Shown here: piece by piece, positions 1 to 64,000 of the stretch
How positions within the stretch are numbered: position 1 is the stretch's first letter
Layout: every line of letters begins with the position of its first letter
Origin: Schmidtea nova
Lineage: Eukaryota
Direction of reading: 5' to 3'
Assembly: GCA_044892505.1 (NCBI GenBank)
Contig: CM097882.1
Location: 213,218,001-213,282,000 of the forward strand
DNA length: 64,000 nucleotides
Notes under the pieces: generated by a model
What the model saw: only the letters and a program-made list of their open reading frames with translations
What the model was told of the DNA's origin: nothing
Database searches by the model: none
Translations under genes and position numbers: made by a program

Positions 1-359
1 ATAATGTATTATAAAAAGGAAATAGCAATATAAAAAATGAAAATTTCTGAAATAGAATATATTAACCAAGTTAAACTATAGTTGATAAAAACAATTCAAA
101 AAGCAGCTTAAACGCAGCTTAAACGCAGCTGTAAAAATCTACTTATAAGATTATTCTATCTATTAAGTATTTTTTTTTCTTTTTAAAATATAATAAAATT
201 GACATTTTTCTAATCTTATTACTGACTTTTAAAGCTTATTATCATTAAAGAAGCAAGATAAACATGTGTTTTCATATATTAAATTTTATCTAATAATTAG
301 ACCAAAATAAATTGGTTTCATATATCTTTTCTTTATCTTCATTTCTTTCAAGACTGCAG

Positions 360-930
360 CAGTAGCGTAGCTAAAGGGGAGCAGGGGGAGCGGCCGCTCC
401 TCCTGAGACCATTTTTTAAAAAGTGGGGCCTTTTCAAGAATAAAACAAATACTTTATTCAATAATTTCAATTTCCAATTTTGCAAGTCACAAAACTGTAT
501 TTATTTATTTCAAATTGAAATTTTCAATATTTATTTCAATTTATTTCACAATATTTAATTTTCAATTAATTCAATTGATTAATATTTTTATTTTGTTATA
601 AACAAACCTAACAACTGAATTTTTTTGAAAATTTATTTAACAATAATGTAAGTACGATTTAATCACTAAATATATATAAAATATGATTTTACTGAGATTT
701 TTTAATATATTTTTATAATATATTTTTTAATTTTTCAGAGAAGTAATGGAAAATAACACTGAAAGAAAGAAACGGCCTGGACCATCTAGATGGGATAAAA
801 AGAGGGAAAAAGAAGTCGAAGATCGTGAAAGAGAATCTTCAAAATATGCAAAATTGGATACATATTTTTCATTCAGCAATCCAACAACGTCTGCGGCACC
901 AGAAGAAGAATTCACAACAAATCTGCAGTC
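360..930 (+). mobile_element. hAT-type DNA transposon 5' fragment (left TIR plus truncated basic N-terminus)
   Basis: Starts CAGTAGCGTAGC with G-rich subterminal sequence, like the TIR of the hAT at 24487 (CAGTGGCGTAGC). ORF 746 begins with a K/R/E-rich stretch ending YAKLDTYF. No right TIR found. Confidence 0.5.
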
Positions 931-3197
931 ACTGCAGATCAATATTTTTATTTATTTATTATACACTTGTCACGTGACTGATTATTTCTTTAATTTTTTA
1001 AAAATATTTTTTAAGTTGAATAATTTTATTTATCATTAACCTTCGGATGCGTTTAACAAAAATTCGGCAGTTTAGCCAACTTACGCTTCTGATGGGTTAT
1101 ATAAAAACAAAAATTTTAATTTCCAAAATAACTAGCACAAACTTTCAATAACTAATATATTATGATTAATATTATCCAAAGCTGAAACTGAGATAAAGAA
1201 AAGAAAACCAAATTCAATTGAAATTTTGTCATTTATAATTTTACTCATAAATGTTTGAATATATTAACAAAAAATAATTGACTATACTGTATTTTCGGAA
1301 AGTACTGATTTAGGTTTTGACAATAGGTCAACTCGGTTTCCTCGTAGAGATTGTAATAGGGTTGCGCCATTAAGAGAGGTTTAGGAAATTTTTACTAAAA
1401 AATATGATGCAAAACTACATTCTGGTTAAATTTGACTATCGATGGGCATTTATTGCCAGTTCGTAGTTAGCAATATATTCCGGTTAAACCGGACAAGGAG
1501 GTTTATTTTAGAGATGTGGTTACACCTAACAGTGGTTACAAATTATAGTTAATAACTACCATCTAAGCAAACTAACAGACGTAATTCATTTGGAAACTTC
1601 TTTAACAGTTTACGTTAGCTCAAAATTTGTTGAAAATAAAGTTGACGAGCGTTACCACCCAACGTTAAAAACAGATACATTCCTGCAGTATTTTCTCCAA
1701 AACTTTAACAAATAGAAAGCCACATTTTCGTATTTCTTAAATATATAGCAATTGTCCGTAACTTTCTAAAACGCTCAAGATGTCATATTATTTATTAATT
1801 TAGAATATTTAAATATTTTCCTTTTTAGCATTCTTTATAGCAAAATAGATAAGTGATTTGCCTTTTCGACCTTGTAATTTGATAATTTTCCTTCTATATG
1901 TATTTGTCCTAAGACTCTTGCTATTCTGTATTCAATTTACAAACATGATATACTCGTACATATATGATATTTCATATGACTAAGATGGTCTCACATATTA
2001 TGTCAGATGTTGAATATTGTGTTGTTCCTTTGATTTTGATGCTGGATTCTTACAAAGTAAGGGAAAATTGTATCTCTTAGTTCTATTTAGTCTACTGTCC
2101 GGTTAAGTTTAGGCAAATATGACACTGAAAAATATTATTTTGTTATTACTAATATTTTAAATAATTAAATATAAATAACATTAACAGAGTAGTAGTATAA
2201 TAAATAAAAAGTTATACAAAGACTAAATGAAAAGGTCTAAAAATAATATTTATTATATTACAATTAAATTCTGCTCCTTTCTAAAATTATTTAAACAAGT
2301 ATTTAAAATAATCATTAGTAATTACAACATCCTATTTCGATAAAAATCATTCTCGATATCTGATTGGTTTCCTCCAGGCCCGATCTGGGATTTCACGCAT
2401 GTAATGATCACAGATCCACTAAAATCACTAAAAAAGTTTCTTTCAAATTCTTTAAATATTCATTTGTACTAATAGCATATGGATTCTGCACTTTGACCCG
2501 CTGTAACATCATTGGGTTCCCGAAAACCACTTCATGGGTGAATATTTTATAGTTTTATTTACTAATGATCTCCTACCATTTCCCACAAATGGCAATGGCT
2601 AAACCCGACTTACTGAATACTTCTTGCATGTTGCTTATATTCTGTATTTTGCAGTTCCAAATACTCTTTCGATCAATTTGTTTCCATGATGCCAGTAAGG
2701 ACAAGTGAAACTCTGACTAATTCTCAAAACTCGGCAAAATTTATTCATAAAATCATTTTGTAATTGAGTGCCTTTATTAGAATGTAAGTTTCTTGGAATT
2801 TCAAAGACGCTAATTGGTCTCTCAAACAATTTTCTGGAAATCTATCTTGAACTTATACTTTTCAAAGGTATCAGCATTTTATATAGAGTAAGTATATATC
2901 AATTACTATTAATACATATTTATAATTTTGCCTTTCTGCAAGTGGGCATGTAATATCAATTCACATACTCTCAAAAGTTTCACTTGAACAAAATGTTTCT
3001 CAAGAAATCCCTTTTGTACCCGAGTATTTGTTTTACTCAGTACATGGTTTTTATGTAATATTTATGTAAGGAAAAACTGTAGAACCCAGCTGAGTCGCCT
3101 TTAAAATTGTTTTGGGACAACTGGGGTGCGTGTTGTATTATAATATTGCATATATGTTGCGTGCTTGTGAAATACACAATGTATATGTATTTATTAA

Positions 3198-3609
3198 CCC
3201 TTTCGAGACAGCCGGTTATCTGAGAAGACCACCCATTCAAAAATTATTTTTTATCTTGCTAATGATTTTCTCAACTAGCCACGATGTTAAATGTGTCGTC
3301 TATATGGTACTTTTAATGCATACTATGCGTTTCGTGTATTATTTTTATTGTGAGCTAGTTTAGGTTAATGTAAACACATGTTCTCTTGCATAGTTGGAAT
3401 CACTGCCATATAAAATATATACAAAGGGTTATTGTGAATTTATAGGAGGCAATTGCCAGTAAGTCACGAGATAACCACGCCTTGCAGGATAACGTGAATA
3501 ATTTTGTTTCATTATATTAGTTTTGTATGTTTTATTCGTTTTTATTAAAGCAGTAAATATGCCCTATTCATTAATTTTCGAAAGAAAAAATAATTCAGCT
3601 CTCAAAGGG
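3198..3609. mobile_element. piggyBac-type MITE
   Basis: TTAA|CCCTTTCGAGA ... TCTCAAAGGG|TTAG; CCC/GGG termini; right target copy has one mismatch. Confidence 0.6.
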
Positions 3610-3840
3610 TTAGCAAATAAAAATAAAACTTTCAATAATTAACAATTAACTATTAAATGTTTATTTAAAAGTAAAAAAAACAAAAGCAGTATATTGTGAC
3701 TAGAAAATATACTAACAAAAAACAAAATTTTATTAAACATGAAATAACTTTCTGGTGCTGGGTGCTGCGTTGAAATAGTTTGTTTGCTGAGCTCCATCTT
3801 TTCTTTATTCAATTGCTGGTGCATTTTTTCTTTTTTCCTA

Positions 3841-3940
3841 ATTGAACGTGCATTTTCTTTTCTCTGATTGAACGTGCATTTTCCTTTTATATAACTGGTT
3901 GAACGTGCGTTTTCTGTTATCTAATTGAACATGCATTTTC
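3841..3940. repeat. Four degenerate copies of TTGAAC(G/A)TGC(A/G)TTTTC at about 27-31-nt spacing
   Basis: Read directly from sequence. Confidence 0.7.
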
Positions 3941-6395
3941 CATTTTTTTATTATTATAACCTATTTTTTTAAATATATCCATATTTTTAATTTAATTATA
4001 TATATATATTATATAATATTTTTAATTAATATCTAATTAATATATAAGTTATANNNNNNNNNNNNNNNNNNNNNNNNNNNNNNNNNNNNNNNNNNNNNNN
4101 NNNNNNNNNNNNNNNNNNNNNNNNNNNNNNNNNNNNNNNNNNNNNNNNNNNNNNNNNNNNNNNNNNNNNNNNNNNNNNNNNNNNNNNNNNNNNNNNNNNN
4201 NNNNNNNNNNNNNNNNNNNNNNNNNNNNNNNNNNNNNNNNNNNNNNNNNNNNNNNNNNNNNNNNNNNNNNGTACTTACTAATTGAATTAAAAATAAATTC
4301 AGTTCTAGTGTTTAATATGGTACAAATTTCTTTCTTGGTTTTCCTATCTTTCAGTTTTTTTACTTTTGTAATAAATTTCCTTCGTTCTTGATTATTTAAT
4401 TTTCTAATCTTTCTTTAAATATTTATTTGTCAAATTCCTATAGGAATTCTCTTTGAAATATTTAATTTTCATAATATTTATTTTTCAAATGCTATTATTA
4501 CATGTTTGAAGCCCTAAAAATAAACACACTTTACACTTCATTCAACTTTATTTCCATTCATAACTCAATTAAGATAAAAACAATTGAACAGCAAATGAAA
4601 GAGAGACAACCGACATGCGCCCGCAACAAAATACCATAAAAGTTGAATTTTTACAAAGGTATTAAAAACGAAAGTTTTAATTTCTTTAATAATATTCTTC
4701 CAGTGAAATAATCTTTTAGCCAGTTCTGTACTTCTTTTGACTACTTGATCCCCTTTAATATTATGATGAAATTCTAATTTTTTAAACTTGTCCTTTGTTA
4801 GTCAACTTCGACTTTTTTTATCCCGGTTGTTATCAATCACCTTTACGTTTCTACATTTTAAAGGTGTTTCGTGCTATATCTCACATTGCTCATAGTTTGG
4901 TCTACTGAGAAAATGTGCATTGCTATGCAGCTCCTCGGATCTATCCTCCATCTTGAAATCGTAGATTTATAATTCCGTAATCCATGTAAAACAATAAGAT
5001 TCATCCAGGTTTTCCACAATTCGAAGCCAGCCAAGTAAGTGCTTTGTGGTCAGTCCTTATAGTAAATTGCTTTCCCATCAAATAATGTTTGAATTGTTTA
5101 GCAAATGTGTAGACAACTGGTAATTAATTTTTGTTGTTCAGTATTTCAGTTCCGAATTCGACAACGTTTTAGAAGTAAACATCACAATTTTGTCTCCACC
5201 TTGCATTTGACTAAGTATACCTTCGAGATTACTAGGACAGGCATCAGTATCAAAAATAAATTTTCCTTCTTTTATGGAATAGGCAAAGACTGGAGCTCTT
5301 GTTAGCAGATACTTTAGTCTAGTGAATATTAAATATTTTTTTTCTTCAGTTCAGTTTATTCAATTTTTAAGTGCTTTCTACTATTTTTCCTGGGATCATC
5401 CAGGGAACTCACCACTTTGGAGAAATTATGAACAAATTTCCTAACATAATTACAAAAAGCTCTAAATGAACGTAAGTCTAAAAAACATGGTTTATTTCAT
5501 TTAAGCACCTTTTCGACTTTCTTTGGCTCTGTTTTAATACCTTTATCTGCAATAAGATGATCCAAATGAAACTTCTTGTTGCAAAAAATTGAACTTTTAG
5601 GTTTTAAATTTTCACTTGGTTCTGTCAATCTTTCAAGCACGGCTCTTACTCTTTCTAGATGATGTTCAAATGTACTTCCACATATAAAAACATCGTCGAG
5701 GTATATAAAACATTGTTGCCAATCTTCATTCCCAAAGATCATGTCTATCAATCATTAAAAGATTGCTTCTAAAGATGACAGTCAGAATGAAAGTTTGTTG
5801 AATTCAAACTGTTCTCGTGTAGCTGTAAAAGTATGTTTCTATTTATGCACCATCTTCTAGCTCAACATTATAATAATCGTTTGATAAAGCGAACAGTTTA
5901 GATCCTTCCTAAGAATCACAAAGTTGTGTTGCTTCTGGAATTACATAAATTGGTCTCCTGGTTAATGAATTCAGTTTTCTATAGTTGACACAAAGTCTTA
6001 GATTACCATTTGTCTTAGTAATACAAACTAAAAGGGTTTTCCATAAACTTTCTCCTATCCACACGGGAACTCTTCTTGATGGCACAGCCATAAGATAATC
6101 ACGGTTAGTTTTATATGATGTTTTATCATCTGACAACATCCATTATCTGCGCCTGATTGCCTAAAAATGTGAGAAAATTCCTGAACAAAGTTAATTAAAT
6201 CTTTACGATGATTAGTCAGTGTAAAAGTATTCTTATTCAGTCGTTCGATCTAGTTTTCTAGGACTAATCCTAATTCAGTGCCTTTAAACAATTTTCGTTC
6301 ATTGTCTGCCAAACTGTATAGCCTGACTGGAATTTTTTTATTTTTCATTTAGTTCAACCGGTGCATTGGTAACTATTATACCCAATTCTATAAAC

Positions 6396-6398
<3 letters not shown>

Positions 6399-6436
<38 letters not shown>
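6399..6436. repeat. (TA)n microsatellite
   Basis: Direct read. Confidence 0.95.
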
Positions 6437-6437
<1 letters not shown>

Positions 6438-7105
6438 CAAAAACTCCTGGTTTAGCTCGAAAGTCATCGCAGCCAATTGATCCCTTCACAAAATATACTT
6501 TATCACTATTTAAAACTACTGTTTCATCTAAAATTACACTCAAGGAACAATGCTGAGTATTTTCTCTATTAACACTCACATCCAGATTTATTTGATTAGT
6601 GCTTTCCAGTTTCCCGACACATCACATTTTATTTTAGAAACAAACGGAATATGCTTATTATCTATAAGACAAAAAAACATTTTCTGGCACAATTTGAATT
6701 CTGTTTGTTTTCATAGTCCTAATTCCTATTATCATACTAAGGAAAATTTCATCAACAAACTTAAATTTTAACTGTTTCTCAAATTTACCAAGTTTCATGT
6801 TAATAGTAAATTCACCGACCGTGTTAATTGGCGGACCATTTGCGCAAAATTTTACTTTTTCTAAATTTAAGAAATCTATCATTCAGTTTTAGTTGTTTAA
6901 CATGTTCATAATCTATAATATTTGATTCTTCTTCACTACCAATTTAAAAGTGAGTATTACTTTCCACCGACTTCTAATTTTGTAAGAAATTTATTCTGAG
7001 CTGGTTTGGAGTGACTCCAAATTTTAATTTTTCGCTCTTTTTCGCATTTTTTAATTTCTTTGTTTATTGATAAATTGAGCTATATTTTCTGTTTCCTTTG
7101 TATAT

Positions 7106-8215
7106 TGTTGGGCTGGCGAAATGGAAAATAAATTTTATGTGAATTTATCAAAAATATACGAAAGGGAACAAGTTTAAAACGCCCGGTAAAGCATTACGCA
7201 GTAAACTAACACAAAAGAAAATAAAATCAGTAAAGTATAATAGTAATCATACGAACTGCATTCGATAAGTCGGCCGAGATAGGGCTTAAACGATAGAAAA
7301 GATGCATCTCAACAGAGAGCCCACCATCTGAGTGCAGCTCGCATTTACACACGAAGGACCGCACGAGAATTGAATGGGGAAGATCATTGCTGTATAAAAA
7401 TAAAGCAAAGCATGATCAAGGAATAAAATTGATATCAGAATAAAGAAAATAATTTATTAAAAATAGAATTAAATTAAAGTTGATTGTTTTAATCAATCAA
7501 TAAATGTACAAAAACAATAGACACACACATCATTTATCGGAATTATAAAAAAAAATTTACAAAAAATTAAATAAATAATCGTTTATTGAAACAAATAAAT
7601 TGAGTTTCAATCATAATATAATTATTTGAATGAAAACATACGCTGGTGTCAGTCTATTTTTAGTATAAATAGACGCAAAAAATCAGTTAAATAAATTCAA
7701 TTCAATTAGTTTGGAGCTAGCACAAATATTAATTTCAAGGTAGGTTCAGAGTAGGTTTGTTTTGTGTATGGTAATCTGTAATAAACATCGGATTTAATCA
7801 TGTTATATGAATGGTATTCAATAAATGTTTTGAATCATAAAAATTTCTGATTATTCTCGGGTAAACCCTCAGAACCTCCGGGGAAAATATATAAGGGCAC
7901 GTCTAGATAGTCTCGCGACCTGATGGGCAATAAATGGCCTCTCGTCCTGACTCTCTTTGGAGGGTTAGGCGATGCGGCGTACTCGAACCAAATTTGGGCG
8001 AGAAGAAATAATGAATTAAATTGAAAATTAAATTGTGAATTAATTGAGAAGGAATAATGTTGATAGAGAAAAGTAATAGATCGTTAGGAGGAAAATCATG
8101 CGATAGGACCAAAAAGAAAGCAGATGAGTAAGTCATTCTATCGGCAGCAAGAACCCAAAAAAGAGAATTTAGTGAGAAGTAGTTTCGGCAACGGAGCTCA
8201 CCTGCTCACTAGATT
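7106..8215 (+). mobile_element. Long solo-LTR-like repeat, family B copy 1 (3' end not found)
   Basis: Begins TGTTGGGCTGG; shares about 550 nt through TTAGTATAAATAGA and a distal GAGCTCACCTGCTCA block with 36962-38316 and 50680-52443 (minus). Confidence 0.65.
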
Positions 8216-9363
8216 CTTACTAGATTTTTAAGACATCATTTAATTTCTTCTTTAATGTATCGAGTTTTTCTTTAAGATATTTTATTTCTTTTTCTGAATC
8301 GTAGGAACTTTTATTAATTTGTCTAACATATTCAGATTTCTCGCTTTAAACCCCTTAAATAATTGGAAAGCATCATCATAAGTTTTTGAGTTATAAAACC
8401 ACCACCTTTTTATTGTTATATCCATAAAAATGCCAGTAATAAAATTCCTTCACTTTCGTCGTCATTTTAGGCAAGCTTTATAAAAAATAATGCCATCCTT
8501 AGATTGGTTTAAAATTTCTTTAAGAATAGATCACTCTGATTAATTCCTAATAAATCAAAAATAAAGGAAATAAGTGTTTCAAACTCCATCACTTGATTGC
8601 GCAACATCAATATCACTGTCGTTTGAATCTTGTGAAGTTGCCAACAAATCTAACTTGAGAATAAGTAAATTTAAGTCTTAGTGATATTTCTCAAATTGAT
8701 AATAAATTCAATAATATTGATAACGATTTGTAAGTTTCTATGAAAATTTATTTCGATTTTTTAATTATATAAACAGAAAATAAACAATAACTTTTATGGA
8801 AAAATTTTCAGGAAATTCGGCAGCGAAATAAGTATTTCCGGTGACATAAATATATAAAAAAATGCATGTAAAAAATATATAAAAATATTTTTAATATAAT
8901 TTTGTTATTGTACTACGCGATAATGTTTAATCCACTATGTGACATATCAGTAAACACAACGTAACTTAGTACAGTCATGACGAGACCTACTCATCATCCT
9001 CTTTTGGAATTAGAATTTTATGACCAGACATACTCGTTATACGAAGAGAAAGGGTTAATTGTAAAATTTTAAAAATTAATAAAATTGAATTAAGTCTTGA
9101 ATAAAAAATATTTCAATTTTTCAAAATTAAAACTTTACCAAATTTTTTTAAAAAATTATTTTGAATCATTGTCAAATAATAAATTTTTATATTTGCTTAC
9201 AATGAAACATATTTATTTACACGTTTTCATTGTTAGACAAGGGAAATATTGAATTATAGATTCTAGCACAGTTGAAATGTACCGGAAATCGTTAAAATTG
9301 AAAATGATTTTTAAAATTCATTTAGTAACTTTAAAGTATGAAATAGAACTCCTTTTCATTCAG

Positions 9364-9688
9364 GATTTCGTGAGAAAATATATTGCAAATAAACCTGGCA
9401 TTTATTGGCTTGGTTATGAAATATGGCCTATTATCGGCTGGAATCAATCATTTAATTTTCAACACCTTCAACCAATATGGGGAGAATTTTATGGTTATAG
9501 AAACTTTGACCCTAAAAATGTTTCTGAATTTATCAATGCAAAGGATAGCAAAATTAAAAAACTCTGTGTTGTTTTAGACAACAGAATACCGTCAGATATG
9601 TTATATTGGAAACTCGAATACTGCTTTAGTCGCCATTTAGTTATATGTGATTTTAGCCAAGAAGGCTATGACGCTTTCAGCGATAATG
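9364..9688 (+). CDS. Exon encoding the C-terminal part of a C-type-lectin-like domain
   Basis: Acceptor TTCATTCAG| (phase 0). Translation has YWLG...W...LCVV...W...YC...VICD. Phase-1 donor G|GTAATT at 9688; if unused, the frame stops at 9714. EPN/QPD and WND motifs absent. Upstream exon not resolved. Confidence 0.65.
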
Positions 9689-10052
9689 GTAATTGGAATA
9701 ATAATTTTTTGTAGCATTATCTTATTTTTTTCGACTAAATCTTTCTTCTAAATATTTTTTTGCTCAAGAATAGCCCAACAATAAGTACAATTCCTATTAT
9801 ATTATAAATTATATATATACACACACACACTCATATGATTTTCTGCTCATAAATAATGAAAAATAGGTTTAATGTCGTTTAGATATAAAAAGATGTACCT
9901 TCTCCTCCCAACACCATAATATTTCCAAGTATTAATTTCTGATTATCACATCTCTTAAGAAAAGTGTTTCTACCACTGAAGAAACAAGAACATCTGAACG
10001 AGAACCTGGAGTAATGCATTCAATTTACAAAACAACATATTATCTTTATTAA

Positions 10053-10286
10053 CCCTTTCAATTTTTATTTTAATAATTCATGTAGTATTTATAACACAAA
10101 ATATTTATTGCTAATTTAGTTTGACGGGAAATTAAAAAACTCATAAAAACTATTGCTGCACACTAAATAAGTAAAATAAAATTATAAATAGCTTACTTGG
10201 CAATTCCGAGCACAGCACATATAAAAACACAATTAGTAATTATTAGAAATTCTCTGGGACAATATGTCCCTACAGTATTGAAAGGG
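10053..10286. mobile_element. piggyBac-type MITE (234 bp)
   Basis: TTAA|CCCTTTCAAT ... ATTGAAAGGG|TTAA; perfect 10-bp TIR with TTAA on both sides. Confidence 0.85.
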
Positions 10287-10396
10287 TTAAACAACCGATA
10301 TAAAAATCTATTAATGTATAATAACCATTATATAAGGATAAAATATTTCATTGTTTATTTGATGCGTTAAAACATTTCATGACTCCCCACTAACTA

Positions 10397-11105
10397 CAGG
10401 TATACCTTGCTCATACGGCGGGTTCGGTTCCAGATCACCGCGGTATGGCGGGTCACTTACTTTTTTTCACTCGCTCCCACGGTGTAGTTAAGCAACGGGC
10501 CAATATTATTTTATATAATTAAAAATTAAAAAACCAATTTTTATATACTTAGTTTTTTAAATATTGGGACCCAAATTCTTTTAGGGTCTCCAACTTATAT
10601 CGTTTTCTAATCATTGTAGCACTGGAGTAGCATTTTTAATTTCTTTTAAAAATTTATCTTTTGAGTTAATAACGGTACTCACTGTTTGCCGAGCTAGGCC
10701 TAGCCTAAGGCCTATTTCAGTGTTCGTAAAACCTTGCTCATGCAATGTTATCATTTCTAATTTTTTAGCCAAAGTAAGTGGCTTCCTACTTTTCTTTTCA
10801 CTAGGTTTAGGGCCATAGCTATATGAGTACGTATATTAATATAGATAGTAATACGTAATACAGCATCGAAGTTGAGAGCTATGAACAAACGCGTGCTAAC
10901 ACGATTGAAACAAGCTGTTGAATGCTGCGTGGCGGCGGAGTGTAGAACGATGACGTGTTGTTATTTTTGTTCCGCATTAGCGAAACGCTATAAAATATTT
11001 TTTGGCAGTGATGCATTGAGCCATGCGCTTTTCATGTAATTTTTTTGCGACCGCAGTATGAGCGAATCACCGTAAAGCAAGCGCCGTATGAGTGAGGTAT
11101 ACCTG
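10397..11105 (-). mobile_element. Internally deleted pogo/Tigger element
   Basis: 24-bp TIR CAGGTATACCT(TG/CA)CTCATACGGCG. Minus strand encodes [58 protein letters not shown] (Tigger CENP-B/psq HTH). Confidence 0.85.
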
Positions 11106-11899
11106 TTTTAAAAATTAACTTTAATTTTAATATAAATAAAATTAATTAACCTAGTTTTAGTTATATTAATTTCATTTTAATCTATTGATTCAAGTATACG
11201 GTTGACAATTACCACAGAGAATCTCGTACAATTTCAAGAATAACATATCAAAAGAAGAACGGTTTTACTAGACGTAAAATCACGGAAAAATAGCAGGATG
11301 CCACTCAAAATCAAAATATATTTCTATGAGCATTCTTCAAAAAATAAAGAAACATTATAAAAAAATTGTGAATAAATAACAAGTTTATGGGAAGAAAATA
11401 AAATTTCTTAAATAAAATTTCTCAAATGTATTGATCCAAGTAGTAAAAGAAAAGCTGAATAAAGTACTGAACCCCTACAATGAATGTCTAAAACCACGAT
11501 GATATGATCCACTGAATGAAGGTTTCGACATTACAAAATTGGCAAAAAACTGTGCAGTGAGGAAAGGTCGTATTATGATATATGATGGTGTTCGGGTGTT
11601 AGTTTAATGAATGTTACATGCTACGTCTAGGAAGAACACCTTCATGAAATAATTGCCTTCGACTATGCACCCGTGAAGATCCCTAGCGACCCCGTTCGTA
11701 CTGTGCATATCAATTTAAACCGAATTGACAGGTGAGCTGCAAAATTTGAGACTACTCTCTACTCACGCTTACTCATAGAAGGTCTTAACTTTCGGTGTCA
11801 CGATATTCACTCTCATAAAGGTCTTAGTTGTGAAACAAAAAACAGAAAAGAAACATGTTAAAAGAGCCATGTGGTGGTACTTGAATTCAACATTTATTG

Positions 11900-13300
11900 A
11901 CCACTGAGGTCCTCCCTGTACCAGATCTCATCTCGATCCCCGATCTCCCAGATAGAGAACGGCAAATTGGACTTTCTTTTCGGTTCGCCACGCTCTTGCC
12001 TTAGCGTTTATCTTTTGACTGACATTCATAAGTAGGTCCTTTAGGGGGTCTAACACTCTCAGACGCTGTTTCGACTCTTAACTTGTCTCTTCGGACTCAG
12101 GAAATTTTTCTCGCTCCCCTTGGTTTTCTTCTAGGAATTCTTCCCTATACATAAGGATAGCTTAAGCTAAACAAAATATAATAATATTAATTAGTCCTGG
12201 ATTTGAGGACTTCTCAACTTTGTACATTATCAACCAATCATGATTTTATTAAATTCACGAGTATTTGTCTATCCATAAATATTTTACTAGCGGATGTTTA
12301 GAACTACGCAATCTAGTAGTAGACTTTGTGTTAGCAGAGCTCACAAATTCACAATCTTATTCATTATCGTGGTGTTCAATGGATATTCAGTGGATTTGAT
12401 CATTGGTAATGAGCAATTTCATTTAATCAGCTGACGTTTCGCAAATAATATTCGAATGTATATCGTCGTCTCAATCGACGTACCTGTATAGCATCGAATA
12501 GTAATCAAACCTTCGTGATAAATTCCTTCTACCGGTTAGAAAATCAGAAGACTCTTTCCGACGATTTCGAGGTATTGGTCATGTTCATTTAATATAATGA
12601 TTACACTTTTGCTCCGGGTGTATGCCTATCCTTACTACAGTGGATCACACTTGAATTATTCCCTCGTAGCCGATTGCTTTTGGATGTTCCAGCACAATAT
12701 CAGTTTATTCCAACTTTTGGCTATCATAAAGGGAGTGATCTAATTGGGTTTGTGCTACTCTGGCTGACCCCAAATCTCAGTGCTGTTCTCCCGGCTATCC
12801 ATATGCAATTCACGCCCCTTTCAGTTGATTATCATGTCTCAGCAGAGACGGTAAATATTTAACAGTGTTGTTTCCTTTTGAACTTTTCAAATTTACTAGA
12901 AATAACTGCTTTATTTGATATATTTTATAGCTATGTGGGTGGTGGGGGTAGATTAGTACGAATTTAACTTTTTACCCAGTGGATGTTAGTCGATCCATTA
13001 CCATTAGAATCAAACGTTAGTGCCCTTTTTCTGAAAAAGTTTGTCGATATCATCGTTATCCTCTCCCTACCGGATTTTTTATCAACCTTCGATACCCTAT
13101 TAACCTCAGTTAAATAAATTATATAATTTATTTCAATTTCTCCACATGTGCACCCTTCTCATTTCTCGTCTGTCTTTAGCCAAAGTTTATTTAAAAACAC
13201 TCACCATACTATGAAGCTCTAAAAGCCCCACTAGTACGCTTTCACTCTCGCGGCATGATTCCACAGAGAATGCTTTTATCGACTTTAAACAAGATATGAA
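11900..13300 (-). mobile_element. Possible very degenerate Penelope-like remnant
   Basis: Only faint minus-strand traces resembling the RT thumb (TNFFRK...TFDS) and GIY-YIG spacing (C.HYI..T). Confidence 0.25.
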
Positions 13301-13746
13301 AATAAAATACAAATAGACACATTAAATGAACATAACAAAACCATGGGGTCAATGACTGTATAACAACAAAATAAAAATAAAAATAATTTCGTATTACCAT
13401 AGCAAGATTTAGATCAAAATGAACCGTTTTTAATAAATAGACTGAGACTTTTAATTGCCTAATTATGATTGTGAATACTTTCTCGTGTGATGTTGACCTT
13501 GTGGTATTTCGTTTGTTAGTTAGTTGTAGTTTTGGTAGTCGTGTTCGTTATTTAACTGGTTTTAGCTTCCGTATTTATACTGATTTAGCTCTCATGTTCA
13601 GCCAATCAGCTTTGATTCTAAACTTAATCCGTGGTAGGTTCAGGTTTTATTAATTTTGTTTATGTTTTTATTTTATCAGCATTTCCGACCAGCTGGATCA
13701 TAGTCTAAGTAATTGTCCAATTACTTATACTATTATGTTTGATTTA

Positions 13747-14366
13747 CAGGCATACCCCTATTAACGTCGTTAATTGGTTAAGGAGGCTAGTTATTATAAA
13801 AGAAAGAGAAAAAAAATTACAACACATGGATTTTAATTATTTCACATATAGGGTTGTACAGTGGGTCCCTACGAAAATGTAAATAATTTTTAAGCAAAAC
13901 TTTCATAGAAAAAATGTATATTTTCAAATATATAAAAAACAAATAAAAATAGTATGCATACAATCACATACATCGTGCATACGTATGTTTATAAATTCAT
14001 TTTATGCTCTAAAATAAAAATAAAAATTATATGTATACACTTTAAAAGTATACTTACTTGAACAAACAAATATACTTACTAGTGACAATAAAATATATAA
14101 AATTAAGCAAAATATATGGAACAGCTAGCTAAATCATTTATGCACAAACAATAATTAAAACAAAAACTTCAACAGTGGGAAGCTAATGAAAATTATGTAG
14201 AAAAACAAATTTTCAAATAACACCGCCTGCTTAGAATTATAGAAAAATGATTTAAACAACGTTACAGCGAAGCAACACGACGTTACAGTGGGGTATGATT
14301 ATAATGGTAGACTGACGTTACAGCGAAACAACTTTGCGCGAGGCAACGTTAGTCGGGGTATGACTG
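13747..14366. mobile_element. pogo/Tigger-type MITE
   Basis: TA|CAGGCATACCCC...GGGGTATGACTG|TA; TIR about 21 bp with 4 mismatches; subterminal CGTTACAG repeats. Confidence 0.75.
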
Positions 14367-15041
14367 TAGTTCTTATTTTTAGAGATTTTCCGAAATTTTT
14401 TCACTTTTTCCATTGTTCCCGGACGGTTTTATTTCTACATTAACTGGTAGTTTATTTTATTCTTTACTCTATTATTTATTAGTTAATTTTTGATTTTTTT
14501 GTTCTTAGCTGGGTTGGGTTGGGTCTTGAACTTATTATTTAATTTAATCTATTTAATTATTTTTTCTTAGGTTAATCGGTCATCCCAACATATATTATGA
14601 TTTTATTACCAATTTGGGAAAATAACTGGAAAAGTTGTGAGTTCCTAAAACATCCATTCATCAAAAAAGAAAACAAAAGCCATGGTGCAAACTTTAACAA
14701 CCAAATTTTAGTAATTTAGACTGGAAATTTAGAAAAACTGATGGGCGTTCTGATTGCCAAGATGGAGGATCTGTCCGTAGCTATTCCATTACAAGATACT
14801 ATTAATAACAGGGATTGACCTCAATGAAGTGCTGATAGATCATCTGCACAATTTAGATGATGTCAGAAATTTCACATTATCCGTTGGTCGCGCCCGCTCT
14901 TAAAATATTTTTAACAATTAATTAAGTAATAATTATTTGGGTGCTTGATCGCTGTGAGAGATTGTGGAGCGAGCCTGGAAGCCATAAAAACGGACTTATT
15001 GAAATCTATATAAATCTTATATGTTCGATAACGTCAATGTA

Positions 15042-15119
15042 CGCAAATATTTTGTTGCTCGCAAAAACCGGTATTGTAGAGGAATGACTAAACATTCAAA
15101 TGAATTCTGTCCTGAGCAT
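15042..15119 (+). pseudogene. TRMT13: TRM13 (tRNA m4X methyltransferase) N-terminal zinc-finger fragment
   Basis: RKYFVARKNRYCRGMTKHSNEFCPEH fits the C.Y.V.KKRFCR......FC.EH pattern; first Cys codon appears changed TGC>CGC. Isolated, stop soon after. Confidence 0.6.
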
Positions 15120-15647
15120 TCAATTGATCATCAATCAATATCAATCCAAACTCGATGAGATCTGTCGATTTGAATGCTGTAACAAGTTTCAGTTACCAGG
15201 TAACAAAGCGCAACCAGCAGTCAAATAGTTAAAGGAAATTTAGGGGATGAGACGGTCTGTGTGCGCAGTGGTGGTGTTTCATGGGTGTGCGCACACAGAG
15301 ACGAGTTACTGAAGTCGCTTAAAGGAATTGGATTTTTGACTTTTTAAAAGTTTATTAAAAAACATTTTGGACATTAATTGATTGGTTTTTTAATTGTGTG
15401 ATTTCGGGGACTTTAAATTGGATTTTGTTTTTTGGTATGAATGGTTTTATATTGAGCGAACTTTAAATTGGAAAAACTTTTAATTTATTTTCTTATGGAT
15501 TCTTGTTTTACTTATTCAATTAATGGATTTGGTTTGAAAATGTTTTGAAAGTTTTTAAAAGGGATTTGTTTTAAAGAGTTTAAAGAATGATGATATCGTG
15601 GAGATATTTGAATTAAATGATTTTGTAATGGACTTTTTTGGGATTTA

Positions 15648-16289
15648 GTGAAAGTTTCGGTCAAATTAATGGTTGATTATAATTATGTTATGAATGTTAA
15701 TGAGGAAATTCGAAATGATGAATTGAATGAATTCATAGTCGAAGTGGATATTACGTCTTCGTTTGGAGTTCAAGAGAAGATATTCAATGGTGGTGAGAGA
15801 ATGGTTGCATCAATTCAATGGCCAACTCTGATTGAAATAACGAATTCATTGAATCAAAATGTGTTGAAAGATAAAAACATATTAATGTATAAAGCGAACA
15901 AGAGTGATATTATATATGGCTTACGTAGAATAAATGTTCCCAATGAATATGTGCACCAAGTTGTAAAACGAACATTTTCTGTATTGAGTGATTATAGTCG
16001 TGAAATATATGTCTTATCGCGATTATCACCCAGCTGTTATCTGAAACAAGATCTCAATGATGATTTCCCGATAATTCGATGCTTATTTGTTGATCGAATT
16101 TCAAATTCGAACATAAAATTGCTTGAGCCACCAAATCTTTTGGTTGGATTACCGGCACAAATATTGACTTACTGTGCATCACACGGATTGAATGGAATTA
16201 TCAATGCTGTTTATTTTGTTATGGAAATGAATAAAAATTATTATATGGACGTTCAATCGATGATTTTCCATCCGTGCCTAAAATTGTGA
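15648..16289 (+). CDS. PSMG1: Chimeric intronless ORF with a proteasome assembly chaperone 1 fragment and a shared tail module
   Basis: FPIIRCL...KLLEPPNLLVGLPAQILTYC matches PSMG1 (P.LR.L...LLEQPNIV..LPAAVLSYC). Ends VYFVMEMNKNYYM, homologous to the tail of 33972-34679. First ATG at 15669. Confidence 0.65.
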   Translation: MKVSVKLMVDYNYVMNVNEEIRNDELNEFIVEVDITSSFGVQEKIFNGGERMVASIQWPTLIEITNSLNQNVLKDKNILMYKANKSDIIYGLRRINVPNEYVHQVVKRTFSVLSDYSREIYVLSRLSPSCYLKQDLNDDFPIIRCLFVDRISNSNIKLLEPPNLLVGLPAQILTYCASHGLNGIINAVYFVMEMNKNYYMDVQSMIFHPCLKL

Positions 16290-16679
16290 AAGTTACATCG
16301 ATAGGACGCAAAAATACCATAAATGGTTGTTCCAAAAGAAGTTGAAAGAATGTGATTTTTAATAATTGTAAATGTGTTATTTAATAAATGTTTTCATCAT
16401 TTATTTGTTTATTTGTCTTTGTTAAATATGTCTTTGTTTTTAAGACTTGTTTTTAGTATTGGTTCAATATGTTTTTTATTAGANNNNNNNNNNNNNNNNN
16501 NNNNNNNNNNNNNNNNNNNNNNNNNNNNNNNNNNNNNNNNNNNNNNNNNNNNNNNNNNNNNNNNNNNNNNNNNNNNNNNNNNNNNNNNNNNNNNNNNNNN
16601 NNNNNNNNNNNNNNNNNNNNNNNNNNNNNNNNNNNNNNNNNNNAAAATTAATAATTAAATCTTAATATTTTCATGATAG

Positions 16680-16949
16680 AAAAAGTGTTTACTAAATGTG
16701 CTCCATCTCCATTATCCCTGTGGAATAATCAATATATGGGAAATGTTGCACGAACAAAATCTGGATTTCCATGTCAAAAGTGGAAAACTAACTATCCAAA
16801 TTACATTTCACAAAAAATTAAAAGCCTAATGTCAACACAATATGACAAATTAGATCATAATTTTTGTAGATCTATTGGACTAGGTTATCCAGTTTGTATG
16901 AGAGATTATCCTGGAGGTGATTTTGAGTTTTGTGACATTCCAGTATGTA
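16680..16949 (+). CDS. Kringle-domain exon 1 (phase 1-1, 270 nt)
   Basis: Six Cys with YMGNVARTKSGFPCQKW, HNFCR and FCDIPVC; acceptor GATAG|, donor A|GTAAGT. Confidence 0.9.
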
Positions 16950-18277
16950 GTAAGTAGAAATTGTTTTCTTTTATAGAACTGTACATAAAATTATTTAAAA
17001 ACCGCAAAAAATAACACATCTTTCAAAAATTTTTATTACATAGATAATGAAAAAGTCCAGAATAAAACTTTATCTGTTTTTTTTCTTATTAAAAGAGCTA
17101 TAAATCACAATATTTTCAATATAACAGAAAATTTTGGCATTTCATTAGAAAAGAGCAGTGTCAAACATTCATGTTAAATTAAAAAGATTTTTGATTTATC
17201 GTGGAAGAATGAAAATAAACAAAATCATAAATAAAACATATAGAAGATGTGGTATATTTAAAATTAATTTTAGAATTTGTTTAAATCATTGAGTTGACAT
17301 GGTTTTCTATTTTACCTAATAATGACAGTAATTCGGTCGAAATAGATAAAACTTAAAATTATATTTTGATTGAAGTTTGTAATTAATTTAAGAACATAAT
17401 TTATTAGTGTGGTGAAAAATAATAAAGTTCCTTTTATGCCACATAACAAATTGTATTCGTTTTAATTCTGTAAAGTAAATTCCCCATAATGGATATAAGA
17501 CAACATTTTATTATTATTCATAGAAAATAAAAGTTTCTGTTGTTCAAGTAATTTCGTACTGTATTATGCATTTCAAGTCATTAGAAATTCTTAATAATAA
17601 AACTCCCAGGCCAGTACTTTTTGATTGGTTATTTATTTATACGGAATCATTCTATTTAAAGAAAGTAATTTAAAATAATCAATGAAGTATTATTATTTAT
17701 CAACAATATTGTCTCAGGTTATAAATGTACCATAATATACTACAGAATCAGCCAGCTCTCTATTTGTGCTGTTGATAGTTATGAGTATATGATTCCCCGG
17801 TGATTTTAATGTTAAAACTTTAAACGTTTGGTTTAAAAATGAACGTAATTATGTATCAACTGAAATAAAATGGCTAGACAGTCAAAATGTACTATATTCA
17901 ATTATTAGGAAATTTTAAAAGTTTTGTGACAAAAAATTACAATAATATTATTTTTACATCAATTATTTTATCAATTTAAATTTGTTTAATAAAACATTAA
18001 GAACCCAGAATAATTGTCACTCTATGAACACAATCTCAGTAATTTTTATTTACAAAGGATAAACCTGAAACTCAGCAAATTCTATTACTTTAGAAAAGAA
18101 TGTTTTGAAATTAATTCAATATAAGATAAATGAGATTGTTTAATTGTTTAAATCAAAATTATATTTTTATTAATTAGAAAACATCTTTTAACTGTTGAGA
18201 CATTATAATTAAATTTCAATATAAATAATTTAATATTTTTTATTCAACTAGATATTGTTAGCTAAGCTTTCATTTGA

Positions 18278-18320
18278 AATTATTCAATAATAATTGGAAT
18301 CCAATTATTATTGAATAATT
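18278..18320. repeat. Perfect 20-bp inverted repeat with 3-nt loop
   Basis: AATTATTCAATAATAATTGG-AAT-CCAATTATTATTGAATAATT. Confidence 0.9.
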
Positions 18321-18325
18321 TGGAT

Positions 18326-21015
18326 TAGTATTTCTTCTCGAGAAATTCTCGAGAAAATTGATAAAATTATTAAGTAGCAATTCTCGAGAAATTTAGATAT
18401 TTCTCGAGAAATATGTAACAAATATAATTAAGTGTATTATTTGAATAAAACTTTGTTATTTTGTGTAATTTTGAAAGTTTTAATAATTTACCGTTCTATT
18501 TCGTTTTCTTATTCATCAGTGTCATACAATATTTTTACAACACCGTTAGTTTTCTATTTTCTTATTCATCATTCTCTCATCCTCATATCTCAGTTGTTGT
18601 ACCATACTTAATAATTCGGTGAATTCCCGATAGTATATTTGAATAATAAATAAATTATCAGTTGAGCAATTACTATATAACTAATTTCATTGTGAAATAA
18701 CAACTTGAAGTCATAAGTCTTGTTTTAGCGAAGTAATAATTAGAGTTTTGTATGTAAAAATATTTTTAATTAAAAAAAGGAAACCATATAACTATATAAT
18801 AAATTTAATGTAAGTAGTTGTTTTATTATAAATACTGTTTTTAAAATAAGTCTAATTAAACAAATAGAAACCATTTACGCAGAAAATGAGTAAAATTTAC
18901 CGGGACTGTTGGGAACATTTTAAAAAAAGTGAAAGTAATAAAGATTTGGCAATATGTAAAATATGTCTTAAACCACTTTCATGCAAAGGTTCGGCGACTA
19001 TTGGTCTGCGTAGGCACCTTGAAGGTGTACATGAGTATAAAAGATAAGAAAAAAACAATTATGGTCAGAGTACCTCAAAAAATGCAAAAAAATACAGATA
19101 TGAAGGCAATCCAATTGAATCTTTCTTGAAACGACCAACTATTGGTGAATTAGTTTCAAAGTTAGCAGCTGTTGATGGAATATCGTTTCACAGAATTTCT
19201 AAAAGTGAACTTATTAGAACATCTATGAGTGGCAAAGGATTTAACTTACCACAGAACTCGACCAAAGTGATGCAATTAATGCTGAACTTTTATGAAGAAG
19301 TAAAACAACAGCTAATAAAAAAAATAATTAAACACAAAGATAATGGTAAAAAATTCAGTATATCCATTGATGAATGGACCAGCATGAAAAATAAAAGATA
19401 TATGGATGTACACCTTTATTATAATAACCAAGATTCAGACAATTTAGGGATGGTTCCTGTTGTTGGTAGTTGCCCTGCAGAAAAAGCATTGGAATTAGTG
19501 AAAGAAAAATTAAAATCGTTTAATATCATATTTAATGACGATGTCGTAGCTACGATGAGTGATGGTGCTGCTGTGATGCAGAAATTTGGAAGATTATCTT
19601 CTCAATTTCTCCAACTTTGCTACAATCACGGGTTGCATTTGGCTGTTCTGAAAGTATTTTATGTCAAGAAAGGCTATCCTGATAACTTTACTTGTATCGA
19701 GGAATCTGATAACGAATCTGAAATAGAATATTTAGAAAATGAAAATAATAACTCTGACGACTCCGATATAAAAGTTGTGGAAGACGTTGATGTTTATTTG
19801 CAACCCCAAATCGAAAAAGCAATTAAATTCATAAGAAAAATATCAAAAATGTTTAAAAACTCCCCCGTTAAAAATGCCATAATACAAAAATATGTAATGG
19901 AAGAGGAAAAAAAGAGCTAATGGTAATTTTAGACTGTTCTACACGATGGAACACAATGGAGGCTATGATAGAAAGATTTGTACGAATAATCGGCTCAATC
20001 AAAAAAGCATTATTGATTGAATTAAATTTGGGTAGTTTGTGGAATGACGACTACTTTGAGGTTTCTAAAATAATATTAGCAACATTAAAACCACTCCGTA
20101 TTACAATTGAAAATCTTAGCCGAGAAGATTCTACATTATTAACTGCTGAAGAAGCTCTAAGGTTTTTATTTACAACTTTGGAAAAATTAAATACTAATTT
20201 AAGTCGAGATCTCCTTAATGCAGTTAGGGAGGAAATGTCTAAAAGGAGGGATTATACTTTAGTATCGGTTATTAGGCTCCTACAGAATCCTGATTGTATG
20301 TCACATAAAGAAAATGATAGTTTCTTTGACATGGCAATAAAAAAAGAGATTTTAAATTGGCAAAATCTATATCATCTAGAATTTTTGAAATTACAAACAG
20401 TGATAACAATAATACTGAAGAAATTGGTGACACTGAAAATATTGAAGAATGTCCAGATCGAGAAGAAGAGGCAAGTCTACAACAACAAATAAATTTTGCA
20501 ATTACAAAAAGTTTACAAGAGTATGAAAGTCCGAATGCTAACAAATTTCAATCATTAGATGAGGAATTTAAAATACTTGAAGCAAATGGGAAGAGAACCT
20601 CAAATTTGCAGAATCTTTTGGATGCACTTCTCACCATTAAACCAACTTCTACGCAAAATGAGCGTAATTTTTCTATTGCAACAGATTTTGTTACCAAAAA
20701 AAGAACGAGAATGAGAGATTCAACTTTGGACGCTCTGCGTTTCTTAAAACATTATTTTAAATCACAAAAATGATTTAATTTATTATATTTTTATAAAATT
20801 TTTTATGTATTCTTGTAAAACTTTAAGAATTTATTTTTACGTTATAATTTTTTATTTTGTTGTATAATAAAAATGTGAATTTCAGTTTATATTATACTGC
20901 ATTAGATTTTTATTTTAATAAAATATTTTCTCGAGAAATCTCGAGAAATCTCGAGAAAAAAAAATGTGTTTTCTTTTCTCGAGAATTTAAAAAGGGTGAC
21001 AAATGAGAAACACTA
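18326..21015 (+). mobile_element. Near full-length hAT transposon with a disrupted transposase
   Basis: Termini TAGTATTTC / GAGAAACACTA; 8-bp TSD A(T/A)TTGGAT; many subterminal TTCTCGAGAA repeats at both ends. Confidence 0.9.
19126..20773 (+). pseudogene. hAT transposase with a stop and a frameshift
   Basis: SISIDEWTS, SDGAAVM, CYNH (CxxH), DCSTRWN and PTSTQNERNFS (hATC) across three ORFs. Confidence 0.9.
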
Positions 21016-21366
21016 AATTGGATAATAACCTTTTTATAATAATTAAATTTACCAAAATGCTGCAGATATGTAACAGAATGTGAAACTTTTCAAAAATCAA
21101 AGCCCAATTTTCTTCCTAAATGCCTTTTTAGAACTCGTGCATCACCGGAAGAAGTGTTTGAACCACAATGTGTTTTATATTGAAAGATAAATCCTACATA
21201 CCCTTGTTTTTCTTATATATTTATTTATATTTTAAATAATTAGTAATATATATTATATATATTAAATTAAAAATATTTTTATTTACCAAAAAAATGGCAG
21301 TTTGTTTAAAAGAGCGAATAAAGAGACGTTTTTGAAGAGATAAAGAAAAAAAGAAGCAGCTGAAAT

Positions 21367-22097
21367 CAGGGTTATCAACTCTGGAACGAGTCAGACCCGA
21401 AGAAATTATTTTTAAATCCGAAGATTTAATATATAATAAATACATATGAATATAAAACAAATTATATTTATTCAATAACAATAAAACAAAACAACAAAAT
21501 TTATTCAATAAGAAAACATAAAAAAATTAGGAACTTCAGAAAATATAATTAATTCTTAAAATTATATTTTGTGGTTTTAATGAACATTCAAGTAAATTTT
21601 TTTGTTCTGGTGCTTTTAAATATGTAAGAAAATCTTCGCATTTCATGTCGAAATTTATTCTTACAGAAAGTTCAGCTTTAATAAGCGCTATTCTCATTTT
21701 ATTTCTTTCATCTCTCCAAACGAAATTCATTATTGAAAAAATTCTTTCAATAAATGCATTACTAACCGGAATGCTTAAAACCTTCGACATTATTTTTTTA
21801 ATTTCATTAAGTCCATTAGTCGACTGGAATATTTTCACCCATAATTGTAAAACTTCATTTTTTTCCATTTTCAGTAATTCTAATATTTGGAAGAATCTGA
21901 TTAATAGAAATAATCTCATCATATATTTTATCTTCGTCAACTTCTAAATTTAGTACTTCACAAACTTTCAAGATTGAGCTAAAAGTAAGTTCAAATATTT
22001 TGACAAACCCGAAGAAATAAGTGTTCAACCCGAAGACCCGAAATTACCACATCAAACCCGAAGTCTTCGGGTGAAAATGGTCGAGTTGGTAACCCTG
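21367..22097 (-). mobile_element. Non-autonomous hAT derivative retaining the hATC C-terminus
   Basis: 14-bp TIR CAGGGTTA(T/C)CAACT; TSD GCTG(A/T)AAT; ACCCGAAG subterminal repeats; ORF 21536-21940 has IPVSNAFIERIFS. Confidence 0.9.
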
Positions 22098-22436
22098 GCT
22101 GTAATCCAAATAATTAAATACTTAACTGGTTATTTTATTTTTAATTTAATTTTGTACCTCAAACAGAATGTTACAATATTATTTCTTTTGTATTGTTGTA
22201 TTATACGAAAGATTTCCAGTCTTCCAGTCAAACACTGTATGGGCAACCAAAATCACAATTACTACATATTACAATATACAATTTCTGTTGATTTCCTTTA
22301 GCACCTACTCTGGGTACTTATTGAACGCACCGCGTATCTGAATTAATAAAACTTAACATTAGAAGTATAAATTATAAAAAATAAGCTGTGCTAATGGGAG
22401 GTAATTAAATATGTGGTTTTGGAAATAGAAAACTTA

Positions 22437-23728
22437 CGAGGTGCATTCAATAAGTACCTGACCTAACTAAGAAATAAATAAGATAACCATATGAAACATT
22501 TTTCATTTAATACTTAATTAAATATAGGTAAGAAAAAAATATTTTGTTTTATTTCATAATATTTATTAATTACAATTTAGGCACAATTTTAAAATTTATG
22601 GTTTCGGAGATAGAATATCGTAGTGTTAAAAAGATTTTCGTTTTACAAGGTAGAAAGTACGATGAAATTGTTTCTCAGCTCCAATCAAAGTATAAATCAG
22701 ATGCCCCATTTCTAACGACTATAAAGTACTGGATTCGAGAATTTAAGTGTGGTGCACATCAGTATTTGATGATGAAAAGCCAGGAAGACCACAAGAAATA
22801 TCTGATTCTGTCGATGAAAAATTACTGCAAATTGTGCAAGAAGAGCGCAGAATAACGACAAACTTGCTCTCTATTCATCTAAAAGTCAGCGTTGGAACAG
22901 TACACTCTAAACTGAAAGCTATGGGTATTCGAAAATTGTGTTCCAGGTTCGTCCCTAGCTTACTAACTTTTGAAATGATGCAGCGTCGTTTAATCAGTTG
23001 TCAAAGTAACTTGTCAGTTTGGGAGCAGTATGGAGACAAATTGTTGGCAAATCTGATTATGGAAGATGAAACTCCAATTAGAATGTAACTACCGGATTCC
23101 AAAAGAGAGTCTGCCGAGTGGAAGTTGCCTGGAGAGAAGCCTTCATTAAAGATGAAATCAGGGACATCCCATCGAACGATCATGATGTTATCCATTTTTT
23201 TTGGATCAAAAGGGGATTATCCTTGTGGACTTTGCTGAGAAAGGAACTAAAATCAATGCTGGATAGTACAGTAACCTTGTGGAATCTGCTAGAGCAAAAA
23301 GACGGAAGCAATGACATATTACACTGTGGTTCCTGTCTGATAATGCCGCTGTTCACACGTCACAAATAACGAAGACCACAATTGAAAACTCAGGACTTGT
23401 GCTTCTAGATCACCCACCATATAGTCCAGACCTTGTGCCAAGTGATTTTTGGCTTTTCAGTCATTCGAAGAAGCACATGCGAGGCAAAAATTTCGCGGAG
23501 AAAACGGAATTGAAAGATTTTGTGGAAGAATTCTTTCGAGAATATACCCCAAATTTATTTGAAAATGCTTTTTTGGATCTCGTTCATCGGTGGAAAAAAT
23601 GTATTTTTGAAAATGGCGGCTATGTTGAGAAATGAGACGTATATATGTTTGTTTAGTTTCAAAAAATGTTTCATATGGTTATCTTCTTTATTTTTTAGTT
23701 AGGTCGGGTACTTATTGAATGCACCTCG
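22437..23728 (+). mobile_element. Full-length mariner (1292 bp), transposase frameshifted
   Basis: TA TSD; long TIR CGAGGTGCATTCAATAAGTACC...; RFVP and HPPYSPDLVPSDFWLF motifs. Confidence 0.95.
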
Positions 23729-24486
23729 TAAATATGAAAGTTTGATTATTGTTGGAAATCTTTACGTGGCAAATACAATTTACTGAGAAATCATTTAAAG
23801 CATTGGTGTAATTATTGAAATGAATATAAAATTATTAAAATTAAAGGAAAATAATAAACTTGATACAATCAGAAATAATGAATGCATAATAAGTTTAGAA
23901 GGGAAGGTTGGAAAAAAAAGTAATAAAAAATCTAGAAAAGAATACAATTTTAAGAAAATATGTATCGCCTTGGAATTCACCAATTGTGTATGGCAAAGAA
24001 AAATATGAATAATATTCGTATATGCTTAGATCATTTAATGAAAACAATGTAAGAGCGACATTTCCAATTACGAATGTTGATGAAATATCAGGCTATCTAT
24101 ATGAGTCAATCTTTTTTAGTTCTATCGACTCTAGAAACACATATTATCAAGTTTAACTTAAAGAGAATTCTAAAGAAAAAACTGAGTTTTTCCATTAAAT
24201 ATGGGCAATATTGTTTCAATAAAATGCTATTTGGCATAGCAGCAGCATTCTTCAAATTTCCAAAAACCAGTGTTCATTATAATTAGAGATATGATATTTA
24301 AACATGCTTTGGTTTTCTTGGATGTGATCTTAATCTTTTCAAAGGCAAATGACAAGTATAAAAATCGTATTGAAAAATTATTTAAAGGAATTAGCGGTTC
24401 TGGTTTGAAGATTAATTTAAAAAATGCAAATCTTTAGCTACAGAATTAAAATTTCTTGGACATGTCATAAACCACGAAGGTATTAA

Positions 24487-26179
24487 CAGTGGCGTAGCGA
24501 AGAGGGGGCAAAGGGGAAGAGCTGCCCGGGCCCACAGTCTTATGGGCTCCAGAAAGAGTCTGAGGATCATATATAATTAGTGTTATTTAATATTTATTCT
24601 CGACTTAACTTTTTCAAATCACGAAAACAATAACGTTGAAGATGACGCCAATAGATCTAGCTATAAGACTGGAGGACATAATGATGGTGATGAATATGAC
24701 CCCCGAAGTGGTATTCCTGCAGTTCTCTTGTTCAATGACATTGGTTACTTAAAATTCGACCAAAGGTCACAACTAGCAGTAGTGTTACGAAAAAACATCG
24801 CACTGAACTGATAACCTGTGGAGATTCAGTATTTCAATACGAAGAAGACCCGTTTACACTCAATGAAAACTTGGTTTTCCAAGCGCAAGAAAGCTACAAA
24901 AAGAAAGCTATACCGATCACTGTTAAGCGAGAATCTGAAACCGGATGGAGTGCTAGAGTGGAGGCCGTCAAAGCAATTTATGAGGGGTTACATGAACTAG
25001 TGAAACTGCTAGAGACACTATCAGATGATAGGAATCAGTCAAACGATACTGCAACTGGCGCAGAAAGGTTGCTAGCGAATAATTTGGAATTCAATTTTCT
25101 TGTGTTGCTGTATTTCTGGAATGACATCCTACGAAGAATTGATCTGGTTCAGAAACGTCTTCAGGATCCTACCATGAATTTCAAGGATGCAGTATCTGAT
25201 CTCAAAGCATTGGAAATTCAAGTTAACTTAACACACGATGATTTATGTGAGTGTGTAATTAAAAGTGCAAAGAATAGATGTGCAGAATGGGGCGTAGAAG
25301 TTCAACGCCGAATGAGGAGAAGACAAATGCCAGTAGAGTTGGCTCGAGATGCCAGGTTTTCTTCAGAAGAGGAAATTGCGCGTGTTCTAAAAAGTGTTAT
25401 ATATTGACTTCAACAAAAAATGGCAACTAGATTCATTCGTCTCAATGAGTTGGATTCAAAAATTGGATTTTTATTGGATGTTCGGATTCTGTTCAAGGGA
25501 ATGGATTTGACTTCTCTTCGCAAAGATTTCTTTGACCTTGCAAACTTTTATGACACTGACGTAAATGGGAGCGAACGTTTCAACGAAATTTGCGACTGTA
25601 AAATGTTGCTTACTACGAGAGGTAATGTTTTAACATCAACCCCTTTGGATCTAATTACTTTCATCGTGTCTTATGGGGACGATGCTTTTCCAAATTTGCA
25701 AATTGCTTTACAAATTCTCTTAACAGTTGCAGTGTCAATAGCCAGTTGTGAGCTTTCCTTCTGTAAGCTGAAGCTTATTCTTTCATATTTAAGAGCGTCG
25801 ATGGGACAAGATCATCTATGCGATCTCGCGGTTCTCAGTGTAGAGAAGGAAACACTGAAAAAGATAGACTTTGATGATATAATTGACAAATTTGTGAGTG
25901 TGAACGCAAGAAAAATGAATTTTGCCAGCATGAAGACTCTTTGAAAGGGCGGTTAAAATTTATTATATAGTTTATATTGTAATTGTGATAGATAATATTA
26001 TAATAAATATGGTTGTATAATAATTAAAATTTATTTAACTCTTATGCATGACAATTGAACTATTGGAGTTATTAATTCTGTCACCCAATTAATCTCCTAT
26101 CCCTATGTAACAAGTTTTGTGTAGGGGGCGCCAAATTTAAACCTTACCCTGGGTGCCACATAGTCTCGCTACGCCTCTG
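24487..26179 (+). mobile_element. Internally deleted hAT with a transposase C-terminal pseudogene (24871-25944)
   Basis: TIR CAG(T/A)GGCGTAGCGA; perfect 8-bp TSD GGTATTAA; ETGWSARVEAVKAI and AVSIASCELSFCKLKLILSYLRASMGQ. Confidence 0.92.
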
Positions 26180-26637
26180 GGTATTAAAACTGATCCAAAG
26201 AAAATTAGTTCAATGATTAATTTTCAAAAGCCTAATTGCGTTAAATATTTTCGAAGTTTTCTAGAATTAGCTAACTATTATCGAAAATTTATAAAAAATT
26301 ATTCAACCATTTCTCGACCTCTAGATAAGATACAGTGATATGAAGAATGTGAAAAAGCCTTTGTAAAACTTAAATATATGATGGTTAATAAACAAATATT
26401 AGCACATCCGGATTTTGAGAAATTCATATTAAACACTGATGCAAGCTTTGACATCATCAGTACAGTGTAATCCCAAAAAATGAATAATAATTATGAAAAC
26501 GATATAGCATATAGCTTTAAAATTTTAAATTCTCATGAGGTTGATATTTGTATAAAAAGAAAATAATTTTTATCTGTATTTCACTTTACACAGCATTTCA
26601 AACATTACCTTTACGGAGGAAAATTAACATTGTAAAC

Positions 26638-27125
26638 TGTAGGAACATACAATAAACTAACGAATCGAATTCATAATATTTATTAACTAACAAATTGCTT
26701 GATGATTCTGTCGACGAAATATGTAATCGAGTTGTTGATAGGACTGTCGTTGAGGTTGACGGGATTACAGATATGAACGTTTTTGTCAATGTTTCAGAAA
26801 CAGTGTTTGTAGATAGTATTTCTACGTTTGAGTAAATTAACTTAGCAGTAGAACTAGTTGAAACGGCCTTTCGAAAAGTCGATTTTAATTCACTGGTGGA
26901 TATAGTTGATGATGTTTGAAAAAATGAGAATCCTGTTGAAGAAACTATCGTTTCTGGCTTCTTTTCGATAGAGAGAGAAATAAATGTTGAACTTATCATT
27001 TTTTGAATATCGAGAAAAAGAAGTCGATAAAGTGAATATTAAAACAATGCCATTTAAACTCTCATTCGAAAATTATTTAATAAGTTAATTAATTAAAAAA
27101 GAAATTTATAAACTAAGGCACTACA
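26638..27125 (-). mobile_element. Solo-LTR-like element, family A copy 1 (488 bp), with a Ser/Thr-rich ORF
   Basis: TGTAG...CTACA termini; perfect 5-bp TSD TAAAC; removal rejoins the Gypsy RNase H coding sequence; sense AATAAA about 40 nt from the 3' end; ORF from ATG 26999. Confidence 0.85.
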
Positions 27126-29768
27126 TAAACTAATCATAAGGTATAACATTTATGTTAACAGCAAGGGAACCAATATCAGCTCAGTCTCAAATTTGGATCA
27201 ATTTCCTGAGTAGCCTTAATATTTTGTTAGAATATGGCAAATGCGAATTACATTCAAATTCTGATATTTTATCTGAAAAATGTTTAATATTTTTTTTAAT
27301 TACATGACAAACATTTTTTATTTTTAATATTTTTCCAATTTAATATAATGTATTTAATTATTTATATTAATTTTTGTCTTTTTGGGGGAAATTTTACTTC
27401 TGATCTCAAAATCTTTTTATCAAATGAATCTTCTAATTCATTTTACATAAAAGATCTTTTAAAATCTTCTTCACGTAGCCTATTTCTTATAATATTATTG
27501 ATAACATTTTCTATTTCTTGGAAAAATTCAATTTTAAATTCTAACATAAAGTAGAATTTAAATCAATTACTAAATTAGCCGTTTTCATGAATACTGATTG
27601 TAATATACTTTTATAATTTTCTACGGTTTGTTGTCTTTTAATACCTTAATAGATATCTCACCATTTTTTAGTCTTATGATTTAATTCGAAGAACTTTTTT
27701 CACTTTTTCCAAAAATCTTTCTTTTATCGTCTCCGATTTAAAAAGTTTTGACGCCAAATTAAAGTTATCGATATTATTTTTACTCATAAACAATACAAAG
27801 TTTTTAAAGTTCTTTTATCAAAATAACAACTTTTTAAACAAAAAGAATTTCACATATTTACTGATATTTATTTAATTTAATATTTAACTATTTACAAAAT
27901 AACTATATCTAAACGTGTTGTTAAATTTATCTCATATGTCACATATTTGAGGATTTCCGCTTAAATAGAGAGTAAATTGATATAATAAAAAATTACGTTA
28001 CTATGGCTCATCATCAACAACTAAAACATAAAACATAATTTAACCATCTTGTTGTCCGCTACAATGTAACGTTGGTAATGCAACAAATGGGTGGACATCA
28101 AAAAATTGATTGACTGAATAACGCAGTGAGTTCAAAGGCGACCGATAGAAGGTGATTTGTCTGTTTTTAGTCCCTTAGCATATCATAACTATGTTTTATT
28201 TATGGACCGATTTAACTTTAACACATTTATAACTCAATTATATTAAACGCTGTGAAATTTGGTGTTTCCTTTTCCCGAGCACCATTTATACATCAAAATT
28301 AATAGGCTTGATACATGAATTTAAATTAAATATTCAAGATAAAAATAAGGTAAAATGGGAATTAAGAAAGCAATATAAAAAATACGAAAATTAAAACAAA
28401 ATATTATATTAAGATTTTTGCTATAAATAAATGTTATTATAGCCTTTTAGGCAGATAAATTTTGCTTTTAACGTGTAGACAACGCAAATACTTGGTTTAA
28501 ACCCAAATCCATATTATATACAGATAATAAACGCATAACACAAAACAAAGCTTTACAATCATTGTTAACATAAGTCAAATCTTTGCAAGATTTTCGGAAA
28601 ATCAGTTCCCACTTTCCGCTTAGCGTTTTCGCGGTTGAGTTTGAGGCGAGTATAGTCGAATTTACGGTGTCTTAAAAATAAATTGACATAAAATTTCAAT
28701 CATTAAGATACTGAATCTTTAAGAAAGATAAATAAGTTCAATTTTTTCAACCCGTCGCATCTGTTTATTCGGCGAAAAAAACTACAAACAATAGAAATTT
28801 TTATAGCCTGCATTTGTGATGACTCATTTCTTAACGAAGTGTGGGTTAAATAATTCAACATTATGGAAAAACCTAATTTCACTATAATAATATAAGTTAT
28901 GTTTTCGTCAAAATCGATTTTCAGGTTCTTTTCCTTGGATTTTCCATTTTCACAGCTAATTTAGGGTTATTACGATAAATATCGGTAGATGAAATTTTAT
29001 TTTATTTTGAAAATTTCAGATTTTTGCGTCAAATTTGTCGAAAAACATAAAGTAGTCGAGTTAAAAAAACACGAAATTCTTGTTTATGATTGCATTTCAA
29101 GCGTCGTTCGGATATTTACGTTTTTAATATTTCGTTTAACCGACTTCAACCGTTTTCCACTGATATTTGAATATACATTATCAAGAAATTATTCAAAAAT
29201 TGCGTTTATTATTAGTGCAATAAATTGATCTTTCCTTGTACGATATTTAACTTTAGTCGGTAAATTTCAGTATTTGCGGTTCGATTTGAGTACATTTTCG
29301 TAAATAAAGAATGTTTTTGTGTTTTTGATGAGAGTTTATAGAAATGTCATTAGTTCCATGATCATAGGTTCAATAACTGTGATGCATTTGTGAGTAGCAA
29401 GTAAATTTTATCCGCAATATTATAAATTCAGATAAAATAATATGATAATAATAGTTTTAAATTTTTGTCTTCGAATAAATAACTAAATTCTAAATAAAAT
29501 TCAATAAGAGTTTTGACATAACATTACTTTGAAAATACCTTACCCTTGGCCAAGCCACTACTCTTCATATAGCCAAGTATGAGATAAAGTGAGCCTGAAT
29601 GTGTAGGCCCAACCTAGATGGAAATTTGGGCCAGATAGCTGAACGAATTCCAACTGACTAGCAATCCACCTAGGAGAATGATTTCGGTACAACATAATTA
29701 TTGGACCATCATCAGAACATATGGAAGATTTATTATAATAATAAAAAATAGATAAATTTATATTTTAA

Positions 29769-29840
29769 CCCTTTGAACCCTGAGGCGTTCATTATACAAG
29801 CTAAATCAGGCCGGTTTACCGGTCTATAGGGTTCAAAGGA
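29769..29840. mobile_element. 72-bp piggyBac-type micro-MITE
   Basis: TTAA|CCCTTTGAACCCT...AGGGTTCAAAGGA|TTAA. Confidence 0.75.
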
Positions 29841-30197
29841 TTAAATATATTAGTTTATTAGGGTGGGAAAATATCGACAGAGATGTAATAATAAAAGAAA
29901 TTTAGCTAAAGATACTCGCTTATGCTAAAATAAAAAAAGTAAATAAAACAAGCAAAAATTAAAATATAATGTTTTATGTAAAAGTTCACACAAGTATTAA
30001 CAATTGAAATCTTTTTGACAAATATACTCGAAGAATATTAAAATAATGAATAACATGGAATTATCGGGTCTTGATACAAATTATCCAATTCATATTCCTG
30101 AAAGCATCCTTACATAGTATCTCCGGTTTTTTCGCCGCGACAATTTAGTTCAATTTCCTTCTGTAGATCTCTAACTTCGTGTGAAGACCGCCGGATT

Positions 30198-30203
<6 letters not shown>

Positions 30204-30284
<81 letters not shown>
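30204..30284. repeat. (TA)n microsatellite, about 40 units
   Basis: Direct read. Confidence 0.95.
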
Positions 30285-30293
<9 letters not shown>

Positions 30294-30815
30294 TTTTTAA
30301 CCTGTAGACTTGATGTGCTTTCGTTCAGTTTAATTTTTAAACGTGTTTTATTTAATTTTTCTCTGTTCTGTTATTATTTTGTTTAATTAGTGTTTTTCAT
30401 CATAGATTTTAAATTCTCTTCTTGCGCGCTCTCTACATGTTGTGTTACCGCTTTAGTAAAACAAATTCCAGTTTTTGCCCTACAGCATTATATAAAAATC
30501 GTTGCTGATAAGATTTTTAAATCCTAAAATTTAGGTGCAGAATGCTATGATAGCGTGTATTTTGAAAATTTTAAAATAGTTTGTCTGTTAAAATGTGTAT
30601 TGTTGTATTTATTAAATTGAATGATGAAATTAGTTTTGGTGAAATTTTTTAGAAATTTTAAATAAAATTATAATTAATAATTATATATAATAATTAATCA
30701 TTTTAAAATTAATTTGGTTTGATTCTTAATAAATTAAAATTATATTTTAAAATAATATTTAAGAAAGTTAACATCTTTATCTAATTATATTTTATAATTT
30801 GTTTATTTAACTTGA

Positions 30816-30871
30816 TTTTACCTGAAGATCGCAGGGAGTCTGTCGAAATATATAGTTCATATGTTGTATAA
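30816..30871 (+). ncRNA. Degenerate type I hammerhead ribozyme candidate
   Basis: CTGAAGA-T-stem II-GAAA core; 6-bp stem III; GTT cleavage triplet; stem I pairs 5 of 6; stem II closing pair is C-C. Confidence 0.45.
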
Positions 30872-31238
30872 ATGGCGTTTTACAATAAAATAATCGTTGC
30901 CATGCTTGTTTAAGTGTATATTAATATTTATTAATTTTTTTTAAACATTATTGTAAAATAAATCATAATTATCTTTTGGTTTCACCATTGGTTTCACCAT
31001 TGTTTTTTTTATTTTTAATTCAATAATTTTCATATTAATTTTTTTAATACTAGAACAAAGTTTTTTTTATTGTTAAGTACCCTATATTTCGGCACAGCCT
31101 TTATTAAGTATGTGTCGAAATATCGTGTACCTAACAATCAAAATAAATATTTTGATCTAGTTTTACAAAGATTATTATGAAAATTATTGCAGTAATATTA
31201 ATCATCTAAAATATTGTTATTTTCTATTTAACATTTAG

Positions 31239-31643
31239 TAAATGTTGCCTATTTTGGTTATGCATATCAGAGTACAACTCTAAGTAACTACATATCATTA
31301 TTATCGGTTGATGGTCGCTATAAAGATGGAAAACATACTTGTTCCGTAACCCAAAATGATTATAATCAGTGGTGGGAAATTAAACTAACTGATCGGTTTT
31401 TTATTACTGCCATAGTTATCGTTAGCAAATCTACAAACGAAGCGAATTACAATCATATTAATATAGAAATAAGAAATAATTTTGTTCCATATATATATTC
31501 AGAATTTTGCGTCAAAAATGTTCTGTGGATAAGTTCCGATGATCCACGATTTTTCACTTGTAATAAATGGGGTCAAATAATAAGGATCTTTGTTGTTGAT
31601 CCTATGCCAATTTCTCTTATTCTATGCGAGGTGGAAATTTACA
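31239..31643 (+). CDS. F-type lectin (fucolectin/FTP) domain exon (phase 1-1, 405 nt; absent from the ORF track)
   Basis: Open frame NVAYFGYAYQSTT...VDG...TCSVTQND..QWWEIKL...C...C..WGQ...LILCEVEIY; acceptor TTTAG|, donor A|GTATG. Confidence 0.88.
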
Positions 31644-32137
31644 GTATGCCTTTAATGATTCCCAATACTTATTTTTTTAGATTTTTATTATTTTAAAGTG
31701 TTAAATTTTAATGGAAAATATGTTTATAGTATGTATGTACAAAGACGCTCTGAATATGGGCTACATATTAGACTCATAAAGTTTCCGAGAGGTTGATTAG
31801 GTTTTTGGTTGCCTTTTCTACATGAAAATAATAATATTCCATCTAGCAGACTGCAGTGAGCTACAATACTTATTATATATTTAAGTTATAGTTTGTTGTC
31901 CGAATTATGGCCACTTAATTAAAATGCTATTTTACAATTATATTTGAATAATGATAACATTTATAAATTTAAAAAATCAAAAATATTTATCACCATTAAA
32001 TTAATTTTTATTAAAATTACAAATTCCTTATTAATATAGATAAAATTATTTAAATCTATAATCTAGGACCTAGATTCTAGGTTTTCACATTAAATAGTAT
32101 GACCCTTCCATTTAATAGTAAGTGTTATTTATTTAAG

Positions 32138-32554
32138 TAAGGTTGCCAGATTTTTACCACGACCAACCGGGACAACATCAAATATTTTAATATAGTAGAA
32201 AAAGTTTCAAAATTTATTTTTAAAAAAAGGTTAACAATTCATTAATAAAAAAGAGATTAATAAAAACCCATAAAATAAATAACATAGGAACATAAAAAAT
32301 TCTAAATTAAATAGTAGTATATAATAAATTCCGTAAACTTAAAAACACTTCGAACTATTAATACAAAAATTTAATCTAATCATATTTTCTGTTAGATCTT
32401 GCATCCTTGAAAAGCTACTTATTTTAAAACAGTCATATATTTCGCTGCAATTGAAGTCAAAATTGACGATACACTATAAGATACCTTCGACTGTTTCTGG
32501 CAGTAATCGATTTCGTTTGTCTGTCCACTGAATTTCCATTAGTGAAAAGATCCG

Positions 32555-32591
<37 letters not shown>

Positions 32592-32725
32592 TATTCATAT
32601 TCATATTCATATTCTACATATATATTCGCATAATTTGATAAAAAATTTAATCGGGACGAATAAGCGAAAACATCTTTCGGGACACCGGGACATTGACCTG
32701 AAAACCGGGACGTCTGGCAACCCTA
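32138..32725 (-). mobile_element. Non-autonomous hAT derivative
   Basis: Termini TA(A/G)GGTTGCCAGA; CCGGGAC subterminal repeats; minus-strand WTDKRNRLLPETVEGIL; flanks ATTTAA(G/C)T. Confidence 0.75.
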
Positions 32726-33971
32726 ATTTAACTTAAAATCTAATTTATATTTTAGATAAACTATAATACAAAATATCTGAAATGATTATATAAGTAGTCA
32801 AACAACGAAGGATAAAGCATATTTTTATTGTACTATATAATATAATCATAATATAGTAACCATTAGTTACTAATAAACAAAATGTTTATGGAAAATTTAG
32901 TTGTATTTATAGTATTTAATTTCCGTGATTCGTAATCATGCTAAAAAAAATTTCAAGTCAAAATTTCAATACTTTTTTGTTGATTGTTGGTAAACAAACA
33001 AATAAACAAAATGAAAAATAACAAGATTAATTTTGAGGATTACGCCAAAGTAGACATGGTTGACAATAACAGCCTTAGTAACATAGTTAAAGTTGTGTTG
33101 AATTGTCTAATATTGGTCTACGAATCGAAAAAAACAAACTTTACTTTCAGAACTTTGTGGAAACGTTTATTTATTTTTTAAGTTAATTTTTTAAAGAATT
33201 CCTGGAAATAAATTTATTGATATGAAATTAGTAACTTTTGAGTACGAAGTTGATTGTAAAATGATAATATTACATTTAAAATATTGTCTTTTTTGGTACT
33301 TTTCTTGAGCACCTGAGCAATGATTAAATTTGGTTTCAGATCTTTAATAATTTATAGGGTTTCATTACGAAGGCAATGTTTCGGTTTCAAATATTTTAGA
33401 AAAAAACAATGTTTTAAATAATTAATTTGAGTTTATGAAACGTCACGACTGAAGAAGTTTATTTCTTAAGGAATTCGTTTGGATCAGATCAAATAAACTC
33501 ATATCAATGATTGCTGATTGATTGTAATTCATAATTGCGATGAATGTTTTCATAAGATCTTCTCCGGGTAGCCAAAGGTTATCATCGAAGTGTTTAATAT
33601 TTCTCATAATTTCTTTTGAATGTTTGTCGACTGCATTTAGAGCAAAACTTGTCTGTAACCAATATAATAAGTGGTGATTTCTGGGTGTGCGCATTGTCTT
33701 TTTTATTGTCAGCGTCTGTGTGCGCATTGCTTTTTTTGGTTGTCAGCGTCTGTGTGCGCTCTTGTGATGAAGACAAGCTCGCGTCTGTGTGCGCTTTGGT
33801 AGGAAATAGTTTTATGGAAATTTAACTTGATTTTTTGATTTTTTTTCTAGAAGGGTTTTTGTTTAATTAATCGAGGCATTAGGAACAATGGAGTTTTTTG
33901 AATTGCTTTTTGATTTGAATAATTCAATGGAATTGGATTTTTTGGGAATTTAAAATTTGATTGAATGCGTT

Positions 33972-34679
33972 ATGATGATTGTTACATTGAGGGCTGTTCA
34001 ACAGAGATCTTTCGGTGTCGAAGTTGACGATGATGATGCGGTTTTGGCATTGAAAGAGAAAATTGAAAAATGTGAGGGCAAAATTATGGACGATGATAAA
34101 CTTTTAAAGGAATATAAATTAACGGAAAAACATTTCAAATCGACTCCTTGACTTCCAGTTTCAACAATTGCAACGATTGTAAATGAAGATAAAACATTTC
34201 TGATTCTTTATTACCGACATTTGTATGCTTATGGTTCCAATTCAATTTCATTTAAGGATGGACTTGCTTCTTATTATAATTATTTTCTACCTGAACAATG
34301 GCTGTGGCATATTATCGATGAATTCATTTACCAGTATCAATCATTTTGCCATCACCGTAACGAATTGGCATTCCGGCAAGATCTAAATGAGGAATTAGAG
34401 AAATCTGATTGGACTATTCGCGCAGTTTTGAATATTCTTTATTCATTTGGTGGAAAATCCAATATAAATCAGCAGATGCAGGCTTATGCAAGCAACGGAA
34501 GCAGCCACAACGAACTCTATCCTGATAAAATCCAAGCGTTTTCTGGCGGTAACGATGTCATAGTTCGATTTGACGATTGTCCCGAAGTCCTCTCGAAAGT
34601 CCATTTGAATGTTATTTATTTAGTTACGGAAACGAATAAAAATTATTATTTGGCCTTTCATTTGATGATTAAACAATAA
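33972..34679 (+). pseudogene. In-frame chimera of RAD23 UBL fragment, eIF3L fragment and shared tail, with one internal TGA
   Basis: MMIVTLRAVQQRSFGVEV...ALKEKIEK..GKIMDDDKLLKEYK (RAD23 UBL), then LTEKHFKSTP*...FLILY.YRHLYA...SYYNY.LPEQWLWHIIDEFIYQYQSF...VLNIL...KSNINQQ (eIF3L). ORFs 33957 and 34221 are in the same frame. Confidence 0.8.
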
Positions 34680-34899
34680 GTTTGGCTATCTGAGATGATT
34701 CTGTGTCAGGAGATTTCATTCTTGCAAAGAATTTTGAAGTTACCAAAATTGGTACAGAAAATTAAGGTTTGGAATGATAATTTATGTCTCCATCGATAAA
34801 ATTGAATCCTTTAGGAGAGGCATAAAGCCAGTGCTTGATTCCTTTTCAATATTACTTAACAATGTCTATATAAACTGATATTTATTGCACTATCTAAAC

Positions 34900-35150
34900 C
34901 ACAGGTTCCCAGCCTTTTTTGCCTTACCGTGACCTTTTCACTAATTTCCAAGCGGAATAATTTTGTTTAAAAAATATACCTTCGATGACATTTAGTATTA
35001 ATCAAACATTTTAGAGGGTTCTTTCGAGTTCTGCCCAAGGGTTGGTGATTGGTCCTCAATTCTCTTTAAATTTATTTTGAACCAAAAAAGCTTCTTTGGA
35101 TCTCTTCAACGCCAACCGATGGGTGGTACTGCTCCTGTTGGGTATATATG
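34900..35150. mobile_element. hAT (Charlie-like) MITE
   Basis: 8-bp TSD (A/G)TCTAAAC; left end CACAGGTTCCCAGCC; degraded right TIR. Confidence 0.55.
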
Positions 35151-35249
35151 GTCTAAACCAGTGGAGAGCAACCCAAATACAAAAAATATAATTAAAACTA
35201 TTGAACATTAGGCGTACCATCAGAAAAAAACAAAAACCAAATGTGATAA

Positions 35250-36303
35250 AATTCTATGTGCTTTTAAAGAAGTCGTCTGATGAAATATTTCGTGATATGG
35301 AAATTGCATATGGCAACAAATGTCCTTCTAGATCCAAAATATATCGTTGATATCATTATTCAAGCATGGCCATGAAAGTGTTCACCAGGATTTTCCAATG
35401 TTGGCAGACCAACTGAAATTTCCGATAAAAAAATTACTCAATGTGAGGCGATTATTCGAGCTGAAAGACGAATTAAAGTGACTGAAATTGCAGAATTACC
35501 TAAAGTAAGTGTTGGTAATTGTCACAATATCATTAGGAAATTAGGCTATCGCAAATTATGCTCACGATTGGTTCCAAAGTTTCTGTATCCTGACAAGAAG
35601 GAAATGCGCCTCAACAACACATTATCAAATTTGCAACTGTTGAATTAGTATGATGATGCTTTTATTAATAATAGTGTTACTGAGGACGAGACATATCTTT
35701 CATTATACTTACCTGAAACCAAACGGGAACCATCTGAATTGAGACATGCAAAAGAAAGACCTCCTCTGAAGATGAGATGTGGAACCTCAAATCGAAAACA
35801 ACTGATGCTCTCAGTGTTTTGGGACAAAAGTGGAGTCATTCACCTAGACTAATGCAAAGTTACGGAAATCAAAAAATGTTCCACTTATGCTCCTTGCTGA
35901 TAATGCTCCTGTCCATGCAAGCAATGTTTCACGATATTCAACAAAAAAGAGTGGTTTTAGACTTCTCCAACACCCACCTTACAGCCCAGACCTTTCTCCG
36001 AGCGACTTCATTTTGTTCAAGCACCTGAAGAAAGCATTACGTGGACATCATTTTGAGACATCAGATGCACTCCAGCAATTTGTTGAACAGTGGTTTGCAC
36101 AGCTTCCTGGATATGTTTTGCTGATGCATTTCAAGATTTGGTTATTCGATGAAATAAGCTGGTTGCTGCCAATGGTAGTTATAAAGAAAAATAAGTAAAT
36201 ATATTTTTCGAACTAGTATTTGATGTAGTTTAATAAAAGCTGTTTCAGTTTTTTGTGTTGTGTTTCTTTCTTAGTTAGTCCGAGGTATTATTGAACGAAC
36301 TAC
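35250..36303 (+). mobile_element. Degenerate mariner, left TIR not found
   Basis: LVPK, DNAPVH and HPPYSPDLSPSDFILF motifs; right end resembles the TIR of the 22437 element. Confidence 0.8.
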
Positions 36304-36961
36304 ATATTTATTATTTTGATAATAGAACAAAAAAGAAGAAAATGTTGTTGAATTTGAAAAAGTGGAATAATTCATGTTTTTATAATTTTGAGACAATTGA
36401 AAATTTGTCTTTTCATTTTATGAAAAACACCTATAAATATTTTGTCAAAAGTTTTTGTATTTATCATTTTAGTGTAGTGATTTTCTTTATCAGCAACAGA
36501 TGTGCTGAAAAGATTCCGACGTCGAATTATGCGATCGTTGAAATATCAACGCCAGCAATTATAGCTTCATTGAAGGCTTTATCTTCTAATTTGTTAATTG
36601 AAGAAATCTTTAATATCAAAAATTTTAAGGTATTGATGACTAGCGTGGACATTATCGAAACTGTGAAAGTTCATATTAAGGCATCAAAATTTGAGATGTT
36701 TGTAAATTTTAAAAGTCATTGCATAAATATATTTTATTTCAAAAAAACAAAACCAAATTATAATATTTAAACAAAGTTGTTTTTAATCTGTTGTAATCGC
36801 ATAGTTATTTCTTTAATTTGAATTCATTTTTAAAATAATTAATTAATTAATTTTTTAACGATTTTGTGGATCTGTGCTCACAAAACAATTATTTTACCTT
36901 ATTTAATTCTTTTCCATAGACTGATTTGAAAGTAAACTATTCTTTTAGGCAAATTTTAGAC

Positions 36962-38316
36962 TGTTATAATCAAAAAAAAATTTTGTTTAACTGCATTGAA
37001 AACTAAATGTATACAAAATGAAACAAATTCAAAGCGCATGATAGAGCGTTAAGCAGTAAAATAACACAAAAAATTATAAAATACTAAAGTACAAATAGTA
37101 GTCATACGAGCCGCATTTCATAAGTGGGTCGAGATAAGGTTAAAATAATAGTAAAAAGGCAACTCATAAGAGAGCACAATATTTGAGTGCAGGTCGAATA
37201 TACATACGACGAACCGCACGAAAATTGAATGTGGAAAATCATTGCCTGTATATTGAATACAAAAGGCACGATCAAAGAATAAAATCAGTATTAGAATAAA
37301 GAGAACAACTTATTAAAAATCGTAGAAAACATTTCCATTGAAATATCGTTAAAATAACAGAAATAAGAATAGAAATGAAATGAAATTTGATTGTTTTAAT
37401 CAATTAGTTAACACGCTCAAAGATTGGATACACACATAATTCCAAGTGAAGTAAAAATTAATATTTGAAAATTAAATAAATAATTAAATTATTGAAATAA
37501 TGATTTAAAGGTTAAAATAAATATATAAATTAAATTAAATTACACGTATTTCAATTAAATGAATAGAATGTGTAGACGTAATTTAGAATTAGTATAAATA
37601 GACGCTGAAAAATCATATTTTAACCACTTTTGCAAAAAAAACATTTTATTTTTACGAGAAACTACCAACCAGCCACAGGTCATTAAATTTAGCCACTCTA
37701 ACGGAACAGTTTGTGAATTTCAAACAGAAACTAATAAGTATGATTTTGTGTTTTGGGTTCTGTAGTATATAATTTTTGTTGTAATTATTAGGTTTTGGTA
37801 ATAAATATTTGAAGTAATAATTAGTGTTTTGCTCTGTTTTAATTTGATTTTCCTGATTAAAATGATTTATGATGGGCTCTATTAGTTCACTAACCACATT
37901 GTCCCTGATCGGCTAGAAGTGCTTAGATCGAAGAGTCAGTTAAAGTCTTCTTATCATAGTCTTATTAAATTATATAGGATGGCAAAGGGAAAAGGAAAGT
38001 AAAGGGGTGTTATTTAGATGTATTTTGGGGATAAACAAGCGTTGATCTGAAATAGGATAGAGTGATATTAAGCTAGGAATTAATCATATGACAGGACCGA
38101 AAAATAAATATGTGCATAAGTATTTCTATTGGCCATGGTAACCCGAAAGAGTGAATATAGTGAGGAATAGTTTTAGCAACAAATCTCACCTGCTCACTAA
38201 GTTCTCGCCACTATGTGCATTACCAACATAGTACGAAGGAGTAGCTATAGGTACACGAGTGAGACAATTAACATGTATGATACAGTGTGGGCTGTAGTAA
38301 TCACTAGAGGCCAACA
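36962..38316 (+). mobile_element. Long solo-LTR-like repeat, family B copy 2
   Basis: Homologous to 7106-8215 and 50680-52443; ends GCCAACA; TSD not matched. Confidence 0.6.
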
Positions 38317-38727
38317 ATAACTTCGTAAAAGCCCAAACCACCAACAAAATATATAACATTAACTGAACTTTTTGAAAAGTTTTACTTATTCCATTTTCAA
38401 AATAAAGGTTCAACTAATTGTGTTTATTATAAATATTTATATTGCTATATATCTGTTATGCATTTCTTTTGGAAACTTTTCATAATCGGAAATTTTTAAA
38501 AAGAATGCAACCCAAATCTTTAGTGTAAACAATGATTTTTTCAAGAAATCCAACATGACCGCTATAAACGAAATGCTTTCATGTTTAAATAATAAATAAA
38601 ATAACTATATATTATAAAGAGAGTATACGCATTTGACTGCTGGAGTATTTCTGTGTTTATTGCAATAATCAAAATATTAATATTAATAATATATGAAAAC
38701 CTTACAAATTGCTGTATATTCTCGCAG

Positions 38728-39081
38728 CTCTATCAAGTACTGAAGAATGCTATAACTATGATTCTCTGAGAATGGATTATCAAGGATCATTGCAATACAG
38801 TAAAGCATCTTCAACAAAGTGTTCTCCGTGGAAAAACTTTATCAAATATTATTATGAAAAAGAGAAAATAATTTTTTTCCCCGAAGGTATGTTGAATAAG
38901 GAACAGTTTCAGTGGAGTGTCAGTGGGATATATGAAACATACATTGATACTCTATCAAATTTACTACAAAACCATTGTCGGTACATCCGATTTTCAGCCT
39001 CTAAGTTTTATCCAAACAGTCTTGTTTGTTCAAATGATGATAAAAAATTAATTCCATGTGAAAATCTACCAACATGTAGCG
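38728..39081 (+). CDS. Kringle-domain exon 2 (phase 1-1, 354 nt; long C2-C3 loop)
   Basis: ECY..DYQG...KCSPW...NHCR...VCS...PCENLPTC; acceptor CGCAG|, donor G|GTAAGA. Confidence 0.85.
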
Positions 39082-39132
39082 GTAAGAATAGTAAATCTCT
39101 AAATTAATTTCAAAATTAAATAAAAAATTCAG

Positions 39133-39242
39133 ACAAAAATAAACTCAACACTTGCATGTTTGATTCGTTAGGAGAGAAATATCGTGGGAACGTCAACATC
39201 ACCCAAACCGGTAAATTCTGCATTCCGTGGTCGAAATTTCAG
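39133..39242 (+). CDS. Kringle 3, first half (phase 1-0)
   Basis: 51-nt intron from the previous exon; TCMFDSLGEKYRGNVNITQTGKFCIPWSKFQ; donor CAG|GCAATT. Confidence 0.85.
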
Positions 39243-40389
39243 GCAATTTATATGAGATTTAATTTTTCAATAATTTTTTAAAAAATGTCTCGCTCTCAAA
39301 TTTCATTTTATGATTTAGGTGTAGAAAAGATTCACTTTTTTTAAAAGATTTTTAATTTAATTTCCCTTAAAAAATGTTTTTTTTAATTTATTTGGTTATT
39401 TACAGAAAGACTGGAAAAAGTCTAAATTTAAAATGATATTTTTCAATTAAAAATATTTTCATATTCCAAAGTAAACATGATATTTATTTCGATTCTAAAA
39501 GCGGGAAATTTTTCTATGGTTATAGACATTTTTCGTATATTTAAACTAAATATTTCATTCACGGTGTCTGACATTTAAGTGACAATTTTATCCTATATCC
39601 ACTTATTTGATATTATTTCGGTTTTATTATCATAAATCGCACACATTTCATTTGTTTATATATCTTCCTCACCTTTCTTCTGCTTTCCATTTTAACAGTG
39701 AATCCTTTTTTTGAATTATCAACTTAAATTTATATGGTATTAACATCATATTTCTATTTAAATCACTAATTTTCAGGTTAATAATTGTATGACTAAAGAT
39801 CAAATTTTTCTTTGGTTGTTAGGTACAAGAAACTTCGATACAGCCTAAATTAAGTATGTACTTCACTTTTTATTTTTGTGAAGATTTTATTAATCAACAA
39901 ACAATCGAAAAAAATCTATAATATATAAAAGTTTTATTAATTAGGAAGCTCTACGTTCAAAGAAATTAGAGCTCTGATTTGCAACATAAGCTTATCTGAC
40001 CACATGTACTCAACATTCATCATTTATGAAACTCTTAAATCACAATTAAGGAATTAAAAATCAGATTTTATAATTAGATTTCAATGTACTCAGTTCAAGT
40101 TAGGTGTCAAACATATTATAAAAATAGTTTGACAATAAAGCATGGAGAATATTTGTAAAGACAAAAGATTGATTTAATATTTTAAAAAGTAATGAAAAAA
40201 GTAAAACAATTCAAGCTGAGAGCTTTAATGACATAATAATTAGAAATTTCAAAATGAACTAGTTTTCAAAGGATTTTAATGACATAATATCAAAAATAAC
40301 TCCTAAAATTTTAGGAAACCTGAGAAAAAATTTCAAAATTAAATTATTTTAATGTAAAATTAATTAAATAAAAGAACACCATATTTTAA

Positions 40390-41445
40390 AATATATTATT
40401 GTAATATATTTCGACAAATTCAATAAAAAGTTGATCTTATTATACTTTTCTTAGTGATTATGTAATCACATGTGCACAATCAAATAAAACCTTAATTAAC
40501 CATAGTAAAATTAATTAAAAACTCTCAAAATGCATGTAGATATTGCATTTTGTATGTTTATTTTAGGATTAAATGATTTTATCACCAAAGCCTCACAATT
40601 CACACGTTCATAATGATTTTTAAAACACTTAGAAAATATTTTGAAATGGGAAATATGAATGCTTTTCTTGCATTCCTTTATTATGCTCAATAATATTTTT
40701 ATGCCCGTTCTTTCTGGCATACTCTTGAACTCGTGTACAGAAATGAGGGACAGTCTCTCCAATGTATGTCACATTACACACATTACAAGTAAAACGATAT
40801 ACGAGATCAGAACACATACCAAATAGCGTCTCAGATTTATTGCTAAACATGTCCCGAACTTTGTAAGATTTACAAATTATTTTACCATTAGAATTTCAAA
40901 TATTTTTTAATAATAGATTTTCTAAAATTTACAAAATACTCAGAAATAGGTAAAACTATAACAGAATTAATACTATCCTTCAAATTATTTTTATTTAATT
41001 CATTATTATTACTATTAAAACTATCCTTAATTCCAATTTCAACATCAGCTGTTTCAATCAAAGAAACAATATCAATGGAATTAATCTGATTAACACCATA
41101 TGGAATTTTGTCATCAATCACATTCAACTTACTAATATACCTATCATCAGTTTCACTCACCATTCGTTGCAAGAAACAATTTGAATATCCGTTATTTTGT
41201 AGTAATTTAAGTAATTTATCAATACTATTTAAAAATTTATAAGATGTTGATGACAATGTCCAAAAACGAAAAACCAATCCCCTCATCATATTTCTTTTTA
41301 TATTTAAAATTACAAAAGGTTTCCGGTGATGTGTAGAAACCAATCTCTGTTGTTTTCCTATAAATATCGATTGTTTTAATAATAACCAACTATTTTCTGT
41401 TTCACAAACTAGAATCACAAGTAAAAATCGCCAAATATTCACCAA
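40390..41445 (-). mobile_element. Penelope-like element 3' fragment with GIY-YIG endonuclease
   Basis: LVYRFTCNVCNVTYIGET...RVQE, then EALVIKSFNPKINIQ; frameshifted. Confidence 0.75.
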
Positions 41446-42281
41446 TTAAAATGAAAGAAAATGAACTGAACAATGCAGATGAAAAAGGAAATGAATAGTA
41501 AAAAATAAAAGATTTGCATATAGTCATTATATGTAACATTTCAATATATGTAATATTTCAACATGTCTATCCAAGAATCAATGCAGATCAACAATTCTAA
41601 AATATTTCCGAAAATAACCCAGATGACAATTTTATTTAAATAAAATTTGTTGAAAAATTTAGTTTTTATTGTTTTTTTATTTATTATACATTAAATATTT
41701 TTATTAATTATATAATATAAATTGTACAAATTTGTTTCAGTTTGTTTTTATAATCAAGGTACTTATTTCTAGAAACTATTGTGACATCATAGAAAAATTT
41801 ATAATAATAATAATTATAATATTATTAATAAAAAGGATATTAGATAAAATAATAATATGTAACTAAATAAATAAAATAATTAATTAAAAATTAAAAAAAA
41901 TGTCAATATTAGTAATAATTAAAATATTTGTTTAATAATAATTAAACATTTCTAAACGTTTAAACAAAATACACTATAAAAATTTTATTAAAAAATGCGC
42001 AATTATTCATACGGATCAGACAGGCCACAGCTAACTTCTACTAACATATTCTTACTTCGAACAATAAACCAATAACTGTCAATCAGTTAACAAAACAAAT
42101 AAGTACTAACTGACTAATGTAATAGTTCTACACTTTAACTAACCACCAACCAAGAATTAATCAACCGTGGTTTCTACACACAATAAGAAATCATTAACCA
42201 AATACTAGATAGCTTTTAAAACTAACAGCTCACTCCACACATACACCGTATAACGATGAGCAGCATCTCTTATAATATAAA

Positions 42282-43015
42282 ATGAGATTATACTATAAAA
42301 TATCAAACACTCAAACGTGTGTTATCGTTGTGCTAACATTGAGTAACATCTTTTATTATGTGGTAGACAAAAAAGAAGAAAAATTTGTAAACCACAAAAA
42401 GGCATTATATAGTAAAAACTGCATGCAAACTTTTAATAGGTGCAAATTTAATCAATCACTAGCATTCAATAATAAATCTTACGCGCACAAAAAAGTTGGT
42501 ATCTTCTTCCTTTTAATTATTTTTTATCGATTTTTAAAATGAAATTATAAGCAAAATCATTGAAAAAATATGTCTTTCAAGAGGTCATATTGTAAGATTT
42601 ATTTTTTATTTAATAATTAATTAAAATTTTTATAGCAATTCCAATAATTCTGAAGGCTCAGCGTTAAACTTTAGGGAAAATGCGCAGCAAAATTTGTAAA
42701 AATTATTTTTTAATTTTAAAAATAATTATATTTTTTATAGCAATTCAGATATTTCTGAAGGCTCAACGTTAAGCTTTCGGGATAACAATCAGCCAAATTT
42801 GTAAAAATTATTTTTTTAAATATATAATTAAATCAAAATTTTTATAGAATATCATTTAATGAAGGACAATCAAGTTCTGCAGGGCTTGGTTTAGAAAGAA
42901 AAGCTAGAAAAAAAGTAGGTTTTATTGGTTAAAATTTTAAAAATGTTTTTACAATTAGATTCAGCACCATGTCGTTCCAATACAGATTTGGCCTAAAAAA
43001 ATCAGCACTGGATAA
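42282..43015 (+). CDS. Putative small multi-exon gene nested in the kringle intron
   Basis: Exons 42552-42591, 42636-42695, 42741-42800, 42848-42914 and 42959 onward; GT-AG introns of 44, 45, 47 and 44 nt; phases chain correctly. 5' end uncertain; no homology recognised. Confidence 0.5.
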
Positions 43016-44070
43016 TGAATTAGAAAAAGATGTATACAAAATTCTCAAAAATTGTTATCAGCATATCCATCGCTTTTGTTCCAAAATGTTGCAAAAAATA
43101 GATATCTTTGAAGATTAATGTTATTAATGTAATAAAATAATAAATTTTACTTTAGTTTCTTACTTTATGCGAATATTTAAGTAAATTTCTTACTTAATAC
43201 AAAGAAAATTCATGAGTAATCATGAATTTGCACACCAACTAGTATTTTAGAAAAGGCTAGTCATCGTTATTCGGTGTACTACCAAACCAACAACCAAATA
43301 CTAACTAATCAACTAGTTCTACGCAATAGCTGACTACCAATCAATCAACAAAGTGATAAGTAACTTAACACACTAACCATTCACCAGCCCTGCACTAGCT
43401 AACAAATGTTTTATAATTTTAGAAACAACCAAGTAACAATTTACCAAGAACTAACTAACTTGTTATTTCCATTAATTAACTAATCAAATAAAAGTTCTAG
43501 ATGTTATCAAAAAAGTTAACACTTGATTTTCTCAAAATAACTTTATATAATATAGATTAGTCAGTTAGTACTTAATAAAATGATAGCAATTAAATATAAT
43601 TATAAAATAATTGTCATTAATAATTAAGTAAACCCTAATTGACTAAGAAAAGCGACACTGTAGAGGTTAAAATCAAATAAAAAATTTCATTCTCAGATAA
43701 TTACTCGACAGAGAAAAAATAACAAAATGGCAGGTTTTCAATGAAAAATCTAGAAAAGTGATTGACACTGTTTTCCAAAATAATTAAAAATTAAAATAAA
43801 TGTCATTAAATAAGAAAACAAAGGTAATGAATTCAAAATCCGCAGTCAATATAGAATTCAATTTTTAATTCATAACCAGTTGGAAAAAAACAACTGCCCA
43901 TCATTCAACCAAGTACAAACTAATTAAATAATCAACTAATAATCAAATAACTAACAATCAATACCAACCAAAGATTTTTGAAACTAACTAGATTTTTGAT
44001 AAATTTAAACATATACTCTTTCAATATGTAAGAATTGTGAAATATTGACATGAATTTCGATGTTCTAAAA

Positions 44071-46594
44071 CAGGGGCGGCCAACGTGAGGCCCGCGAAGA
44101 CTTTTTTAATGGCCCGCTTAACATTTTTGAATTTTCAAACATTTAACTTCAAACTGTATTTAATAATTTTTTTAATTTATTCTTATTTTTTGATAATACG
44201 TTCATGAAAAATAAATTAATTCCTATTTAAATTAAAAAATTTCAACAAAATTAAAAATAATAATGATTAAAAAAATAAAAGTTTCTCTCAACTGAATCAA
44301 AAATTAATCAATCGTAATATTTAAATTTTAAATAATCAAACTCTGTATAAAATGTTTTAGTTGTGGTTGATACTTTGACTGAAACATTTTAAAAATTATA
44401 AAACGTTTTGATCAAAAACATTATTGAAAAACTTGAAAAAGTGTACTAGTTCTAATCAGTCAAAATGCCCCAAAGTAAAATAATGACGGCAAAAAAGAAA
44501 AGAGAAAATGATTTGCTTTTGAGATGTTTTCAAGATCAATGGGAAGAACAATTCTTCTTTACACAAACAGTTTCATCAAAACCCATTTGTTTGATCTGCT
44601 CAGAAGTACTAGCAGTTGTAAAAAAATACAACGTGGAGCGACATTTTCAACAATGCCATAAAGAAATTAACTTTAAGTTTCCAATTGGATCAAGTTTGAG
44701 AAGTGAATTTATTTTAAAACAAAAAACTGCCCTGTCATTACAGAAGAACTTTTTTGTTAAAAAGAAAGAAGAAATGACCAAAATGATGACAGCATCTTTT
44801 CAAATTTCACTTCTGCTTGCACAGAAGAAGAGAAATTTCTCTGATGGAGAAATTGTAAAAGAGTGTTTGTCAATTTTTGCTGAAAACAGCGGACACAAGG
44901 GTTTGAGTTTACAAATTGAAAACATGGCACTTTCTCGAAATACAGTTATGATAAGAGTAGAAGACATGGCAAGTGATGTATCACAACAAATCATTCTTGC
45001 TTCGTCTCTTTCCAAATACCTCTCAATTGCAATTGATGAAAGCTGTGACAGGACTGACAATGCTCAATTACTTGTTTACATAAGATGTGTAAATGAAAAC
45101 TTTGACGTTGTGCAAGATCTTCTTGGTCTCTACCAGCTTCAAAAAACAACAAAAGGATCGGACATCTTTCAAGTATTAAAAGAGTGCATCGAGAGTTCTA
45201 CAAGTAACGGTCACAAGCTTGAATGGGACAAATTAGACAGCATTTGCACTGATGGAGCTCCAGCAATGGTGGGAAAAAATTCTGGTTGTGTTTCACTTCT
45301 GGAGAATTTCTTACAACGAAAACTATTTAAATACCATTGTATCATTCATCAAGAAATGCTCTGCACAAAGGACATGAAATTCAGCCATGTCATTGACACC
45401 GTTGTACACTGTGTAAATAAAATAAGAGCCCGTGCATTGCATCGAAGAGAGTTAAGGTCACTTTTTGAAAATGAAACCAATGAATATGGAGAACTTCTTC
45501 TACACTGCTCTGTTTGATGGCTTTCAAAGGGGAAAATGCTGGAGCGCTTTTTTCTACTAAAAGACCAATGTCTGCAATTTTTGGAGTCTAAAACCGAATT
45601 GCCAACAGAGTGTATCCAGTTAAAAAACAAATCTTGGGTGTGTGATCTTGCTTTTCTTGTTGATCTCACTAATTACTCGAATTGTCTCAACACTGGATTA
45701 CAAGGAGAAAATGCTTTATTTCCCACACTTTTCAATCAGATCAACTCTTTCAAAGCAAAACTGAAATTGTTTGCTAACAGCCTATCTCAGAAGAAAGTTG
45801 CTCTTTTTCCTACACTTCAAGGTTATCAACAGGAAAATAAATCTGATTTGGATTATGAGAAATACAAATCAGCCATCCTTGATTTGTCAAAATCATTTGA
45901 TTCAAGATTTACTGACTTTGAATCTGTCAAAAACAACCTACTCCTTTTCATCAATCCATTTTCAATATCTGAGATTGAAATTGATATTTATCCTCCTAAA
46001 ATCCAGTTAGAAATATCCGAAATTCAGAACCACTCAGGATTGAGAGTTAAATTCCAAGAGTTGTCTGGATCGCCAGTTTCTCCTGATCTGACAGCCTTCT
46101 GGAAAATAGTTCCCAAAAGTGATTTTCCAGAACTTCATGAAATCGCACTGAGATTTGTTTGCAAATTTGGAACAACTTATATTTGTGAAAAGACTTTTTT
46201 GACCATGAATTATGTGAAAAGTAAATACAGAACTACTTTGACAGATAAACACTTGGCCAACCTGTTATTACTATCAACAACAAAAATCAATCCTAACATT
46301 GAGAAACTAGTAAAGTCAATTCAAGTACAAAACCGCATTGACAAAATTGGTCAGAAATACGTTAGTAATAATTATCAAATTAAATATTTATGTTTTCACA
46401 TTTCATATTTGTATTTCTCTAATGTTATCATTCATAAATAAATTATATTGTATCTTAATTTGTTGATTTTATTGATTATTTTGTTGTAACATTTATAAAA
46501 AGTAATGGATATATTTTATAGATTTATGTTTTGGCTCGCCAAACTTTTTGGGTAAAAGTTTTTGCCCACTTGTGAAAAAGGTTGGCCACCCCTG
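44071..46594 (+). mobile_element. Full-length hAT of the Buster/Charlie group
   Basis: TIR CAGGGG(C/T)GGCCAAC; target copies TTCTAAAA / CTCTAAAC. Confidence 0.92.
44465..46344 (+). pseudogene. Buster/Charlie-type transposase with one in-frame stop and a probable terminal frameshift
   Basis: N-terminal CLIC...HF zinc finger, IDESCDRTD, CTDGAPAM, HCIIHQE, V*WLSKG (consensus RW), TYICEKTF. ORFs 44465 and 45536 are in frame. Confidence 0.92.
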
Positions 46595-47869
46595 CTCTAA
46601 ACCATCGCATAAATGTAGTATTAACTGGACAATTCTATGTTTTCACTTATTTAAAAGCTAATTTAAGTAAAATTGATGTAAATATCTCATAAAAAGTAAT
46701 AAGAAAACAAAGTGAGAAAATCATTTGACCAAAAATTTAAAAGATTTAAAATAAATATAATACAATTTTTAGAAATGACTTACAAAATTTTAATTTAAAG
46801 TATGGTATTTGCAACTTTAGTTGTCCATACAACGTTTGACTCTAAATTTTTCGTATAATACAACAATGTAAAAGAAATAATATTATAACATTCTGTTTGA
46901 AGTACAAAAATAAATCATGATATAATAACAAGTAAAATATTTATTTATTTGGATTTACAGCTGCTTATCCTCTGTTTTATCTTTTCAAAAAGCCTTTCTT
47001 TTCTCCCTTTTAAACAAACTTCTTATTTTGGTAAATAATAATATTTTAATTATATATATATATATATATATATGATGAAGGCACTACATAAAGTAAGAGA
47101 AGTTGGAATAAAATTTAAATATATAATTGGAGTGAAATTATAAACAATGTAGAAGAAAATTGAGCATATATTGAAAAATTTTGAATCAATAATACATTAA
47201 AATACATTGCTATTTTTTAAAACATTAAATTAATTTATCAAATCTTAAAAAAAGTTGACTTCATGGATTAAAATAATAATTATTGAACGAATATTTAAAT
47301 ATAATTTTGAAATATTGATATCTCGATTTTGAATGGTTGATTCTAATGCCAATAATTTTATCTAAAATTAAGTCTAAATAATATTAAACCAACAATCAAG
47401 TACTTATTAACTTCACATTAACAAAATAATTAAATAAATAAGTACAAATCAAATAAACTAAATAATTAATTAAATTATTACAAACTATAATAAAAAAATT
47501 AATTCAGTTTTTAAATAAATTCATCGATTTAGACTATATATATATATATAAAGTTCTACATAAAATTGAATGATCTTCAATTATATTTAAGAAGAATAAA
47601 AATTTTAAAAGGTAGTGAAAACATAGATAAATATTTGATAAATGTGAGAATATAGATAATTAGAAGAAAATGAAGATGTTGGAAAATTGATCTTTGTAAT
47701 TAAATTATTTGTTGATGAATTAACGTTTTAAATGATCACAAAGTTAAGAATTAAATATATTTCTAATAGCTAAAATATCTTTTTAAAAATAAATTTACTT
47801 AATTTGGTTATAAAAATAATTATTTAATGACAATCGACTAAAACCAATATAATGCATATTTGCTAAATA

Positions 47870-48450
47870 ATTACCGACAACTTAATTCAACCAAAAAACC
47901 AATAACTGTCAATTAGTTAACCAACAAGGTACTAACAAATCAACTAATTCTACATACTAAACAATTACCAATTAACCCATTAATTAAAACTTAGAAATCA
48001 ATGACTAAATACTAAATTCTTAACTACAAAATACAACTGTCTCTACATATACTAACAAATCATCATTTAAGTACTAACGAACTAACCAACTAGTTCTTCC
48101 CACTAATAAAAGAGCAACCAAGAACTAGGAGTGATATATTCATCCAAAAAAAATAATTAAACAAGTAATACCTACTTAACTCTACACATATTACTAGATT
48201 AACAACTAAGTACTACTTAACCAACTACTTATACACATTTAGCAACTAGTTCTATACTTTCACCGTTTAACAATCAACCAATTAACTATCAATGTGTTCT
48301 ACACATACTATCAAGTACTAAATAATCAACTACTTATGAATATTTACAAACTAGTTCTAACACTAACCATCTATCAATCAACAAAAAAACTAACAACTAA
48401 CTCTATACACGCTAACAAGCCACTAAGAAGGAGCAAACTAACCAATTAGT
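47870..48450. repeat. A/C-rich degenerate repeat array (AACTAAC / CTAGTTCTACAC units); related arrays at 42030-42240, 43240-43500 and 43900-43990
   Basis: AAACCAATAACTGTCAAT(C/T)AGTTAAC occurs at about 42066 and 47897; strong G depletion on the + strand. Confidence 0.7.
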
Positions 48451-49310
48451 TCTAAAAAAATTTCCCGATTTTTGGAATAGAGATAATAAATTCTTAAAAA
48501 TTATCATTCAATTCCTACAAATATTCAAAAATTTATATTATTTAATTTACTCAAATATGTCCTAAATTATATATCATCAAGCTCTAAAAACATTAAAGTC
48601 ATTAAAAATTATTATGAATTTACTAACTACCATCGTCAATATTACAAAATTTATATTTAATTGTCAATAAATGATGACATGAAATGTTTAATGAAAAGTC
48701 TCCTTTACAAAATCTACATGACCTTTTTGTCTTTAGCAAATCTGAGTTGAAATATATAACAATTGAAATCTGATTGCAAAAATACAGAGAGTCTTTTTTA
48801 GCTTTTTAGGCTTCTTATATGAGAACATTATTTGTATTTCTTTTTAAATGTATTTATTAAAAATTTTATTTTAAAATAGTCTTAAAATAACTATTTGTAT
48901 TTATTTTTAATAAAATTTTTAATTTTGAAATTATAATTTTACTTTAAAATAAATTAATCTTTCAAAATTATTGTCGACTCTCAGATTTCCTAAAGATTTA
49001 AGATTTATGTCATTCGTGTGTTTTGGGAACTATTTTATTTTTAAATCTTTAATTATTATGTCATTAAAACTCATAGTTTGACTTATTTTAACTTTTTTAT
49101 AACTTTTTAAAATATTGTCATTAAAATCTAGACGTAACAAATATTCTCCATACTTTTTGACTATTGAAAATATTTGTATTTTACCAAATGTTTGATTACC
49201 AATTTTAAACTGAGTACATTGAAATCTGTGTTCAAAGATTTCTAACATCATTTTTGTCTTTACGAAAATTCGTTTACTATGAAAAATCGAAAGCAACCTG
49301 ATTTATAATC

Positions 49311-49887
49311 TGTAGAAAAACAATTATTTCGATTTAAGTCAAATAGACACAACGTATATTCAGCATTAACATCGATGGCAACTTTGACAGCCTTGTCCGT
49401 TGATTCTTATTAATTGTGCTGGAATTCTGTATTGTTTGTACATTACACAAATTGTGTTTGGGATTCGATGGTTTTTGGTTGAATTCTTTATTGGTTTCAC
49501 ACTACAAATTTTCACACTGAGAATTTGCTATTCCAATTGGAGTACATAATTGAGATGAAGACGAAAGATTTGTCATATTCAATGACTGATGATTGTTATT
49601 GACACGATCAGATAGTTTGTAAGTATTCGATTCAGATAGCTTCTTTTCACTCGGTATTTCCACATATCTCGGATTCGTCACGACGTTTGGATTTGAAAGT
49701 ATTTCATTTGACCTTTTTTGATTTAAATTAAAAATAGTTAGTTCTTGCTGGACCATGTTGGATTTATTTTAAAAGTGTATCTCAGAAAAAGTAAATATTA
49801 AAACAATGCTATTTAAATCTTCCATTCAATAATTATTTAATAAATTAATTAATTAAAAAAGAGAAATTTATAATCTAAAGCACTAAA
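49311..49887 (-). mobile_element. Solo-LTR-like element, family A copy 2 (577 bp), with an Asn/Ser-rich ORF
   Basis: TGTAG...CTAAA termini; perfect 5-bp TSD TAATC; first ~100 sense nt align with 27030-27125; ORF 49756-49502. Confidence 0.85.
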
Positions 49888-50679
49888 TAATCTTTAAAGA
49901 AAAAATAGAATTCTTTAAAAAATTTTTTAAAAATTTAGGTAAATGGATATTTTATTTTGAAAGTTTCTTGATGGTATATTGGTTTTTGAATCACCTGCAA
50001 CTTGGTTACGGTGATTTTACTTGTTCCGCAGAGCTTAGTTTAAGAAAAACTGCTACCACTAATTTAAGTCATTTAGAATGACTTAGATCGAATAATAACT
50101 ATTATAATTTGATGGTTGATTTATTTTGCAATTTAACTAAAAATTATTAGTTTTTTTATTTATTATAAATAAATAAATATATCTACATTATGTGAGTAAT
50201 ATTTCAAATGATTGGCATAACAACATTTATGACCGATTTCGTGAAACATTATAAATCAGTCTAATGAAAGCCTTATAAATTCTTTAACTTTTTTTCAAAA
50301 TATAACGTATAAAATACGTATAATATTAAAAAATTGAAATTCTTAATCGCCACAGTGTCAGGGACGTATTAGATCCTTACACGGATATCTAAATTTCTTG
50401 ATCTCATAATAAATTTCACAGACGCATGTTTTCATCAATAAAATAATTTTATCATGCGCAATCGTAATTTTTTGATTTTTTACAAAATTAAAAATATTAT
50501 ATACAAAGCTTTGAAATGTTGCTCCTTCACATTCAAATTTATCAACTAACAAAGATATTTTTCGATTATTCAAGATTTAGCACAGAGATGACAGACCAAG
50601 AAATTATTTTGGTTGTGGTCAATTAAAAGCGTCTTAAAAAACGCGATTCAAGATGTATTTGTTCAGAATGTAATGTTCC

Positions 50680-52443
50680 TGCTGGGTTTATGGGTGGGTT
50701 TTAAATAATTAATAATAAACAAAAAATAATTAAATACATAAGAATACTAAGGATGCCTCACCCATAACCATACATAAAAACAAATCGTCTCACTCGCGCG
50801 CCCCTAACTATTCCCTATCTAGTTAGGTTGGAACTGCGCGCGGTGGTTGAAAAATGCTGGGCAGATGAGCTCCATCGCTGGAACTACTCCCCATTTATTT
50901 TCACGGGTTCTAGAAGGTATTACGCGTTTATTCTGTCAATGTTTACACTTAACTTCCTTAACAAAAATAAAAAAAACGTCTTTTAAATAGAGATTCGAAT
51001 TAACTACGAACTCCTTAAACTATATAAAACACAAAATAATGCGCTGCACCTTAAGATTATATTTATTTATAAAAACTCTCGGGAATCTCCTCTACTAAGT
51101 ATAACTGTTCAAAATTCAAAATCACCGCTATGTCGTTGCATCGCTATGTGCAAAAATTTCTTGATCGAATTCTTCTTGCGAAAATTTTAATTTTGAAATT
51201 AAATCGCTATATGAGATGTAAATTCGTGTTAACTTAAAGATTATCGCTGAAAAATGCGCAGACCTCAAAACCTATCGTTATGTAAAACTCAAAATCATTG
51301 CTATGTAATAAAAATTTGTGCAACACTCAAAAATACTATCCCTATATGCAACACTCAAAAACTATCGCTATTAAAAATATGTTACCCAAATATTATCTAC
51401 CTGGTGTAACGATCACAAAATGTTTAACGAAATTATTCATTATGTGTAACCTCTATCAAATATTTCTCTACAAAATCCTATCTCACTCACCATCTCGTGG
51501 AACCATAAGTCCCAAAAGACGACTGGCACCCTTGCAGTGTGAACTACAGAGGACGCATATTTATATTTATAAATAACAATTTTAATTAACAAATAATAAA
51601 CATCATAGAATATTAATTTTTGAAAAAGTTAGCCTCAAAACTTTATTGTGACCTCTGAACAATAATTGACCCAACACATCTCACCAAAATAACAAAAAAA
51701 TACCCGTTCAAAATCGATCTCCACGACTGGCGAAATCAAAATCAATTTTTTTCTCTCAGTAAATTAATGCCAAGTTTAGATTGTGATTTTTCAACATCTA
51801 TTTATACTAATTTTACTGACGCTTACATATTTTGTTATTTACATAATTTATTAACGATTTAAACTTACTTATTAGTTTTAATAAGTGAGCATTTATTTAT
51901 CTTTCATAAATTAAACTTTATAATTTGATTTATTTATTTTCGAAAATATTTGTTTTTAATTCTATTAAATTAGGTGTGTATCTATTGTTTTATTGTGCAT
52001 TTATTGATTAAAACAATTTAATTTTAAATCTATTTTCATTCCTATCTCTGTTAATTTTGCGATATTTCAATGGAGATTTATTCTACAATATTTAATAAAT
52101 TATTTTCTTTATTCTGATACCGATTTTATTCTTTAATCATGATTTTCATAATCACTTTACAAGCACTGATCTTCCCCATTCAACTCTCGTGCAGTCCTTC
52201 GTGTGTAAATCCGACCTGCACTCAAATCGTGTGCTCTCCTTTGAGATGCCTCTTTTTTATCGCTTCAACCCTATCTCGATCGACTAATAAGATGCGGTTC
52301 GTATGACTACTATTGTACTTAACTGTTTTTATTTTCCCTTGCGTTATTTTACTGCTTAACGTCTTGTCGTGCGCTTCTCTTTGTATTTATTTAATTTTTA
52401 ATAAATTCTAATTAAATTTATTTTTGATTTCACCAGCCCAACA
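50680..52443 (-). mobile_element. Solo-LTR-like element, family B copy 3 (1764 bp)
   Basis: Termini TGCTGGG...CCCAACA; 4-bp TSD TTCC; conserved TATAAATA box; internal ATCGCTAT-type repeats at 51120-51420. Confidence 0.8.
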
Positions 52444-52724
52444 TTCCCTTATTTTTATCAGGTAAGTTTATTTATATATAATATTATATTTATATTATTA
52501 TTATATATAAAAAGTTTATTTATATTATTATAATATATAAAAAATAATTTTTTCTGAAAATAGCCAGGGCTGAAAAAGAAAATATTATAATTTTCCAATT
52601 TATGCTAAATTTCATTATAATTATTATAAATCATTATTCTGAAATGAAAATAAAAGTTATTAAAAATTCTACAATAAGATTTAAATTTTTTATACTTCAC
52701 ATTTGATAGATAATAAATATTTAG

Positions 52725-53030
<306 letters not shown>

Positions 53031-53929
53031 TAATAAGTTTATATTTCGTATTATTTATTATTCTTACATAAATATTTTTCAAAGAGCCATCCAAAATAAA
53101 GACTCCATTTTGAAATTTTTATAATTTTTTTTGAAAATGAAAAGTAACAGGAAAAGTTCTTTGTTTTAAATTTAATGTTTATTCATTTTTCAAAATAATT
53201 TAATTTTTAAAATTTTCTTGAATAGAGAATCCGTAAAATGAGAGACACAACTTCAAGTTCTATGTTATCGAAAACTTGTAAAAATTATATTTTATAAAAT
53301 ATTTTTCTGATGTATTTCTCAGCCTTTTTGAAAGATTTTTTATGTTATCTTCCTAAAATAATTTTTATATCATGTTAAAAAGATTTGAAAATAAAACTTA
53401 TTATTTAAACAAACTTTCAATCCATTAATCAAAATAAAAATTTCTATAAATTTCATTTAATATTTTTTCAAAATTAAAATTTCTTAAATTGCAATAAAAT
53501 TTTATAAAAACTTTTTTCAAAAAAAAACTTTTTTTCAAAACTTTTTATAAATTCTTATAAATTTCTGAATTGCTATTTTAATCAAAGGACTGCATATCAC
53601 ATCCCCTTCTTTAAAATATTTCTTCATCTTTTCAACATTTCTTTGTACTGTCTCTCCCGAATCATCTCTCAACAGCTATCACCTGTCGTGTATTTTCAGA
53701 ATAATCTCGTACGCCCCTTCATATATATTTATTTCTTTCGTTCTTGATTCTAACTTGATTAAAAGATATTTTTGTTGGTATCTGTTCAGGTGCTCCTCCT
53801 TTTAGCTATGACTTTCCGATTTGCGGCCCATACCTTGTGTGCCATCATTCTCTAAATATTTTACGTCAAATATTACATCTGCTGGACTCTTACCAATTTA
53901 CTTCTGTATTGTTGCATTCAGTGTGAATT

Positions 53930-54511
53930 CTATTTCTGGCAATATTTCTTCCATATCCGTTTTTTCCTCTCTTTCTGCTGACAAACTTCAAACTCCACGC
54001 TCATTTCCACAGTACTGTTGTGCTCCTCCAAAAGAGCTAGAATTTTGTCGTTGATATCAAGAGAGGGCCTCCCACATCGCTTTTTGTCTTCAACATCAAA
54101 GTTTCCTTCCTTGAAGTTTGCAACCCAGCGTCGACAAGTGCGCTCATTTGTTGTGTCCTTCCCCAGTGTCAAATTTATTTCATTTGCAATCTGGGAAGGC
54201 ACTAATCCACGTTTCCAATTGTAGTCGATTAACTTGCGGATATCCTCTCGTGCGAAATTCATTTCAAATCGACGTATTCTAATGAAAATAAAAAGTATTT
54301 CAGTCAAATAAGAAATTTAATCAAAGTACTTAATCCATGTAAGACATATCAAAATTAATAGCAATGTTAAAAATTTTAATTAAGTGATTTTCTTAATTTT
54401 ACAAATCTACAACATATATAGTATAGACACACAAAGTTGCAGACCTATACACTCATTACAGCATTGGAAAGCTGAGTATGAGCACCGGACAAAACTTATT
54501 GGATTATCCTG
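53930..54511 (-). mobile_element. mariner 5' fragment
   Basis: TA|CAGGATAATCCAATAAG TIR; HTH region IRKLIDYNWKRG...TCRRWVANFKEGNFDVEDKKRCGRP. Confidence 0.85.
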
Positions 54512-54949
54512 TATTTTAACAAACTTTCAATCCATTAATTAAAATAAACATTTCTATAAATTTCATTTAATTTTTTTTGAAAATTAAAATTTCTTAAATT
54601 ACAATAAAAACTTTATAAAAACTTTCACAAATTCTTACAAATTCTTACAAATTTCTAAATTGCTATTTTAATCAATTGACGGAATATCACAAGCCCCTCG
54701 TAGTGTTACTTATTTAAATTAATTGTGTCTGAAATGTTTATTTAAAATGAATTTCATAACATCAAAATAAAGAATTTAATTTATTATACTTCAATTAAAA
54801 AAGAAAACAAATAAAAGTTTACGAGTTAGACTCGTGTTTACTCACAAGCAGGTAAATATAATCTATAAATCCTGTCAAATGACGTTCGCTTTTTTAAATT
54901 TATATAACATTATATACGGGTGTACGGAATATATATATATATATATATA

Positions 54950-55713
54950 TATAGTGCCTCAGAATTTTCAATTTAATTATGACATTAATTTAATAATTAA
55001 ATTATTATTGTAATATTATATTGAATGAACTTTTTTTCTTTTTGTTTTAAATATGCAAAAAATGCACTTTTTCACTTTCAAAAAAACCAACATGACGAAC
55101 ATGCTCCAAAAAGAATTTACAATTATAAAATAAAAATCTTAAATGAAAGCCAATGAAATTTTTTAAAATCCAAATGAGGCGACGATTCAGAGATCTACGG
55201 AAATATAGAGTGAATAGAAGCTATCTAAATCCAATACTAATACTTTTAAACTATCGGATTGTGTCAGTAACAATCATCAATCATTGAATATGGAATTCTT
55301 TCATCCTCATTTCAGTTATGTCCTCCACCTGGAAGGACAAATGCTCATTTGTTTCAACAATTTCATAACAACTCCCAATATTTCTCGTTACTTAACATTC
55401 GCAATGCTACTTCGATTTTTAGTGGCTGCAATATGAACCAGATTAATGAGTTTTCTGATGTCGTCCCTATGGATGACAATCAGACCCAGCAATCGTTTAT
55501 GCATAGTGAAATCAATAAGCAACTCAACAAAAACCATCGAATCCCAAACACAATATGTGTAATGTTCAAACAATGCCAAATCGCAGCATAATAAATCAAA
55601 ATCAACTGGTTAGGCTGTCAAAGATTAGCGATTACGAAATCTAAGGAATTCATTCATCAACTATTGTAGATTGGAATATAATGTATTTCGTTATTAATCT
55701 TTTTTTTTTACTA
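54950..55713 (+). mobile_element. Solo-LTR-like element, family A copy 3 (ORF decayed), between (TA)n tracts
   Basis: Starts TAGTGCCT; CCAACATG start context and coding region align with 49756-49380 on the minus strand. Confidence 0.7.
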
Positions 55714-55856
55714 TATATATATATATATATATATATTGAACTGATAAAAAGTAACTAAGTGATACTTAAAAGTTTTTATTCAATTTGAATAATGATGAAT
55801 GTCTTAATATAGAATATTAAAACAAATCATTATTAAATATATAACATTCTTCCCCT

Positions 55857-58628
55857 CTAGGTTAAGTATCGTGACGGTACTTTTACTTGTCTTCCAGATC
55901 GAGTAGTCGATTCGCTTCCTGCTGGTTCTGTTGACGACAAACTGTCTTCAAATGTAGTCTCGGAATGCCCGAACGTTTCTAGGGTGTCTTTCCCACTTTC
56001 AAGCTCTGTATCAGCTGAGCTATTTGAACATGGTGCAAGGTGACTCGTCGATACTGTGTCTGTCCTTCCATCTCTGTGTTGTACTCTTGCATAGTACGGC
56101 GATATTGTCTCGATCAGTTTGACCTCATCGACAAGTGGATCATTTTTATAGCGAATGTGTCGTTTTAGTAGGATGTTTTGATCAGTATTTCGTAGAAATT
56201 CTGGTAAATCATATCCAATTACGGACGCTCGATCAAATTTAAACATTCGATCGTGAGGTGTCGAATTAGTAGAGACGCACAGCAGTGATCTCATTGATGA
56301 AAGGGATACGTCCAATACTTTTTCCCAATGCTCCTTGGTCATATTGTTTTCCTTTAGGGCTAAGTTTATCGTTTTCAATAGAATTCCGTTAATTCTTTCG
56401 CATTGACCGTTACCTTGAGGATGATAAGGCGTTGTACGTGTTTTCGCCACTCCGTGTTTAATTAAAAAGTCATTGAATTGTCTGCTTTCGAATTGTGCTC
56501 CTCTGTCGCTATGTACGGACGAAGGTGAACCAAACAAGGTAAATAAACTGAACATGTGTTTTATTACGGTGTCAGAATCGACGTTAGCACAAGGAAAGGC
56601 AAAAGGGTACCTGGAATATTCGTCGACAACGACGAGCAAGAAACGATTAGATGTTGTGCTTTGTAGAGGTCCCACAAAGTCGATTGAAATTCTATCCCAG
56701 GGTTTCATTGATGAGATTAGGCTTCTACTTGGAGGTTTGAAGTATCTTGGTTTTATCTGTTTGCATGTTTCACAGTTTCCAATAACGTTTTTAATGTCTT
56801 GGATGGAGTATGGTAGATTCTTCGCTCGGCAGTAATGATACATACGAGTGATACCGGGATGACATAAATTTCCATGAAGTAACTTTAAAGAGTTAGAACT
56901 AATTATTGAACTACATCTAGATAATGCGTCAGCTGGTATGTTGTCGGGACCTGGTTTGTATTTTATGTTGAATCTCAGATCTGATAATTCAATTCTCCAT
57001 CGTGCGATCTTTTCATTCTTAGTTTTGGATAATTTTTGCCGATTGAATATTAACGAAACTGACTTCTGATCTGTAAGAATATTAAAGAAAGGTATCGAAT
57101 GTAAAAGGCTACGCCATTTTTGGGTACATTCGACGATTGCCGCGGCCTCTTTTTCAATGATGGAGTGATTCCTTTCTGACTTTGAGAGTAAACGAGAAAA
57201 GAATGCAATCGGTCGGCCGTTCTGACTCAATACTCCGCCCAATGCATGGTCGGATGCATCGGTTTCAATATCTTAAGGTTGATCTTGAGTTGGGGAATGT
57301 AGTGAAGCAGTTTGTAATTTGGTCTTCAGTAAATGTATTGTTTCGATGCATTCATTTGGCAGTGTGTTGCTTGACGTGAGTTCTTTACGAGAATCAGTTA
57401 GTATTCTCGTGTATTCTGAGCATCGTGGGATCCATTTTGCGTAATATGCAAAAAAACCTATTAAACGATCCATTTCTTTTGTAGACGCTGGAATTGGAAG
57501 GTCCACGAGAGCCTTGAAACGGTCCGGATCTGGCCTTATTGATTGGTTTTCAATTACGTGTCCTAGAAATGATATAGACGTTGTAGAAAACTTACTTTTG
57601 CTTTCGTTTATTTGTAGATTTTTTAATTTAGAGGCCTTTAGAAATTCTTTAAGGTTTTGATCGTGCTCTTCTTTATTTTTACCACCAATTATTATGTCGT
57701 CGAGATAAGCAAACGTTGACTGAAGATTGTGCTCTTGGATGAATTTGTCGATGATTCTCTGAAAAATTGGGACTGCGTTGGTGCAACCGAAAGGTAGTTT
57801 GGTAAATTCATATAATTTACCCTGTGCTTCGAAAGCAGTTAGTTGATAGTCTGATGGTTGTATTTGGACCTGACGATATGCTGACTTGAGCTCTACCTTA
57901 CCGAAAATTGTGTTCTTTGCTATTTTAAAGAGCAGATCGTCAATTCTAGGCATTGGGTATGAGTCAAGATTAGTGTACCAATTGATTGTATTTGAGTAAT
58001 CTATTACGAGCCGTTGTTTGCTGTTCTGGTTGATGGTGAAGCACTGTGCTCGCCAAGGACTTTGGCTTTCTTGAATGATTCTGTCGGAGAGGAGTCTCGA
58101 TATTTCTTGGCTGATAAACTATGAATTTTGTGAGGACCGTCGTGATGGCATAGCGATTGGTTTGATTTTACTTATGTCAACTCATGGCAAGAGCGGATAC
58201 GTGTCACATGTCATTGTCTTGAGAGCTAAAGATAGTGTGATCGGATGTCTATCGCCACCAAGTTCTAGATTAATTCTCGAGTGTCTTTTTAGGATGTCCA
58301 TTCCAATTATCACTTTAGTGACCAGTGATTTGGAGACTTGGAAATGTGCCTCGTAGACCTTGTTTGCCAACATTAACTTTCCATAGTAGGTACCTGAAGT
58401 TGAGGATATCGATTTATTCGCAAGGAGAACCTGTTTTACTTCTTTGTGATTAAAGGTTAGATTCTTACTATTGAGGAATTCTTCTGACACAAAGGACAAA
58501 TCTGATCCCGTATCAATTAATGCTCGAACTGAGTTTCCATCGAGAAAAGCCTCAACTAAAGAATTTTGGGCATTGATTGTTGCTAATCTAGAAATAGAGC
58601 AACTCTGAATCGGTCCGTCAACGTCCAT
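55857..58628 (-). pseudogene. pol (PR-RT-RNase H-IN), with stops and a frameshift
   Basis: LIDTGS, AYLDD, TDASD, HHCC zinc finger, IDFVG, HSDRG, ERIN; no chromodomain seen. Confidence 0.92.
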
Positions 58629-58638
58629 GTTTGTTTCT

Positions 58639-59342
58639 TCAGTAGAGATAGACGCTATTTTTTTTAGCTAAACATACCGGACTCCAGTGACTTTTCTTCT
58701 GGCATTTGTTGTAAGCAGAGTTTCTTGCTGGGCAACTAGATCGCGAATGTTTAGATTTACCACACCATTGGCAGCCAGTAGTCATTGCTGATGTTGTATA
58801 GAGTGATCTGTTTACAGTTGGCTCTGAATGCTGATCCTGTCGAAGATAGTTAGAATCTTTTATTGCAGATTCTAGAGACATCGCACGTGTAACCATGACT
58901 TGGAGGCTGACGTTTTCTAACTCCAAGAGTCTTTGTCGAATTTCATTTGAGCTAATTCCAAAGACTAATGCGTCGCTTATCATTAGATTATGATGTTCTT
59001 CTGCAGAGAGAGCTGGAGTTGGACACTTGTGAACTGCAACTGTGAGTCTTGTTGTAAAGTCTTCGATTGTTTCATTGTTCTGATCTTGAACCGCACGAGA
59101 GTTGATGAGGACCTTTTGACATGCCTTGCTATTAACTTTTGCATTGCTTCTTTGTAATCGCTGCAATGTTCCAAGGTGATGAAAATGTTTGATGGCACCA
59201 ATGAGAGAAGAGCTTCTAAACTGTCGTTGTCTGATAATGCCAGTCTTCTGATGTATGTCTCGAACACACGCTTCCATTGGAGAAATTCATTTTCAGAGGC
59301 ATTTTCCGGAAGAGCTTTTTGAAAGATTTTCAGATTCATCAT
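58639..59342 (-). pseudogene. gag, frameshifted
   Basis: WKRVFETY, EIRQRLLE and tandem zinc knuckles CQWCGKSKHSRSSC / KCQKKSHWSPVC. Confidence 0.85.
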
Positions 59343-59467
59343 TATTCAAATTGAATAAAATTGAACTGATAAAAAGTAACTAAGTGAAACTTAAAAGTTT
59401 TTATTCAATTTGAATAATGATGAATGTCTTAATATATAATATTAAAACAAATCATTATTAAATATAT

Positions 59468-59548
<81 letters not shown>

Positions 59549-59599
59549 ATTATTCACAATATTTTTTAACGAAAAAATAATGAAGCGGAGTGAACTCCA

Positions 59600-59850
59600 A
59601 TTAAAATGGAAAATTGTGATGATGTTAGTAGATATTGAAAAAAAGCAATAGCCGAATTACCAACAAGTTTATACATGGCAACCAAGTATTCTGCAAGTTT
59701 ACAGAAGAATTTCAATTGAAATGAACAACTTAGTATTCAATTTATTTCTAGATGCCTTCAAGAGCATAATATTTATTCAAAAGTAGCATGGTGACGAAAA
59801 GGTTTCTGATGGGTGTTACTTGCCCCATTTCCTGTTATCAAGGGCGACTT
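59600..59850 (+). mobile_element. Possible BEL/Pao pol remnant
   Basis: YLPH/PVIK motif across a frameshift; otherwise weak. Confidence 0.3.
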
Positions 59851-60429
59851 TGAACCTCTGATAAATGAAAACAAATTTAATTTTACAGTAAATATTGGTG
59901 CGACCAAAACTATATCAACAAAAGTACTCAAAGGCTTAAAACTGTTACGTATCTCCATAAACTTGTAAAAATGTAGTAATTGAAAGGTTAATAAAATTTG
60001 TTTATAATAAATTAAACTTTATTAATATTATTTTTTACTATATTGTCGTTTGAAATTAGTAATCCAATTAATCTAACAATAGTTCTCTGTAACTTAATGA
60101 AGAAATATTTTTCCAACTCGATTCACTTTGGCAGTGGTTTCCAAATTCCAATTCAAATAAACGATTTGAAAAATAAATAATTATTAAAATTTTCATTATG
60201 AATTTATATGCTAAAAGAAAAGTTTATTTTTAATATTAAAGTTTATTTATTTCAATTTAATTTTTTTAATAAATAATTAATTCCATATTTTACACGCTGG
60301 TGAACGTTTAGTTCGGGAGCAATTTAAAAATTTTTACAAATTAGAATCTTTTTAGTGTATTATATTTAAACATTCTAAAAATATTGAAATATCTAATCAT
60401 GTGATCATAAATAATTTAATTTGTTAATA

Positions 60430-61350
60430 CAGGTAACCCTCGATTAACACGGTACTTGAATAACACGATTTCGCTTTAACACGGTTAAAATATCGCGGCA
60501 CACCCTTGTCTAACACGATATTTTTTAGCACGGTTTTGATTTTACACGGTTTCAAAATTGATGAAAACCCTTAATTAACCCTTAATTAACACGGTTTCAA
60601 AAGTTTCAAAAAGAGGAGTTAGTGGCGATGGTTAACGAAACTTATACGGATTTACCAAGTTCAGACACTGATACTGAGAGTGATACCGCAGAGCAAAACT
60701 TCACACTCAAATCATTAAGAGAAGGATTTGAGATGGCTAAAAAATTAGAAAACCATTTCCTTGACAATGATCCGTCAATGGACCGAAGTCTGAAAATTCA
60801 ACGCGAGTTGGAAAAATGCCTAGCTTCTTACCGAGAAGTCGAGAAAGAACTTAAAAAAAAATCAAAAACAGGCTCTTCTCACTGATTTTATATCCATAAT
60901 CCAGAAACCACAAGCGACTAATGAAGTGTCAGAAAATTATTCAAGTGATGAAGAAGCACCAGTAAAAATGAATCAGCCACACATTACACATTTTTTCAGA
61001 GATTTTGAGAGTGATGTTTAAGTTAAAAGTGATTATGATGGAATTTGTTAACTTTATCTATGATCAATTTAAATTATGCTATATTTTTATTTTGATATTT
61101 ATGCAAAATGAATTAATTTATTTTACTATTCTTTGTTAAATTTTGATTTCAAGTCTATTTGTATTTCAATCTTCTTTTTTTGTACTGGATGCATGAAAAT
61201 AATAAAAACTATTAAAAACATAAATCATTTTTTAAATTTTTTGGTACCAAACCCCATGAATTGTATTATTTGATAGTCTCGATTAACACGATTTTGATTA
61301 GCACGGAGTATTCTTGGAACCAAACTACCGTGTTAATCAAGGGTTACTTG
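60430..61350 (+). mobile_element. Internally deleted pogo/Tigger element
   Basis: TA|CA(G/A)GTAACCCT(C/T)GATTAACACGGTA TIR; TA TSD; AACACGG subterminal repeats; C-terminal transposase remnant 60622-60885. Confidence 0.88.
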
Positions 61351-61569
61351 TATTACTCTTAATTAACTATATCATACATCATTTACAAGTTGGATCTGCT
61401 ATAGGCCAACGATTTGTACGTCGCACTCACTTCACATTTTTTGTGATTTGATAGAAAATAGTCGAAAGTAGTTGTGTGGACGTTTCTTCGTTACCTATAG
61501 ATCCATATGTATTTAATTTTCGTTTTTGAATTGTCTGGTGACTTTGACTGCATGCTATTGCTAAATATG

Positions 61570-64000
61570 TGTATGTGTCGGGCATCGCACAGTTTCTAGA
61601 GTTGGCAGCTCGAATTACCTGGCTTGAGCTAGCTCGACCATGTTTGGCCTAAAATAAAATCGAAAAACTTGAGTTTTGGTTGGAAAAAGCTCGAGCTCCA
61701 AAAATTGAATTTAGAACATACTCGGCTGAAACTAATCGTAAACTTGAACCTAATTGCTCTTTTTTGTGCAACGAGCTTTATAAATCAAATGAGCTTTAGT
61801 TTTAGTTGTGTCATATCTGAATAAATTATATTTACAGTTTTCAGTTTTTATTGAAAAAAAATATTTTCTTTTGTTTGACATTTTCGTGAGTACGTGTTTG
61901 ATATTCTTTAATTTTAGCAAATCTTTATCTACAAATTTTAAATTAATTGGTTTGCGGTGAATTTAATTTGGTCTTTGGTGTATGACAATTTAATAAGTAA
62001 ATGTTGTGTTTCTTATGAAGGTAAATTATCGTTATACATATATTTTTTAGCCATTAATATTGAATCTGAGGAATGGAAATATTTTTAAAAAAACAGGTCA
62101 GAGGAAAAAGCAACTTTTAGGAAATGCAACAAAATTTTCTGTTTTGCAAAGGTTCAACTACATAAAGTTTGATTCGCCATTTGGAAACTGTTCATAAAAT
62201 TTAACGAAAATTTGAAGACGAAAATGTAGAAACCAGTAATCTAGACACATCATCAGAAATAGCTGTACTAAAGAAACGAAAGGTGTAAGTAAATTACAAG
62301 GATTAATTAGAAAATATTTGAAAAAAAGCATCAATAAGTAAAATTTGGCAAAATTGGTCGCAATGAATGGATTTTCAGTAAACAGTATTTTGAAAAGCTC
62401 TTTTATACGAGAATCATTTTCTAGACAAGGCTACTCTACCAAAAAATAATAAAACTATAATGAAATTGGTTATTGAATTTTACAACGAAAAAAAGTTAAA
62501 TCTGGTAGGATATTTTCAAACATTGATAAAGGAAAATAAAACATTTAATATGACTTAGATGAGTGGTTCAGTAAAAGAAATAGGAGATATATTAACGTGA
62601 ATATTCATAAAAGTGATAGAACACAGCATAATTTGAGACTAGTCCACATTTATGGCATCTGCCCGGCTGAAAAAATCAGTCGAGCTAGTTGAAAAAATTA
62701 AATGAATTCGGCTATTTTAGTCAGAACTTTGGATGTACAACAGAGGGAACGGTGGTCATAGTTAAATTTAGCCATTTGATTCCCGTTCATTATCAATTAT
62801 GGTATAACCATGGGATTCACTTAGCAGCTATGGATGTTCTCTGTGGAAAATCTTCTGAACTAAAAGAATGGAAGGAACGGGTGATGATTCTTCTAATGAC
62901 GTAAATGATGATTCATGAAGTGAAATTGATGATGACCACGACGTTATGATATTAGACCAGAAACTTGTACCACTTCGGAGTGATTATAAACTTATTTTAG
63001 GAAAAGTTTGTAAAATCGTAAAATTATTTAAACCTTCTATATTAAAAAATAATATTTTACAAAATTATGTCAAAGATGAATATGGTGAAAGTAAAGAACT
63101 AAAGTACTGTTAGATTGTCGAACAAGATAGAATTCAATTCAAATAATCCTTGAAAGATTTCTGAAACTGAAAACAGTGTTAAAAAAACTTTAACTGATTT
63201 ACAGCTAGAAAATTTACTTATACAAGAAGATGACATGAAAGATATTGAAAATCTTTCAAATAAACTAAAACCAATCAAAATGACAGTTCAAAAATTAAGC
63301 AGTCTTAATAGCAACCTTCTTACTAGTGAAGGAGTTTTCAAATTTTTATTCGAATCATTAGAAACTCAAAAACAGATCTCGTAAGGTTAATGCTACATGC
63401 ACTGAAATTAAGCATTGAAGAGCGAAGAAACAAAAATATTATTTCTGAAATTAATTAATTACAAAATCCATCAATATTAAAAATTGGCAAGTCTAAATCA
63501 GGATTTGATGACTTTTTTAAAATGAATAATAAAACTGAAATTATTAAAAGTATTAAAGAACTATCATCAAAGTTTTAAACAATAAGTGGTAGTGTAGCAG
63601 AAGTTGATTCGGATGAAAATGGTGATATAGAGATACAAAATCAGAGTTCCGAAGTGTCGTTATCAGAAAAACTTATAAAAAGTATCGAAAGTTGTTTAAA
63701 ACCAATGACTTCTAAAGAAAAAATAGGTCAGTCTTATTTGAAAGAAATCAATATGTTTGAAAGTACCGGCATAATTACTCTTAACTAAAGTATACTTTTT
63801 GAATATATAAAAACTATTCAGCCTACTTCTACTGAAAGCAAAAAGGTTTTTTCAATGGGCAGCAACTTGGTGACTGTTAGAGGTTGTTAAAACATCTTCG
63901 GTTAACTCAAATTCTAAAGTCATCCAAAATATTTATTTAAATAAAGAAAATGTTTGTCTCTGAGGATATTTAAACAAATTTAAAAACGACCATTTTTATT
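61570..64000 (+). mobile_element. Highly degenerate hAT related to the 18326 element
   Basis: YNHGIHLAAMDV (compare CYNHGLHLAVLKV) and QPTSTESKKVFSMGSNLVT (compare PTSTQNERNFSIATDFVT); GCTCGAG subterminal repeats. Confidence 0.65.

What the first reader, a model, noticed from the sequence alone, without database searches (positions are those of the whole stretch)
14600..16330. Second cassette copy with different cargo: TRM13 zinc finger upstream, PSMG1 fragment in a still-open 213-codon frame
Seen: a TRM13-type zinc-finger fragment (15042-15119) precedes the GTGTGCGC core; the open ORF after it holds an intronless PSMG1 segment plus the shared tail. Its N-terminus (FIVEVD...QEKI) weakly echoes the RAD23 piece (FGVEVD...KEKI). 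An FLKHPFIK kinase-like tail near 14645 may be a third fragment. Inference: repeated capture; three recognisable cargoes (RAD23, PSMG1, eIF3L) relate to proteasome or PCI-complex biology, which may simply reflect abundant housekeeping mRNAs.
Basis: partly seen in the sequence, partly recalled or inferred. Interest (0 to 1): 0.75.

Follow-up and report, generated by a model that had tools for sequence, protein, structure and literature searches.

The report
Solo LTR carrying captured host genes
The "cassette" is a retrotransposon long terminal repeat left on its own in a flatworm genome; it contains a near-complete intron-free copy of the proteasome chaperone gene PSMG1 and a spliced-leader-tagged start of the TRM13 mRNA, an animal example of retroelements picking up and spreading host gene pieces.

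Summary
The core observation holds. Pfam finds a TRM13 zinc finger at 15021-15158 and PAC1/PSMG1 in the 213-codon frame at 15648-16289. GTGTGCGC occurs 7 times, only at this locus and at 33685-33794.

The unit is not a free cassette. Locus A (14885-16270) and locus B (33672-34675) each begin with TGGT, end with CA and sit between perfect 5-bp target-site duplications (TCCGT, ATAAG). That is the signature of integrase-made solo LTRs.

- A's last 1000 bp are the counterpart of all of B.
- The shared "tail" is the C-terminal part of the PSMG1 homology. It also holds a conserved AATAAA and the LTR end.
- The PSMG1-like frame spans almost the whole PAC1 fold, so it looks like the family's original content. 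In B it was mostly replaced by RAD23 and eIF3L pieces.
- A's extra 386 bp hold a retroelement head, a 42/43-nt spliced leader fused to the TRM13 start codon, and 227 nt of TRM13.
- Public contigs show many non-identical copies and versions of the insertion site without A.

The RAD23 "echo" and the kinase tail are not supported. No sign of selection or expression was found. The scan had already noted this family elsewhere in the same genome. I rate it a new variant of a known kind: gene capture by an LTR retroelement.

The parts
14880..14884 (.). Left target-site duplication TCCGT of locus A
   Evidence: The same 5-mer follows the element at 16271-16275. It is the only TCCGT+TG within 1600 bp upstream.
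14885..16270 (+). Locus A: composite solo-LTR-like insertion, 1386 bp, TGGTCGCG...TTTTCCA
   Evidence: TG..CA ends and a 5-bp TSD. Contigs join 14860-14862 directly to 16285-16342, so versions of the site without A exist elsewhere. No terminal inverted repeats.
14885..14980 (+). Retroelement 'head' in front of the spliced leader
   Evidence: It starts with TG right after the TSD. Other contigs carry a similar GCGAGCCTGAA stretch directly before the canonical leader (loose ends before 14990). Earlier scan notes call it a recurring retroelement head; I did not test that.
14981..15023 (+). Spliced leader copy (42 nt canonical, 43 here), ending in the ATG used by the TRM13 frame
   Evidence: The last 34 nt equal the form carried by very deep contigs, which diverge behind 15023 (agreement about 0.48). 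The first 9 nt differ from the contig form ...GCCGTTAG. It matches the Schmidtea SL1 as I recall it (memory, not checked against a paper).
15024..15250 (+). 5' piece of a TRM13 (tRNA methyltransferase) mRNA; frame 15021-15158 holds the N-terminal CCCH zinc finger and then stops
   Evidence: Pfam zf-TRM13_CCCH, E 8e-8. Contigs break at 15250/15253. Near-identical contigs carry a 6-nt insertion behind 15133 and lie deeper than the unique flank.
15251..15305 (+). GTCTGTGTGCGC inverted repeat (12-bp arms at 15256-15267 and 15288-15299). 15271 corresponds to the 5' end of locus B.
   Evidence: The alignment of A with B starts at TGGTGGTG.. / TGGTGATT...
15306..15647 (+). G/T-rich leader-like spacer; block 15437-15520 is shared with B (33795-33870)
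   Evidence: Summed contig depth rises about eightfold from bin 15443-15539 onward.
15648..16289 (+). PSMG1/PAC1-like frame, 213 codons (first ATG at 15669). It is open through the LTR end at 16270; the stop at 16287-16289 lies in flanking DNA.
   Evidence: It lacks the last 35-45 residues of PSMG1 relatives.
16203..16270 (+). Shared 3' module ('tail'): last 21 PSMG1-like codons, AATAAA at 16230-16235, and the CA end
   Evidence: 84% identical to 34608-34670. It lies inside the PSMG1 homology. It has the highest summed depth of the unit, and other contigs join different sequence in front of 16153 and 16203.
16271..16275 (.). Right target-site duplication TCCGT of locus A
14728..14884 (+). Left half of the interrupted host repeat 'F', about 290 bp, into which A inserted
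   Evidence: Multi-copy depth, loose ends before 14728, and joints to 16285-16342. One reading frame stays open across the reconstructed insertion site without A.
16276..16405 (+). Right half of host repeat 'F'
   Evidence: Joints from 14860-14862, and a joint from 16394 back to 14728 with 17 letters between, suggest tandem units elsewhere.
33672..34675 (+). Locus B: sibling solo-LTR-like unit, 1004 bp, TGGTGATTTC...TTAAACA, TSD ATAAG at 33667-33671 and 34676-34680. It holds RAD23-type UBL (33957-34151) and eIF3L (34152-34509) pieces and the PSMG1 tail, all in one frame with one in-frame stop at 34149-34151.

Best explanation
Locus A (14885-16270) is a solo LTR, or an equivalent LTR-type terminal unit, of a multi-copy flatworm LTR-retroelement family. 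An integrase inserted it into a copy of a short repeat ('F').

Shown:
- TG..CA ends and a perfect 5-bp target-site duplication, with no inverted terminal repeats and no poly(A).
- Contigs of the host repeat that lack the insertion.
- A sibling unit (B) with the same hallmarks, the same 5' terminus with the GTGTGCGC motif, a shared leader block and the same 3' module.

Inferred:
- The two ends are kept because they act in cis: the integrase sites, GTCTGTGTGCGC repeats in a U3-like part, and AATAAA with a short U5-like end in the tail.
- The middle tolerates foreign sequence. The family's older content is a near-complete, intron-free copy of PSMG1 whose frame runs open to the last base of the LTR.
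- In B most of that frame was replaced, in frame, by RAD23-UBL and eIF3L mRNA pieces.
- A gained at its 5' side a head + spliced leader + TRM13 mRNA 5' piece.
- These pieces most likely entered when the reverse transcriptase switched templates between element RNA and host mRNAs packaged with it. The leader shows that at least the TRM13 template was a mature trans-spliced mRNA.
- This copy is probably an inert relic. Its differences from the commonest versions are neutral in pattern.
For: - Ends and TSDs of A and B; no TIRs.
- Contigs joining 14860-14862 to 16285-16342, at the same depth as single-copy DNA, in up to four runs.
- A 15271-16270 aligns with all of B, from the first to the last base.
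- GTGTGCGC is confined to these two units.
- The tail lies inside the PSMG1 homology and carries a conserved AATAAA.
- In both units the frame is open in the same phase at the LTR end.
- PAC1 by Pfam, HMMER and fold.
- The leader is fused to the TRM13 ATG.
- 625-1538 contigs per run at 85-100% identity, plus other sequences joined in front of the tail at 16153 and 16203, show many copies and further cargo variants.
- Synonymous to non-synonymous 4:13 equals the neutral expectation of 0.237.
- Known precedents: Bs1, BARE-2 and Veju (PMC13317346); gene fragments in 425 maize LTR elements (PMC2774510); spliced-leader pieces in flatworm LTR/LINE loci (PMC12582326).
- Earlier scan notes report a BEL/Pao element with PSMG1 frames in both LTRs. 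This is a lead only; I did not test it.
Against: - No full-length element with paired LTRs, PBS, PPT and gag-pol of this family is in the window, so 'LTR' rests on ends, TSDs and unverified notes.
- A has two nested candidate 5' termini (14885 and 15271), and I can only guess how the 386-bp extension arose.
- A and B are under 65% alike outside their ends.
- The library type of the four runs is unknown, so depth shows neither copy number nor expression.
- The spliced-leader identity rests on my memory of the published sequence and on contig behaviour.
- No parent PSMG1, TRM13, RAD23 or eIF3L gene of this species could be examined, so 'intron-free' is inferred only from uninterrupted profile matches.
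Confidence: 0.65

Rival explanations
1. A complete small non-autonomous retroelement rather than the LTR of a larger element. On this view the roughly 1-kb unit (5' terminus, leader, frame, tail) is itself the mobile entity, copied and integrated by enzymes of an autonomous LTR element.
For: Both units in the window are solitary, and no interior of this family is nearby. The unit has promoter-like repeats, a long frame and a poly(A) signal of its own.
Against: Reverse transcription by LTR-type enzymes needs a PBS, a PPT and repeated R ends, and none is visible in a single 1-kb unit. Earlier notes (unverified) report the PSMG1 frame in both LTRs of a BEL/Pao element.
Confidence: 0.15
2. Chimeric processed retrocopies made by a LINE or Penelope-type reverse transcriptase that hopped between RNAs (like the U6-L1 or tripartite chimeras of mammals). 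The TG..CA ends and 5-bp repeats would then be chance.
For: Stacked intron-free mRNA pieces, one starting exactly at a spliced leader, which is an RNA 5' end. An earlier follow-up in this genome read similar stacks as reverse-transcriptase hopping.
Against: There is no poly(A) at the 3' end. The TSDs are exactly 5 bp at both loci, at positions fixed independently by the A/B homology. The same 3' end recurs in both units and in many contigs, which points to an amplified element rather than independent retropositions.
Confidence: 0.08
3. A genuine single-exon PSMG1 gene (or young gene family) of the host, with locus B a decayed chimeric duplicate.
For: A long open frame covering nearly the whole PAC1 fold. 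No other PSMG1 was seen in the window.
Against: The frame has no stop of its own inside the TSD-bounded unit, and it lacks the conserved C-terminal 35-45 residues. It exists in many non-identical copies. Substitutions are neutral in pattern. It sits inside an insertion in a repeat.
Confidence: 0.05
4. A Pack-type DNA transposon that picked up genomic gene fragments.
For: Variable gene-fragment content between conserved ends.
Against: No terminal inverted repeats. The ends are TG..CA. The cargo is intron-free and one piece is spliced-leader-tagged, so it came from RNA.
Confidence: 0.03

Closest known systems
Maize Bs1 LTR retroelement (three host-gene transductions forming a hybrid ORF; PMC13317346)
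   Same: An LTR-type retroelement carrying intron-free pieces of several unrelated host genes, fused into one reading frame and amplified with the element.
   Different: In Bs1 the pieces lie in the internal region. Here they lie inside the LTR itself, the frame is open to the LTR's last base, the host is a flatworm, and one piece carries a trans-spliced leader.
BARE-2 / Veju: foreign sequence brought into an LTR or TRIM by aberrant template switching (PMC13317346)
   Same: New sequence placed inside the LTR while both LTR ends are kept. This gives sub-families with different LTR content.
   Different: Those insertions are other transposon sequences or unknown DNA, not coding host mRNA pieces.
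MMTV sag, a protein-coding frame inside a retroviral LTR (from my own knowledge)
   Same: A long open reading frame located within an LTR.
   Different: sag lies within U3 and has its own stop. Here the frame is host-derived (PSMG1), includes the poly(A) signal and has no stop before the LTR end. Translation is unproven.
Spliced-leader remnants in LTR/LINE loci of parasitic flatworms (PMC12582326)
   Same: Partial or whole leader sequences embedded in retroelement copies in flatworm genomes.
   Different: That paper set those loci aside as by-products. Here the leader is followed by the start of an identifiable host mRNA and sits behind a recurring element head.
ta-TRIM solo LTRs of Echinococcus (PMC4558846)
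   Same: Flatworm solo LTRs with short TSDs, shown by comparison with sites that lack the insertion.
   Different: ta-TRIM LTRs are short and non-coding, with no host gene content.

Membership tests
Solo LTR of an LTR retrotransposon | 5'-TG ... CA-3' termini | tested here: met
   A: TGGTCGCG...TTTTCCA. B: TGGTGATT...TTAAACA.
Solo LTR of an LTR retrotransposon | Target-site duplication of 4-6 bp flanking the unit | tested here: met
   TCCGT at 14880-84 and 16271-75; ATAAG at 33667-71 and 34676-80. Each is unique within the 1600 bp upstream. Contigs without the A insertion exist.
Solo LTR of an LTR retrotransposon | The same unit occurs in pairs around an interior with PBS, PPT and gag-pol | not testable with these tools
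No genome-wide search of this genome is available.
Solo LTR of an LTR retrotransposon | U3-R-U5 signals (promoter, poly(A) signal near the 3' end) | tested here: inconclusive
   AATAAA is conserved 35 nt from the end in A and B, and B has 34-nt tandem repeats in its 5' part. No transcription start or poly(A) site was mapped.
Solo LTR of an LTR retrotransposon | Multi-copy, dispersed | tested here: met
   Two units in 64 kb. 625-1538 contigs per run match at 85-100% identity, with many variant positions.
PAC1 / PSMG1 (PF16094) | Profile match above Pfam's gathering score | tested here: met
   28.9 bits against 28.4, which is borderline. Backed by phmmer E 7e-8 to 4e-5 to four proteins, of which the three scanned are PAC1 members.
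PAC1 / PSMG1 (PF16094) | PAC1 fold | tested here: met
   The model is of low confidence (pLDDT 55, pTM 0.60). Its top 11 PDB matches are all chains of human proteasome-assembly intermediates; six of them are the PSMG1 sequence. TM 0.52-0.58 over about 200 columns.
PAC1 / PSMG1 (PF16094) | Complete protein including the conserved C-terminal region | tested here: not met
   The frame ends 8 residues after the last aligned block, whereas relatives continue for 35-45 residues.
LINE-type processed or chimeric retrocopy | 3' poly(A) tract and TSDs of variable, usually longer, length | tested here: not met
   No A-tract at 16270 or 34675, and exactly 5-bp TSDs at both.
Pack-type DNA transposon | Terminal inverted repeats | tested here: not met
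   No inverted repeat joins the ends of A or B.
Planarian spliced leader (SL1-like) | Sequence identity with the leader found on many mRNAs | tested here: inconclusive
   34 of 34 3' bases equal the form on extremely deep contigs that diverge right after the ATG. The match to the published SL1 is from memory; no held paper gives the sequence.

The most novel reading that the evidence does not exclude
The LTR-embedded frame is a working part of the element. Because it is open to the last base of the LTR, in a 5' LTR it would read on into the leader and gag. That would give the capsid protein a host-derived N-terminal module: a PSMG1 fold, or RAD23-UBL plus eIF3L, all proteasome- or PCI-linked. 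Selection for an unbroken frame would then explain why swapped cargo is always fused in frame. The leader copy built into the LTR head would serve as a universal stretch of homology that lets the reverse transcriptase jump from any trans-spliced host mRNA back into the element, a leader-guided gene-capture device.
Probability: 0.1. Interest if true: 0.8.

Novelty: new variant of a known kind. Interest (0 to 1): 0.55.

Why it matters
Capture of host gene pieces by LTR retroelements is well documented in plants but barely so in animals. Here the captured sequence sits inside the LTR, forms long in-frame chimeras of housekeeping genes, and in one case still carries the trans-spliced leader that marks its mRNA origin.

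If the family is as large and varied as the contigs and the scan's other notes suggest, planarians would offer a natural system for studying how reverse transcriptases recombine host mRNAs and spread exon-shuffled frames. The family also matters for annotation: such units can be mistaken for PSMG1, RAD23, eIF3L or TRM13 genes and for spliced-leader RNA genes.

Tried and rejected
- Rfam, at gathering scores on the whole window and at E <= 10 on 14300-16483: nothing relevant, so the GTGTGCGC hairpin is not a known RNA and no hammerhead is present.
- Word-index protein search with the frame: no hit.
- Exhaustive HMMER search: only distant PSMG1 relatives (28-31% identity) and one repeat protein. 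No planarian parent or sibling was found, so no dN/dS against a parent was possible.
- Exact-product look-up of the frame: not on record.
- Metagenome scan for relatives: none.
- Search of earlier findings by sequence: blank.
- Papers: the planarian spliced-leader papers are not held, and string searches for the leader found nothing.
- Further copies in the window by tblastn and blastn of seven sub-pieces: only locus B's tail.
- RAD23 echo: BLASTP gave nothing.
- Kinase tail: Pfam and PDB gave nothing.
- I first read the runs as RNA-seq because of the enormous depth on the leader. I withdrew that reading because single-copy junction contigs have uniform depths in each run (about 45, 8, 4 and 4), which looks like DNA coverage. 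I therefore make no claim about expression.
- I considered a hammerhead ribozyme in host repeat F, because other copies carry CTGATGAG. The order of the motifs does not fit and Rfam finds none.

Full report
**Setting.** The window is AT-rich eukaryotic DNA (GC 22-39%) full of transposon remains. Earlier scan notes call it a flatworm genome.

**What the sequence shows at the finding**
- Pfam finds the N-terminal CCCH zinc finger of TRM13 in the frame 15021-15158 (E 8e-8).
- Pfam finds PAC1/PSMG1 in the 213-codon frame 15648-16289, just above the curated cut-off.
- An exhaustive HMMER search of 1.8 billion proteins returned four proteins at 28-31% identity that cover residues 51-205 of the 213 (E 7e-8 to 4e-5). 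The three I scanned are clear PAC1 members.
- A model built on that shallow alignment is of low confidence (pLDDT 55, pTM 0.60). Even so, its best PDB matches are human proteasome-assembly intermediate chains, six of them the PSMG1 sequence, over about 200 columns.
- The frame is therefore a near-complete PSMG1 copy. It lacks only the acidic N-terminus and the last 35-45 residues.
- GTGTGCGC occurs seven times in the window against 0.1 expected, all at 15259-15296 and 33685-33794.
- The second locus holds a RAD23-type ubiquitin-like piece and an eIF3L (Paf67) piece.
- The second locus shares a 63-nt tail with the first at 84% identity.

**What does not hold**
- The supposed echo between the frame's N-terminus and the RAD23 piece gives no BLASTP alignment. 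That stretch aligns with PSMG1's own first strand.
- The FLKHPFIK 'kinase tail' has no Pfam or PDB support and lies outside the element.

**The boundaries**

The alignment of the two loci ends on ...GATGATT(TTC/AAA)CA.
- In B the next five bases, ATAAG, also stand directly before TGGTGATTTC at 33672.
- In A the next five bases, TCCGT, also stand directly before TGGTCGCG at 14885. Each 5-mer+TG occurs only once in the 1600 bp upstream.
- Neither unit has terminal inverted repeats or a poly(A) tract.

TG..CA ends with 5-bp target-site duplications are the mark of integrase-mediated insertion, that is, of LTRs.

Independent support comes from public contigs. Several contigs join 14860-14862 to 16285-16342, at depths equal to those of single-copy junction contigs in the same runs. 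Copies of the surrounding repeat therefore exist without the insertion. One reading frame of that repeat runs unbroken across the reconstructed site. I inspected that reconstruction only in a script and did not send it to any search.

**Anatomy**
- A's last 1000 bp (15271-16270) correspond to the whole 1004 bp of B. The shared parts are the 5' terminus with the GTGTGCGC motif, a leader block (15437-15520 / 33795-33870) and the tail to the final CA.
- The tail lies inside the PSMG1 homology. It also contains an AATAAA conserved in both units, 35 nt from the end.
- In both units the frame is open, in the same phase, at the last base of the LTR. The stops (16287-16289 in A, 34677-34679 in B) come from flanking DNA.
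- In B the UBL piece, the eIF3L piece, a 33-codon piece of unknown origin and the tail all share one frame, with a single in-frame stop at 34149-34151.

**A's extra 386 bp**
- The extension starts with a 'head' (14885-14980).
- Next comes a 43-nt copy of the 42-nt spliced leader (14981-15023). Its final ATG is the TRM13 start codon.
- Then come 227 nt of TRM13 sequence, up to 15250.
- The leader's last 34 nt equal the form carried by extremely deep contigs, which diverge into many sequences right after the ATG. Its first 9 nt differ from that form.
- The leader agrees with the Schmidtea SL1 as I remember it (Zayas et al. 2005). I could not check this in a held paper.
- Other contigs carry a head-like stretch directly before the canonical leader, so head plus leader recurs. 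Earlier follow-ups in this genome say the same (I did not test their claim).
- Contigs break at 15250/15253, the joint between the TRM13 piece and the GTCTGTGTGCGC hairpin.

**Family size and state of this copy**
- Between 625 and 1538 contigs per run match the stretch at 85-100% identity.
- Summed depth is highest on the tail and on 15443-15539.
- Other contigs join unrelated sequence in front of 16153 and 16203. One of these resembles B's pre-tail piece. Further cargo variants that share the tail therefore exist.
- The library type of the runs is not on record. Uniform depths of single-copy junction contigs suggest DNA, so I make no claim about expression.
- Of the 17 best-supported differences between this copy and the commoner versions, 4 are synonymous. 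That equals the neutral expectation of 0.237, so this copy shows no sign of constraint.

**Mechanism**

Shown: integrase-type insertion, conserved ends around variable host-derived content, and an RNA origin for at least the TRM13 piece.

Inferred:
- Reverse-transcriptase template switching between element RNA and co-packaged host mRNAs placed the pieces. This is known from Bs1, BARE-2 and Veju (PMC13317346) and from maize elements (PMC2774510).
- Spliced-leader remnants in flatworm retroelement loci are a known by-product (PMC12582326).
- The PSMG1 copy came first, and B derives from it by replacement of all but the last 21 codons.
- How A came to have two nested 5' termini is open. It may be a shift of the U3 boundary, or a recombinant between a head-type and a PSMG1-type LTR.

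**Rivals.** I weighed and ranked lower a self-contained 1-kb non-autonomous element, LINE-type chimeric retrocopies, a genuine host PSMG1 gene and a Pack-type DNA transposon. See the rival explanations for the evidence on each.

**Verdict**
There are two related units with swapped host cargo, but they are solo LTRs, PSMG1 is resident content rather than a fragment, and two of the claimed fragments are not real.
- The scan has noted the same family on other DNA of this genome.
- This is a new variant of a known kind: gene capture by an LTR retroelement.

**Limits observed.** The gap at 16484-16643 was left untouched.

Noticed in passing
window 14728-14884 + 16276-~16405: The host of the insertion is itself a repeat of about 290 bp ('F'). 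It has multi-copy depth and a contig joint from 16394 back to 14728, which suggests tandem units elsewhere. Other copies carry CTGATGAG-containing stretches at 14772-14779. One frame of about 58 codons is open across the site. Rfam finds no hammerhead here.
   Followed up: partly
window 13747-14369: A Tc1/mariner-like MITE of about 623 bp with 23-nt inverted ends (CAGGCATACCCC...) next to TA. Other copies of the surrounding repeat lack it (contig joint 13746 to 14370).
   Followed up: partly
window 16673-16957 (+): An open frame with a Kringle domain (Pfam E 2e-10) just after the assembly gap, probably an exon of a host gene.
   Followed up: no
window 55735-59472 (-): An LTR-type retroelement interior (reverse transcriptase, RNase H, integrase in three broken frames) between 113-nt direct repeats that are 98% alike. 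It is unrelated to the PSMG1 family.
   Followed up: no
window 24871-25944 and 44465-46441 (+): hAT transposase remnants (dimerisation domain; Spin-doc-type zinc finger).
   Followed up: no
window 33685-33800: Locus B's 5' part holds three to four tandem units of about 34 nt, each ending in GTCTGTGTGCGC. Locus A has the motif once, plus an inverted copy that forms a 12-bp-stem hairpin (15256-15299).
   Followed up: partly
window 26638-27125: Another TG..CA unit (TGTAG...CTACA) with a 133-codon minus-strand frame, inserted in a retroelement RNase H-like sequence. It has no similarity to loci A or B.
   Followed up: no
window 35201-35350 (+): A mariner-type transposase N-terminus-like frame close to locus B. 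This was judged by eye only.
   Followed up: no
window 15133: Near-identical contigs of the TRM13 piece carry a 6-nt ATCAAT insertion and lie 20-50 times deeper than the single-copy flank. The leader-TRM13 segment therefore exists in many near-identical copies.
   Followed up: partly

Follow-up and report, generated by a model that had tools for sequence, protein, structure and literature searches.

In yeast Ty1, gag starts inside the 5′ LTR, the primer site lies within coding sequence and initiator tRNA-Met serves as primer; the LTR is short, and it contains no host cargo and no ubiquitin. Bel/Pao elements (Belpaoviridae), as described in the main text of PMC3118150, have a single gag-pol open reading frame (ORF) with DUF1759, aspartic protease, reverse transcriptase (RT), PF05380, integrase and DUF5641, together with TG...CA LTRs and a 5-bp target site duplication (TSD), and the elements reported here resemble them in all of these respects. 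They differ from that description in that their LTRs of 0.7–2 kb are largely host cDNA, the ORF runs from the LTR across the primer site, and ubiquitin precedes Gag; the word ubiquitin is absent from the main text of PMC3118150. LTR-mediated retroposition in animals, as outlined in PMC5131818, captures host mRNA by template switching and leaves internal retrocopies that replace the element ORF. In common with that process and with maize Bs1, the copies studied here contain partial intronless mRNA with microsimilarity at the joints, combine several parents in one copy and have spread further. In the Bs1 type (maize, Drosophila), however, the retrocopy lies between the LTRs and copies are few (one to five for Bs1), whereas here the cargo lies inside both LTRs of coding-intact elements, is fused to Gag-Pol, extends clade-wide and is present in at least hundreds of copies.

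Cellular ubiquitin within a polyprotein also has a precedent. In cytopathic pestiviruses, according to the account in PMC8310069, cellular ubiquitin is inserted into the polyprotein and cutting by host hydrolases sets the next N-terminus. Those insertions are sporadic variants of an RNA virus whose cleavage was established by experiment, whereas here ubiquitin is a fixed trait of an LTR element and its cleavage is a prediction. The giant Gypsy element Burro (PMC6431247) likewise joins host-like domains, including Ubi2/SUMO-type motifs, to an LTR element in one polyprotein, but it exceeds 30 kb, its Gag is N-terminal, its extra domains are internal, and no LTR cargo is seen in the description given there. 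Neither cargo-bearing LTRs nor ubiquitin-Gag Bel/Pao elements appear in the portions covered of PMC3118150, PMC6431247, PMC8532177, PMC13524379, PMC12440569 and PMC11410931. A literature search, outside Repbase, most subscription journals and supplements, found no LTR cargo in coding-intact elements ahead of ubiquitin-Gag. LTR-mediated mRNA capture is known; what appears to be new is that the cargo is placed within the LTRs themselves, shares the frame of ubiquitin-Gag-Pol and occurs in elements that are coding-intact.

The window, a 64,000-bp stretch of Schmidtea nova DNA, contains two blocks, A and B, that are identified by alignment as solo LTRs of a Bel/Pao clade. Block A (33672–34675, plus strand) is 1004 bp long, TGGTGATTTC...ATTAAACA, with ends and TSD taken from the locus alignment; the duplicated target, ATAAG, lies on the left at 33667–33671 and on the right at 34676–34680 (plus strand). 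Block B (14885–16270, plus strand) is 1386 bp long, TGGTCGCGCC...TTTTCCA, and is flanked by a perfect 5-bp TSD, TCCGT, at 14880–14884 and 16271–16275. These ends replace the bounds of 33440–34760 and 15270–16330 proposed in an earlier, sequence-only reading of the window. Block A opens with a G+T-rich leader (33672–33946) with four GTGTGCGC repeats, which likely serves as promoter and 5′ untranslated part. Next comes the RAD23 5′ end (33947–34137), consisting of a diverged 5′UTR, a start codon at 33975 and UBL coding sequence, followed by an eIF3L fragment of exons 2–3 (34115–34499) whose 3′ end is the exon-3 splice donor. An older in-frame segment (34500–34607), common to the HEAT-repeat and NOP9-like cargo types and for which a search found no source gene, leads into the LTR 3′ terminus, or tail (34608–34675), with AATAAA at 34635–34640. 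All of these features are on the plus strand, as is the PSMG1 cargo of block B (15655–16215), which comprises a 5′UTR piece, a start codon at 15669, a 63-nt deletion and then 544 nt at 90% identity to the parent.

Most of what the sequence-only reading said about content was borne out. Pfam confirmed the cargo as ubiquitin-like plus Paf67 (eIF3L) in block A and PAC1 (PSMG1) in block B, and the one in-frame stop reported for block A is at 34149–34151, inside the eIF3L piece. The proposed microhomology joint between RAD23 and eIF3L is a 15-nt word, TAAATTAACGGAAAA (34115–34129, plus strand), which is present in both parent genes and constitutes the switch point. The two blocks do share GTGTGCGC repeat clusters, at 33685, 33718, 33752 and 33787 in block A and at 15259 and 15285 in block B, and nowhere else on the plus strand of the window. 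They also share the tail, with 84% identity over 63 bp between 34608–34670 and 16203–16265 (E 2e-15). The leaders of the two blocks showed only a weak alignment (at best 40 bp, E 0.007), and the two LTRs differ at their 5′ ends; the strict six-T form of the leader motif attributed to both blocks matched at 15630 only. The internal deletions had all been ascribed to short repeats. That explanation stood for two of the four, which occurred at direct repeats of 5 and 7 nt, and failed for the other two, which are GT...AG excisions of 42 nt with 2-nt homology and of 48 nt with none. The eIF3L piece of block A has deletions of 12, 48 and 9 nt.

Exons of the kringle and galactose-binding types are present on the plus strand at window positions 16655–16954, 31232–31693 and 52725–53030; block A, which has the same orientation as this host gene, may lie in one of its introns, and possibly block B does too. 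Elsewhere (55860–59345 on the minus strand; 35848–36195; 25408–25941; 44456–46438) the window contains an unrelated element, of Gypsy type judging from the order of its domains, as well as remnants of a DDE transposase and of hAT-type elements.

Block A is 94% identical over 842 bp to the 5′ LTR of L189; that LTR adjoins a primer site, and its RAD23-eIF3L frame runs through 272 codons without a stop and continues into the site. Identity to L123, a decayed element with paired LTRs, is 89% for either LTR. Block B matches, at 94–97% identity, the 5′ LTR of L042/L049, a paired element whose own LTRs are 99.6% alike. It is this similarity to LTRs of primer-site or paired elements that identifies the window copies as solo LTRs. 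When used as genome queries, the tail and the PSMG1 block gave 1,229 and 1,003 first-look candidates, respectively, with 40 scored in each case, figures that are not copy numbers. Termini and TSDs, which the earlier reading had left to a multi-copy alignment, were defined in this way as TG...CA ends with a 5-bp TSD; alignment of 30 loci fixed the A-type ends at TGGTGATTTC to about TTTACCA. Among both-end loci in the 30 fetched per type, perfect 5-bp TSDs flanked 12 of 21 A-type copies (with a 4-of-5 match at 5 more) and 17 of 26 B-type copies. Several TSDs lie inside AAT repeats, where a match is trivial; the window copies (ATAAG, TCCGT) are outside such repeats. Many insertions were in AAT or ATT microsatellites (L012, L019, L020, L022, L032–L060), which suggests a target preference.

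At L028, L042, L051 and L056, TGGTAGCAGAGC directly follows the LTR, and at L008 a purine tract precedes it. This primer site is the 18-nt complement of the 3′ end of genomic tRNA-Met(CAT), which we take to be of the initiator type. CA plus the primer site had 576 exact genome matches and the control none. The core word of the primer site occurs 2,696 times, and after removal of 1,034 occurrences that fit the tRNA-gene pattern, about 1,660 candidate primer sites were left. Tandem tRNA-Met(CAT) genes with a 458-bp period begin at G000:C1 510,090,091 (L326) and would supply the predicted primer tRNA of the clade.

Longer stretches contained direct terminal repeats with identical cargo, TG...CA ends, a purine tract before the 3′ LTR and a 5-bp TSD. 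Paired LTRs were 99–100% alike in most young elements, and pairs up to 100% identical indicate recent insertion. Fifteen of 17 stretches around Pao RNase H matches had one ORF of 2,040–2,572 codons starting in the 5′ LTR, and the ORF was broken in the other two. Consistent with Bel/Pao, the single ORF is ordered Gag-PR-RT-RH-IN, with PF03564, PF05380 and PF18701. All five intact ORFs scanned contained DUF1759, RT (RVT_1), PF05380 and DUF5641, integrase models scored in three of the five, and PF03564 was present in 26 of 26 Gag relatives among the matches listed. The cassette, earlier thought to be a non-autonomous element, is thus a Bel/Pao LTR, and its clade has members that are coding-intact. 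Contigs from four runs of a single study, which do not bear on expression, also cover the element. Derivatives of 4–7 kb (L113, L116, L117, L118, L122 and L123) kept ubiquitin and the Gag start and have a long acidic coiled-coil region instead of RT and integrase. An array at G000:C1:34,765,000–34,787,000 (L110–L112) has four internal regions and five shared LTRs inside one TSD, with a period of about 5,027 bp and repeats 99.7–99.9% alike.

The cargo derives from spliced host mRNA. The parent genes lie at about G000:C1 281,478,000 on the minus strand for RAD23 (single XPC-binding match), about G000:C2 452,306,500 on the plus strand for eIF3L and about G000:C1 6,176,000 on the plus strand for PSMG1. 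The PSMG1 parent was found by family search, and a homolog search with the PSMG1 cargo gave no match; PAC1 matches the genome at 58 places. Introns were missing from the cargo for all four parents examined (two of RAD23, one of eIF3L, two of UBA1 and one of PSMG1), and alignment to the RAD23, eIF3L and PSMG1 parents, as the sequence-only reading had proposed, showed cargo without their introns. In RAD23 cargo the 49-nt intron 1 was removed exactly, and intron 2 was gone with 42 further bases beginning GT in 13 of 13 copies scored. The 46-nt intron 2 of eIF3L was absent in the 16 copies that retain the flanking exons. UBA1 cargo lacks an 83-nt 5′UTR intron and a 45-nt intron and keeps the 5′UTR exon, and PSMG1 cargo (L212) lacks the 48-nt intron after the start codon and keeps about 75 nt of 5′UTR. 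The cargo is sense-strand, often with 5′UTR and start codon. These findings support the earlier view of a multi-copy family with chimeric in-frame ORFs made from spliced host mRNA, and the separate intron-bearing parents rule out that the block cargo represents the genuine host genes. Nor is the RAD23/eIF3L joint an assembly chimera, because the joint pattern recurs at 39 loci on 3 chromosomes and the reversed control gave 0. Decayed eIF3L C-terminal matches with stops and 52–59% identity were also found apart from the parent (L101–L104, G000:C1 about 298 Mb and 353.5 Mb).

The 15-nt word shared by RAD23 and eIF3L was matched by 0 of 500 codon shuffles. The 3′ joints of UBA1 and PSMG1 are mid-exon, with 10 of 11 and 11 of 12 matching bases, respectively (by eye). 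Microsimilarity was thus seen at three of the four 3′ joints examined. The fourth, that of eIF3L, whose partner gave no parent to score against, coincides exactly with the exon-3 donor, and the intron that follows this donor in the parent is 1,588 nt long. The 48-nt GT-AG piece of eIF3L cargo was absent in four copies, including that of the window, and kept in 16; host introns measure 45–53 nt. Because the piece spans an already spliced junction, its loss most likely reflects splicing of the element's own RNA, and for both the 42-nt and the 48-nt deletions splicing is a better reading than deletion at short repeats.

Upstream of the primer site, the Gag frame encodes pieces of fifteen Pfam-supported host families (E below 1e-7): RAD23 UBL, eIF3L, PSMG1, UBA1 (ThiF), DCC1, FKBP with TPR, TCP1, HECT, prenyltransferase, VPS35, FHA, enolase, proteasome subunit, SAM decarboxylase and ANAPC2. 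Cargo was present in both LTRs for RAD23/eIF3L, PSMG1, UBA1, DCC1, TCP1, FKBP-TPR, prenyltransferase and VPS35, in a comparison that left out enolase, the proteasome subunit, SAM decarboxylase, ANAPC2, HECT and FHA. Upstream ORFs without a family match numbered 8 of 33 and 8 of 19 scanned. The names PP4R1, NOP9, calmodulin and FKBP6 used for some cargo are presumptive, backed by weak matches at most. Pieces of HSP90, HSP70 and ubiquitin are internal, behind the primer site. Among 67 ORFs in other frames or on the other strand, a set that left out 16 ORFs that were Gag-frame pieces or near duplicates, one had a family match, to a zinc finger of the TRM13 type, close to the 5′ end of an LTR. An upstream LTR segment at L110:2118–2651 has an open frame without a Pfam match and is separated from the Gag frame by stops; we take it to resemble DNAJC13/RME-8.

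The ubiquitin diglycine lies directly before Gag in all ten ORFs of our own set, which are 47–84% identical to ubiquitin and come from families 56–76% alike in RT-RNase H. It was kept at 41 of 45 in-frame loci and in six of seven alignable outside proteins. In the main family ubiquitin ends in LRLCGG rather than LRLRGG, which may weaken cleavage. None of the 17 fetched stretches held a ubiquitin-free Bel/Pao family. Among 179 outside proteins, six have a ubiquitin-like stretch and two more start with a ubiquitin tail. One outside protein, P0186, starts with a GSRA-like stretch, followed by HSP90 sequence that matches another part of the profile and then by ubiquitin and Gag; it is a possible independent case in another organism. 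A metagenome scan with an outside ubiquitin-Gag protein gave ubiquitin matches and no Gag match at 79 loci. Given the pestivirus precedent, as related in PMC8310069, host deubiquitinases are predicted to remove the cargo by cutting behind ubiquitin.

We infer that the cargo is likely translated as the N-terminus of the element protein. In a set of 70 loci (the first 30 of the 576 primer sites and 40 more on C1), the frame reached ubiquitin at 45, continuing through heat-shock fragments and ubiquitin into Gag-Pol. At 63 of the 70 loci, the Gag frame had no stop within 100 or more codons upstream of the primer site, as against 0 and 1 for the other frames; in a second set this was so at 21 of 27 loci, as against 0 and 0. 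These counts are not independent, owing to shared descent, tandem arrays and a common tail with stops in the other frames, and the stronger argument is therefore that fifteen unrelated genes lie in one frame and on one strand. Shared and private cargo changes had similar pN/pS values (0.67 and 0.74, respectively; p = 0.71) in a crude count with no transition correction, and stops among shared changes were not significantly rarer (p = 0.21). In the older eIF3L lineage, five stops are shared and 6 of 12 shared indels break the frame, so some copies must have spread without an open frame. Selection seems to act on the frame and, for the most part, not on the residues of the cargo. The idea that the cargo has a clear function as protein was rejected on pN/pS values without clear purifying selection, with which weak selection is still compatible. 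Every intact ORF checked had four to eight in-frame Met codons between the primer site and ubiquitin, and a start codon in the LTR is therefore not strictly required. AATAAA lies 29–41 nt before the LTR end at 60 of the 70 primer-site loci and is missing there in several other families. We infer that a long R region holds the cargo.

The explanation that we favor, with considerable confidence, is a Bel/Pao clade with LTRs that contain intronless pieces of host mRNA, joined in frame to ubiquitin-Gag-Pol; the pieces were likely captured by RT template switching, are likely translated from the R region and are predicted to be removed by deubiquitinases. While copying the LTR region, RT would switch at a short match onto an mRNA packaged in the same particle and switch back at another; the new LTR would be duplicated on integration, and repeated rounds would stack fragments. 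Transcription would begin in the leader and end behind the AATAAA near the LTR end. Ribosomes would meet the cargo first, such that only in-frame captures would survive. A cut after the ubiquitin diglycine would release Gag from 250–620 residues of variable cargo, making almost any in-frame capture tolerable. Standard LTR-LTR recombination would then leave solo copies such as those in the window.

Template switching is not the only conceivable route of capture. An element residing in a host intron could gain upstream exons spliced into its LTR, the chimeric RNA then being reverse transcribed. The frequent presence of 5′UTR and first exons in cargo would fit this route, and for the eIF3L 3′ joint, exactly at the exon-3 donor, it is the better fit, the sole case that favors splicing; even so, eIF3L intron 3 has no match to the next segment, the 3′ joints of RAD23, UBA1 and PSMG1 lie within exons, at short matches, and the TCP1, VPS35 and HECT pieces are internal. 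Splicing may account for a minority of captures, but as the general explanation we judge it quite unlikely. Capture by a Pack-type DNA transposon (MULE, Helitron or Ginger-like), of which the sequence-only reading named Pack-MULEs and Helitrons as analogues, has next to no chance of being correct. Most copies found by cargo search do stand alone between TSDs with short imperfect inverted ends, but the LTR unit also occurs as a direct repeat at both ends of elements that have a primer site, gag-pol and a purine tract in between, which refutes it. The TSD is 5 bp, the cargo lacks introns and the aligned ends lack long inverted repeats, and the hallmarks of Pack-MULEs and Helitrons (long inverted repeats with 8–10 bp TSD; a 3′ hairpin with no TSD; intron-bearing cargo) are absent here.

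Two further explanations concern what the cargo does once captured. It could be a passenger in untranscribed U3, its open frame merely a sign of recent capture, with Gag starting at a Met behind the primer site. In-frame Met codons are indeed present there, pN/pS is near neutral, and some upstream cargo, such as the TRM13-type zinc finger, is cut off by stops. We nevertheless consider this very improbable, since the fifteen unrelated genes are all in the Gag frame and on its strand, and since leaders of short LTR types are poor in ATG (0–12 per kb, against 18–43 in cargo, raw values uncorrected for base composition). The cargo could also shield the element, in that any small RNA directed at the LTR would strike essential host mRNAs as well, which would hold silencing back. 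Most of the cargo comes from genes for housekeeping and proteostasis, identity to the parent is about 98% in young copies, and the cargo amino acids are without clear selection, all of which would suit a shield; yet such cargo is predicted by mRNA abundance alone, and a shield leaves the frame unexplained. We regard it as unlikely, although it can coexist with template-switch capture and R-region translation as a reason why cargo persists.

Extended to the whole Bel/Pao clade, our proposal is more tentative, and we put it at somewhat under an even chance. Capture of mRNA would be part of the normal evolution of these elements: once a cleavable ubiquitin stood before Gag, the 5′ RNA end would have been replaced repeatedly by 5′ ends of abundant host messages with their translation starts, copied into both LTRs, and scattered as solo LTRs in thousands of promoter-bearing chimeric fragments. 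The clade preserves many natural outcomes of RT template switching, along with evidence of which host mRNAs enter retrotransposon particles, and the parents can be compared. It also suggests that a cleavable ubiquitin is a simple enabling step, one that lets an element capture genes without cost and without losing its own coding capacity. LTR cargo misleads annotation, as with PAC1 in 58 places, and small-RNA silencing faces a conflict, open to testing, where the LTRs have sequence in common with essential mRNAs. Finally, solo LTRs spread cassettes of a promoter plus a chimeric ORF, which are raw material for new genes.

What the first reader, a model, noticed from the sequence alone, without database searches (positions are those of the whole stretch)
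59334..59425. Gypsy element whose primer-binding position is a perfect 27-nt complement of its own LTR (self-priming candidate)
Seen: I find no TGG-starting tRNA-type PBS after the 5' LTR. Instead 59334-59360 (ATTCATCATTATTCAAATTGAATAAAA) is the exact reverse complement of 59399-59425 within the LTR, 38 nt away, and it covers the gag ATG. The LTR segment follows TATA-like sequence and contains the AATAAA, so it is plausibly the R region. Known: Tf1 of fission yeast primes reverse transcription with the 5' end of its own RNA annealed to the PBS (11 nt); this is proposed for the Tf1/sushi group. Inference: a similar mechanism with a longer duplex in a chromodomain-less, Mag-like animal element; the duplex could also gate gag translation.
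Basis: partly seen in the sequence, partly recalled or inferred. Interest (0 to 1): 0.82.

Follow-up and report, generated by a model that had tools for sequence, protein, structure and literature searches.

The report
Self-complementary primer site in gypsy retrotransposon
A decayed 3.7-kb gypsy-type retrotransposon has, exactly where a tRNA primer site should lie, a perfect 27-base complement of its own terminal repeat; eight related animal elements carry shorter, co-varying versions, which points to priming by the element's own RNA instead of a host tRNA.

Summary
Window 59334-59360 is the perfect reverse complement of 59399-59425, with none expected by chance.

The element lies on the minus strand at 55737-59471. 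It has 110-nt LTRs, a purine tract, and a PR-RT-RNaseH-IN order with no chromodomain. It carries 2 frameshifts and 3 in-frame stops.

The downstream arm begins one base after the LTR's terminal CA, which is the primer-binding position. No TGG-type site follows the LTR.

The key new result comes from relatives. Eight other elements with a related gag show the same layout: CA, one base, then a perfect complement of an LTR stretch 29-52 nt upstream. They come from a beetle, a sea cucumber and metagenome contigs. Arm lengths are 10-17 nt. The arm sequences differ between elements but always stay complementary: 90 of 90 pairs in the first ten positions.

In 8 of the 9 elements the LTR arm ends in a poly(A) hexamer.

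Two relatives lack the layout. One is a decayed copy. The other is more distant and has a TGG-type site.

A Tf1-like self-priming site is therefore the best reading. The 27-nt length and the overlap with the gag ATG were not seen in any of the eight relatives that share the layout. The transcription start is unknown, and no experiment supports the reading. I found no published report of such a site in animal gypsy elements that lack a chromodomain.

The parts
55737..59471 (-). whole LTR retrotransposon (3735 nt), inserted in a (TA)n microsatellite
   Evidence: Direct repeat 55735-55847 / 59360-59472, 98%, with TG..CA ends read. Coding order PR-RT-RNaseH-IN.
59362..59471 (-). 5' LTR, 110 nt
   Evidence: Starts TGTT and ends CA in sense orientation.
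55737..55846 (-). 3' LTR, 110 nt, 2 differences from the 5' LTR, neither in the arm
59399..59425 (-). arm A: LTR stretch complementary to the primer-binding position; contains AATAAA at 59400-59405; candidate self-primer
59361..59398 (-). 38-nt loop: the rest of the LTR (inferred remainder of R plus U5) and a one-base spacer at 59361
59334..59360 (-). arm B: candidate primer-binding site, starting 1 nt after the LTR's CA and covering the gag ATG codons
55774..55800 (-). copy of arm A in the 3' LTR
55847..55858 (-). 12-nt purine tract directly 5' of the 3' LTR; overlaps the pol stop codon
   Evidence: Read. The same arrangement occurs in L004, L011 and L012.
58639..59342 (-). gag (broken: 2 frameshifts in the gag part); CCHC-type knuckle at its C-terminal end
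   Evidence: No Pfam hit. Relatives found by profile search.
55857..58628 (-). pol (broken: 3 in-frame stops): protease, reverse transcriptase, RNase H, integrase; no chromodomain
59472..59545 (.). (TA)37 flank on the 5' side of the element
55712..55736 (.). (TA)12 flank on the 3' side of the element. The flanks fit a 5-bp target duplication but cannot prove one.

Best explanation
Arm B is the element's minus-strand primer-binding site, and the primer is the element's own RNA (arm A, in the R part of the LTR), as in Tf1. The following steps are inferred. Transcription starts at or before arm A. The 5' end folds back on arm B. The element's RNase H cuts at the loop-side end of arm A. The freed 3' end is extended through the 29-52 nt loop (U5 plus the rest of R). 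That short strong-stop DNA then moves to the 3' R. When the plus strand later copies the attached RNA primer, the primer-binding site is rewritten from the LTR sequence. This would explain why the arms are perfect, why they end abruptly, and why their length varies (10-27 nt). On this view the 27 nt here record a longer primer, that is, a start site further upstream. Because arm A carries the poly(A) hexamer, the same pairing would also hide the 5' copy of that signal and leave the 3' copy free. What the sequences show directly is the position, the perfection, the co-variation, and the lack of a TGG-type site. The cut, the start site and the copying step are not shown.
For: Position: arm B starts exactly 1 nt after the LTR's CA in all nine elements. 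In L011 the LTR ends are fixed by identical LTRs and a 5-bp target duplication. Perfection and co-variation: arms are 10, 12, 12, 12, 15, 15, 17, 17 and 27 nt. In pairs 1-10, 90 of 90 cells are Watson-Crick, with 2-3 pair types at positions 4-10; beyond each arm, positions are mostly mismatched. The background chance of an arm of 10 nt or more at a fixed position is 0.0058. No room for another site: the gag ATG lies 2-36 nt after arm B in relatives and inside it here, and there is no TGG. Contrast: an unrelated gypsy element in L009 and the distant gag relative in L010 have TGG-type sites right after the LTR. Relatives with a single intact 1206-1239 aa ORF (L007, L012) carry the feature. For the mechanism: in Tf1 the first 11 nt pair with the primer-binding site and RNase H cuts between nt 11 and 12 (PMC7175516, PMC5341516).
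Against: There are no transcript data, so the start site is unknown, and TATA-like strings show no fixed spacing to arm A. In L006 the nearest TATA-like run would place the start inside or after arm A. If the 75-nt end redundancy of L007 marks R, arm A lies 42 nt inside the RNA, not at its very end. L003, the closest gag relative, has only 6 perfect nt and no significant duplex, although that copy also lacks the gag ATG. In L011, arm A lies just upstream of the poly(A) hexamer and does not contain it. Host tRNAs could not be compared, because no tRNA gene occurs in the window or loci. Only one copy of this family was available.
Confidence: 0.65

Rival explanations
1. The hairpin is a leader structure whose job is to mask the poly(A) signal in the 5' LTR copy, or to serve packaging or dimerisation. 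Priming would be done in some other way.
For: Arm A ends in AATAAA or ATTAAA in 8 of 9 elements. Arm B exists only at the 5' end of the RNA, so only the 5' signal would be paired. The hairpins are more stable than shuffled sequence. An analogous poly(A) hairpin is known in HIV-1 (own knowledge).
Against: Masking alone does not require arm B to sit exactly 1 nt after the LTR in every element. No other primer site exists in the 2-36 nt before the ATG. In L011, arm A does not contain the hexamer. This role is compatible with self-priming and does not exclude it.
Confidence: 0.17
2. The stem mainly gates gag translation by burying the start codon.
For: In the window the two ATG codons lie inside a 27-bp stem of about -31 kcal/mol.
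Against: In all eight relatives with the layout, the ATG lies 2-36 nt outside the arm. The overlap is therefore not a family trait and follows from the 15-nt extension together with a very short leader.
Confidence: 0.05
3. A host RNA (a tRNA, a tRNA fragment or another small RNA) primes at arm B, and the LTR match is incidental.
For: tRNA priming is the rule for LTR elements, and mosquito Mag elements use tRNA-Leu or tRNA-Ser (PMC3286476). Host tRNAs could not be checked here.
Against: Arm B does not start with TGG. It has only 4 G/C in 27 nt. It also differs between elements while always matching that element's own LTR. No single host RNA could fit them all.
Confidence: 0.05
4. The inverted repeat is a private rearrangement of this one decayed copy, or chance.
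For: The last 15 nt of the arms were seen only here, and only one copy of the family could be examined. L010 shows that large inverted duplications do occur around such loci.
Against: The 12-nt core is shared letter for letter with L005, and the layout is shared with eight elements. Chance is excluded. A post-insertion event would have to copy 15 nt of the LTR, inverted, exactly in register with the existing core.
Confidence: 0.08

Closest known systems
Tf1, Tf2 and Tj1 of fission yeasts (self-primed reverse transcription)
   Same: A primer-binding site directly after the 5' LTR that is complementary to the element's own LTR-derived RNA, with no tRNA-type site, and a fold-back geometry that places the primer's 3' end next to U5 (PMC7175516, PMC4600332, PMC5341516).
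   Different: The yeast elements are chromoviruses of fungi with an 11-nt duplex that starts at RNA base 1, and the mechanism is shown by experiment. Here the hosts are animals, there is no chromodomain, the arms are 10-27 nt, the primer stretch usually carries the poly(A) hexamer, the loop is only 29-52 nt, and nothing has been tested.
[quoted passage not shown]
   Same: [quoted passage not shown]
   Different: All the gypsy-type cases listed are chromoviruses of the Tf1/sushi-Tcn1 group. None is an animal element without a chromodomain.
Mag lineage of Ty3/gypsy (Mag, SURL, Jule, mosquito families)
   Same: Animal hosts, no chromodomain, short LTRs, and an LTR 5' end that fits the published Mag motif TGTNATRT (PMC3601003). 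Several relatives end in AACA as Mag LTRs do.
   Different: Mosquito Mag elements have tRNA-Leu, tRNA-Ser or tRNA-Arg sites and are 4.6-10 kb (PMC3286476). This clade is about 3.7-4.2 kb, has a single gag-pol ORF in intact members, and has a self-complementary site. Phylogenetic placement was not tested.
HIV-1 poly(A) hairpin in R (own knowledge, not checked here)
   Same: The poly(A) hexamer sits in a stem at the 5' end of the genomic RNA, which is thought to limit its use there.
   Different: In HIV the hairpin is local to R and so is present at both ends. Here the partner strand lies outside the LTR and so exists only at the 5' end.
Conserved hairpin site of GalEa-like copia elements
   Same: A conserved structure at the expected primer-site position in animal and fungal elements that lack a tRNA-type site (PMC5445492).
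   Different: That site is a local hairpin with no complement in the LTR, and its authors state that it does not fit the Tf1 model.

Membership tests
Ty3/gypsy LTR retrotransposon | pol domain order protease - RT - RNase H - integrase | tested here: met
   Pfam hits on the minus-strand reading frames in that order. The same order occurs in intact relatives.
Ty3/gypsy LTR retrotransposon | Direct terminal repeats with TG..CA ends, and a purine tract before the 3' LTR | tested here: met
   110-nt LTRs at 98% identity. The purine tract is at 55847-55858.
Ty3/gypsy LTR retrotransposon | Target-site duplication of 4-6 bp | tested here: inconclusive
   Both flanks are (TA)n, so any odd-length duplication fits. 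The relative L011 has a clean 5-bp duplication.
Self-priming elements (Tf1 type), as a mechanism | The site directly after the 5' LTR is complementary to the element's own LTR, and there is no tRNA-type site | tested here: met
   27 of 27 nt, starting 1 nt after CA, with no TGG. Eight relatives show the same.
Self-priming elements (Tf1 type), as a mechanism | The complement begins at the first base of the transcript | not testable with these tools
   No transcript data are available, and the TATA spacing is inconsistent.
Self-priming elements (Tf1 type), as a mechanism | RNase H cut at the end of the RNA duplex, and strong-stop DNA carrying the RNA primer | not testable with these tools
   These are biochemical features.
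Tf1/sushi group (chromoviruses), as a clade | Chromodomain at the integrase C-terminus | tested here: not met
   No Chromo hit at E of 0.01 or better in the window integrase or in four intact relatives.
Mag lineage | Placement in RT/RNase H/IN trees with the reference elements | not tested
   No reference sequences could be brought in by the permitted routes. The named relatives are uncharacterised animal proteins.
Mag lineage | LTR end motifs: 5' TGTNATRT, 3' ...AACA (PMC3601003) | tested here: inconclusive
   The 5' motif fits. The 3' end of the window LTR is ...TTCA, not AACA. L009, L011 and others end in ACA.
Mag lineage | tRNA-Leu or tRNA-Ser primer site, as in mosquito members (PMC3286476) | tested here: not met
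   No TGG-type site follows the LTR.

The most novel reading that the evidence does not exclude
A clade of compact gypsy elements without a chromodomain, spread across animal phyla, has given up tRNA priming for a self-primer that overlaps its poly(A) signal. The primer-binding site is rewritten from the RNA's 5' end at every cycle. Arm length (10-27 nt) would then be a sequence-level record of where transcription starts, and the 27-nt arm in this window would be a fossil of a start-site shift. If so, self-priming arose independently of the Tf1/sushi chromoviruses, or is older than they are.
Probability: 0.45. Interest if true: 0.72.

Novelty: new variant of a known kind. Interest (0 to 1): 0.62.

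Why it matters
Self-primed reverse transcription has been shown only for fission-yeast elements. Among gypsy-type elements it has been predicted only for their chromovirus relatives, plus one plant copia lineage. A co-varying self-complementary primer site in animal gypsy elements without a chromodomain would widen the known range of the mechanism. It bears on the proposal that hairpin priming preceded tRNA priming (PMC3601003). It would also identify elements that small RNAs derived from tRNA 3' ends could not target through the primer site. In practice, annotation pipelines that look for a tRNA-type site will report 'no PBS' for these elements; a simple test for an LTR complement would find it.

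Tried and rejected
Close copies of the family: none were found. The integrase word search gave at most 60% identity, and the gag word search gave one hit.

Collection scans: two scans of JGI metagenome contigs with gag patterns found nothing. The first was weakened because I included an out-of-frame ORF in the alignment. A scan of prokaryote genome contigs for contaminant copies also found nothing, and one alignment was too divergent to use.

tRNA test: no tRNA genes occur in the window or in eight loci, so host tRNAs could not be compared. Only the TGG rule, base composition and the between-element differences could be used.

Rfam: no family reaches threshold in the window.

Promoter reasoning: TATA-like strings have no fixed distance to arm A, so no start site is claimed.

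Structure-pair counting: the MAFFT alignment of the nine arm-loop-arm stretches aligned by poly(A) signal and shifted the registers, so it was unfit for the structure-pair counting tool. Pairs were counted by script instead.

Misleading loci: L010 first looked like an even longer complement, but it is a 163-nt inverted duplication in a rearranged tandem array and was set aside. The 114-nt LTR pair of L002 has no complement and does not belong to the 5' end that carries the arms.

Papers: Lin and Levin 1997, Levin's reviews and the original mag paper are not held.

Not done: IMG/VR was not scanned, so as not to pull in animal viruses. The third word search was not spent on identifying the host. 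Generic motif strings (poly(A) hexamers, TATA-like strings, TGG) used in scripts come from general knowledge.

Full report
THE OBSERVATION. The inverted repeat is exactly as described: 59334-59360 and 59399-59425, 27 nt, 100% complementary, 38 nt apart. The 27-mer has a third copy at 55774-55800, and shuffles expect none.

THE ELEMENT. A 113-nt direct repeat (55735-55847 and 59360-59472, 98%) brackets about 3.5 kb of minus-strand coding sequence. Trimmed to TG..CA, the LTRs are 59362-59471 (5') and 55737-55846 (3'), 110 nt each, so the element spans 55737-59471.
- A 12-nt purine tract (55847-55858) abuts the 3' LTR and overlaps the pol stop codon.
- Both ends lie in a (TA)n microsatellite, so the target duplication cannot be read.
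- Pfam gives protease, RT, RNase H, integrase zinc domain and integrase core in the gypsy order, with no chromodomain. The gag reading frames match no Pfam family.
- Intact relatives have one 1206-1239 aa gag-pol ORF and are 46-47% identical. Against them, the window copy aligns almost end to end but has two frameshifts in the gag part and three in-frame stops in pol.
- It is a dead copy. Its two LTR differences lie outside the arms.

WHERE THE ARMS SIT. In sense orientation, arm A occupies LTR positions 47-73 and ends with the AATAAA. The remaining 37 nt of the LTR plus one spacer base form the loop. Arm B starts one base after the terminal CA, the classical primer-binding position. No TGG follows the LTR for about 60 nt. 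The first gag ATG (59342) lies inside arm B. RNA starting at 59425 folds into the 27-bp hairpin at -32.1 kcal/mol, z = -6.7.

FINDING RELATIVES. No close copy exists in the searchable collections. A profile of the in-frame gag part plus its one word-search relative found 5807 gag relatives, and I fetched contigs for the best of them. I took these loci to be chromosomal or metagenomic copies of retrotransposons, not viruses. None was fetched by a virus name or accession, and none looked human.

WHAT THE RELATIVES SHOW. Eight further elements have the same layout: the inner 5' end in L002, plus L005, L006, L007, L008 (Diabrotica undecimpunctata), L009, L011 (Apostichopus japonicus) and L012. In each, the LTR ends in CA, one base follows, and then comes a perfect reverse complement of an LTR stretch 29-52 nt upstream.
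- Arm lengths are 10, 12, 12, 12, 15, 15, 17 and 17 nt, against 27 in the window.
- The arm sequences differ between elements yet stay complementary. Counted from the loop, pairs 1-10 are Watson-Crick in 90 of 90 cells, with two or three pair types at positions 4-10. Beyond each arm, the positions are mostly mismatched.
- In L011 the LTR limits are fixed independently, by 100% identical 194-nt LTRs and a 5-bp target duplication.
- L007 and L012 carry single long ORFs.
- Arm A ends in AATAAA or ATTAAA in 8 of 9 elements. In L011 the hexamer follows 5 nt later, ending 11 nt after the arm.
- The gag ATG lies 2-36 nt after arm B in the relatives, which leaves no room for a separate 18-nt tRNA site in several of them.

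EXCEPTIONS AND CONTROLS.
- L003 is the closest gag relative (56-59% identical). Its LTR aligns with the window's, but it has only 6 perfect nt after the LTR and no significant duplex. It is about 10 nt shorter there and also lacks the gag ATG, so I read it as a decayed copy. It still counts against strict conservation.
- L010 (gag about 29% identical) has a TGG-type site after an LTR-like end. Its long inverted repeat is a 163-nt rearrangement.
- A second, unrelated gypsy element in L009 also has a TGG-type site directly after its LTR.
- The layout is therefore a trait of one clade. Within it, RT is 38-54% and integrase 43-63% identical to the window. It is not a general property of such loci.

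MECHANISM. [quoted passage not shown] A self-primer in R that pairs with the site is also drawn for Tf2, where a downstream start site gives RNA that cannot be reverse-transcribed (PMC5341516).

The geometry here is the same. The loop-side end of arm A faces the LTR-side end of arm B, so a cut at the end of arm A would give a 3' end that can be extended through U5 and the rest of R. Two arguments are mine, by inference.
- First, arm A must be in the transcript's 5' part. If transcription began downstream of it, the only arm A copy would sit near the 3' end, and cutting there would remove the R needed for the first strand transfer.
- Second, if the plus strand copies the attached RNA primer, the site is rewritten from the LTR each cycle. 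This predicts perfect arms with abrupt ends and variable length, which is what is seen. The window's 15 extra nt are then most simply a longer primer, from an upstream start. The 12-nt core is identical to that of L005, whose following bases do not match its LTR.

A second role is likely: masking the 5' poly(A) signal, because arm B exists only at the 5' end. Gating of gag translation is not a clade trait.

WHAT REMAINS UNSHOWN. The start site, the cut and the strong-stop product are all unshown. TATA-like strings give no consistent spacing to arm A. The 75-nt end redundancy of L007 stops 21 nt after the hexamer. If it reflects R, it would place arm A 42 nt inside the RNA, which would differ from Tf1. 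Host tRNAs could not be compared.

COMPARISON WITH THE LITERATURE. In the searchable literature, the self-priming gypsy-type elements are Tf1, Tf2, Tj1, several fungal elements, sushi, Tcn1 and the plant Tcn1 clade, together with the copia TAR lineage (PMC6934838, PMC6317226, PMC4600332, PMC3601003). Mosquito Mag elements have tRNA-Leu or tRNA-Ser sites (PMC3286476). I found no report of a self-complementary site in animal gypsy elements without a chromodomain, but subscription papers and Repbase could not be searched. Placement in Mag is plausible from LTR length and the 5' end motif (PMC3601003) but untested. I rate this a new variant of a known kind.

My first notebook entry, and the labels printed by one script, give the reading-frame pieces of the window element as the ORF tool listed them. 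The ends of such pieces coincide with breaks. This report gives gag and pol as whole parts and gives counts only.

Noticed in passing
L007:1-75 and 3904-3978: The contig's ends repeat each other over 75 nt. The repeat starts 42 nt before arm A and stops 21 nt after the AATAAA, the usual distance to a poly(A) site. If the contig comes from RNA, this would be R; if it is a cyclic assembly path, the break point is arbitrary.
   Followed up: partly
L009:2988-7143 (minus strand): A second, unrelated gypsy element with 100% identical 201-nt LTRs. A TGG-type primer site follows the LTR at once, and the gag ATG straddles the LTR/primer-site border.
   Followed up: partly
L010:6700-13700 (Cordylochernes scorpioides, CP092864.1): A tandem array of gag-like units (period about 1.5-1.8 kb) with a 163-nt, 97% inverted duplication at 9809-9971 / 10088-10250. 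The LTR-end plus TGG-type site is duplicated 33 nt apart.
   Followed up: partly
L002:4755-13510: A nested or chimeric locus. The 114-nt LTR pair (4755-4868 / 10777-10890) does not match the 5' end that carries the 17-nt arms (7025-7089). An 851-nt repeat (6184-7028 / 12689-13510) ends 4 nt into arm A.
   Followed up: partly
loops of L002, L005, L008, L011, L012 and window 59361-59398: A small stem-loop directly 3' of arm A recurs with different sequences, often starting (A/G)CCT. Its energies are weak. It might correspond to the extra stems that Tf1 needs, or to a poly(A) downstream element.
   Followed up: no
L003:70-110: In this relative the LTR itself holds a 10-bp local hairpin. One strand resembles the window's gag-start stretch and the other resembles the start of arm A. 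This suggests the same sequence pair has been placed differently.
   Followed up: no
window 55712-55736 and 59472-59545: The (TA)n tract that received the element is very unequal on the two sides (12 versus 37 repeats).
   Followed up: no
window 44465-46441 and 24871-25944: hAT-transposase-like remnants: a Spin-doc-type zinc finger and hAT dimerisation domain hits.
   Followed up: no
window 15648-16289: An ORF with a proteasome assembly chaperone (PAC1) hit just above the Pfam threshold, possibly a host exon. The window is about 28% G+C throughout, and the host was not identified.
   Followed up: no
window 53402-53609 and 54512-54699: Two direct repeat segments, 83-88% identical and about 1.1 kb apart (families D2 and D4). 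Their nature is unknown.
   Followed up: no
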